From contig NW_002060969.1 in the NCBI RefSeq assembly GCF_000150275.1, positions 496,001-560,000 of the forward strand: a stretch of DNA of 64,000 nt, read 5' to 3'. Origin of the DNA: Trichoplax adhaerens (lineage: Eukaryota; Animalia; Placozoa). Below, piece after piece: positions 1 through 64,000 of this stretch (its first letter is position 1; each line of letters opens with the position of its first letter). Both the position numbers and the translations under genes were made by a program. Below the pieces are notes generated by a model, which did no database searches, had not been told where the DNA came from, and saw nothing but the letters and a program-made list of their open reading frames with translations.

Positions 1-201
1 TACTAACTTAATTTGCCAGAAAATATTTGACCGATTTCGGACGATTTCATGGCATTTATAGAATGAAAGGATTGTTTTGCGCTTGAGAACTACAAGTATC
101 ATCGTTAATAAACGATTACGAAGCAATATAAATTATGAGGTAATGGCACGTTTTACATATACGGGTATATACTTAACTGCATTAATTTCAACGAATATAC
201 T

Positions 202-1489
202 ATGAAAAGGCAAGAGGTACGAAAGTATCTTAAATTGATTAATCAATCTCAAGACAGCGAACTGGCAGTGAAGAGTAGCATTGGACCAACAATTAACACA
301 ATTGAAGGCAGTCGAAGTGTAGCAAATAAAATATATGATATTTCTAATTTCGGTAACAAACGTCCAGAGCATTTAATTTCGAATACTTCGAAAGCGATTC
401 CCAAACATCAAATAGTTACTGATAAAAATACTATCATTTTGCAAAAAGATGAAGAAGTCCAGAAAGAGTTGAAACAATATGATGCTTTTCAGCTTCAAGT
501 CGGTAATGATGCCGCAGTTGACGCCGTGAATAAGCGAAACTTTGGTAAACCATTCATTCAGACGAAAAACCAAAGAGGAACCCCTCTTTTTATTGCAGAT
601 TACTGTTCATATACTAATTCACAAAACAGTGATGATCTAAATTCTCCCAAACTGAGCATAAATCAAGAATTACATGACGTAAATTCCAAGAGGAAGCTTC
701 TCTTCACTCGCACTGCAGTTAGTAAAAATTCACACCGTATCCTTATGATGCCTGATCGCTTTCCTGTAAAAAATCCTCCCTCAACTAATAATCTAATGCT
801 AAATAGAAGAAAAGACATTAAAAATGAAAGACCGACAACAGCAATAAAGTTACCGTGGAATATAGAAGACAAGATACATATATGTTTGGAAAAAAAGTGT
901 GATAATATTCTTAATCGTAACAGATACATTTCAACTATCAAAAGCAATAATTTACGGCAAAATCGAAAAAGCGATGTCAGGCCTGATCCGATTTTTCCAG
1001 TAATAAGTCACTTAGTAACAGCTAAAAAGCATTCAAGATTCATATGTAATCGCAATAGTAGACAAAATAATTCATGTCCAAATACACGTACATCATCCTA
1101 TGTCCCTTCTGCTTCCGGAGGGATGTTTAGATTAAACCCTGCACCAATGACTAAGGAATTAAAGGAGAAAATTCTCTTAGAAAAGGAATTATATGAAGCG
1201 GACTTTGCTAAAGAAATTAAAATCGATACCGTTCTTCAGGTCTTAGATTTATCTGGTGAGTTATAAATATAACTAAAGATATCAAATATCATTATTTTGT
1301 TTTGTTACCAAAATAATAACTGCTCTAACCGTCTTAATTTCTTTCTGTACTTATACAGATTCAATTAAATCATCTGTAAAATCGAGAATCAATAAGAATA
1401 GAAAAAAAACTTTCCGACAAAATGTTCGATTTAGTCAGAATATGATCGAAATTTTTGAGTACTGGCCTCATTCCCCAATCCTACCATGA
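202..1489 (+). CDS. Uncharacterised basic, likely disordered protein (~394 aa); two exons 202-1255 and 1359-1489; C-terminal RVxF-like motif
   Basis: 354-codon ORF with a strong donor G|GTGAGT at 1256. After a pyrimidine tract and ATACAG (1357-1358) a phase-1-compatible exon reads DSIKSSVKSRINKNRKKTFRQNVRFSQNMIEIFEYWPHSPILP*. No recognisable domain. Confidence 0.7.
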
Positions 1490-3084
1490 AGATCTATAAT
1501 AATTCGGACTTCAGTATTTGTAGTAAGCCCCGATTTTTCTTCTATCATTTAAACAGTTTTAATCTTAAATCCTATTCCCGTACTAAGTAAAGCGTCCTAT
1601 TATCTAAATCTAACTTAATGTGACCTTTTCATTTAGCCTCTTTTTTAATCGTAATGCGAAAAAATATACAATGTGATATGCATACCGAGACCGCCGTACA
1701 TTACTCTATACGACTTCAATTAGTAGCACAATTTACCTCAAAATATCAATTGCATGTATTGTCTGAACAACTAATAAACTACACAACTCGTATTAGGTAT
1801 CAAAAATATATAAAGTAAATCGTTCATTTAAATTTTCGCAGTAAGACGAATTTAGCACTAACTTCATAGATAATAATTATACGGGTATATCATTGGTGAG
1901 ATTGTTGTGTTAAAGGATAGCAATAAAATGGCGAATTTCAATTCGAGAATATTTTTAAAACAGCGAACTACTCTTTCTTACTCAAGGCACTACAATAGTA
2001 TGAAAAAAATCTTTGGCTATAAGTTACTAACATCGGATTCCTTACACGATAATGTAACGAGTAACGGTTCTATTAGCAGCACTGATTGTGAATGATTACT
2101 ATAAGTAATTGCCATATTAGCTCAGAAAAAAATTTAACATCTTGATAGCTATAATGATGGTACTATCAAGTGAAAATGTAGACATTATGTAACCAGCTGC
2201 TAATCATGATCTTATTATTCTAGCATAAAATGACAGGACTTCTGAGTAATTAAGGGGTTATAAGTAATTATTGTATACCTATTTAAGAATAGAGGAAATT
2301 AGAGTATTTTCTTTAGTAGTCAATTTTATCTTTCCTGTACGCTAGCTAGACTTTGAAAATTATCAATATTATTGTTATAAATTTAAATTCGTAGTGACAA
2401 AAATAGAACTTTTACAGAAAACTAAAACTACTTTTAGTTGTACTGTCAGGTTTATCCTCCTAACATCTACCTACTGTGCGACTCTAAATACTGACTATTT
2501 CCTATTATAATTATCAGAAGGAACAGTAACAACACTATAAACAAAACTGAACTCAAACTTTATTGAAAAGTCAATTTATAGTAAATCTACATAATCATTA
2601 ATTATCAATTTATAGATAATATCATACAACTGTGCAATTATCCTTTAAAAATATATAAAACATCATAGATAAATTAATATTAGCCATTCCTAGATAAGTT
2701 ATCTTGCGGAAACTATGTTACGACAACTTGGAAAAATTGCTCCGCAATAACCATACGTATAACAAGTATTGCTACTTACTAAAATTTTTTATATTCCATA
2801 GTATTAGTTTCTAAATACTGTACTTTCTAACGATTGCGATTATAATTAACTGCAACTGCAACGTACGGTGTAGCAGAATTCAGATTTTTTTAAAGATTGC
2901 TACATATTCGGTACCTTTTCGTCCTACTGTAACTGTGCTCGTGTACCACCTGTACGTATTATACAATGAAGAGTGGGATAGATTTTCTTGTGCTCAGTAA
3001 TAGATACTGAATTTTTTGTGAAAAAAGCTACACCGGATTTCGTGGCTAGTTGTATCAAAATCATTTGACCATACTGTTCAGGCT

Positions 3085-3337
3085 TGTAATAAAAGTACCT
3101 CACAAATAAGTGTCTTAACCAAAGGAATTAAAAAAAAACTTTTATTACAAAGCTTAGGAATAGTAGAGCAACGAATAATTGCTGCAAGAATCTACTCTAA
3201 AGTATTCTGAGTTCACAGTGAAGTGATGTCTCTAATGTGAGCTCATCTCTGCAGTTCTTAAATTCATTTCATTAAATTCATTTATGATAACACGATTAGC
3301 TACAACTAGATTTAAGACGTCAAACAAAATACTTTTC
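3085..3337 (+). repeat. Dispersed ~250 bp repeat, copy A (inverted relative to 11978-12232)
   Basis: Colinear similarity to the reverse complement of 11978-12232, including an exact ~20 bp block GTGAGCTCATCTCTGCAGTT, plus TAGGAATAGTAGAGCAA and TCAAACAAAATACTTTTC. Confidence 0.75.
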
Positions 3338-5227
3338 CTTAAATGGATTATCATTATGTTCTACAATCTGAATCAATATACTTAAAATATCGCTACTCTT
3401 CTATTAATGCCCAGCATCTTTCGGTGCTAATTAACCGTAATTTAACTGCAAAATATATTTTCTACAGTATACAGAATGTACCTATAATAAAACAACATAA
3501 ATGATCATCAATCTTAAATTAGAACCCTGATTAGAACGTTCGAGTTTCCACTGTATTTTATCATAAAGTAATGTCACTTCAACTGTAAGTTCTAGTCAAA
3601 ATTAGCTGCTAGTTTTTAATCAAGATTGCAGTTTAAATACTGTGTTATAGATAAATTTATAGTCTTGCATTATGAAACTCTTAATAAAGTTAAGTTATCG
3701 AACGTTATTAAATTCCAACCCGAATAAAGTGGTCGGGTTTACGATATACTAAAATAATAAGTAGAATCTACCGTAATTAAATCAAATTAAGTTACTTTTA
3801 AAGTTACAATACTTACTAAAGTTAAAAAAATTGAAGGAGAATTCTAAAAATTAGCCTTTATTACAATTAGGATACTGGTGGATAGTGACAATAGTGAAAA
3901 CTTTAATAAGCTACGTATGTAATTACGTAGGTACATTACGCAACCCAAAAATATAATATTAGAGAAGGGCTACTATAAAATATAGTATTTACGCTAGCAG
4001 TCATTGTAATAAATATGCTGCATACGTATCTTTGAGAGATATCTATCTCTCTATTGTGTTATACGGCACCAATAATCTATAATTTGCTTTTATACCCTCC
4101 TTAGGACTGTTCATGTGTTCTACGATAGAAAGTAATACCGTACGGAACTGTGTGTAATAGGTATACTGATCACTAAGTAATAATCTGTACGGCAAAGTGT
4201 ACGGAGCAAAGCTAGATCCGACTGTACCCGTTTTACAACGGGTATTACGTAGCTAGTAGTTATATATTACTTTAAACCAAGTCACATCATGTCGCATACT
4301 GAAAGGCAACTAATCAAAACATGAATTTTAGCAATCGTAGAGAACGAATTCGTAGCTGAACAGACTAAAAGATACAACGAAGATCATGAATGGCAAACGA
4401 GCCCGTTAAGGTTAAGGGACTGTAGTGATTAATAGAAAATCAATTAACATTAATCTAATGTAGCTTGATCTTGTAAATGATAAATGTAGTTAAACCATTC
4501 CATTGACAAGCTATCGCAATAGTCCAGTGTAGAACGTATTTTCGGGAACTATTATGTCGTGATAATACTGTACACCTCTGCATACACTTAATTTTATTAT
4601 AACATAGAATTACAAAATATATGTAATGAGAAAGTGTAGTAATAGTTCGCATAGATGCTCAATATTGCTGGTTACTAGCACTTTTAAATGATACAGAATT
4701 AGTGAGTTCAAAGGCAAAATTTATTACAATGTATCAACTTTTGCCGCATCATATTTCTAGCATTAATATTGCAAAACACCGAAATAGTATTGTACCTACT
4801 GCTTGTAAAGCTTTCGAGTATTGAAGTCTTTACTTTGCCTAGTTTCAAATCCTCCACACTTACAATTTCCATAGTTGAAAAAAGCAGAATACATTTGAAA
4901 TGCATCTTATCTTCATATTATATTAGCTTAATATAATTGAGTACATGTAATCCAGAATATACAGTGATGAGCGTTATGGCTATCGCGATGATAGGTATGC
5001 ATTGCACTTATTTTTATAATGTTATAGTTATTTATGAATTTTATTCAGTGTGTCAACTTCTAATAATTACTGCATTTTTAGTTTCGGAAGAACAAACGTT
5101 GGCTACAATCGAGATATACTTTGTGAACATTCAATTTTCAGATTTATATCAATTAATCTTTTCCGATATGTTGAACAAAGAGACTTTTCCAATCACTAAA
5201 TCCGCTTGATTGAGAAGTTTTAACACT

Positions 5228-8200
5228 CTATTCTTGAGGACTAAAGTTCTTAAATAAAGATTTAGCTTCCTCTTGACTAATTAAATTACCACCCCAACGT
5301 AACTGATGTAGATTTTTAATGTTATTAATTATTAATTTTAATCCTCCTATGGTTATTTTGGTGTCACGAATATCTAATTCTCTCAAACGACAACTTTCGT
5401 GCTCTAATAGTATTTTGATATATTTCATTGCTTTGTTGCCTAATACATTATGACTGATATTTAAGTACTGCAAATTCTCTAACTGACCATGATCCCTGAC
5501 AAAATGATCAACGAGTCTTCTTATGCCAGATGCGCCCAAGCAATTTTCACTTAAATTTAAACTGTGTAATCCTTGACTAAGATTTTTAAGCCGGTCTGTA
5601 ATAAAATCTATTGCATCGTTTGTCAATTCACAGCCTTTTAAATCGCAGATTTTAGATTCCTGTATTTTCTGATTTCCTTCGCCATTAAATAAATGGCTGC
5701 ATTTAACAAAGCCTTTGATACTACTTATAAATTGATCATCGGATGTTTTTGTGTCGTCACTTTTATCGAAAGGTTGAGTGATTCTATACTCAGCGTTTGC
5801 TATAATCTCCAACAAATAAAGTTGATCATGAAATTTTTCGATTATTGTTAAAGCATTTTCTTTGTTAAGTTGATTCTTGAATAAGTTTATTGTACGAAGG
5901 TGTCGAAATTTCGTAGACTCTATCGCAGTCAATAGATAGAGAACCCCATCAATCGTAATATTGTTATAATCCAAGCCTACGTATCTTAATACCGGCATAA
6001 GATGTAAAACTTTTGCTAAAGGTTTTACATTCTTGTCTTGTAACTGATTCTCAACTAGATGTAGATCAGTTAAGTTCGAAAATCCATCAAGTTGAATTAA
6101 TTGGACCAATGGAGTAATATCACATGCAGAATTACTGAAAATCCAAGATAAATTTAAAACTTTAACACAATTTTTGGCATAAGATAAACAATCAATAACC
6201 GTCGATCGTTCGATTCCAAAGTTATCTAATGATTTTACCGCGAAATTGTCTTGACTTAATATTTCACAAAGGACTAGCAGGCCCTTTTCACCAAATGGAT
6301 TCCCACCTAAATGTAGTTCGTCTAATTTCGCGATGGCTACAGCAGGTATTAATTTATATAATATTGTGTCCGTAATATCGCACCAAGACATTCGAATCCC
6401 TCCTAAACTTTCGCCCATACTTGCTATTCCATCGGCAAACTGATCGATGTCATCTCCAGCTAAAGAATTTCCGATAATATTTAATTTGTCTATTTCCATC
6501 AACTTTCCCCTCATACATTTTCCTAATATATTAAATCCTTTTGCAGTCAATTTATTGCCTTTCAGATTTAATGACATTCGCATTTTGATCTTAATGTCAG
6601 CTAAAAGCTTGGGTAAAATATTCATTGTAGAGTCATCAATTTCACATTTGATTAGTTTTAGTGTGTTATCTGTGTCGGATAGTATTCTTCCACTAATTAT
6701 CGGAGATTTTAGAAGGGGTGCCAAAGCTTCGATACCAAGCATGCCGAGTGGATTATAACTTACGTTGAGACTAGAAATTTGACAATCAGGATCAATCATA
6801 GCGTTCACGTAAGCTATAATGCCTGCCTGACTAAATCTATTGTTTTCTAGGCGTAAAGAATGTAAGCAGTCATTACCTTGTAACCCCTCACATAAAGATA
6901 TGACCCCTTGATCACCCAGTCGGTTGGATCGTAAATCCAAGGTATATAAAGTGCGATTAACTTTTAACATTCTTCCGAACTCTCGTCCACCGTCAGACCC
7001 GATATTATTTCGTAAGAGTATCAAATTTCTAATTAAGAGATCTTTGTTATTGATAATGGCTTCAGCAATGGCAGTTGCAATAATATCACTGATACCTGCA
7101 TTTGTTAAGTCGATAGTAGTCAAGTTATTTTGGTTTTGAATGAGTAATTGGAGGTCTTCGTATGCAACATCGGGAATATGGTGGCCAATGGTAATTTTAA
7201 AAATTTTATCATTATCTTTTATAATGTGCAAAATATCTCTAATACCCTCCTGAGTTAGTTTCATTGTAGCTGGTAGATTAAGGGTTCGTATCATTTCATC
7301 TTCTTTATCCACGAACGCACTTACCAATAAATTAGCAGTATTAGTATCTATTCTTGCACATGAGATCCTCTTCACAAGCTCTCTTTTCGCCGGCAATCGC
7401 TTACCTATTTTCATTTTTTCAACCGCATTGTCTGTAAATTCAGAACTACCCTTCATAAACCCAGCACCCGAAAAATGCGAATCTTCGTATATATCCTTCT
7501 TTTCAGTTTCTGCCATTTCTTCAATCTTCTTCTGGCACGATTCTAGACTATCTTGAATACTAGCTATCTTAGCCTGTTGCTGACGATATAATTTCAATAG
7601 CTTTTCCAATGCTATGACTTTATCTGATTTCTGAGCTCGTACAATTTCAATTTCTTTCCTTTTCTTCTTGAGCTCTTGTTGTACCTCCTTCACATTATCA
7701 CTATGGACTGAATTATCTGCAATAGATTCTAGAATCTCGCTTAGCTGAAAAATCTTTTTTTCAAATTCGTCAATTTCACGGGTTGCGTCGTTAATACTTT
7801 TAATGAGGCTATTTCTTACTTTTTTTTGTTTTCTCATCTCCTCTTCCAATGCCTTAATCCTTGCTTCATATTCTTTAATGCGCTTTTTGACATTTCCTGT
7901 TGATCTTCGACCTTTAGCGTCAATCAATAATTTTTCAAGCCTCGACCAATTCATAAATGTGCTACATGTTAGCAACTTATTAGCTAGATCCGTTGATATG
8001 ATTGATATTGCTGTATATCTGTCCATGTTTTGGAAAAGCTCCTTCAAAGGATCGTCTGGGTGATGAATTATAATTTTTGCAGGAGCATTTTCGGTTAATT
8101 GTTGTAACAATTTATTCTTACTTTCAGTTATTAATCGATAATCATAGGTATAATCTCCTTGGGCATACAAGAAGATCGGTAAAATCCAGATAATGTCAGC

Positions 8201-8434
8201 AGTAGGGTCTCTCATAGCGTTGATTATATCGTCTACGCGATCACGCCATGAGTATAAGGATGATTCCAGATAACGCCGAAGGAGTTTCAAATATACTTTA
8301 TTGATGATCTGATTCCCAATCTTTAGTAAGAATCTTTCACTAGGTAAGTTAACTAATAAATTACTTACGCATTCGATAATTATTTGCGTATCGCATAGCA
8401 AAGGCAGCAAGATTCGAACGGTTTGAATCGTCAT
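5228..8434 (-). CDS. Intronless coiled-coil plus ribonuclease-inhibitor-type (NLRC3/RanGAP-like) leucine-rich repeat protein, ~1068 aa
   Basis: Uninterrupted ORF with an E/K-rich heptad region (ORF aa ~215-350) followed by many ~28-aa LRRs (LYTLDLRSNRLGDQGVISLCEGL, LHSLRLENNRFSQAG, LRYVGLDYNNITIDG, LQYLNISHNVLGNKA). Start placed at Met38 of the ORF (8434), because the upstream extension runs through CAGTA repeats. Confidence 0.85.
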   Translation of the reverse strand: MTIQTVRILLPLLCDTQIIIECVSNLLVNLPSERFLLKIGNQIINKVYLKLLRRYLESSLYSWRDRVDDIINAMRDPTADIIWILPIFLYAQGDYTYDYRLITESKNKLLQQLTENAPAKIIIHHPDDPLKELFQNMDRYTAISIISTDLANKLLTCSTFMNWSRLEKLLIDAKGRRSTGNVKKRIKEYEARIKALEEEMRKQKKVRNSLIKSINDATREIDEFEKKIFQLSEILESIADNSVHSDNVKEVQQELKKKRKEIEIVRAQKSDKVIALEKLLKLYRQQQAKIASIQDSLESCQKKIEEMAETEKKDIYEDSHFSGAGFMKGSSEFTDNAVEKMKIGKRLPAKRELVKRISCARIDTNTANLLVSAFVDKEDEMIRTLNLPATMKLTQEGIRDILHIIKDNDKIFKITIGHHIPDVAYEDLQLLIQNQNNLTTIDLTNAGISDIIATAIAEAIINNKDLLIRNLILLRNNIGSDGGREFGRMLKVNRTLYTLDLRSNRLGDQGVISLCEGLQGNDCLHSLRLENNRFSQAGIIAYVNAMIDPDCQISSLNVSYNPLGMLGIEALAPLLKSPIISGRILSDTDNTLKLIKCEIDDSTMNILPKLLADIKIKMRMSLNLKGNKLTAKGFNILGKCMRGKLMEIDKLNIIGNSLAGDDIDQFADGIASMGESLGGIRMSWCDITDTILYKLIPAVAIAKLDELHLGGNPFGEKGLLVLCEILSQDNFAVKSLDNFGIERSTVIDCLSYAKNCVKVLNLSWIFSNSACDITPLVQLIQLDGFSNLTDLHLVENQLQDKNVKPLAKVLHLMPVLRYVGLDYNNITIDGVLYLLTAIESTKFRHLRTINLFKNQLNKENALTIIEKFHDQLYLLEIIANAEYRITQPFDKSDDTKTSDDQFISSIKGFVKCSHLFNGEGNQKIQESKICDLKGCELTNDAIDFITDRLKNLSQGLHSLNLSENCLGASGIRRLVDHFVRDHGQLENLQYLNISHNVLGNKAMKYIKILLEHESCRLRELDIRDTKITIGGLKLIINNIKNLHQLRWGGNLISQEEAKSLFKNFSPQE

Positions 8435-10808
8435 GATTAGACATTCACTAATGTGTAATTTTTTAAGCGGATCAGTACGGCTGATTTTTTTACTACTTGT
8501 TGCAGTGTACAGTACAGTACTGTACGTGTATGAGTTAACATGCACTATGCACGCGTACTATCTAGTGCGCTACAATGCAGTAGTATACAATAATGAGTGG
8601 GTACAAAGTAATTAATCCGCTATTATCACCTTCACGACAGTACAGTGACCAATATTAATTCAAATTATTAATAAAATAAAATTTACAGTATATTTCTACT
8701 GTATACTTCTTATGTTACTTTTTACTTTTTATTTTGCTTTTACGTTATTGAAGGAACGTTGGGAAGTGTTGGTATACAGTACCGTACAGTGTACTGTACA
8801 GTGTATACCTGCTTTAGAGCACTTGAGAAGTAAAAAGCTCGTAAAGGAATCAATCAAGGGTGACTCTCGAAAGTTATGATAAAACGGCAGTTTCAACTCA
8901 GCATGAGCCCTTTCTCTCCGAACGTAATAGTTTATCTATTTGCGGCTAGTTAAGTTGAGGCAAAGTAGCTCAAATTAGACATTGTAATTGACAGTGAATA
9001 CTGCATTGCGCTTTACGCGTTTACCGCATGCAGCATACAGTCCTGAGATCATCATTATGGTCACAGGACTGTAGCATAACAATGATATTATTCATTGTAC
9101 TGTACAAGATACACTAATTGTACAATACTTGCAGTCCGCGACAGCATCGAGGAACCATCATAATCATGTATTTGCTTTGCCGGTTTAACCTTGATTAAGC
9201 TAATGCCCAAAATCAAATTGTACTCATCTTTGCCGTTTTATTTTCATTTATTGTTTTCTGATCTATTATTTTTGTATAAGTTTGGATATTTTCGATTTTT
9301 AAAATAATTCTCTTCAGCAAGTTTAATAATGAATGCATCTGTAGAGCCGTCAGCGAATATACACCTACAGTATACTTGACCATCTCCTTCTTCCGAGTAT
9401 GGTAGAAACAGGCGACATCGCCTGGTAGAAGTTGCTGATTGCCGTAGAGAAGTTGTACACTGAAGAGTAGTGTTCCAACAAAAATCTCGATTCGATTCGG
9501 TTCGAATTTCTCGAATCTAAAGAGTACTAGATAGTCGCTCGTTACACTGCTGTAGTGCACTGTATGTACATTATACATATATAATTTCCCTGACTAAGCA
9601 TTTTACTGAAAATATTATTAATAAAATAGCGAAATCCATGCAATATAGTGCAATTTTAAGTTAATAACAGCGTGACACACATGCAATCACATTAATATAA
9701 TTAATATAATTTGATGATTAATTGAAGGATTTTATTACGTAAGATAAGCGAGTGATACAATTCTACATCTGAAAATAACAATAGTATCAGTCAGTCATAA
9801 ACCGCGATATTTTAATGCCAAGTTAATTAGTTAGCCTCTTGAAAAAGCGAATATAGTAATAAGGGGCATTTGCTTAATTGTCAATGATTTTAGTAATAAA
9901 CCGAAACTTTTAAGTGAGAATACAAAAGTACGTGCGTACGATTATTATAATTAACTTAGTTGGCCATAATAATTCGGACTAAAATAGCTATTTCTTTATT
10001 TTAGGAACTGTAATATGCATGACACATAATTGCAGATATCATAGCCAATCGCGCCAGCGTCTAGTACTATATAACATACATGTATCATTACAATAGTTTT
10101 ATTAAAGTTTAACTTGAAGTTATCCTTATTATTATTATTATTATTATAAACATTCCTGAGGTTGCCGGAAGTAGAATAAAAAGCAAACCCTTAAATATCA
10201 GACAATAGGAGCTATATCACTGCGATCCTATTTACTAATCTTCTCGGCATGTACCCAAAAATATTACAGAAATATAATATAGTGCTCGTATTTACTCGTA
10301 TTAACAGTAGGATTTTTGTTTCATTTCTTACATAGGAAATTATCAATTTCGTGTCAGTTTCGACTCTCAATTGATGAAAGACTGACAGTTAAACACAGTA
10401 ACTAGTGAAGGTAGATATTTAGTAACATGCATTTGTAGAGCAACGCACGCGTAAAACAATGTTTTAACTAACGACCAACGCTAAGTGCTGCGATTCGTGA
10501 GGGCAAATCAAAAACTACTAAAGAGTAAAGACTACTTTTCTTTAGTACTGTCTGGTACGGCATTTGAATATCTCTAATAGGAGTAGCAAGTAGATACTGG
10601 TATAACGATTTCATACTGAGTAATTCGTAATAAGTTTGCTTTAATATATATGAAAATAAAATCAATGAACAGCAATAGTAATAATAAATTGACATATGAT
10701 TCTCATCTAGCAGTAATTCAGTTTATATACAATCTATGTAATATTTTTAAGGACTGGCACTGCAAATTATAAATACTAGTATTAGTGCCCTACACTTCAT
10801 ATTAAATG

Positions 10809-13364
10809 TTAAAATGATGTATCATTGGCAGTTCTCAATTCCGAGATGCCATTCATCTCTTCAAAAAATTCATCAAGGCCATTAATTGGCTTCAATCCCG
10901 GTGCTATCTTACGACATAAAGGGCAGCGCCTACAATTATTAGCTTTCATCTCCTTAACACAGGAATCGCAACCAATAATTTGACCACAACAAGTTGCGAG
11001 AATAGCCGGTGGTTTAATTACATCTTCACAAATACAGCACGTAAATGTTTGCTTTGATCTATTCACAAAATTTTCGTATACTGGCCTTTTTTTGTTCATA
11101 AACGATTCGCAAGATTTAACATTAGATGCTGTACCCTCATCCTCATCCAGAAATATTAAAGGTATTTCAGAAGAAAATTCGACAATCATAATTTCAAAAA
11201 GAGAACGAAGGTCGCTTCCCGGCTATATTTTTAAAGTTGATTGGAACAGTCAAGTGTTGGGGAAACACAAAACCATAATTAATTAAAAAGTAATTGATAA
11301 GTAATGATTTTTACAAACCCATTTCCAATCTTCAAGATAGGATAAAGAAATCCGACAGTTAGAGTCAACCATACCAGTAGTTAAAAGTTCTTGGTTTTCC
11401 TCTGGGCTGATAAAACAAATCGGAGCAGATAATGGAAAGTTTTTTCGAAGATACAATGCGATTGGTACAGAGTGACGAACTCTTCGAAACTCAGCAGGAA
11501 TTACTAGAAAGAGGATTAAATAAAGCGCGTTAAGATAGTGTCATACGCCGGCGTGGTCTATGATCCGAATTTAGGATTAACGTAGAACTGTATGATCGGT
11601 AATCACAAACTAATTGCATTGTCTTATGCACAGGTGTATTTACGGGCTGTATGTACGCGGCAAAGGTGGCCATTAACATTTAAATCGTTACCATAAACTA
11701 TTAACCGCAAACAATAATCTTTTAATTATGTAGACTGCATAATATACGCAATTTGACACTTTTATCTAAAGAACTAATCGAGAAAAATAATTGCAGTAAA
11801 TTTCAAATTTCAATTATAGTACATGTAGTGATGCACCCATATTTGATTATACAGATAGCTATATTTGATATAGTTAGGTTGCTTTGAATAGATATTGCCG
11901 TCAAGAAGAGTAGTGACATAAGTAGAATGATTTAGATTTTCTACTTAGATTGTAGAAAATAATGATGTACTATTAGAGAAAAGTATTTTGTTTGATGACT
12001 TATGTCTGATTGTAGATTAATCAAGTTGTCATAAATGGATTTAATGAAACTGCAGAGATGAGCTCACAGAGGAGAAGAGACCTCACTTCCCTTTGAGCTT
12101 GGAATACTTTAGATTTTAGACTAGATTCTTGTAGTAATTAATTATTGCTCTACTATTCCTAAAACCTTGTAAGAAAAGCCTTTTAGAAAATACCATTGAC
12201 TAAGATAGCTATTGTGAGACGTAACTATTACAGTACATTAGGTAATTAACTATTCAAAAGACGTAAGATGAGGGTAAACTGTAGTAGATCAAAGAGATTG
12301 ACATTACTATAAAATTTTAGATAAAAGACTTAAAATAAAATTACTATATTATATTTATACACACTATTATATGGATTACTGAAACTGAACTTTGAAATTG
12401 GACAGTAAACTAGCAATTGCCTACGTCACTATACTATACTAATCTACAGCGCACACTACGAGAAGATAGTTCATGACTAACTAAAACCAACATTAGGATG
12501 TAACCTGAACGAGAATACCAATGGTACCTACCGGAACTATTTATGGGAACTGCTCCATTTATTGTTAATAACTGCTCAGCCCTTCCATCCGTGAAGACTG
12601 CAGATAAGATATCAATTAAGTAATCAATAGCCATTTTTAAAATTTTCATTGCGATACGTGAACAATAAAATTTACCTATTAAGATTGATTAATTGATTGA
12701 GTTTGTAATATTAATAAATCTTACCATGTTCTGATATCTTGATATCGAAAGAATTAAATAGCTTAACCGCATTTATTATTTCAGTAATAATTTCTGATCG
12801 ATAGCTGTACTACAGTGATTTAAAATACGAATGCAATATTACATGTTTGCAGGGTTATCATCAATTAATTACTCGTATATACACGTGTAAATTATCTCAA
12901 TTAATTCTTGCATGCTGTATTTTGGAACTTATGTATCATATAGTACTGTAATGACGTTAATATTAATATTATGACAAATCGTATTACAGAATGTAGATAG
13001 AACCGTGAAAAAAACTTAAATATGTACTCGTATATATTATACGTGTACAGTATACAGTATTTACAGTGTGACTGTGGCACTAAATTAGTCGAGTTAATAC
13101 AATCCACAGCCGAAATATAAAACTACAGTGTCATTTCGAGTTGAAACATTTCACTTTTTCACATTTGATTAACATACTAATTAGTATATTACCTAAATAA
13201 TAAAATCCATTTTACCGCAGTTTTACATACGTATACAGTACAGTACTGCAGATTTTAGTCTAAACTTTCGCATACAGTGTTCAATAACACTGACAGTCAC
13301 GGTTTTAGAGATAACAGTAGTGTACCTCGATCAGACATTTCGAAAGATGTTCTTGCAGCTCCAT
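10809..13364 (-). CDS. TSG101-type UEV domain fused to a C-terminal RING finger (~262 aa); exons 13364-13326, 12809-12725, 12597-12532, 11503-11319, 11222-10809
   Basis: All junctions are GT-AG and frame-compatible. Translation: MELQEHLSKCLIE|YSYRSEIITEIINAVKLFNSFDIKISEHV|FTDGRAEQLLTINGAVPINSSV|IPAEFRRVRHSVPIALYLRKNFPLSAPICFISPEENQELLTTGMVDSNCRISLSYLEDWKW|PGSDLRSLFEIMIVEFSSEIPLIF...CCICEDVIKPPAILATCCGQIIGCDSC...CPLCR. It aligns by eye with the TSG101 UEV (YKYRD, VFNDG, GTIP, PPICFV, YLHEWKHPQSDL). Exon 1 is the least certain. Confidence 0.85.
11978..12232 (-). repeat. Dispersed ~250 bp repeat, copy B, inside intron 3 of the UEV-RING gene
   Basis: Reverse-complement similarity to 3085-3337. 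Confidence 0.75.
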
Positions 13365-13378
13365 GAACTCTACGTGGC

Positions 13379-13909
13379 TGTGATATATACCAATCACGAG
13401 ATTCTAAATTTTAGAAAAATAAGGGCTTTATTGAATCTTATACAAAGATTAACTACACACAGCTCTACTCTAGCCGAATACTACCTCTAAAGACTTCTAC
13501 AACGAACTAACAGAATAATCTAAAGTTGTATGCTTTTATACTTTCCGTAGCATTCGCAGCTACAATCCGCATAGCAACCTTTTACCTTATTTTACACATA
13601 GTTAACTTATTCTTAGTAAGACTATTCTACTGCGGACCATCATTAATCCAACATGGATACGACTACAGTACTTACGTAGACATTATTCACACCAGCCAAA
13701 GTACAATAAATTAACCATATCCTAATATACTATGTATGATTTACAGTTCTATTTTTACCTATAACTTTATTAGTAACTCAACAGCTTACTGTATGTATAT
13801 AGTCATCTGTACTCTAGCATAGAGTCTATACCACTACAGTCTATAGTTATAGCTACCAGATACTGTACTGTACAGTACCGTATCTCTTAGGATAAATATC
13901 TACCGTACA
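13379..13909 (-). mobile_element. Solo-LTR-like element, copy 1 (~531 bp)
   Basis: Highly similar over its length to 26267-26799. Ends are TGT...ACA. On the minus strand there is a TATAAAAG (13533-13540) followed by AATAAA (13427-13432) near the 3' end. No TSD, PBS or PPT seen. Confidence 0.65.
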
Positions 13910-14509
13910 GTACAGTACATAGAAGCAGTGATGTGATAGCAATAAATAAATAAAAATGAAAATATTATAAAAAACACTGGTGTGTGTACAGTACAGTACC
14001 CAGGATAGACCGCTGTTACACGGTAAAAAGTTACTGAACCTCTGACAGGTCTATCAAATGGTAATACTATCTGTTAAATGAGCACATTATCGTAAACCGT
14101 CAGCAAAGCGACGGGAGTTTGCACTAGTGTCTTTAAATTATAAAGAAATGTACTTTAAATTTGGCTCAAATTCCATGCAGATAGATCAATAGTACAACCT
14201 TGAGCAATTGGCTCTTGATATTTGAAGTCACTTCGTAATATCGGTCTACTGTATACAGTACTGTACTGTACTGTACTGTACATATATATGCACTGTGCAG
14301 GTTGCTATACTGTAGTATTAATAAATAAAGAGTTTCAAAACATAATCTCGAAAGTGGTTCATACCAAGTGTATAGTACTGTACGTATATACTGTACGTTC
14401 CACCCTGTAAAGTCCCAAAGACTCTACCAAACCATCGACAGGTGTAAGTGTACAGTACTATGTATCTGTACGCGAACGTAGCATAACAAATACCGAAGTT
14501 ATTTCCGAA

Positions 14510-17500
14510 ATGGCTGATTCTAACGTTCATAGCGATGACAAGGTACAGTATATTTAAATTCTAGAATGATTATTAATTATCATTAACAATTATTTATCGG
14601 GAAGTTTAATTTAAGTTAATAGTAAATATTTCGCTATTCTTACAGATTGTATTTGAACAAGATGGAGTTTACATCCATACCGCCGTACCTTCTAACGAAG
14701 ATATTTGCGGTAAACTACGAATCGTTGACAAGGTCTGTTTACCAATCCTAAATCCTTAATACGTGTAGTTTAATGTGCTTTGGTAATGCAGCAAAGCCCT
14801 ACGAGTTGATTGCAATTTTCCGGAGCGGAGTCGGAGTAGAAAATTAGCAAATGACAGAACACTACTGTAGTGTACAGTATTCACGAACATTTAATTTTTC
14901 ATCTGCTTTCTGTATTGTGCATAAAAAAGTACAAATGTAACTGCAATACGCGCTATAGAAGGATTTGCTGATTTCGCCGCTTATATATTTCTTGAATTAT
15001 TCCATTACAAATGTAATAGAAATGATTCTATTGAATATACTATTTATACCAACCACCCTCCAGTATTATGTAACTCTTCCCGGTAGAATGTTTTAGATGG
15101 CTGTACGAACATAATCATTCATCATTCTGACTTTATATACAGTAAATACGAGTACGTGTGTATACTATAAATTTCATAGCCAGTATACGAACCTCCCTGA
15201 ACTGGTGCTTTTGTACTTTTACGTGGGCCTTTCGTTAGACTTGAAGCTGCTGTTCATAAATTTTTAGTAAACACTATTCTTTATGTTCTTTATATTGCTA
15301 CAATATCTAATGCTATTTAATTGTGTTATAGGATGGAAAATGTTACATTGCTTGGAAGCCAAATCAAATCGCCGATACTAGCCTAACCGCTACTTCAGTG
15401 TCTGGTTATCAAGAAGACGATCATGATTGGGCTTTCATTAATCCCTTCGAAGAAGCCATTTCAACAGCCTTCGGTGTGATCATATATATTCATTACTATG
15501 CGTGCATAGATAAATTTCTATCCGTAGTATTTAAATTATGTTATCATCGCTATAAAATATCCTTCGTTCGAAATCCATTTGCTTATTGCATTATTAAATT
15601 TATCAGCTGATGACTATTTTGCGTTTACTTAATTGATCCAATACTATTGATTGGGTTAGCACACCATCGAAGAATAAGGACATAAGATACTTTGCTAGTC
15701 GTAACATTACATTTAGAATACCTTAGTAGTTCATCTTTTGTTCTGTAGGTAATGATGGAAGCGATTGCGAAAAACTTATCCAAAGAGGATATAAAATGCA
15801 TATACGGCTATCTTCTTTGCATTCTATCAAGACTTCTGATTCAAATATGGGTTGGAAGTACTTAATATTTGTTCTCCAAGATGGAGCTGTTTTGCCCGCT
15901 CTCCATTTTCATAAAGGTGGCAGTAAAGAAGTATTACAGTTCTTAGAACGCTTTGTTTGGTTATCGATGTAAGTTTTACTATCTGTATGCCATGAGTATA
16001 AAGGTTCGTTCTCTTACACTTCGGTTATCGTATTATTTTGCATTTTAAATTTTCTGTAAATAGATCTCCAAGTAATCCCAACTGTTTACAAGTCATTGAT
16101 AACCGTAATGCCCTACATCATTCTTTAACTCAATTACAAATTTTTAATGAAGCGCCTTCAATGTCTGTATGTACTGTCGATAACGGCTAAAGAAAAATAG
16201 TAAAATTGTTACACTGCTAGTATGATAGTCATTTAAACAGAAACGCTGATCACTATTGCAGAGATTTTTGAAGGACGCTTACGTGGAAACAATGGTTGGC
16301 TTCTCTCGTGTGACTAAATTAATGTGGGATGCCTTTGGATCTGCAAATATAAACGAAATTGCTAATAATGAAAAAAAAATTGAAATTGATTGTACTCCGG
16401 GGATCGCCGTTAGTAGTTATGAACCTGGATTTGAATTCGTTACCTGTGTAAGACTTTCAAGTTTTACAACTGTTTGAAATGGTATCAAAAGTATAGGAAT
16501 TTTTTATTTCAACCTGTTTATGCGTCCATTATATTTTAGAACAAATTGGGGGATGACCCCGCAGTCTCTCGCTTAGAACCCTTAACAGATGTAGAATTTA
16601 CATCATTTTTTGACTCGCGAGGTTGTCTCGTTGAAATTGATAAGTTTTTGGAACGTGCTTTTCGCGGGGTGAGTAATTTGGGCAATTATTTCCCCTTTTT
16701 CATACCTATAATTTTGGCTATTGGAGTAATCAGTCACTTTTGGGTCTAAAAATAGGGTTTAGGCCATGGTATTAGACAAGAAGCTTGGAAGTATTTACTA
16801 AATTACTATAGCTTTGACTTTAACAACGAAATGAAACTTGATCGAAAGCACCAAAAGACGTCTGTACTACAGTTTTCTTCATTTCGCAGGCACGTACAGT
16901 TTAACATATTTTAATCTACATTTGTTAGAGGTGAATATCACTCAATTAAACAACAATGGCAGTTAATTACACCAACTCAGGAGAAGAATTTTAAAGAATT
17001 TCGTCTCCGTAAAAGTACCGTAGGTAAAATATATTGGTTTTGCTCTAAATGTTCTTACTATTATACTGATACCACTATTGCATATGCGTTATTCTTCTTT
17101 CGTCTAAAATCATTATACAGCAGAAAATAGTATTCAACGTTTAATGACTTCACTGACATATTACAGAAAAGGATGTACTACGAACAGATAGGACGCACGA
17201 GTTTTATAAGGGTGAAGATAATCCCAATGTGAAGAAATTATACAACATACTATTGACGTACAGTTTTTATAACTTTGATTTAGGTCTGCATATCAGAACT
17301 TGTTTAAAGCATATAAATTTTACACTCTTATGTATGATGCTATAAATACTTTTTCTTATTCAAGTGCAATTCTTTTCTTTGTTAGGATATGTTCAAGGAA
17401 TGAGTGATTTAGTCTCTCCTATATTATTTGTGATGGAAAATGAAGCGGACACATTTTGGTGTTTTGTCGGCTTGATGGAAAGAATCGTGAGGATAAGAAA

Positions 17501-18295
17501 TATTTATTTTTCCTTTCAGGTTTTATACCGACGTAATAACAGTAGTTTCCGTTACTGGTTTAAAAAGGGTTCGAACTTTGATATCGATCAGAAAGAAATA
17601 CAGAAACAACTGAGTCTACTTTACGGACTAATAAGATTCGTAGATCCGGAATTTTGTAACTACTTAGGTAATCACATATTTAAATAATACGTTACTACTT
17701 TTTTAGCCAGTCGTAAGGAAACAGTTGTAAAATGAGACGCACTTGGATTCGAATTACAGATACTCACGATTCCAATAACCTCTACTTCTGTTTCCGTTGG
17801 CTTTTGGTCTTATTTAAAAGAGAATTCACGTTCCAAGAAACTATGTTATTGTGGGAGGTAGGTTGAAGAATGATCTTCAAACCGAATTCATAGAAGACAT
17901 CTCATTTCTGCTTGTTATACATAGGTCTTGTGGAGTCAAAGATTATCACAGCATTTTTTACTATTTATCTGCTTGGCCATAATTATGAACCAGAAGCAAG
18001 TCATTGTTTCTAATAATTACGGATTTAACGAAATCATAAAAGTAGGGAGTAGCAACCGACTTTAAGCCTCTTCTGTTAGTTAGCTCAGTTATTTCCTATC
18101 AAAATTTTGATCATTTAGAGAATTTTCTGAGTTTTCATTTCTTCTTGTTAGCATGTGAATGAACTAGCTTTGAAACTAAACTTGGAAGACATCCTTAAGA
18201 AAGCTGAGACAATGTTTATTCAAGTTAAGAGATGCAAAACTATGCCTAGCAATATTAAAGAACTCACTGAGACTCCTAATTCCTTTGGCCCGTAA
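14510..18295 (+). CDS. TBC1D15: TBC1 domain family member 15/17 (Rab7 GAP-type), multi-exon
   Basis: Exons encode VFEQDGVYIH, LPALHFHKGG, ETMVGFSRVT, EPGFEFV, EKDVLRTDR (arginine finger), GYVQGMSDL (glutamine finger), NLYFCFRWLLVLFKREF and GFNEIIKHVNEL. ATG at 14510, TAA at 18293-18295. May represent the common ancestor of TBC1D15 and TBC1D17. Confidence 0.92.
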
Positions 18296-19472
18296 TCCTT
18301 AAAATTTCTTTACATCAATCTCAACTTGTAAAATCTGAAAAAACGCTGGACAAGATACCTTTAATCAAGTCGTAAATACCCGGAACTTAATTAATAAAGT
18401 GTTTTCGAATTAAACATATAGGACCCAAATTTGGTGTACAATTGAACATTTTTGCTAATTTACGTTCATTGCATCTGTAGATAAGATAAATACTTTAAAT
18501 CTTGAAGGCTATCTAAAATGTAGGTCTTAAATATGCTCTAATTACCATTAATCGAATCCAGATTGTATCTACGATATAATAACATTCTAGGATAAAAATG
18601 TCTGATTGGCGATTTAACCACGTTACTAAATATACGCTATATACAAAGTGGTATAGTATTTTACAAGATGTAGATCAAGCCAGTGTAAGGCTCCTAAACA
18701 ATATACGGTATGCATAGCAGTTGTAGTATTACCTGCCTAGATAATCAAGTGTACTCGTACGCTCTCAGAGATTCAATAAAATGCTGTTGAGTCTTTCCAT
18801 TACCGCCGGTTCGGGTTACTAAACAAGACAACAATACTTACTAAAATTTCACGACATAAACTACTGAATATCGCAATTGATTGCAAAGTAGAATAAAATT
18901 GTGAACCTTAATACTATGGTGCGTATTTCAAGTATTTGATAGATTTGGGCTAGTGTCTACAACACTTCTTTAAATGTTAAAGTTGGTTATCGCAATATTC
19001 GTACATCTTGTTATCACACTAATCATGAGCGGCCATATCTAATATTCATCAATTACCATACTCTATTTCTAAAATCTTCCCGAGTGCCAACGGTCAATTG
19101 TATCATGATACAGACCATTTGGCTGCTAATTTCGCAAGCAGTTTGAATACCTTTCAATAGCGTATATGTTGAGTGAAATATATAAATTGCAATAATTGGG
19201 ACTGCTTTAATTGGTATAGCTTATTACTCTTTCTGATATCATGACTCTAAAAATATCATTATCTACATAGTTGCAAATGAAATTGACACTTTGTCTTAAA
19301 CACCACCTTTTTGAGAAACATGTGCAATACAATCCCAAAAGCTTTTTATTCACTAAACAAGTAACATGTGCTAGCAACTACCGCTACTATTTCTTTATTG
19401 TTTTAAGTAGAAGTAAAATAAAGCTTCTTTAACCCGAATGTAATTCTAATCCATTCGTTCTAGGAAAGATTT

Positions 19473-22400
19473 CTAGGATTTGCTTATTTTACTATGAATC
19501 CATTCAAGATATTCATCGACTCTAGTATAAACTCCGTAATAATTTGGTTTAGCGCAGCCTAAGAAAGATAAACATGATTAAAAACTTATATGGCAAAGTA
19601 AGCGCTATACTAGCACTCCGGTCTAATAACTCGTGAAAATACTATTTTAATGTAGCGTTAGTAAGGACTGGAATAAAGTTTGTATCATAGAAATATAGTG
19701 ACTTTTTACCAATAAGGTAAAATGCGGGAAATCGTTGAGCAGAATGGTTTATTTTTATATCTTACCACGGCCCCAGCTAACAACACCGCCTAAAACTTCA
19801 TCCCCTTGATGGTTCTTGCAGACTAGTGGGCCACCACTGTCACCTTGACAGCCGTCTTTACCTCCTTTGGCATATCCAGCACACATCATCTTAGAAGCAA
19901 TTTCGCCGCCATAAGAAATGAGAGCATTACATTTTTCATTACTAATGACTGGAACATCTGTCTCACGTAGCCCTTCTTCAGCTAGCATACCATCATCGCT
20001 TGTTCCCCAACCACTAACTGAACACATTTTGCCTAGAAAGTGATCATTTTGGGCAGCTAGCTGAATCAATTTGACTTTGTCATTTAGCTCAGCTGGATGT
20101 GCAAGTTTAAAAATGGCAATATCGTTTTCTTTTGTTTTTCTCGAGTACTTCTCATGTTTGATTCTATCATATTCACAATAAAGTTTAACGATAAGTAGTT
20201 ACTTAAAAGAGTAAACACGCCAGTAGAATCGACTAGTAATTATTGCTATATCTTCTAGCAGTACTATTTCCCTGCCAATTATAACGAATTCTAAATTTCT
20301 AAAATTTATAATACGTGTCTTAATTTTAAATCAATAATACACGTATATGACAATTTCACTTTCGTTAAATTTATTAAGCACGGTAAGAGGTCAGCATATT
20401 AAATCATAACTAAAAATAGATCAGGCTCAACCAAAATTCTCATCATTTATGGTACCCTACTGTACTGTACCTTCCAGGAGAATACAGTACAGTGATATCT
20501 AATATGATCATACAGTGTAATTGTGTGAATTTACTGTCTTGTACTGTACGTACAGACTGTAATGTTAATTAGTAGTCACTACAATGTGTATTACCGATCA
20601 GTAGATCTACAATACTTATTATTGGGTACAAGACTCATTTTAAGATTATACGTTGATTCCATGGCCTTCTCTTCACGTCCTTAATTTCTCTGCCACGAGG
20701 CTAACCTGTCTCTGTGTCGTCTACTAACTCTAACTGTAAATAAATGCTATCTACGCTTAATCATCCTGCCTTCATCTCCAACAAGAATGTCTAACACTAC
20801 ACACACTACTGTTTTTATAGCCTTGAATTACTTTACTACTCATACACCACATGTTATTTTACAGTACTTCAATTCAGTCTTTTTCTAATTATGATTAAGA
20901 TATACAATCGGTATAAACATAGGAGGTTCAATAGAGAATTGTGAGTAAAATTTTTAAAATATCATTTTTACCTCTTTTCAATTTCAATCTTTTGTTGACT
21001 TTCCTCCTCCTTAAGAATGTTGTGGGCCCCTAAAATGGCCTCAAATTTCTCATTTGGAATTCGATCGACGACACAATGTGCAGCTGTAATGACATACTGC
21101 TTAGAAATTAAAGAACCGCCGCAAAAGAACTCTCCTGATCTGACTAACGCAACTTGGTATGGTCGACTATGAGGTATACTTTCAATTCCACCAATTATTC
21201 TGTCTTCTTCCAAGTCATCAATGAATCGGTCGTCATTTACCGCTATTCAAGCCATACGGGATTTGATCAAAATAGATATCAGATGAAGTGAATTATTAAA
21301 TAGATAGAAATGAATGCGCATATACCGTACTATAGTAGTACCGGTTTATGATTACGAGTCCATTCTGACAGTATAAATCGATGTTAATTGTAATACGTGT
21401 TCAAAATAAACGAATTAATGCCGTAATAATAGCAAAATTCTTTTTGTAAGAAATTTTTTAGCTTAGTCTAAAACTACTTTAAAGATAGTGCAAATTACTA
21501 AAATATCTACCTCGATCACGAAATAGGCTTGCTCCTAATTTAACAGTATCCCTTAGATTTCGATTTGGCGCTTAATAAAGAAAAAAGTAATAAAATATAA
21601 ATTAGAAAAGATCTCTTGAATTTCGTTATATTAATAAATATGATAGAAAGACTTCTGTGTATAAAGGAGTGAAAATTAAATCCATGACTACATAGTTGCT
21701 TCATTAATAGTGCAGTAACTAGCTAACTCCCGACCTTTTGCCTTTGTACAGTAGCTAAAATCAGTAGCGGTGAGTAAATAATATAAATTAGCATCAAAAA
21801 TCGTTTCAGAATAATGTAACCGTAAAATACGAAAATCATAATTTACAGCTAGGTATATCGATCATCTACGTTGTTACCTATAAACAATAATTGAACATTT
21901 TATAATGCATTAAAATTAGTAATAAGATACCCATTATGGTGAAGTGGTAGACATACGGGTAATATATATATTGCCTCTTCATACAAAGATAATTAAGTAA
22001 AACAATTCTTCATACAACCGTATCTTATCCTATATTACTGTATATGCAATTTAATGAGTAGGACTTCGCTAATAATTTCAGAAAATGTTTCATTAACAAA
22101 TTATTACTTGATGCAAATACGTTGCTTGCAGATTAACTGATCGTAAGATCACACACAGTACAGTACTTTGATAAAAACATTTATCGAATATGATTCAAAT
22201 TACTTAGTTAAAAGTTTCAGCCGAATTTCGTTACCTCCTTGACTTAAAATGAAATTCACTATGATGGTACTAATTTAAACGAATCGCTTTGTAGTATTCA
22301 GTACTCGCTCACTCACAATACTGTATACCTGTAGGGCTTATTTTCATATTTATTCTTATTAGTCATTGACTAATGTCATTTACTGTATTAACATACTCCT

Positions 22401-22790
22401 ACATTATAACTTCGTGCATCACATTGTTAAATACTATCTACAGTTAGGATAAGTTAATATCCAATACAAAACTATCCTATGGCAATATTAATTAAACTTT
22501 TTTAGGCGAATAATTACATACTCGGCTTCTGTTAACTTTTGAAAGTTAAGTTGTATCATTAATTACTGTAGCTAATCTAATAATGGCACATATGGTTATA
22601 TTGGGCAGTTACACATAATAGATGCCTTTATAATAATATAAGGTAGTATTTTGTATCTTTAGTAACTATAGTAGCCAAGTTTTATGTCAAAATCGCAACG
22701 TTTAACATTATGTTCAATGTTTCAGCAGCTACCTGCCATACAGAAAGCCATAAGACCAAAAATGGTCCAAAGACGGATTACATGTAGCAT
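19473..22790 (-). CDS. Secreted trypsin-like serine protease (S1A) zymogen, 5 exons
   Basis: Signal-peptide exon MLHVIRLWTIFGLMAFCMA (22790-22733) and a propeptide exon (~21570-21511). Activation site DR|IIGG; catalytic triad motifs TAAHC, NDIA and GDSGGP; Asp at the S1 pocket (KDGCQGDSGG); last exon CAKPNYYGVYTRVDEYLEWI. Confidence 0.93.
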
Positions 22791-22861
22791 TTCACCTATC
22801 GTATAGACATAAAATAATATGTCAGACCTAGAGAATATTTAATCCTTAGTTACAAAGCTAT

Positions 22862-22870
22862 CTTTTTATA
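22862..22870 (-). promoter_or_regulatory. Candidate TATA box of the trypsin gene
   Basis: TATAAAAAG on the minus strand ~70-80 bp upstream of the ATG at 22790. The AT-rich background limits certainty. Confidence 0.45.
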
Positions 22871-25800
22871 ATAGTGATGTTTTATTTTGTCACTTTTTAC
22901 ATAACTTAATCTGACCACATTTTAGAGAGATGGAGATAAAAATAACACTGAAAATCATACGTAGATACTTTGCTTTAAAATTAAAACCTCAGAGCTACTT
23001 ATTACGGCATAGCGAAATTGTTTTAGCAACACAATACGATCGTGTATCAATAGCTAACATAACGCATAAGAAAATGTTTCGCAAAAATATTTTAAAAAAC
23101 ACTTTTGAATACAAATAAAATCCTTACATCCACCTACAAGGTTCGAGCGCGAAGCTATAAATTTCTTAATGCGAAATTGAGATTAATGATTGAACATAAT
23201 TAAAAACTGATCCATGGCATGAATAAACATATAAATAGCCAATAATTGAAAAGAATAATCTAAATTTCTCGTTCCTATAATTACAAACCGTTTTAGACTC
23301 CAACTTGAATAATAGTTCAAGATTGAAATAATATGCGATGCTACAAAGAATCACTAACAATTTTATATTTCTGCTCAATCAATACAAACTTACATACAGT
23401 GTTATTTTAGATAATTAATATATTATAATTATGCATCAGTAGGCAACATTTCTAAGTGCAAGAGGAATTTACAAACTGTGATATTATGATGTAAATTTTG
23501 AATTAGTAAATGTAATTAGTATCAGTGATTGTAAATTGGATTACCCTATTTGCATTTACAAATAATTGTTGCTGGGGTTAACTATACATCCCATATTGAT
23601 ACAAGCATTATTTGCTTCCGTAAATACTGCATTGTATAGAAGCTAACTAATTAAGAAATATACAAATTTATGCCTTATTCAAAGTGTCCTAATAAGGATA
23701 ATATGACCGCGACTGTAGATTAAGCCAATTTTATGCCAATTATTATAATAAATACAGAGTTTAATGTAAACATTGTTATATTATAATAATCACTAGCCAT
23801 TATGGGTTATAATGTGAAATTTATACTAACAAATTGAATCGATATATGCATAATGTACTTGCGCTAAGAATTACAGTAACGTCACCTACATACAGGTACG
23901 ATAACATTATAATAGCTATCAGGATGTTTACTAAAATGAGCTGATTTGGCATGATCATAACACTATCGATGATACTATTAAATTTTCATGAAGTAGATAA
24001 CTAGTGAACGTAATAATATCTCTTAATAAGAAAATCATTCGTCACGAGTCGAGGTGATTTTAAAATTGTATATATAATTGAAATATTTATCAACATATCC
24101 GCATTGTACTTTATCTTTATTCAGACCCTGGTTAATTGATCTTTAGTCTAATTATGACATCAATACTTATCTTATAAATTAAAGATGTTGATACGTTGAT
24201 AAAGCATAGATTCAAATCTATGTACTTGAAACTATAGACTCTTGGTTAATATCAAATTAAGATATTTTAATTTGGAGCGTAATTCGACTAAAAAATTATT
24301 GCTCTAGTTCATTCAAAACTATTTAGGAGCAGGACACTACATTTTTACTACTTTACGTACTAGCAGAAATAATATCATATACATACAACTACGTAGCTAT
24401 CTACCATTTAATAATATGTTATTTGATTACAATATTTGTATCTACGGTAGTAAATTTGTCTTATTTTGTCTGTTACTTTCTTTAAGAAACTAAGACGATA
24501 CAGGCAATACATTTACAGTATGCAGGATATCGAATTCTGATGTAATAGTTGCATTAGCTACTGATTCAATGATCTCCTTTCTATTTTCACGTATTGAGTA
24601 ACAGCGTATTGAGCAATATGATAATCATTTATAGTTAACAATATTACTATCTGCTGGCTTGAGGCAGTACGAAAAATAACTGCAACATAATCAGGGTTAC
24701 TTGGATTAATACAGCAGATTAACTGGCATTATGCCTTTTAAAATTTAATTAAGTTATATCAGAATATTCAAGAACTATGCAATAGTTAACTGCTATTGGA
24801 GATAAATGCATGAACGAAAGAAATAGAAAGTGGCAAGAGGACATGAGCCTATATAAAGGTTTTCGTATGAAATTGGGTGGCGAAAAATCGTTTATTTTTC
24901 AAAATTACCTTAATTTTGTCCATCATCTGATTTACTGTAAGAAAATTAAAAGCCTCATATAAAAATTACTTGAACTTAAAGCTTGTAAAAATATTCCTGA
25001 AACTATCCATTTAATTAAATCTTAATGGCTTATTGCGATGCAGTAGTTGTTGTATGTTGTGTATTACTATCTAGGGTTAATAGTAACAACCATATTGAAT
25101 GGTCGTACTACTCTCAGTTAACATAGACAATAGAAATTGAACACGTAGTTGAAGTTATTATAAAACAAATTGCTAACTCCTACTCTCTCTTTATTGTACT
25201 GAAAAACGCCGGCTTATATACGTGCGCTGTTGTAATTGCAAGTTTGTGTAACAGAAGATTCATTAGTGCACAAAGCACAATCTACAATTGACACGTACTG
25301 TAGAATTAACGAGTGTAGAATATTACATGTGTAAAATACCATAAATAATTAATTACGATTATTATTATATAATCTGTGACAATAGCAAGTTTGTAATATA
25401 CTAAATTCAGGTAATATCGAATTAACGCAAATACAAAATATCAATCTAAATGTATTAATGCTATATATAGTACTACATCGTATTAAACGTACAATCTAAT
25501 AAATATAGCGTAGCGTAGTATCTAATATTGTAGTCCAGTACAGTACAGTATAACACCAAATATGTGCGTGCGAAATAAAGTGAAAATTATAACGTTAAAA
25601 AGTAGTGATATACTGTACAACGCCAAATACTGGCGTACGAATCTTCGAAGTGTTCATTAAAGGCGCACTGTATTGTACTTTCTGTAGATCCAGAGTGCGT
25701 GTGTACAGTAGTTGAAGATGTGGGTATCTTATGAAGTGTTAGATTGTGTACAGAAACTCCACCGTGCAAATCCACCGGAGAGAGAGCATAATAGCCGCAA

Positions 25801-26266
25801 GTTTTTAACGGTGAGTGGATTAGGGATGTAACTTTGACAATATCAGCCGTTGATAAATTATTGGCATTGAACTTAGCTAACTATAATACATAGCACTACA
25901 CTGTACTCAAATACTGTCTTCTAGCCCAAGTTAGTGGATCAATTCATCGCAGAGTTTTTCCTAACATATTAGCTGATCCCTCATACAAACAGTCTCAATT
26001 CTCAATGTGCCGAGTATAACACACCTCATCGTAATAGTATCCATTTGCCATTGATAGAATATTATACCAAGATCCAATCTAGTGAATATCCAGCATCACT
26101 ACCGGTATTAATGGTTACGAACCGTGAGATATGCGTTGTATATCAAAGCTTAATACGCATTTCGACTTGTACCTCCTTATTATGAACAGAATTCCGTTAG
26201 AACAGATATTAATTAAATGATTCATTTTATCGGTAACTAGTTTTTCTCGTATACAGCATATGTGCG

Positions 26267-26799
26267 TGTGATATATACCAACCACGAAGTTCCAAATTTT
26301 AGAAAAATAAGGGCTTTATTGAATCTTATACAAAGATTAACTACACACAGCTCTACTCTAGCCGAATACTACTTCTAAAGACTTCTACAACGAACTAACA
26401 TAATAATCTAAAGTTGCATGCTTTTATACTTTTCGTAGCATTCGCAGCTACAATCCGCATGGCAACCTCTTACCTTATATTACACATAGTTAAATTATTC
26501 TTAGTAAGACTATTCTACAGCTGATCATCATTAATCCAATATGGATACGACTACAGTACTTACGTAGACATTATTCACACCAGCCAAAGTACAATAAATT
26601 AACCATATCCTAATATATGATTTACAGTTCTATTTTACCTATAGCCTTATACTAATAAGGCTATAGGTAAAAATAGAAATAGTAACTTAATTTAACACTT
26701 TACTGTATATAGTCATCTGTACTCTAGCATAGAGTCTATACCACTACAGTCTATAGTTATGGCTACCAAATATCTCTTAGGATAAATATCTACCTTACA
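26267..26799 (-). mobile_element. Solo-LTR-like element, copy 2 (~533 bp)
   Basis: Paralogous to 13379-13909. Minus strand reads TGTAAGGTAG...ATATATCACA, with the same TATA and AATAAA layout. No TSD (flanks GTGCG / TTATA). Confidence 0.65.
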
Positions 26800-29408
26800 T
26801 TATACTAAACATGGCTAACAGTCTACAATCACAATACTAGTTACATTACAGTGCGATTACTGGGATATCCGGATATCCATCATGATACCGCGAATCCGTT
26901 AATAGTAATACCCTGTATCTAAGCTCACGAAGACAATTAGCATATGAAAATAGGATATTTTGGGTTGATGTAACGGAGAATGGCTTGTAATAATAAATTT
27001 GGGCTAGTTTATAAAATGAATACTAGTATGCAATAGTATTACAATATATAGTGATTATGATAAGTAACTTCGTTTAAACACATAGATCGAATACCTAAAT
27101 ATTTTTATAATTTTAAATATAATAATGGGCATATATAAATACGTCCGTTCAAATAACCCGCCTTATGAACGGGGAAAAAGTTGTACTGCTATGATTACAG
27201 TAATTGTAAGTTTTTGTGGTAGACGAACGTTAAAGTGAAAGAGTTACTGTTAGCGCATACTATGCATATATAACTTATCGAATTGATTATTGACTATTTT
27301 TCGCAGATATCTTGCTACATATAATTAATATCCAACAATACTTACATTTAACATACTACCGGCAATGTAGCGTAAATATGAATAAATGTAAACTTAAATT
27401 GTACGTTTAGTAATGCATTTTTATATCGGAAAAATTAGCAAAATATATTAGTTCGGATCGTAAAAGCACGGATAGCAGCTAGATCACTTTTAATGATCAA
27501 TTTAAAACTTAAAAAATGTGTCAGGTAAAGGGCCGTAATGATCGGGTAGTGTATGATATTGCAAATATTTGGATCTGAGAATAGAGTTGTATTAGATGCT
27601 TGTTTTGGTACTTAAATAAGGCGATATTTAGCCTAAAATTGCCTTATGGTTAAGAAGGTATAAAAAATTTTAAATATCTAGATTAGTCTTGCCCAGTAGC
27701 CACAAATATATAATCTATAAAACAATCACAATTTTTGCTACAGTGATTGTTTTTAGTCTACAAAATTATGGATCATGTACGGATATATTACGTAACTATG
27801 AATAAAATCATTTAATCTTACCCTCTTTATTACAATTTCCCTTTAAATTGATGAATACGAGTAAGCAATAAATATTTATATTCTGTTAGTATAATCGGAA
27901 GCGATAATATAACAAAGTAGTCTAATTTATTTGTTATTATATATTGTGTATGGGTCATGGTATAAATGTGCAGGAAATCACTTCGTCTGCAGCAATTTTT
28001 AAGGGTAAAATGATTAATTGATCTCTATATAACTATTTACTGCATCTAGCAAATAATTAAAATGAAAATTAAAAATGTAATCCCATTGCACTATGGACAT
28101 TTTTTATAAATTTGACAGTCTATATTTTCGTGGTTCTATCTGATTATAGATATAAGCTACTTCTGACTACGTTGCGCCACGCACATCATGCATATCCTAC
28201 ATCTTAAATATTTACTGTAATTGCATGGACAGTTATTGGTATATTATCGAGGCTTGCGATCTTTCAACACCAATGCCCTACATATTAAAGATTCGCTTTT
28301 GGATTCAAAGTTAATGTAATGTTAGTTTTGTACCAGGCGGAAAAGCTATTCATACATGATACTTAAGCATAGCAACTATCAACTTCAGATTATATTTACA
28401 AACTGAAACTGAATTATTATTAATTACTGCAGCTCTATAATCAATTGTGTATCTACTCAAGATTTTGTTTATCTAATGCATGATTTGGGGTACTTGTTAC
28501 CGGCACTACTCAGACTAAGATTTTGCGATATAATCCATCAGCGGTATGTGGCATGGTAGAGATTGGGCAATTCGATTCCTAGGGATGAATTATAAATTAT
28601 TGCAAAATGAAAAGAATTTGCAAGTTATATATCTGAATATTACTAGTCACACAACGTATCGCTAGCTTTATGATTTTTGTAGCGTAATTAAGAATAATAT
28701 TATCAAGGATACCCTGTAACTTTTCTCTGGTATCAATCTTGATTATAACTTACCGATAGAGCGCATGCGTATTTAGTTGAATTATTATTATCTGTTTATG
28801 GTAACATATTATTCGATAAATAAATTATTGTTTAGTCGCCGATGGTACAGTTTTCAAATTTTATTGACTTACAATTACTGAAACAATACAGTCGAAAACG
28901 TAATTAGCCTCAGATTATTATGATATCACATTTCAATCATTAAAATAGTTCACTTTTGTTATGTAAAATTTACGAAGCTACTCTTGATTGTTATCAATCC
29001 GCATTATGTAATACAATAGTTTTTTATTGTATCGCCTTTATTTGTTTATTCTAGGTTATGCAAAGATTGAAATGGACTCCAATAGCTGTTATATTCTAGC
29101 TAAGAGCGCTATTAACTTTCAGGCCATGTGATATCCATGCTTGATAAAATTCTGAATCAAATAAAGATAATAATAAGATGTTGTATGAAACATTTATTGT
29201 CAACTAACTGACTGCAACTGTTAATAATTTTGCATTCTTGCTAGGCCGTAAGATCCAGTTATCAGTATATAGTCATATGGTATGTAAGATAAAAATTGGT
29301 TACTGGTTATTGCTATTACCCTAGGAATGCGATATCTACGATTTGGTAATGCGTAAGATCTACAACATATTTAACATTAAGTAATGTTTACATTCCATGG
29401 TTTCGTAA

Positions 29409-29723
29409 GTTTAATCACGAGCTACTAAAAAGAGAGACGGGAACGACTTTTCAGTACAAAACAATGCGGAGGCTTATCATTTTCCCGGTCATTCTACCAT
29501 ACGGAGTCAATAAAACCGTGTACCATACTGCATACAACCAACTTAGCACCATGTTAGCAGCTAATTTAGATCATTAGATGTCAATTACGGATAATTTAGT
29601 ATAACGCCGTAGATATTCAATACAGTTGAAATGACAAGTAAAATAATCAGCCTCCAGATTTTTGTTATTATGAACGACAATTTCCCATTAGTCTCTTTCT
29701 TTTTAGTAATCCCTGATCTTAAC
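29409..29723. mobile_element. Degraded foldback/MITE-like element (~315 bp) with long imperfect inverted arms
   Basis: Left arm TACTAAAAAGAGAGACGGGAA...GGAGGCTTATCATTTTCCCGGTCATT matches the reverse complement of the right arm (TACTAAAAAGAAAGAGACTAATGGGAA...GGAGGCTGATTATTTTACTTGTCATT). Confidence 0.5.
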
Positions 29724-32700
29724 ATCATATTTTTCTACTTACTAAATTCTGTAGTTGTGTACACTTCTCTCTATTGGAAAGTACGATGAACTGTCAAGTA
29801 GGGGTAATTTAACTTTCTTTAATTCGATACAGTCTAAATGGTATCATAAGCTGAGACTAAATTTGCGTAGAAAATTCGTAGACATACCCAATCATGATTA
29901 ATTTTACAGTAGAAATTTGTGATTTTTTCAGACTTATATCTTAATATTTACATTATATTATTCATTTCGGATGACGATATTAAACTAAGTAGTTCAAGCG
30001 GCAAATAAATAGGACTACAACAAAAAAAAACTGCTACAGATTGATTTCCGCTTTTTTCTTATCATAACTCTTACTACAGAAAATCTTGATTAACAAAATG
30101 TTAAACAGATAGCTACTTTGAATGTTCCATGGGAATCAGACTATCGTACATGGAGGCAATCTCAATCTCTTACTTTTGTTCTGATTTTAATGTACGTTTT
30201 TAAAAAATGAGTAATCATACTTACTTTAGATTTTATTCTTGGCCGACAACAAAATGTTTACCAGAAGATCAACCACTTGGGCCACGGAAAATGCATGTTG
30301 GATCTTAAGTCTTGATGGATTTCGCAGAAATGAGTTTAAATGTTTACCGAAGATCTTTCGATTATTGCTTTAAGCAACCTGTGTGACAAGAACAGAAAAT
30401 TCTTATAATAACTGCACAATTCTAAACTTGTACGGAAATAATAATTTGCAGACATTTTTCACCCGTTAAATTGTGATACATTTACTGTAACATTATCTTA
30501 AACTCTTTCTACTTAAATCTTGGAAGTGAATTTTTATCGTATTGTTCTAGAAAGGACTACAAGAATTAGGCTAGATAATACGATAATATAATCTTTAGTT
30601 TTTTTTAAATTGATAAATAAAACGTAAAAAATATCATTTTATCTCTATAAAATTTAAAGTGATACTTACCGTCAGTAACTTGAAGTTTTCGGGGGATTGT
30701 TGCAAATTAGCAGAGGGTTACCTTAATATACCTTAACTACAATGGCTCGTTCGATACATTATTTACATAACAGTGGTCTTATGTTTACATTCGAAAAGAT
30801 GAAATCAAGCTAAAACATATTTCTATTAACTTTAAAAATTTTTGAGAGCGTATTTAGTAATATTGTCTTGACCTCATGATAAATGCAGAATAAGAAACAA
30901 TGGGTAGTTTAGTACGTGACTCATAAGTGACAGAAATATATTAATAGTAACTAAAACTATTTAATTATAACAATCCCTGAAATATTCTCATCATTAGTAA
31001 GCAATTTTATTTTGTTGCAAAGTAAACTGCCCACCTCGCACTAGCTATACTATTATTCGTATACGATAATAATGGCTACAATTAATTCTTTATTATTCTC
31101 CAAAGGCGTTAATTTAATTCTGTTTGAAAGTGCTTAATTAATTTAATAAAGCCTTGGTTATTATAAAGTGCATTTTTACAGCTAATTAGTTTAGCATAAT
31201 TGATCCATTAGAATTGATACATTACCTAAGTTAGAATTATTAATATCATGCAAATTATACGGTCTATTTACTTATGCCAAAATTTGCCTAGCGAAACTCT
31301 CTTAATATACGTAGGTCGCTTATTCACATTTTAATTTTTGATGTCATTGATGAACTGACAGTTATGACACTCTTTGATTGACAGGATCTAGGAAGACTTC
31401 AAATACATTAGATCATTATATGATACAATACGAATTTAAATACGCTTTTTCCAGTAATTAAGTTTGATTTCAGTAACCGTAACTATTAACTGACGCTGTG
31501 ATATTGCATATTAATTTTGTGAACAGTCCTATTGATGCGTTGGTCAACTGTTATGACTACCTAAGCCAGGATTGGTGATTCAAGTCTAAATGTACAGTAT
31601 GCAATACAGCACCGTATGCGCTACACGTAGACGCGCAGAGAGATAAGCTTGCGTCCAAACGGTAATGACTAGCGCAGACTTGTTCTTGGCATGGTAACCG
31701 ATGTCTAACCTACGCACTATACGACCTTTGTTATATTTATTTGAGGACAGCCAATTTCGTAGACGTCATCCTTCGTAGTTACATCTTTATTATTTAAGCC
31801 ATATTGTGTATAACAAAGCTAAATGCTGGCAGTTTGTTAACCGTTTTGCTTGTCGCTTGCAGACTTACGGTCATGAAGATTATATAAAAGCTGAAAATAC
31901 TTTAGAATACAGTTTCGTAGGTAGATACAGAAAATATATTTGTATAAGAATAAAGTATCACTGAATTCGTTAATATTTTGCCTATAAAATTATGAAATAA
32001 TTTTAATTATCATTACTTTATTGCATTTAGACGTTAGAAATAGCAAGTATGCAATCATGTCATCTAATAGTGTAAAATACGTGTATATATACTACGTACT
32101 CGTCATATATAAGTAAATAAATGTTGCTACCTTAGTCGGTACACACAGTATAAGGTATTAGATATCTAAAAATAAGAGTACATAGCTGAGAAGTTATTTT
32201 TCTTAAAATACATTGCAAGATCTATCGAACAAAATTCTGCATATAAACTTCCTGTGCATACTTGCATGCAAGATCCTAACTAGACTTGAGTAGCTTTCCT
32301 AAATGCGCGTATTTGCTCGCAATTATTCAAAGTGAACATACTAATACTGCTATTAGTGGTTTTCTTTCTATAGAGCGAACTACACGAGTAAATTTGTACA
32401 GTATTCCTACGGAAGAATGTACTTCCTTATTTTAACGCTTGCATAGGACGTATGTACAGTATATGGTATGCATAGTTACGATAAACTTTACGATACCAAC
32501 CTTATGAGGATATACTACTAACAAAAGGCTATCTTGCACTCTAGTACAAAGTTCTACATATTTCGTTTGATGTTAATGTTCTAGTCTTAAATTGCGAATT
32601 CATTATTCATCCTTTGTGCGATTACGCGAACTATTACATACACACATCCCTAGCTTATCATCATGTGATAAGCCAAATTTTAAGGAATATATATAAATGA

Positions 32701-33262
32701 ATCGTGATCACATTGCTGGCTAGGCTATCTTTAATAATAAATTCTCTGGTTTAGCTGTAAATCCATAACAACTTAAGTAAACGTTAATGAAGCGATTTTT
32801 AGTGCCTTTAACTTTTAGATGGATTTCCGGAATCCGACTTTTTAGGAATAAATTTAATTTTTGTAGGCAATATTTTGCCTAATTTTTCTTGAACAACGAT
32901 TATTGTTGGATTAACCGGCAACGATAATGGTTTCAGTTTATAAATATTAATTCTTGCATACAAAACGGACTATGCATCAAGTCTCTGGCAAGCTATAGAG
33001 TCAATAATTACATTACTGCTTGAAGTAATATAGACGGAAGTTAATGATCCCTTTATTATTAACGCAATAATTAAATGATACAATAGACAGATAGTAATGT
33101 AATGACACAGTTGCAGCAGCTAGCGGTCGGCCAGTGTTGTAAAGAAAGGAAATACTAGTAAAGATTTAATTATTTTAATGAATTGCAATGCTCTAACGTA
33201 CATGAAATCAAAAACTTTTGTCTCAGATTGTTGAATTCAAGCGTATCTGAATTGGTTCTTCC

Positions 33263-38120
<4,858 letters not shown>

Positions 38121-38246
38121 GTTAGTTATAGCTAGATCCTCAAATATAACGTAGAAATAATACTGAAGTTCGCTGCTAGGAAATTTAATTGATTTGAAAC
38201 AGTAACTAGAGTAACTACAGCAAAGACCTAGAGTAAAGACTTCGAT

Positions 38247-39350
38247 ATGTACAGTGTATAGTACACTGTACAATATCACTGTACTGTACAGTACTGTACT
38301 GTACTGTACTCCAATACGAATAACCGTGGACTTCCAGAAATACACTCGTTCTTCGCCGAGTATTGTATTTCTAGAAGTCCATGGAATAACTTATGATACA
38401 TTAAAATTTAATTTTTGTAATTCTTATGGCGTGACCACTGACTCATACGTATATTTTCAATCTTTATAATTACTACACCTACTTTTTCCGAACCTCTTTC
38501 AGTAATAGCTAAGACTGTCCAGCCAAATGTTCCCAATCGAAGAATCAATTGCCGCTCTCACTGCTACAGTACTGTACTTTACAGAAAACACTAGTCGATT
38601 TACTCCCTGCGCCTTTTCGTTTTTACTGTACTGTACAGTACAGTATAGTGTCTGTAACATACAGTACTGTAGACTCTAGTGTACTGTAGAGTACTGTACT
38701 GTACTACTGTATACTGTACTGTGTTACAGTACTGTCTACAGTAATGGCTAAAACGTACAGTACTGTACAGTACAGTTGTACACTGTACACTGTACAGTGT
38801 ACAGTACTCTGGAAGGACTGGAAGCAGCGACTACTCATTTTGAAGTACTCAACTCTAATTATAATTCATCGTATATTTGTGTCCAAAACTAATCCACTAC
38901 TCTATAGAAACATCAGTTTAGCGTAGTGAGACGTAACTGAATAAGGGGCTAGTTTTGGGCAGGAATATAGGATGAATTATAATTAAAGTACTATATTTAA
39001 TATGAAAACTATGAAAAAAGAAGTTAAGTACGGTAGTCACTACTGGAAGGCACTGTACGGTACACTGTGCTTGGGATTACTACAGTACAGTACAGTATAA
39101 TGTACTGTACAGTATACAGTAGTGTACAGTATACAGTAGTACTAAAAGAAGAAAGAAACGGGACGGGAGGGGACTGCCAACGATTGTTGAGTCACTATAC
39201 TAATAATATTTCTTTCTTATACTAGTCCCTGACTGTGCTGTGCTGTTAGCCAATCTCACATCTACAGTATATGTTATGTACAGTACAGTACAGTACTGTA
39301 CACTAGAGTTAACTGTAGAGTACTGTAGTGTACAGTACAGTACTGTACAT
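38247..39350. repeat. TACTG/CAGTA degenerate palindromic arrays in the PRPF40/DENND5 divergent promoter region
   Basis: Dense blocks at ~38247-38310, 38565-38806 and 39050-39350, built from TACTG, CAGTA and TGTACA. Confidence 0.85.
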
Positions 39351-39577
39351 TAAAAAGTATATCAGCACCTGTAGACTTTCATTGCAAGAATTTTAATTTA
39401 ATAAAATGGATTTCATTTTTAAAAGCAGACGTCTTTGGTCATACTTAGTCAATGTTAAAGCTAGATGAATATATTCTCTGCATGGCTGCTTTTTGCAGAA
39501 CTATAAAATCATAATTTTCATTTCTGTCTTAGTTTGGACTATATTGTCCGTATACGGTACAACGTACAGCATACAGT

Positions 39578-42500
39578 ATGTCTGCGATGCAGCATATCGA
39601 TGGCTTAGTGGATTATTTCGTTATTTGTGGCTTAGACGAGCAAATTGGCTTAGAAATTATGGATAATATAGGTATGTAAACTAAATACATTCTCCATATT
39701 TATAACGTACGGAGAATAAATACAGCTTAACAATTAGTATTCATACATTTTTGTGCGTTAATTTATAGGTTAGGTTAACTTATATACTACGTCCGCTATC
39801 ATATTAACTTGATATTACCTAATTTGGGTGCAGTCATTGACTGCTAAGTCGATAGTCTATGCTCCATAGGGCAGCCTGCAGCGTCCAAATACGGAAAGCT
39901 GTTCCTCGACTCTCGATTGGAGTTGTTTGTACGCATACTGTACTGTACCAGGGATCTTTGCTACTGTACTGTACATTGTACACTGCAGGCCGTTCAGATT
40001 TTAACTTGATGGTGAACATCAAGTTAAAAATCTGAACGTTCTATTATAATTATGTACAGGCTCAATGGTCTTTTACCTTTACAACGCGACATTGTTATTA
40101 ATGTCCTCGCTCATTTAAACAGTGTTTGCGATCGAAATCCGATACGATTGGAGTTGGATTGGAAGAGCTGAATTCATTTCAGATGTTGGAGTGAATGAGA
40201 AAGAAGTTGCAAAATACTCGCTCGTTATACTTTGCGTGCTACGCTTGTACTTTTTACTTTACTGTACAATTTTATTTTGATATAGTACGAAATAAATAAC
40301 TTTAGGTTACAGTAGCTTCTTACATTACTTAGTAATTTATACTAATACAGGAATTGTGTAGCTCATAACTTCACAACTGCCAAAGTAGATACTAAATATG
40401 CATTATACAATCAAACCAATGCACCTTCGCTAAAATTTGATGACCACTGTACTAATGTAAATGCTAACTGTAAGTACTGTACGTATGTAGTAGCTTCCTG
40501 TAAGCGTTGATTGGTTATTTGTCAGTTTCTGCATCATATCCGCTTTACATGACCCTCATAAAACAGTCGCATACAATGTACAGTAAGTTACAGTGCCATA
40601 CTGTCAGTTTCATGGTTGTTCATAGTAAGCGTAAGATGTACACTAACTGTACGGGCGCAAAGGTATTATTACAGTAGTTCATTCGATTTATGTCGGTAAT
40701 GAGATACTGAATCAATCAGTATAAGCTTACTTCTCAAAATGAAGGATTGATATAATCATAGTGTGATTCATACATCGTAAGCTGACTGAATCACTAAATG
40801 TTTATTTCGGACTAGCAAGATTTGATGCTGTACTGTACAGTATAGTATTGTAAATAAAATAAAAAGCGAACAGTACTGTACTTACTGTAGTCTATGGTTG
40901 GTACAGTAAGATGCTGTTAATGGTTGGTTGCCTGGAGAATTGGTGCGGGTGTGGGCATCTTCAACACCTCTAATAAATTTACTGAATTAAGAATGCTTCA
41001 GAGCAGCGGTTCTAATTTCGTACAATACGTATATGTTTACGCGTATATCAATAAACATTTCTTGCTAGCTATCGCTGAATCTTATTCTTTGATATTTCTA
41101 TAAATTAGGTGTCGATGATGATTTATCTAAGCCACCCCTGGAAAGATCGTATAAGGCTAACTACATTCAACATTATCCAAAAGCTATTGATGGCAATCCC
41201 TTGGATAAGGAAGCTGTTAGAATGGTAGGATTAAAACGGATTATTTATAGATTTTGTTAGTTACAAACTCCAGTAATAATCGCCAAAGATACAATACGAG
41301 TAGCTATTAATTAGCATCATGAAAAGCTTAATCGTAAATATGTATTATGTATGTACGATTACAAGAAATGTGCATATTGTAGCTTACTAATAATAGTTAT
41401 TCCTTTTGGTTACTGTAGCTCTGCTTACCTTCGGGATTAAGCTTTAAGATTACCGGCGATCGTAGATCTCCACTATATCATTCATTTATTATTACTCATA
41501 ATGACGGCAGTAGAGAATTTGGTTATGCTGTTACGTTTTACGAGAAGGTAACCAATACTGATATACTCATAGCTATGAAGACCTTATACACTATGTATCA
41601 AGCTGATTTAGAGCGTCCTTCCCTACCTAAAAGTGGAAACAGTGTTTCTGACCAGGTTAAAGGACACAAAAGAAGATTATCAGCCCTGCAAATAAATCGT
41701 AGTGATCTCGACTTCCCAAGTAGTAATCATCAAACTTTTGATATAGACGTTGATGGTTTATACGTTTCAAAGTGTATTGCTCTAATAACATCATTTCAAC
41801 ACGTCGAAGCTTATCGTAAGATCATTGAAGAGCTGTTTACTGGTTTGTTTGCTGGTGCTTCTGATACAACGCTGCCAGTAGAGACTTATATTTATCACCT
41901 TCTCTATGAGGTACCAGCGCCGCCTGCCGGTCATTACGTAAAATTACGCCTCTGTACTGGACTGCCTATAACAATTAAGAATCCTCCGATGCATGAATTA
42001 CCAGTCTTTGAATACTCGTTACGAGAACTATTTCGACTGTTAGGCGCTCGAAATGCTATGGACATTTTTAGCTGCATGTTATTTGAACGACAGATTTTAT
42101 TACTTTCTTCAGGTTCGTATTGGCTAATTAATTAATTGATTACAATTTTCAACAAAATATAATATCGTGTTGTGATATGATCTTAGCAGTGTGTAAAAAC
42201 TTTCACTATAATTTCGCTAAATGTATAACTGTATCCTAGTAAATTTTAGATTTTGAATTGGTATCATTCCGTATAACATAGTAATTTTAATTTTAAATAA
42301 ATTATATTCTTACAACGTACCATATACATTATCCTGTTTCAAATAGTACGTATTTCGAAGTGACAGTATGCTAAATAAACAGAGATAAAAACTAGATTTA
42401 CACGTATGTTAAAAAAGTCTAAACCTTAATCCACTTGTAGATTATTATCGTTTGATGTTGGTAGCTGAAGGTCTGTCCTCTTTACTGTTTCCATTTGCAT

Positions 42501-45500
42501 GGCCTCATGCTTATGTTCCGATTCTGCCGTTGCCATTAATTAAGTTTTTAGAGGCTCCATTTCCGTTTCTCATGGGTATTCATTATAGAAATCAAATCGA
42601 TAAATCGAAGTTAAGTCTCCTCTGCGAAGTAAGTGTAAATTAATTACTATGATGGACCTTTATGATTCCTTCATTTGATGAATTATTAAGTGTAACATCA
42701 TCTTACATCTTGATCTTCAGCTGTTTTAATGACTCTTAATATTTTTTTTAGCCATCTGTTTGCTTTGTTGACATTGATAGTGGAACTGTAGATCTGCCGG
42801 AAGATTTATTGCCCATCCCATTTAAGCAAGAAATGATCGACGAAATCGAAAATTTCGTACAAGAAAGTAGCGAAAAGTTCTCAAATAGATCGCTTTTGAA
42901 GTATTCATCTTCTTCAATGTTCTCTATCGCAATACAAGATTGTATTCAGCTAGCAGTTTTAAATAATAGTTCAGCTGATCTTGGTACAAAAGATAGATGC
43001 ATACATGCGAAAGATACTGACAATGTGAAGATGCAAAATCAATCGAATGTAGAATTATTAAGTGGGTCTCAAAAAAGATGTTGTAATTGGTCATCTGCCT
43101 TAGAGAAACTGGAGAATGAGCGAAAAGAAGAGTCTGTCAGGGTTTTATTGGAGGAACAATGTAATGCATCTTTGCGAGGCTTATTTTTGAATTATTTTGT
43201 CAGATTATTAGCTGGCTTTGAAGCTTTCATATTTCAAGAAGAAAGTGATCAAATGAAAGATACGGGATGCTATTTTGATAAATCGGCTTTTTTAAATGTT
43301 CAAAACAAAGATTGGCTGCCTTTCTATTCGTCGTTTTTAGAATCTCAGATGTTTGCTTCTTATATTGAAAGCGAATATGCTTTGATAACATGTAATCGTA
43401 ACCATATGATTTTTATGAATAAGATTAAGATGTTCCATAAACATTCTCTGGAATTGTCCATAGCGTCATTTGTCGATGAACCACTTTCTGGTATATAAGA
43501 AAATGATAAATGCTATTAATGAAACGGGATTTTCTACTTATTTAGATCAACATTGCAACGTTTATTTTATCTTCACAGAGTCGTTCGAAACTGATAGCAC
43601 CGAAATTGAAATATCTGTTTCTATAAACGAATCCTGTAAGAATGCCACTAGTGAAGGTACTATATACAAATAATTTTAAATTCATGATCTGTTCTGTAAA
43701 CTGCATATAATTATCGTTTGGTTTTATATACTAATAGGGCACGTAATGGCCGGACAAGGACTGGAGTGTAAATTGAACGAAGTTGTTCTAAATAGTGGTC
43801 CGTTTAAGGTCTGCACCCGCAAAGTTGAATTACCTGCTGCTTTAGGATCGCAATCGGAAAATCGACAGCAGGATGTTGTAAGGAAACAGTATAGGTTGCT
43901 ATTTTTTAGGTAAAACAAGCTGTAGGTTCACTAATGAATGCACGTTGGAGTAGATATCGCCTTGGTTTTGTCAAACAAAGGGAACTAACAGTCAAATTAT
44001 TGATAAACTATTAAAAGAAATAAAAAAACGGGTATTCGTTAGGATTTCATTATGTATTAAGCCTTTATCTTGAGTTATAATGAGATCTATTTCGATATTA
44101 CCTTGTAGACAAACAGACTTGTTGTCGCAAAGGTTGGAAAAGATGCTGTTAATTTAGGACTTCGATCTATTGAGGTAGAAGAAACTACGCTGATTGCTGG
44201 TCTTATCGAATTATTGGAACGAATCTTCAAACATGAGATTATGGGAAAATTAAAAAAGGTTGTAAACACTGCATTTGATGATTTGATCCGATAATGTTAA
44301 CTATGGCAAATTGGCTTATGGTATGGTACGATTTTTGTTGTCTATTAGAGTCGGTCGTCGGTAATATGGACTTATCTGCAACGCTACAAGGACACGATTC
44401 GAACACCAAGGTCTAGGTCTTCCACTATCGCTGTTGCTTCTTGTGACCGGAAAATGTTCAAAAATGGTAAACACCGTCGAGTCATAAGTCATCACTTTCG
44501 TTATAATCTAAAACTTTGGCTGTCTTGTTTTACTATTACATACCAATCTTTATAATTTATCGTAACTGTAATCTTTCTAAGTTCCCACTTGACATACGTA
44601 AGTATTGATTTTTAAAACCGTCTCGCAGACATATCTAGAATTATGCCGGGACAGTTAGAATCTGGCGGTATTCTTGAAAAATTAGTCAGGCGTTCAACTT
44701 TACTAAATGATCTATGGTAAGGTCAATTATGGTCGGTGAATAGAAGCATTATTTGTATAAAACTTCTAGCAAGGCTAATAGTATTTTGTTTGTATTTTAA
44801 TATAGCATTATTGCCAGGATTGATGAAATAGAAACCGATTCTGGTTTCACTAGAGCGTTCATACGGTAACAGATTTTTATTGTTTTACTTTCATACCCTT
44901 TTTATAATGTAGCTATTATGCGTATATTCATAGGTTATGCTTAGAGAAAAAGTGTTTATCCGATCACTTTCGTGAGCTCTTATATAAATGTGATTTCATT
45001 CGGTATGAATAATAAAAGAATTTCCAGAATTATATTTACATAGATGACGTGTTAAATTTTATTACAGCCAAAATTACAAAGATAATGCCTTCGTAGTAGG
45101 CGAAGAAGAGAGAGAGCAATTTCTATACCATTTATTGTCTCTTAACGCTGTAGACTTTTTCTGCTTTACGGATTATTATTTAACGTTTGGTATGTGGTAA
45201 AGTGTTTGTAAAGATTTTTTCATATTTACAACGATAAAAATAATCGACTTCTCGCTGAAAAACTATTTTTCATGTTGCTGTTCAGATCACATGTATCGTA
45301 TTGTTATAATAAACGGAAAAGAAGCTCATGCAGTGACTAGCGCCAAGTGCTGGCTTAAGATATTCGGTAGTCATAGAATATCCGATATTGTAAATATACC
45401 TCAAGAGCAAGACGTCTTTGAAATCACGGTATATCGTCGAATAATTTTATTAATGCAGCCTTTTCTTATTTTGGTGTGTAATAAGATACAAATGCTAATT

Positions 45501-46919
45501 ATTACATAATAGCATATGAACCTTGGGCGCTTGACTAAGATGCTTATTGGACACGATAACAGTGGTATTTTTTACTAGCTATATGAGCTAATCATCTTAA
45601 GTGAAGAAACTATATGACCTTTATAGAAATACAAAGTAAATTTAGTAATTACGTAATAGGATTTACACCTGCCTGGTATTTAGAAGAAGTTTTCGTGCAA
45701 GACATAACTACTCTTCAAGTATATAGGTTTGTTATACGTATAGTTTTATGTATATAAGGTTCAATTTTTAATAATGTGGATTTTATATTAGTTATGTGAC
45801 ATAACGGATTATTTTCTAGATTTTCCTACAATCAATGGATCATTAAAGGTGAAGATAGTCTGCATAAAGAAGCTGACGGCGAAGTTGTCAGCTGGAAATC
45901 TTTGTCTAATGAAACTCTTAAGATTGCGGCAAGGCACAAGAGCTATGATACTGAAAGTGATCGAAATAATACACGCGTGCTAATACAAGACAACAATGGA
46001 GATGTAGCTACAGTTAGCAAAAACGAAATAGTTAATGTTAATATTAAAAAGTTACAAAGTGCAATCAATCGTGTATTACAGCTCCCAGTTTCGTCGACTC
46101 AGGTATTACTATTATTTACCACATGATATTGTACTTCGAATCTTATAAAATTTTAAAATATTTCTTGTAAGGAATATTCACGAGCTACGGATGTACTATG
46201 TGAAGAAGATGGGCTATGTTCTATAATTGAAATGGTTTGTGAAACAGAGTTTTCATGTGTACTTGAATTGTTTCCCTCAAGCTAGTTATAATTTTTATTT
46301 AGATTCTAATGGATGGTCGTAAGAAATTTCGGCAAACTAGTAAACTTTCCTTTTCACATATCTGGAGTTATTTCGGTATGAATTATAAAAATTAAGATGT
46401 TTTGATTTGTACATGTATTGATACCAACAAATTGCTTTAAATTTAGAGAAAGCCAGCAGGTTCTCTAGGACCTTACCATCTCAAGTAAACAGAGTAGCTT
46501 GCAATCGCTTTATTTACCTAATTAATCTCATTAATCGAGAGAAAATTAGTGTTAATAATGACCTAAAGGTATAGTATTTTATATAGCCTCACGGAAGAAT
46601 TTTATTGCTTGCTAAATAATTTTTCTTTTACTTCCCTGTTTCAGTTCCAAATGTTAATCTGCATAGGAGCGAAGTAAGTTGAGCAATTCGATAAATATGA
46701 ATTTTTCGGCATTCTCTAATACTAAATACTTTTTCTAGAGAGAAGCTTCTTTCAGATTGGTTGTATATGTTACATAGAAATCACATTACAACACCTCTTT
46801 ACGAAAAACAATCTCTTATTAGAAATAATGATGCTATCAAGCAGATGATGCAAGAACTAGATAGACTAAATGATTGCGTTATTGTTTTGGAAAGTTACTT
46901 GGTTCAAGGAATCGATTGA
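39578..46919 (+). CDS. DENND5: DENN domain-containing protein 5 (Rab6-interacting; uDENN-DENN-dDENN, RUN, PLAT, RUN), multi-exon
   Basis: Motifs [112 protein letters not shown] and C-terminal [10 protein letters not shown]. Confidence 0.93.
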
Positions 46920-48023
46920 TGAGGTGTGCTTTCAAGGCAAAACAAGTGAATGCAAGATTGGGATTTTCAATTTCATTAAGTTTCCACTACCTAATGGACG
47001 TGAAGGCGCTTGAATTTATTACGAGCCGGTCAACTCTTAAGCTCTGTACAATAATCTTTCTTGCTAATTCTCCCTTTTGATATTTATCTCTTTTCTAATA
47101 ATTTCATTGATTTGCAATATTGAGCTGTCGTAAGTTTCCGGTATGTTCTAACTACATGCCGAGATTTATTAGCTACATTAATAGTTTTATTGTTACAAAA
47201 TTTTGCGATGCATGTACAGTAAGGTTCATTTGCAGTCCAAAAGTATATCAAAGGGCTTATTCAAGTAACTGCTACCTGTGTATTATATTTGTGTCACTGT
47301 GACAATTGTAAATTAGAAATAAAATCACAAGATACCTATTTTGTAACTTATTACGTTTTAGAAACTGAAATGGTTTTATTCTGCCATTTAAGGTTTATTA
47401 CCGTCTATCTATATTCTTAGCAGCATCCATTAGCACTTCTACACATTATAAATTTTTTGGAAGACCATTCAAGCTTACTATTATATCTAATTCCTTCGCA
47501 TTTATGCTTGAGTTTGTTATAATTGTATATGAACGATTTGTCTAGTTTGTATAACGAAATTCTTATGTTTAAAATTCTTGCATATACTAGCTTGTGATTG
47601 TACTACTTTCTGCTTGATAAATTTCCAAATTTACTCTACTTTTAAACCATTGCTATTACTTCATCTACGAAATAGAATTGTACTAAACTATCAATATTTG
47701 CATGATACTAAATGTTAAGAAATTATTAAATTTTTGTATGTCAAACGATTTGAATATAGAATGAATACGGTACCTGCTATATAAATTTGTTACAATGCTA
47801 CCATGATCTTTTCAAAAGTCATACATTGATCGAATGTAAGAGTGAAAATGTGATCGAACACAACCGATATTCCGTGCATGTTATCAGTAAACCCAATAAA
47901 CAGCAGTTCATGCTGCCCACTTTGATTATTAAATGTACGGTACATATACTGTATAATCATTAATTGTTTGTATCCAACACATACTGTATTGTAAATATCT
48001 CGTGCAGATACGTGCTATCATAT

Positions 48024-48405
48024 ACTACTAGAATAGGACCTGCACTGATCATTCTCTCGGACAGGCGGACTTTCTTACCGTAAGGAAAAATGAGGCTGTA
48101 TTGAATCGAAAAATGGCTACAGTACAGTACTTAGTATGGATCTTTCGTGTCTGTTTTCTATATCACTGGTACTAACTTAAATACCATTTACGATCTTATA
48201 TAACTGTTTCCAAGTAGAATTTAGTAACAGATGATAAGATTCAATGGAATATTACTTAATTTAGAAAAAATCAGTGAATGTAAAATTGACCGTTTGCATA
48301 CTAAAGTACTGCCGCAACGAAATGTTTGAAACAATATTTTGACGAGATGAGGCCGAAAAGGTCTGTCCGTTCAAGAGTAATCAATCCAGGTCTTCTTCTA
48401 GTAGT
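48024..48405. mobile_element. Degraded MITE-like element (~380 bp) with ~50 bp imperfect terminal inverted repeats
   Basis: Left end ACTACTAGAATAGGACCTGCACTGATCATTCTCT versus the reverse complement of the right end, ACTACTAGAAGAAGACCTGGATTGATTACTCTT. Confidence 0.5.
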
Positions 48406-49255
48406 CCTTTGTCCATGGTACGATATACACCAGTGAGATCATGCTAGAAAGTTATGAGAAGCAGCTCATCAGTACCAAGGTCTGCTTATGCTCGTAAATT
48501 CGGTAAGAATGACTATGATTCGTTACTATCCAATTGAATTTGTATACAGTTAAGAGCTCATATAACTATAATGAATGGCATTCGTAACAATAATTTCAAG
48601 TAATTTCATCATACCGGGATAACCGTATTAAAATATTCAATTTAAACTAATATCATTCAGTGCTATACAAGAAGTTCATCCATTTGTCAAAACATTCTGA
48701 AGATCTGTACTTCTGCAGTATTGTGATGTATGTGTATACAGGACTCGATATACAGGCACTTATTATATATTGTACTGTAGTTATTCAATCATGAATGATG
48801 ATATGGGTAACTACCGAACAAAGTGCAGGTGCAATCTAGTATATGAGTACAATAATAAAGTGCAGGATATTTTCTAATTTGTGAAGCAACAAACACGTCA
48901 ATATTTCATACATTACATAAAGTACAGTGCTTTGCTTACGACTCGACCCGTGCAAATATCTGGAACAAAATCGCTTAGCAGTGATTCTGTGAGTAAAGTA
49001 ACTTTGTATAAATGATACGATAGGCATAAAAAGTCAGAAATACAGAAGTTCCCTTTGCCATCGTTGATATAAACTGTAATTTTATCAAGTTGGAACAGTT
49101 GTCCTTTCATGGAGATAAACAAAATTTTAATACCGCATTTCCATTACTATGCATAACAGCACTAATGTTTATTCGAAATTGTATAAAAAACCAATGAAAT
49201 TTCTAATCAGTATATGTGTCGACACTATTGGATAATTAACTGTTGATTGATTGGT

Positions 49256-50257
49256 TTAATAGTCCATCGCGATATCTGATGCTGATAAGGGCATATTGAT
49301 TGATAGAAAAGGTGGATCAAGTCGTATAGTTCGTAAATCAATAGATTCAGAAAGGGTTGAAATGCGATCACGAATACCAGGACTTTTAGATTGTTTATCA
49401 TAGAAAGAGTCTGGAGTAGCACTTTCCATTAATCTTTGTTTAGATTGATTTGAAAGCCTGCTTGGGGCTATCTTGTTACCATCTGCAATATATATTTGGG
49501 AGTCCGATTCGCTAAAAAACTGTTTAAGAGCATGATTACGGCAAAGCGAGTCGCAGTTGATATTTATCTTAGGGTATAACTGGCGATGAACTTCGATGCT
49601 GTTATATCTTCTGGTTATCTCAATACACTTTTCACATAATTCTGAGCCCATAACATCGCAATATAAGCCTCTTTTCTGACCAGAATTATTTAGACACGCA
49701 CTTTCAATTCTATGCAATTTATGATCAAGCTGCCTACGGGAAGAAAGATCCTCATTGTAAAAAGATGGAGTTGTCCAATTCTTTTCAGTTGCTGGCACCA
49801 CTTCGGTCGCATTAGCGTAACAACGTGTAATATTTGATCGATAACGAACCTTCGGTTTTGTATCATTAAGAGTAGGTAGCGCAGGATATAAATTTCTATT
49901 TTTCCACGAACTACGATACTTTTTTCGAGTTCTTTCATGCTCATTTCCATTCCTTAAAATATCTTTCCAAGTAATATGCTTGCTTTGAGATAGAAATACT
50001 GTTCCCTTACGAGCATTTTTACTACTAATATAGGCATCATGGTCTTCACCCCTATGACCTTTTTGAACGTGCGATAATGTAGGCTTCCAGTACATAACAT
50101 CTTTGGTCTGGGTGTCTTTTGTGCTTTCATTAGCCATAGCTGATTTTTTGGGGGAATTTATCCAAATATCATCACGATCACTCCGATCAGTTTTCCTTTT
50201 TATATCAGGCAACTCCGGCAAGCTAAACTTTCGGGACAGGCTATCGTATTTGTTCAT
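49256..50257 (-). CDS. Uncharacterised basic protein, 333 aa, intronless CDS
   Basis: 1 kb ATG-to-stop ORF, far longer than expected by chance in this AT-rich DNA. No recognisable domain. Confidence 0.7.
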   Translation of the reverse strand: MNKYDSLSRKFSLPELPDIKRKTDRSDRDDIWINSPKKSAMANESTKDTQTKDVMYWKPTLSHVQKGHRGEDHDAYISSKNARKGTVFLSQSKHITWKDILRNGNEHERTRKKYRSSWKNRNLYPALPTLNDTKPKVRYRSNITRCYANATEVVPATEKNWTTPSFYNEDLSSRRQLDHKLHRIESACLNNSGQKRGLYCDVMGSELCEKCIEITRRYNSIEVHRQLYPKININCDSLCRNHALKQFFSESDSQIYIADGNKIAPSRLSNQSKQRLMESATPDSFYDKQSKSPGIRDRISTLSESIDLRTIRLDPPFLSINMPLSASDIAMDY

Positions 50258-50670
50258 TTTCGATGAATTAAAGTTAACTATTAAATATTCATATAAGTAT
50301 AGGGTTCACAGGTTCCTTTTCATGAAATGAGAAGATTGTATAAAATAATAGCTATATTTTATTAAATTACCATTTAGTACTATTAGTTGCTATAAAAAAG
50401 TACAGTCTTGAAAAAACGACTTGAGACCTCTTACATAGTGATACGTATGGCAACTACGCCCATGAGATGTTTTCAAAAATCCATTTTCGCAATCATGAAA
50501 AGGATGAAACCATTACCACGAAATGGTACTGTATCTTGCCTATTGCAGCCTCTATAATGCAATAGTCTGTTATTAGCCGTTATTGACGAAATTCGATATA
50601 CGATGTGTGCATTTACGCATAACAAGTCAGGGTTATATAATTAGTGACATCATGATTGTCGTAATTGAAA

Positions 50671-51625
50671 TGTACTGTACTGTACAGTGTACAGTATACG
50701 TATATCTTCTGTACTATATTATTTCACTTTATTTTATGCAAAGTGTACGCTTATGAATGATACAGTAGTATTATATGCGCACATTTGAAGCTTCCGTAGT
50801 CTGCGAATTTTATGTATACTATTATAACAATAATAACTAACATACATATACCCTTTTATGCTTATTCATGCCACATATACTACACAACAATCATCTGTTG
50901 CTGTGGTAACGTAAAGTATATATTTATACTGTATATATACTGTATACATAACTATACTGTACAGTACCTACAATACTATACACAGTACTGTACACTGTAC
51001 AGTATACAGTACAATCTACAGTAATGTACTGTAAAGTAATCCGTAAAAAACGAGCGATTTTTTTTCATAGTACAGTACAGTACTGCACGAATGTAACGTT
51101 TAACGTTTTCCAATAAAGGTTCAGCTAAACGAAAGAGAGATAGGAAATTGGGGAGGGGGTAGAACCAATTTATTAGACATAAGTAACGAAGAGATATTGT
51201 GTTTCTCATATATTTTCAAAGTTAATAGTATAAGGAATATACGTGTATCGGTGTATGAAATATTCAGTAGTAATGAAACAGTAATAATATATACACTTAT
51301 ACAGTATGTACAGTATATAAATTTATACTAGATACAGTACAGTACAGTACACTGCGCGTTGCCATTGCTGTGCTGTACTGTACTGTACAGTACATTGCCC
51401 GTAACAGTACAGTGTAAAGTGATTTGTACTGTACTGTATTGTACTGTACGTACAGTACAGTACAGTACAATTGTTAATTCCTCGTGTTGATGGTGGATTG
51501 TACTGCGTATAGTACAGTACTGTACACTGTACAGATGAGTCAATCTACTGTACTGTACCGTACAGTGCACTGTACGGTACAGTACAGAAAATCCACACCA
51601 CGAGTGTACTGTACAGTGTACTGTA
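50671..51625. repeat. TACTG/CAGTA arrays in the divergent promoter between the 333-aa orphan and RBM28
   Basis: Dense blocks at ~50671-50698, 50926-51084 and 51300-51625. Confidence 0.85.
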
Positions 51626-51861
51626 AAATTAATTTGGAAAATAAGTGAATTACAAAACCGGGTAACCGTTTGATAACGTTATGGCGAAGAGAAGTGTTCG
51701 GAGCACTGCTATACAAAACAAGATGAGGCATATATGTCCGACCGTCCGAACCAAGTGTCCAGTCCAGATGTATCTAGAAGTCCATGCTTTGGTTCATCAG
51801 TTAATTAATTAATTAATGAATCCAAGGTTCGTTCAACATTGTACAGGCATTTTACAGCAGC

Positions 51862-54800
51862 ATGAGTTTGACGAACCCGAGCGAAATCGTAACGTCAAGG
51901 TCTACTATATTCGTCCGCAACTTACCATACGATATCACCGAGACTCAATTTGAGCAACTATTTGATGATGTAGGACCTATAAGAAGTAGCTTCTTGGTTC
52001 GGGATAAAGGTTGTAGATCTAACTCTAGAAGGAAACTATGCAATGTAATCGTTGAGGAGTGCGAAATGTAATTTGGGTCAGCCTAGGTTGCATAAATACA
52101 TACAGCGTGTTATAGTGTTATGATTTCAGACTTACTTTACATTTAGTAATTTAATATGCTCGTAGACGCCAAATAAATTAATAATATCATCGCATCGATC
52201 CTTTACAGGTACAAAGGATGAATGTCGCGGGTTTGGTTATGTGACTTTTACCTTGCAGTAAGTCGTGCAAACTCAATTTTGCAGTAGCACAGTAAAAACG
52301 TACTGTATGTGTGCTGGTGTTATTATTAATACTGTACACTGTGCAGTACTATTCTAGTAAGTTCACTATTTTCGTACCTTGTAATTTCACTTCGTGTACT
52401 GTACAGTAGGCGAATACTCGTATTCAGTTATTCGAGTCTTGAATGGTTAAAAAGCAGCAACAGTGATGGGCTTATATAGATATTAATTGCTTTATGTAAT
52501 ACAAGTATATACAATCGCATATTGCACACTATTAGCAATTACACTAGCCTGTTCCACTTTAGCGCTTAGACTGAGTAGACTACACTAAAGGCCGTAAATA
52601 CATACTGTACATGTACTCGTATTTCGCTTACAAATCTAGGGAGGATGCAGAAAGAGCTACAACACTGAAAAAAAGTATTAGAGGACGTCATATTCAAATT
52701 TTACTAGCTCAGAGAAAGTTTGATACTAATACGAAGAGGAAACAAAATCACGATGAGATTGAAGGTACTTATACGCGCATACATATATGTTATATATACA
52801 TGTACACTATAACATTGATCTTGACTGACGGTAATTATATAATAATTATGTATATTATACATATATGTAGACATTACTTCGTTATACAATAATCGTATTT
52901 CCTTACATAGAAGTAAATAGCAGCCATCTCGAAGCACCAGTGATAAAGAAATCTAGATCCTATTCACAATTAGACAACGTACAGTTAGAAAATACAATAT
53001 CATCTATTGTATCACGTGCAAATTCTGGAAGAACAATTTTAATTCAAAATTTATCTCCGGATATTTCCAGGAAGCGGTTGTATAAACGGCTTAGGTTAGT
53101 TGAACTGATATACGAGTATCTATTACAGGAACATTCTATGCTATTTATATGTACTAGCTCAGGATATATTTTTGTACATACCCACTTTTAACACATTCTA
53201 GGAAGAAGGTCGACATAGAGGAATTGAAGTATCCCCTACCTGGTTGGTAATTAATGTAGCTAGGATGTAATTGATTTGAGTACCACATTCGATATGCTCC
53301 TTATACTGTATTACTACCTCAACGTACAAGTATATTTTAGCATACTGTTTGCAATGATCTTCATAGACTGTGAAGGTTGCGCCTTGGTTCTATGCTCTTC
53401 ACACAAGAAATGCAGAATTGCTGTAGTAAATCTAAATAACAGGACTTTTAAAGGTATCTAAAGTAAAATACTGTGCTTTTAGCAATTTTTGATAACTAGA
53501 TTAATAACGTAATTCATCGTATTTGGCATGAAAGGTTCGCAGCTCAATGTGCAAATTGTTTCCAAGATCGATAAGACACAGTCGAAGAAGTCTCTAAATA
53601 AAGCAAAGATCATTGTTCGAAATCTTTGCTTCAACGTTAGTGAGCCTGGATATCTTATAAAACGAAAGTTTTTGTTTAACTAATTCTGTTTTTTATAATA
53701 ACTATGTAATAGAACAGCCACCTTTATAGTCGATAAGTAACTACAGCTAATGATTGTCACACTATACACTAGTGTTAATATGTCAATACTATGCTTATAT
53801 AGTGCCGAGAAAGAGATTTGAAGGAAATATTTTCGCAATTTGGAAATGTGATCACTGTGAACATTCCACCTAAGGGAGGTTAGCAAAAGGCTACGTGTTT
53901 CATCACATCGAATTATATCTCAAGCTATATTTGCTTTGTATATATTAATGACTAATGCTACGCTACAAAAATGCTAGGATTTGCGTTTATCCAGTTCGAA
54001 AATGTCTTTCATGCGGCGAATGCTATAAAGGAACTCAATATGACGGAAGTGATGAGTAAGTCTTTAAATTTTTTATCATTTCTGTCAATAAGTTTCCAGG
54101 AATTACTTCGTGATGATAAGTTAGCCAAAGCGAACATATTGCCGTATTATGTACGAACTGTTTAAGTGTTTGTACCTTCAATAAAATGTTTCTTAGATCG
54201 TCGAATTTCTTTGGATTGGGCGTTACCAAAATCACTTTATTTGAAAAATACAGCTGAGAATAGTAAAGAACACGGTTAATCATTAATTAATTAATTTTGA
54301 ATTGCGTGATTTAGTATTTCGGCTTCTGTTTTGTTTCCTATGATAAACCTTGTATAACTACCTAATTCATTAGAGGGTGAAAAAGTAACATCTGACAACT
54401 GTGATTCTGATTTAACAGGTATTACGATAAAGTATAGGGTTGTTTTTTGTAGTCAGCGAATTACTTAGAATCTTGCATTGCTATGCTTTAAAATAGACAG
54501 TGACTGTGAAGCTGTCGCAAAAACTGATAGTGCAAATACAACGGAAAATGGTAATTACATTTATATTTTCTTAAAAGTACTGCAAGATACGGTATTTCTG
54601 ATATTTCGAGCTGTATTAAATGTTTTAGCGATAGGGGCATAAAACCACATCGCAATTCATATTATGTGATCGTAATGCCTGCATGTGTCTTAAAAGTTAA
54701 TAGATGAGATAACTTATAGTGTACATATTTTTTTAATATGCGAATATTTATTAACTATAAAACGATACTGAAGCTGAGGAAGAAACTAAACGCAACAGAC

Positions 54801-57130
54801 ATGAAATTAAGGAGGATGTCCAGGAAGGGAAAACGTTATTTATACGGTTAATAGAAATTTTTATACCAGTTCATAAGGCTAACCAATTGAGTTAAACAGA
54901 ACATTCAATTGACCCCTTTTATGGCTCGAATTCTGAGTTAGCAAGATTAATTGGTATCAATTGATACACTTTTAATTAAGAGATATTACTGTATATTCTT
55001 AGGAACCTTTCATTTGACTGTAAAGAAGACGAATTAAAGGAATTCTTCTCGAAATTTGGCAAGATTCGATATTGCAAGATTGTTATTGATCGGGCTAATG
55101 ATTATTCTCGAGGTAGCTAGGTTATTTATGTATAAAAATCACATAGAGTCTATGTAGTGAAGAATTATTTTAACTTCATCTGCGAGCAGCTGTATTTTTA
55201 ATGAGTCTAAAGCACTGATAGGATTCATTGATTACAGGTGTAGCATTTGTGAAATATGTTGAAAAAGGAAGTGCTGACAAATGCCTGGAAAGTTACAACA
55301 ACGTAAGAAATAACTTAAACAATATATATGATATCTTTTATTTATTCTCCGTTTTTACTTTGCTGTAGGGCGATTACGACTTTACTTTACATGACAGGAA
55401 ACTTATCATCTGCCGCGCCGTATCACGGACCGATGCTTGCAATTTGTATTAATGTTCTTGTTGACTAATTATATTTTATTGAACTTGTTATACCCATAGT
55501 AATATTTAGCATTTGATATACAATTCTACTTTCGTTGCGTAATCTAGTTCAGTAACAAAGCCATCCAAAGATCAAGATAAAAGAAATTTATATCTAGCTA
55601 GTGAAGGAGGTGATATTTTGCTATCAATCAGTCAATCATTTATTTTTTCAAGGACTTGAAACGCTACGCTGATATGTTTAGTTATCACAGCTGATAGCGC
55701 TGCTGCTGGAGGATTATCCAAATCAGATTTAAAGAAACGTGCCATGGTAAAACTGTATTTATCTTTTGCATATCTTGATAATCATACTTCTTCCTAACTC
55801 TATCTACTTCAAAGACGGAAATGAAGAACAAAGCCAAGTTAAAGAACCCTAACTATTTTGTATCGAAAACAAGGTAAATAAGTGTTTTAATCTTGATGGT
55901 GATAAAACTTGCTAATGCTGAAACTTTGCCAAAGGTTGTGTATTCGCAATATTCCAATTCAAGTTAGTGATGCTGATCTCAAGAAAGTAATCATATCTTC
56001 AGTAGATGAGAAGAGGCCTGTTAGAATAAAGAAAGTAAATATTTTTGAGAAATGTTTTCTCTTTTAACCTATTTGTGGTTAATTCATTGGGTATGGTATA
56101 TGTATTATCTGGATTTAGGTAACGATAATGCGTGATCGTAATCGGATTAACAGCCACGGAATCGCGAAATCTAGAGGTTTGTGGGAGTAGTCATACAGTA
56201 TAGTGTTTGATTATTCACAGTAATCAGAGTTTAAAAGTTTTTACCAGTGACCAAACTTTGCTTCTTTTCAATCTTAAGGTTTTGGTTTTATGGAACTTTT
56301 AAATCACGATGACGCACTGAAAATTTTACGAGCAATTAATAATAATCCTCATATTTTTGGATCTGAAAAGGTTTCCATCCACTTGCACGTTATAATTTTC
56401 CGGACATGGTTTCGCTTCGTTAATTTTATTGTAATTTTGGTGAATATTTACAGCGACTAATTGTAGGATTTGCAATAGAAAACCAAAGGGCACTTCAAAA
56501 GAAGAAATTAAGGCAGGAAAGGAGCAAGGTAAAACAGATACTAGTGTCTATCAGAACTATTGTAAAGGCACCATGCTTATATGATATTCATATTATTGCA
56601 TTGGGGATGTAGACAAAGCTGCAAGTGAGACAAAACCACCGCATACCGACAAATATTGAAACTGATAATTATGGCAACAATGAGAGAGTAAATCTGAGGA
56701 TATCAGCGAATAAAATCGAGAATCAGACAAAGTTAAAAACAAGGCCGAATTTCAAAGGCTTAAAAGATGAAAGTTCTTTTATCAACCAGGTCTTACCGTC
56801 AACATCTGATGTTAATGTTAATATTAACGACCGTCATAATATCGGTGGATCATTCTCGTCTGGAGCTAGTGCAGATGCCAGAGTATCTAAGTTTTCAAAC
56901 AAGAAGAGAACTTATGATCATTCTAGAAAGGTGAAGACGCACTAATATTTGCTTCTTATTGGTCTACATAATTTTATAATTATATTAGAAATTGCAAACG
57001 TTAGCAATTACTATATCGTAAAATATTTATTTCATAGACAATCAAGCACAATCTACTTCGCCGCAAAAGTAAAAGCAAAAAGGAAAAACCCTTAAATGAA
57101 CTAATTAGGAAACCTAAAGTGAAAATTTGA
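51862..57130 (+). CDS. RBM28: RNA-binding protein 28 / Nop4-like nucleolar protein with four RRMs, multi-exon
   Basis: RRM1 TIFVRNLPY...CRGFGYVTF; KAKIIVRNLCF; EDVQEGKTLFIRNLSF; DKRNLYLASEG; KLKNPNYFVSKTRLCIRNIP; SRGFGFMEL; ALKILRAINNNPHIFG. The last exon (57038-57130) is less certain. Confidence 0.92.
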
Positions 57131-57951
57131 ATTGGCTCGTAAATCGGATAAATTTACAAAATAGTTCAGTTCGTAGATTGTTGATTGTAGTGTCCGAATC
57201 GCTTGATATACTGTATTTGTGACAAAACTGATCATGTCATTGATATCCAGTTCAGTTACTCATATTTCGTTGTGGTTGAGTGTCATATCCTTAAATCACA
57301 AACTTGGGATAGCGTTTTGAGATTAAACAGAGATTTATTATTATTATTTGATTTGCTATAATATTTACAATCTTATTTCTCTATAATAATTAATATAAAC
57401 AAGCGCAACAGGATCTTATGATGCATTTTATAGTTTCTTCTACAGCTTTTCTACAGATGTCTTGCTTTTATCCACGATATAAAACTTTATATCACTATCA
57501 GAACATTATGAACAATTCACGTACGCGTATGAAAGTTAAAGTACTCCGGGCAATTTATCCCTATTCTAAGTACGTCATATCATACTGGTATTTACGATTA
57601 AGAAAATCTACAAATAATAGCAGCAATGGATGTAATAGGCGCACCAAACATGGCTCGAAGCTAATTAAAAAATAAATTATGTTACTGACATAGTAAGACT
57701 GCAATTGTATCCAATATGATCTCTATCCATTGAAATGATTACCCTATCGCTGGTTATGCTTTACGCTACTTTCTTTCTAGTCAAGAAACAGGAGGATACG
57801 AGAAAGTACGAAATGTTCAAATTAACACTGCTTTACACTACCATTAAACGTGAGAAAGGTTCGGTACAGTAATCCATTACTACGGAACTACAGCTGTACA
57901 GTACAGTGTACAATATTGAATGTTGATAAATTACAGTTCTGCACGAATCCG

Positions 57952-58120
57952 GATAATTTACCGCATTAAATTAATTTTATCCAGTATAGGATTGAATGCT
58001 GTAAAATATTCAATCCACCCTCGTAATATCAAAACAGATATTTTACTGCATTAGATTAATTTTACGGTGTATAGGATTGAATGTAGCGAAGTATTCAATT
58101 CATCCTCGTTATATCAAATC
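57952..58120. repeat. Two-unit tandem repeat, period 85 bp, each unit with an internal inverted repeat
   Basis: Unit 1 GATAATTTACCGCATTAAATTAATTTTA...GTATAGGATTGAATG...TATTCAATCCACCCTCGTAATATCAAA recurs with substitutions from 58037. Confidence 0.75.
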
Positions 58121-58143
58121 TATATTGATATTGTTTCCATCCT

Positions 58144-58697
58144 ATACTGTACAGTGTACAGTACAGTACTACTACACTGTACAGTACTGTACTGTACAGC
58201 GGTAAATTGTCCGCGTCGAATTGTCCTGGACTCGTTCTGCAAGTACAGTACTATACATTGTAATGTAAAGTAGTGTATTCAGTGGTCTGATAATATTTAC
58301 GATACGGTAGTAATAGGGACTTCATAAGACAAACAGTACTTTAATAGTAAAAGACTATTACTCGGCCATTACATGTCTGCAGTTAGATTACAGCTTAAAA
58401 AGTAATTATACTGTAGTCAAAGAACTCAATTCTCGAAAAAATTGACATTGCTTCTTTTTAAATAAAACCTAACCCACTCTGAACCCGAAAAAACCAACTG
58501 TGGTACATTACTCGTGGGCAGTACTGTAGCAGTTTTTCTACGGTATTGTACAGTACAGTACACTGACTCACTGATTGTACTGTACCGTACTGTACTGTAC
58601 AGTACACTAACTCACTGAGTGTACAGTACTGTACGGTACTGTACAGTACAGTATAGTAAAATACCTGCAAACATACAGTACAGTACAGTACTGTACC
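58144..58697. repeat. TACTG/CAGTA arrays upstream of ZFC3H1
   Basis: Blocks at ~58144-58198 and 58519-58697, 220-770 bp upstream of the ATG at 58918. Confidence 0.85.
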
Positions 58698-58917
58698 GTA
58701 ATCTTGATCTTTGAAATTATTGTAAAGATTACGATCCATGCACATTTTACTTATTGAACTTTATAAAAGTAAAGCATCATATTTAACGATTTTAAATAGT
58801 ACCAGAGTATTGCCAAGTGAATTTGTAAGAAGAAGAGTTTATCTATGCGACAATGCTTAATATCAATAGTTGTTAACTATCTGCTACTCAAGTATATAAC
58901 AATAATAAAATTAATTA

Positions 58918-61900
58918 ATGGAAGAGGAGATAGAAGAAGGTGAAATTATCGATGATTCACAGGACTTACCGATAAAGCAGCCTAACAGATCTCTTGAAGA
59001 GGCAAATCCAGTATGGCCAGTGCAAATGCCTCATTTAATCTCGAATTCACATCTTTCTATTGGCAAGAATTATAGCACAAGTAATACCGATCGACCAAGA
59101 ACCAGGCGTATAGTGGACTATGGACATGGAAGTTATCCTAGTTTTTGTAGGGAACCGAACACATCATTCCGACGATTCCAAGAACGTACTAGCTACGGAA
59201 TGCCATCAAGCGCTCCAAGGCCAAATCTTTTGCCGATGTCTCGTATCTTTCTATTATATTATTAATTTATAAGTAAGATTATTATACTGATATGGTCAGA
59301 TTCTGGTTCTTGAAGTTAGACAATGTCTAAAATATATTTTACGTAATAAATCGTTAATGGTAGTTCTACTAAGAAGTAAAAGTGAGCAGTTACTACAGTA
59401 CGCCAATTTAAGTATTATAGTGTGATGTAAGGCTTGCAAGCTGTAAACGTGCACATACTTTATTTCTAAGATCAGTAAATACAGTTGTCATCTAAGTACA
59501 TACATATATTGCACAATTACAATCTTCTGGTCTCTCGTAGTAAGTCATATATTTACTATTTATCCATCACGATATCAATAGGTAATTCTGAATTTTTCAT
59601 AGTCTATTAGCTAATTTATGTAGTGTACTTGTCAATTTAATGGTCCAGTTTGTAGCCTTAATATCGGTAATTTCGTTCAACACCAGCGAATTTAGTTCGT
59701 AGAACTAGAGTAGTAAATTTGGTACCCGATGGATCGACCAGGCCACGATTTAGCAAGAGCGGAATAAATCGAAGGAAGAAATCATTACAGAAGAAAAATT
59801 TCAGCCCACTAAATGAGCACGACACAGAGGATGTAACATTTGAAGAACTGTTGCTTAAGAAAGAATTATTGCAACAGCAACTACAGGCGGAAGTAAAAAA
59901 AGAAAGAGTTAAAACTGAAGAAACTAATTTTAAAAATAAAGCAAGATTACATGCATGTAACTACTAGTAAAATAAAATTAATACAAAAAATTATGACTTG
60001 TGTTACACACCTTTACATGTTGCGTTTAATAATATTTGAATTATATGTAACCTTTACAATTTATCATGCTTTTGTATTTGCTAAAATAATTATTCTAGCT
60101 TCAACCATTGAGAAAGCAAACCACCCTCTAATCACTGATATATCAGCCGGATCAAGCGTTAAAGATCAGTATATTTCAGATCAATCTGTTCGGTAGCCTG
60201 GCAATTGATATTACTAATTCGTAACGCAGTGTTTGAATGATTTGTTAAGTTTTCCTATTGTATGCGTCTATATTCTATTATAGACTCAATAATGGAAGTA
60301 AAGCGGGTGAAGAATCAGCGTCAATTCTCGAGCCCTCGGAGATATCGATGAAACATCCACAAAATAAGTAAGTTTACGCATATAAAGTAAAGTAAGGGTA
60401 TGTTACGAATATTTCATATACGGGCACCATACACAATTATACATTTACAATAGAATTGGTGATCTCAGATCCTTTTGGTTGTCATCGAAATATACAAATG
60501 ATAAATTAAGTAACTTATAATATTTCTTCTGCCTTCTACAGGTATAATATGAGAAGCACGTGCAAAACTCCAGAAAATATACAGCAACAAATAGTACAGT
60601 TGGATCAAGATCGATTAGATCAGAAGCAAAGGTACAAGGGTGCTGTAGCTGATCCCGTTTACAAGGGTGATACCTACAGAATCTCATCAGAGTGTGGTAG
60701 TAGGGATACAAATCTTAGAAATAAATTGAAAAATCTTAAGAAAAGGCAATTAACGAGAAAAATAGCAAGAGCGCAGCGAAAAAATAAGAATGGAAATAAA
60801 ATTCCTGGATCGCACTTAGTTCCTGTTGTAAGTAATATGTTCGTATGCAATATTACTTTTAGTTTGTTGATTGGTACTGACTGCTTGCCTGCATTCTTAA
60901 AAACTTATAGAAAATTAACCGAGATGTTGATCAAGACATATTTAAAGAGAAAGCTAGAATGATAAATTCTCCAACCATTGACAACTATGTCCAAGTTCCT
61001 ATGGATGTGGATTCGAACTCGGAGATCAGTGACGATATCTCACTTATTAAAAATAAATCTCATATCGGTTCAAAATTTCAAGATACGTTACTGATGGAGA
61101 AAGCGATTAACGATAGAAACAGTGGTACTGCTGAAAGTGATAGACCAGCTGATACCAAATTAGCAGATGGTAAATGTTGATGAATCTCAGCTAGTAGCTG
61201 GTCACGGTTATTTATGAATAGAATTACTTCGTAGTCACAATATGTTATTTTTATTTGGCGCTATAACTGTTATCTCTTTGATTTTAATACTGATTTGATA
61301 TTTTAATAAAGGAGAATCTATGACGTTTTTCTTAATAGATATCCAGGAAGATGATGAAGAGAGCATCGTTGCTTTAAGGAATGCAGTCTTAGAAACAATG
61401 AAAACTAAATCTTTGGTTGCGTCTGCTGTAATAACTTTTACTATCTGTGTTGAACGCTAGTACTAATGTTACAACTCTATTTGATTTACATACGCTCAAA
61501 GTCAAAAATTTATGAGTTTCATTTGCTTCGAAATTTATACAGAAAATTACTGAAAATACCAAATGCAACAGTAAAAGTGAATCTAGCGACAGTAGCAATA
61601 TAACTGCTATAGCGGTAAGCCTTTCTTTACTGTGGATTCGGTCACTATGAGGTAGTAACAAAGACTAAAAAGTCTATACTATGGATCGCGATTTCCTTAG
61701 TCAATAGTTAGATATATAAATTTATCGATGTTTTACAAAATGATTGAAGCTGAGTATACGAAGGTTTTATGTTTGTATAGCCAAAATCTCCATATCACCA
61801 GGAAACTGTTAATCCTATCATCATTCCTCTAATGGACAGTGATAGCGACAGTTATTCAGAATCAGAGGTTAAATCAACGAGCTTAGAAACTTCAGTTTCT

Positions 61901-64000
61901 AAGGATAGGAAGGCCTTTCAATTAAGCTTGGATGCCATGATTAAAAAGGCTAGAAATGCTACGGACGTGAGTATCAAGAATCAAAGTTGTAGAGCAAAAT
62001 TTACCTACCTTCATTTACAGTTTGAACGTTAATCTTAATCAATAGAACGCAGGTAGGCAATTCGTTCCGTACTTTCAGTATGTATTGTATTTCAGATAAT
62101 AAAAGATAAAGCAAGGGTGGAAAATTACGCTGATACTGAAGCTATTCATACGCCGGAGCAAATAAAAAATTTAAATCCAGAAAAACTTTCTGAATATTAC
62201 AAGTTAAAGGCGGAAATTGCTAGGCGAGAAATGGCGAAAAAACCGCTCTCGGAATATGGTCAATCTAAAAGTAATTTTAATCATAGGATTACCAAATACG
62301 TTTCAACCTGAATAGTATAACTTTTAAACTAATATTTTGAATGTTTTATTGTAGAGGGCTTGTTCGGTATTGAAACCAAAAGCAGTAATGATAAGTTGAA
62401 AATGATTGACAGATATAGGTGTATAAATTTTAACTTTTGCAAAGGATAATTTAATCAATTGATATTAGTATTTTACCATTAATGTATGGTCCACTCCATG
62501 AAGTTAATTGTCAATCGTCAATTAATTAATTATAGGAAAGATCGTCTTGCTTATCAGCGTTTAGAAACAAAAATCAAGCATGAGATTCAAAGATTGCAGA
62601 GCTCAGTGAAAATTAAAGAAGCAAAATCGAACAAGCTTATTGAAAAACAGACAGTAAGATCGCTATAGTATTTATATACTGCAAAAAGACTTTATTATAA
62701 CAATGCAGTAGCATACATAAGAGATTCTAAGCCTTGGACTATAACATTAGCAATTACAAGCGGCTATTAAGCAACATGAAAAGGAAATACTTGAAAAAAA
62801 TGTGAAGGTATACATTTATTGTTTGGTAATGTGAAATGCGATATTTTTGAATGACTACTTAATTCCTAATATGACGAATAAATATTTATAGTTAGAACGA
62901 ATTCAAAACTTTTCTATAAAATATATGGAATTGATTAAATCACTTGAATCAAAGCAACCTAAAGTAGCAGAAGATTTGAACAAGGGTAATAGTCGCGTAA
63001 CTGCTGGAGTGGAAGTTGGATCCAATAATAAAGCGGGTATTACCCCGCTAGCTAGTGAATACTGTAGTAGACTTACGAGTCTCTTAGACGAAGCAAATGA
63101 AATTGTCAATATACATTGGTTGCGCCAAATTGATGTAGAATTCTCATTCGTTCAGTTGAAGTTACCTATTTTTGAAATATTTGACCGACCTCTTGAGGTA
63201 ATAGCGAAGAATTTGATCACGTAATAAATAAATACTAAAATATCATTATTGTGTAATTGTATGTTTTGCTTGGTTTTTCACTTTTTCTCGATTAATTTTA
63301 GACATTAGTTGACATGTTAAATGTCGAAGAAATCGCAATCGCTGCACCTACTCGTATAGCATTTATCAAGAAAAGCCCGTATAGAAGCTCTCTAAAATGC
63401 TTTAGATCGTATAGATTTAGTCCTTATTTTCGTACTCAGAGCAAGTTATCTGTTATGTCGGAGTCTATTTCACACAAAATTGATCCGAGTCGAATCATCT
63501 GTCCCTTTGACCTTCAAGGTGTTTGCAACGATGACCAATGCAAATGGTAATCGTTCTTTACTCTTACTGTTATATAAAGGATTCGCTACGAAAGAATCAT
63601 TTGTTTTATCTTTTCAACTAGGCAACACCTTTCTACTTCTACTTTATCGGAACGAGAAATTTTAATGGATTTAGCTTCATATTGCTCATCTTTAACTAAA
63701 AATATTATGGAAGACACTATTACTACTACCGATAGCATTAGCAGATTCGTTTCTGATTGGTCACAAAAGTACAAAGTCCTAAATACAGAAGAAAAATGTT
63801 TACTTTTGATCAATCGAATTAATGAATCCAGGAGAAAGACATTATACCATATTTCTTTCCATGAACGTGCTTGGAATCCTATCAGCGGCTTTAGGGTGAT
63901 CCAAGGTTTTAACTTCTATTTTATAACAAAAGTTCTTTTTTTATGTGCCATGCAGTAGATTTGCGAATCATCTACTATCTATTTTCTGTATCAATTTAGT
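58918..64000 (+). CDS. ZFC3H1: Zinc finger C3H1-type protein (PAXT exosome adaptor), 5' part; runs off the window
   Basis: N-terminal EEGEI motif; TFEELL; DNYVQVPMDVDS; coiled coils; SPYRSSLKCFRSYRFSPYFRT...HKIDPSRIICPFDLQGVCNDDQCKWQH (zf-C3H1/Red1-like). Confidence 0.88.
59243..59686 (+). other. Probable U12-type (minor spliceosome) GT-AG intron, first intron of ZFC3H1
   Basis: Donor GTATCTTT (U12 consensus RTATCCTT), branch-like CCTTAAT at 59656-59662, CAG acceptor at 59684-59686 with a poor pyrimidine tract. Splicing joins the two ORFs in frame (phase 1). Confidence 0.65.

Follow-up and report, generated by a model that had tools for sequence, protein, structure and literature searches.

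A TSG101-type UEV domain joined to a RING finger in Trichoplax adhaerens: a candidate UEV-targeted ubiquitin ligase

The UEV domain of TSG101 is the entry point to the ESCRT machinery for ubiquitinated cargo and for many enveloped viruses, and so far UEV domains of this type have been discussed only in TSG101 and in UEVLD. TSG101/Vps23 combines a UEV that has an extra N-terminal helix, a beta-hairpin tongue and no E2 active-site cysteine with a proline-rich region, a coiled-coil stalk and a steadiness box. RING ligases are tied to the TSG101 UEV in trans, by a P(S/T)AP motif on the ligase, as in LRSAM1/TAL and MGRN1, and the TSG101 UEV, as an isolated fragment, is dominant-negative. In UEVLD (UEV3), a further TSG101 paralogue, the UEV was kept and the ESCRT-I part was swapped for another domain (PMC12513931), which is lactate dehydrogenase-like. 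UEVLD is listed as a gnathostome product of domain shuffling (PMC11788884).

In a stretch of 64,000 nucleotides from Trichoplax adhaerens (the window) we analyzed a gene of five GT..AG exons on the minus strand, with intron phases 0-1-1-0, that encodes a protein of 262 aa (Table 1). The features of the TSG101/Vps23 UEV named above recur in it, but proline-rich region, coiled-coil stalk and steadiness box are missing and a RING is found instead. In contrast to LRSAM1/TAL and MGRN1, UEV and RING form one polypeptide; in contrast to UEVLD, the partner domain is a RING, and Pfam shows UEV and RING only. This is a real gene, an old intron-retaining paralogue of TSG101 in which the UEV was kept and a RING module replaces the ESCRT-I regions, and we consider it reasonably probable (about 60%) that its product is a UEV-targeted RING E3. 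The structure of the gene, its domains, its paralogy to TSG101, the pattern of conservation and the RING fold enter this reading directly from the data. A natural UEV-RING protein would mean that the domain was reused, either as the targeting module of a ligase or as a built-in pseudo-E2.

Table 1. Features of the UEV-RING gene, in positions of the window
Feature	Positions	Strand	Description
Exon 1 (39 nt)	13326..13364	-	ATG at 13364; encodes MELQEHLSKCLIE; phase-0 donor GT 13325-13324; equals RDD41158.1 residues 1-13; positional counterpart of canonical TSG101 exon 1 (45 nt)
Exon 2 (85 nt)	12725..12809	-	UEV N-terminal helices; phase 1 at end
Exon 3 (66 nt)	12532..12597	-	Ubiquitin-binding beta-hairpin "tongue" (VFTDG...)
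Exon 4 (185 nt)	11319..11503	-	UEV core
Exon 5 (414 nt including TAA 10811-10809)	10809..11222	-	Last UEV helix, linker and RING in a single open frame
UEV C-terminal helix	11145..11222	-	PGSDLRSLFEIMIVEFSSEIPLIFLD; aligned to human TSG101 120-141
Acidic, poorly conserved linker	11085..11144	-	pLDDT 55-60; weak identity to ORF P0153
RING module	10833..11084	-	N-flanking helix, eight-Cys core 10908-11045, C-flanking helix with GLDEF motif
Alternative in-frame intron 3	11481..12528	-	JGI model TRIADDRAFT_8036; donor tag/gtacca after 12528, acceptor ..cgaag/A before 11481

As a single unbroken exon encodes both the last UEV helix and the RING, the fusion itself is independent of splicing. The splice junctions used here were taken from gene models (JGI, MAKER). 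Compared to exon 4 of canonical TSG101 (164 nt), exon 4 is extended by 21 nt at its 5' end, from which an insert of seven residues would arise, predicted to lie adjacent to the PTAP groove in the S2-S3 loop. This insertion had been placed next to Y63 by an earlier, sequence-only reading of the window; the MAKER junction agrees with it, but the in-frame alternative of the JGI model (PINSS-GR-VRHS) adds one residue instead of seven. The presence of the insert hinges on the choice between these two in-frame junctions. Where the canonical gene has its acceptor, the homologous site here (before 11482) reads AA and no longer AG.

The 262-aa sequence is already public, under a misleading name. The five exon translations are exact, ordered substrings of RDD41158.1 (residues 1-13, 14-41, 43-63, 65-125 and 126-262), an independent, evidence-based MAKER model of 262 aa from the sister strain Trichoplax sp. 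H2 that GenBank names "Tumor susceptibility gene 101 protein". This protein has Val at both split codons, takes the junction with seven additional residues and is the same in strain H2 as in T. adhaerens H1, so that the novelty first assumed for the sequence does not hold. The annotation method behind RDD41158.1 (MAKER; PMC6057997) can promote models on protein homology alone. The name misleads because RDD41158.1 has no Vps23_core, its PTAP groove is replaced and it carries a RING at the C-terminus. The public T. adhaerens model, TRIADDRAFT_8036 (JGI), is a fragment of 103 aa which covers the UEV only. Both entries need correction, the latter as a fragment and the former as a protein that is not the TSG101 orthologue. 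Our searches were run exon by exon, and full-length analyses were performed on RDD41158.1.

The literature search retrieved no publication with "UEV-RING" or "UEV RING"; the accessions of the gene were absent from the literature searched, and nothing relevant was found for Trichoplax together with TSG101, nor in the placozoan cell atlas supplements. A HMMER search with exon 5 against 1.84 billion representative sequences did not have the full-length UEV-RING protein among its matches. As the 90% cluster of RDD41158.1 is represented by the 103-aa fragment, the missing UEV-RING in representative libraries means little.

Gene finders could have pieced together a silent or decaying duplicate via homology, and a JGI model that is a fragment based on homology alone, at a locus that occurs in no paper found, would fit this. 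We nevertheless regard such an origin of the model as highly improbable. The 262 codons are open despite a divergence of approximately 68% from the canonical paralogue (identity approximately 32%), for which the chance probability is about 4e-9 at the stop frequency of 7.1% per codon in the window. All eight splice-site dinucleotides are intact, and the GC content is 37% in exons compared to 30% in introns. A further argument against decay arises from two more distant ORFs, P0153 and P0001, both with UEV end and RING core preserved. In the comparison with P0153 the end of the UEV is identical in 20/22 positions (91%) and the RING core in 38/46, but the linker in 3/20 with an indel of 15 residues. 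This domain-wise conservation, in which UEV end and RING are kept and the linker decays, may be counted as evidence of selection at the level of the encoded protein. In a word-based search with RDD41158.1, P0153 was the only match.

The genome contains two UEV loci only. The second one is a canonical TSG101 with UEV, proline-rich region and Vps23 core, located on the same contig at a distance of approximately 308 kb (G000:C1388:198.7-200.4 kb). All four introns of the UEV-RING gene have counterparts in it at identical positions and in identical phases, exons of 85 and 66 nt are found in both genes, and its proline-rich and coiled-coil ORF is present. When the whole genome was searched in six frames, the Vps23 core with the steadiness box (PF09454) occurred only at this canonical locus (C1388:200113-200429). 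In the UEV-RING gene the UEV helix of exon 5 is followed by an acidic linker of 20 residues and then by the RING, with neither proline-rich region nor coiled-coil stalk in between. The shared intron positions and exon lengths indicate an old DNA-level paralogue of TSG101 that lacks the parts for ESCRT-I assembly. The sequence-only reading had described the exon structure with its borders, phases and short exons, had postulated the loss of these parts and a duplication at the DNA level, and had asked for a separate canonical TSG101; the genome agrees with it on all of these points. Retroposition as the origin was discarded given the retained introns. Kinship to UEVLD was rejected as well, given the missing LDH domain and the listing of UEVLD as gnathostome-specific, and the latter implies that UEVLD and the Trichoplax fusion arose independently.

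The UEV is of the TSG101 type and complete by profile coverage: on RDD41158.1 the Pfam profile PF05743 is matched over positions 2-121 of 121 with 83.6 bits (cut-off 27; E 1.3e-23), and the UEV of human TSG101 with E 1.4e-24. Exon 4 alone reaches 49.7 bits against Pfam UEV (E 4e-13), and in the PDB it matches the UEV of human TSG101 (E 9e-10). Searched alone in the PDB, neither exon 2 nor exon 3 gave a match, and the N-terminal 30 aa of exon 5 gave none either. The homology of the short exons is based on an in-register shuffle test, in which exons 2 to 4 and the beginning of exon 5, compared ungapped to the canonical TSG101 exons, each scored higher than 20,000 out of 20,000 shuffles. Identity to the human UEV is 35% (47/136, our own count on the HMMER alignment). 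In the full-length AF2 model, for which no alignment was supplied, the UEV reached a pLDDT of only 35-50. The position of the E2 active site contains no cysteine, human Y110 being replaced by Ser; a Cys is found three residues upstream, aligned to G107.

The two binding sites of the domain differ in their fate. Equivalents of the ubiquitin contacts V43, F44, D46, G47 and F88 (human TSG101 numbering) are retained with N45 changed to T, and the domain probably binds ubiquitin via the beta-hairpin tongue and the F88 lip, as judged from these residues. In the PTAP groove we observed the changes Y68 to H, N69 to S, T92 to E, M95 to Q, F142 to I, S143 to F and R144 to L. The residue at Y63 depends on the alignment: it is F if the seven-residue insert is placed by HMMER and S otherwise. 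Most residue calls made earlier from the sequence (V43, D46 and F88 kept; N45 to T, Y68 to H, M95 to Q) were reproduced, but its Ser at Y63 reads as Phe in the HMMER alignment. The canonical Trichoplax paralogue retains the groove residues at the four positions compared (Y63, Y68, N69 and M95).

Such a markedly diverged pocket on a copy of a host domain that viruses hijack, joined to a RING, recalls the domain logic of TRIMCyp, and the protein might trap and ubiquitinate late-domain proteins of viruses as an antiviral decoy-ligase. We consider this very unlikely: the end of the UEV is 91% conserved between distant lineages, which is unlike an arms-race surface, and we know of no placozoan virus using PTAP. 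A neighboring ORF rich in LRRs would provide weak context in its favor. This ORF encodes 1105 aa and lies 2.3 kb downstream of the UEV-RING gene.

A RING fold is present in the predicted structure, with AF2 pLDDT values of 96-98 over the RING module. All top Foldseek matches are RING E3s (RNF8, RING1B, TRIM37, TRIM69, TRIM21, BRCA1 and RAD18; probability 1.0), with an rmsd of 1.7-2.0 A over approximately 80 residues for TRIM37 and RING1B. Together with the Pfam match of the UEV this bears out the UEV and RING architecture that had been read from the sequence. The RING contains the motifs C-x-I-C and C-P-L-C-R, and the protein ends 32 residues past the last RING Cys. The eight cysteines are conserved in 69-71 out of 71 relatives. 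The E2-contact residue Ile64 is found in 64/71 family members, Pro101 in 68/71 and the linchpin Arg104 in 61/71 (exon-5 numbering). RNF8, TRIM37/69/21, RING1B-BMI1, BRCA1-BARD1 and RAD18 share the RING fold of the cross-brace type and use the flanking helices as dimer interface (target TM up to 0.8). Identity to these helix-flanked dimeric E3s is 16-30%; the Trichoplax RING has Cys in place of their His ligand, and the targeting domains differ.

The RING domain is probably dimeric according to structure modeling. The homodimer model obtained an ipSAE of 0.69 compared to 0.00 for the best control, a mark attained by 21 out of 30 proteins solved as same-chain pairs and by 0 out of 23 solved as single chains, but this pass may stem from solved RING dimers that the model had memorized. 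At least 97% of the contacts agreed between runs, and the pLDDT of the partner was at least 80.

The chemistry of the finger demands more caution. It lacks the usual His, the presumed ligands 3 and 4 being an unusual adjacent CC pair, which makes zinc geometry and ligase activity uncertain, and with 19-22 bits it remains under the gathering cut-off of 27.3 of Pfam zf-RING_2. If the finger served for dimerization or as a scaffold only, the protein could compete with TSG101 without being catalytic, as a short UEV protein that titrates ubiquitinated cargo or UEV ligands off ESCRT-I; the absence of all ESCRT-I assembly parts and the dominant-negative behavior of isolated UEV fragments would suit this role. 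Two observations make it distinctly unlikely in our view. The Ile, Pro and linchpin Arg are conserved throughout the family, which is not expected of a mere scaffold, and the rewritten PTAP groove would compete poorly for the peptide ligands of TSG101.

Sponge RING proteins (Corticium XP_062511056.1, Amphimedon XP_019859142.1) contain the same RING including both flanks (E 1e-11 to 1e-5). The consensus of this family is P..L......TF.C.IC...P.PP.....CC..I.GC..C(11)CPLCR(12)GLD.F. Its small eight-Cys members are uncharacterized and occur stand-alone, in tandem or with other N-termini; a UEV is present in 0 of the 150 best relatives. Since the RING module belongs to this small uncharacterized family of sponges, capture of a RING by the duplicated gene is plausible. 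Such a capture, which the sequence-only reading had proposed, could be placozoan or much older. A genome search revealed no paralogue of the RING in the own genome, the second match being Cbl, and a metagenome scan with protein patterns gave no confirmed relative. A degenerate DNA pattern for CCGQIIGCD had a sole metagenomic match, on a high-GC bacterial contig, and was discarded as a chance occurrence.

What we infer for the UEV-targeted RING E3, namely ligase activity, dimerization, ubiquitin binding and targets, can be put as follows. The helix-flanked RING would dimerize and would recruit and activate E2~ubiquitin, a role that the conserved Ile, Pro and linchpin Arg would fit. The UEV would serve as the targeting module and would probably still bind ubiquitin, by tongue and F88 lip; given the altered P(S/T)AP groove, its peptide ligand, if any, would be another one. 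The fusion might then ubiquitinate, or lengthen the ubiquitin on, proteins which are already marked by ubiquitin or which carry its own peptide ligand. Having no means to join the stalk or headpiece of ESCRT-I, it would act outside this complex. At 262 aa the protein represents a compact system for the role of a UEV beside an E3 and for the uncoupling of the ubiquitin site from the peptide site.

The UEV and RING architecture seems not to be unique to Trichoplax, as similar fusions appear in other phyla. In a comparison of ESM Atlas clusters by Pfam content and similarity scores we found UEV+RING clusters, essentially all members of which have PF05743 and a RING Pfam, in Mollusca (51; 235 aa) and Euglenozoa (77; 247 aa), and a UEV+IBR cluster in Chordata (730 aa). 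These UEV-fusion clusters are nearest by language-model features (0.87, 175-176 shared), with a TM of about 0.5 between predicted structures. The sequence-only reading had named TSG101 and UEVLD as the known animal proteins with this UEV type; they are not its sole carriers. No publication on the clusters was found in the literature search, and they hint at a family worth a proper survey. Going further, UEV-E3 fusions might form an old, overlooked class of ligases (placozoan, mollusc and euglenozoan UEV-RING, chordate UEV-RBR) with a hard-wired pseudo-E2 of the TSG101 type, which either reads the ubiquitin of the substrate for chain extension (E4-like, akin to Mms2 with Ubc13) or gates the E2 site. 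In that case the Trichoplax gene, which has retained ancestral introns, would be a slowly evolving witness to an early split of this class from TSG101, in the history of eukaryotes or of animals. We put this forward tentatively, as rather improbable.

The same clusters bear on the question which face of the RING the UEV may see. Being of the E2-like type, it could dock on the face that binds the E2, either in cis or from the other chain of the dimer, and gate or protect the ligase as a pseudo-E2 wired to its own E3 instead of reading substrates. The TSG101 UEV was reported to act as an E2 mimic at the E2-E3 interface and as a protector of diverse E3 ligases (PMC11725782), the Atlas shows the UEV joined to two types of E3, RING and IBR/RBR, and the linker is flexible, with a length that varies (approximately 20-35 residues). 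We still judge this arrangement to be unlikely, as the conserved ubiquitin-contact residues suit a reader equally well. RNF25 (RWD-RING) likewise combines a non-catalytic domain of the UBC fold with a subsequent RING, but its domain is an RWD and not a UEV, and the likeness is one of Atlas features, by which RWD+RING clusters are the next nearest (0.77-0.80); this neighborhood would also be in line with a pseudo-E2 role.

The minus strand of the window holds a five-exon gene whose product joins a TSG101-like UEV domain to a RING finger. This architecture, described by the sequence-only reading, is real: the exon borders carry canonical GT..AG, the introns have phases 0-1-1-0, and the coding sequence comprises 789 nt or 262 codons. 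At the stop frequency of the window (7.1% per codon) 262 open codons have a chance probability of ~4e-9, and the GC content is 37% in the exons vs 30% in the introns.

Exons of the UEV-RING gene (window positions) and of canonical TSG101 on the same contig
Feature	Position	Strand	Description
E1	13364-13326	minus	39 nt; ATG at 13364
E2	12809-12725	minus	85 nt
E3	12597-12532	minus	66 nt
E4	11503-11319	minus	185 nt
E5	11222-10809	minus	414 nt including TAA
Canonical TSG101	G000:C1388:198.7-200.4 kb		exons of 45, 85, 66 and 164 nt, followed by one that contains the UEV end, a Pro-rich region and a coiled coil; Vps23_core spread over another two exons

A word search with exon 4 led to TRIADDRAFT_8036 of T. 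adhaerens, a partial UEV-only JGI model of 103 aa that starts within intron 2 and ends where TSG101 homology stops. Its 90% cluster includes RDD41158.1, a 262-aa protein annotated as "Tumor susceptibility gene 101 protein [Trichoplax sp. H2]", which contains 5/5 exon translations of the window as exact substrings and in order; both split codons encode Val. The gene model read from the DNA thus coincides with a public one, and the exon chain gains independent support. RDD41158.1 comes from an evidence-based MAKER run using Trinity transcripts (PMC6057997); as MAKER can promote models on protein evidence too, it supports the exon chain but does not prove transcription. One must also keep in mind that the match tells little about conservation, since the H1 and H2 strains are 99.1% identical genome-wide (PMC6057997). 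The sequence is not new: it is already public, misnamed TSG101. RDD41158.1 served as the query in all full-length analyses, and exons were otherwise searched singly. In clustered protein libraries the 103-aa partial representative masks the full-length protein, which is why a HMMER search with the RING exon missed it, and further full-length proteins of the UEV-RING type may be hidden likewise.

Exon 4 alone matches the Pfam UEV profile (PF05743, E 4e-13) and, in the PDB, the human TSG101 UEV (E 9e-10); the short exons searched singly gave no matches. In ungapped, in-register alignments to the corresponding exons of the other UEV gene of the genome, 20,000 out of 20,000 shuffles were outscored in every case, by E2, E3, E4 and the initial 23 residues of E5. 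RDD41158.1 covers positions 2-121 of the 121 in the Pfam UEV profile (E 1.3e-23), and its residues 5-147 align to 6-141 of the human TSG101 UEV (E 1.4e-24).

When all 105.6 Mb of the assembly were searched with Pfam in six frames, only two UEV loci were found, the UEV-RING gene and C1388:198.7-199.1 kb; they are ~308 kb apart on one contig and lie on opposite strands. The latter is the separate canonical TSG101 that had been expected: past the UEV its exon continues into Pro-rich sequence and a coiled coil, and it has the sole Vps23_core match of the genome. Intron codon positions and phases are common to both genes. These retained introns exclude an origin by retroposition, so the gene arose by the DNA-level duplication proposed beforehand. 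The two Trichoplax UEVs are only ~32% identical, and either is ~35% identical to human TSG101 (counted on the HMMER alignment). As the paralogues are no closer to each other than to human, either the duplication is old or the UEV-RING copy evolved fast.

In the alignment to human TSG101 the ubiquitin-contact positions V43, F44, D46, G47 and F88 are retained and N45 is replaced by Thr. The PTAP groove carries Y68 to H, N69 to S, T92 to E, M95 to Q, F142 to I, S143 to F and R144 to L; canonical Trichoplax TSG101 retains Y63, Y68, N69 and M95. The by-eye assignments of V43, D46, F88, N45, Y68 and M95 hold on the HMMER alignment. In the UEV-RING protein Ser occupies the E2 active-site position (human Y110). 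Residue 113 (window 11370-11372, minus strand) is a Cys (SNCRIS) where human has G107, the Gly that is conserved in the E2 HPN...G.xC motif; the vestigial active-site position follows three residues later. The beta-tongue of canonical Trichoplax TSG101 reads T-Y-N-D-G vs V-F-N-D-G in human, and at 2/5 ubiquitin-contact positions the UEV-RING copy is nearer to human than the canonical copy.

Exon 4 exceeds its canonical counterpart by 21 nt at the 5' end. Where the canonical acceptor would align the sequence is now AA, and the next in-frame AG upstream, preceded by a good pyrimidine tract, is the junction chosen in the H2 model; it looks as if a shifted acceptor had exonised these 21 nt. The JGI fragment places the donor 4 nt and the acceptor 22 nt downstream, leading to +1 aa. 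Both junctions are in frame, and the 7-aa insert depends on use of the one in the H2 model. The proposed change of Y63 to Ser stands in the exon-wise alignment and becomes Phe with the HMMER placement of the insert. Under either alignment the insert lies in the S2-S3 loop walling the PTAP groove.

Exon 5 matches zf-RING_2 below threshold (21.6 bits vs a cut-off of 27.3), and in RDD41158.1 Pfam places the RING at 186-229. Searched with HMMER against 1.84 billion representatives, exon 5 found one close match, the ORF P0001 (64% identical), and beneath it 275 RING-only relatives with E 1e-11 and weaker, the named ones being uncharacterised sponge proteins. None of the 150 best relatives contains a UEV, and no paralogue of this RING was found in its own genome. 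The family consensus, P..L......TF.C.IC...P.PP.....CC..I.GC..C(11)CPLCR(12)GLD.F, has eight Cys and no His, with conserved Ile, Pro and linchpin Arg. With the family alignment AF2 gives pLDDT 96-98 over exon-5 residues 50-130 with helices on the flanks, and among solved folds the closest are those of dimeric RINGs with flanking helices (RNF8, RING1B, TRIM37/69/21, BRCA1, RAD18). A two-copy model of residues 165-262 reached ipSAE 0.69 vs 0.00 for the best control, a mark attained by 21 out of 30 proteins solved as same-chain pairs and 0 out of 23 solved as single chains; a predictor that has memorised known RING dimer structures can, however, give such a pass. Contacts coincide between runs to at least 97%, the partner pLDDT is at least 80, and the modelled interface involves both flanking helices and residues 200-207.

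Among the RING relatives (P0002, P0014, P0003; Corticium candelabrum XP_062511056.1) some possess two tandem eight-Cys copies behind a long N-terminal region without Pfam match, and several others have the N-terminal motif FWKVGSRK[IL][YF] in common. In metagenomes the degenerate pattern CCGQIIGCD matched only QFCD01000810.1, a high-GC bacterial contig, in a frame that overlaps other ORFs, and the match was dismissed as chance.

Two distant ORFs, P0153 (ENA) and P0001 (Logan), share 61-64% identity with exon 5 and presumably derive from other placozoan lineages. In each, a single frame spans the last UEV helix and the RING. Compared to P0153, identical residues number 20/22 in the last UEV helix, 9/13 in the N-flanking helix, 38/46 in the RING core and 13/23 in the C-flank, vs 3/20 in the linker with a 15-residue indel. 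Conservation of the domains on either side of a free linker is characteristic of a protein with two functional domains.

In the literature searched, none of the listed hits contains "UEV-RING" or "UEV RING", the accessions do not occur, and further searches turned up no account of a UEV and RING fusion. The ESM Atlas includes the exact protein sequence, and neighbouring clusters were found in Euglenozoa (247 aa, 77 members, PF13920 in 100% and PF05743 in 99%) and Mollusca (235 aa, 51 members, both in 100%), as well as, by structure, a UEV+IBR cluster in Chordata (730 aa). While the similarity scores (0.87, 175-176 shared features) are leads only, the Pfam content of the clusters is independent of the query and indicates that uncharacterised UEV+RING proteins are present in other phyla. 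The fusion is therefore not unique to Trichoplax; the family is undescribed, and the Trichoplax protein itself is public under the wrong name. The gene is an old TSG101 paralogue, most probably turned into a dimeric RING E3 with predicted ligase activity, whose reader would be a UEV that binds ubiquitin and has an altered peptide groove. The suggestion of an antiviral decoy found no specific support.

Directly downstream of the UEV-RING gene on the same strand, at 5228-8545 (minus), a single 1105-aa open frame combines a coiled-coil-looking Lys/Glu-rich stretch with many subsequent RNI-type leucine-rich repeats (Pfam LRR_6, E 2e-21) and resembles an NLR-like or LRR scaffold gene with few introns. 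TBC/RabGAP exons lie upstream of the UEV-RING start (15398-17687, plus; PF00566, E 6e-13), and a trypsin-like serine protease exon is found at 19755-20069 (minus; PF00089, E 2.5e-24).
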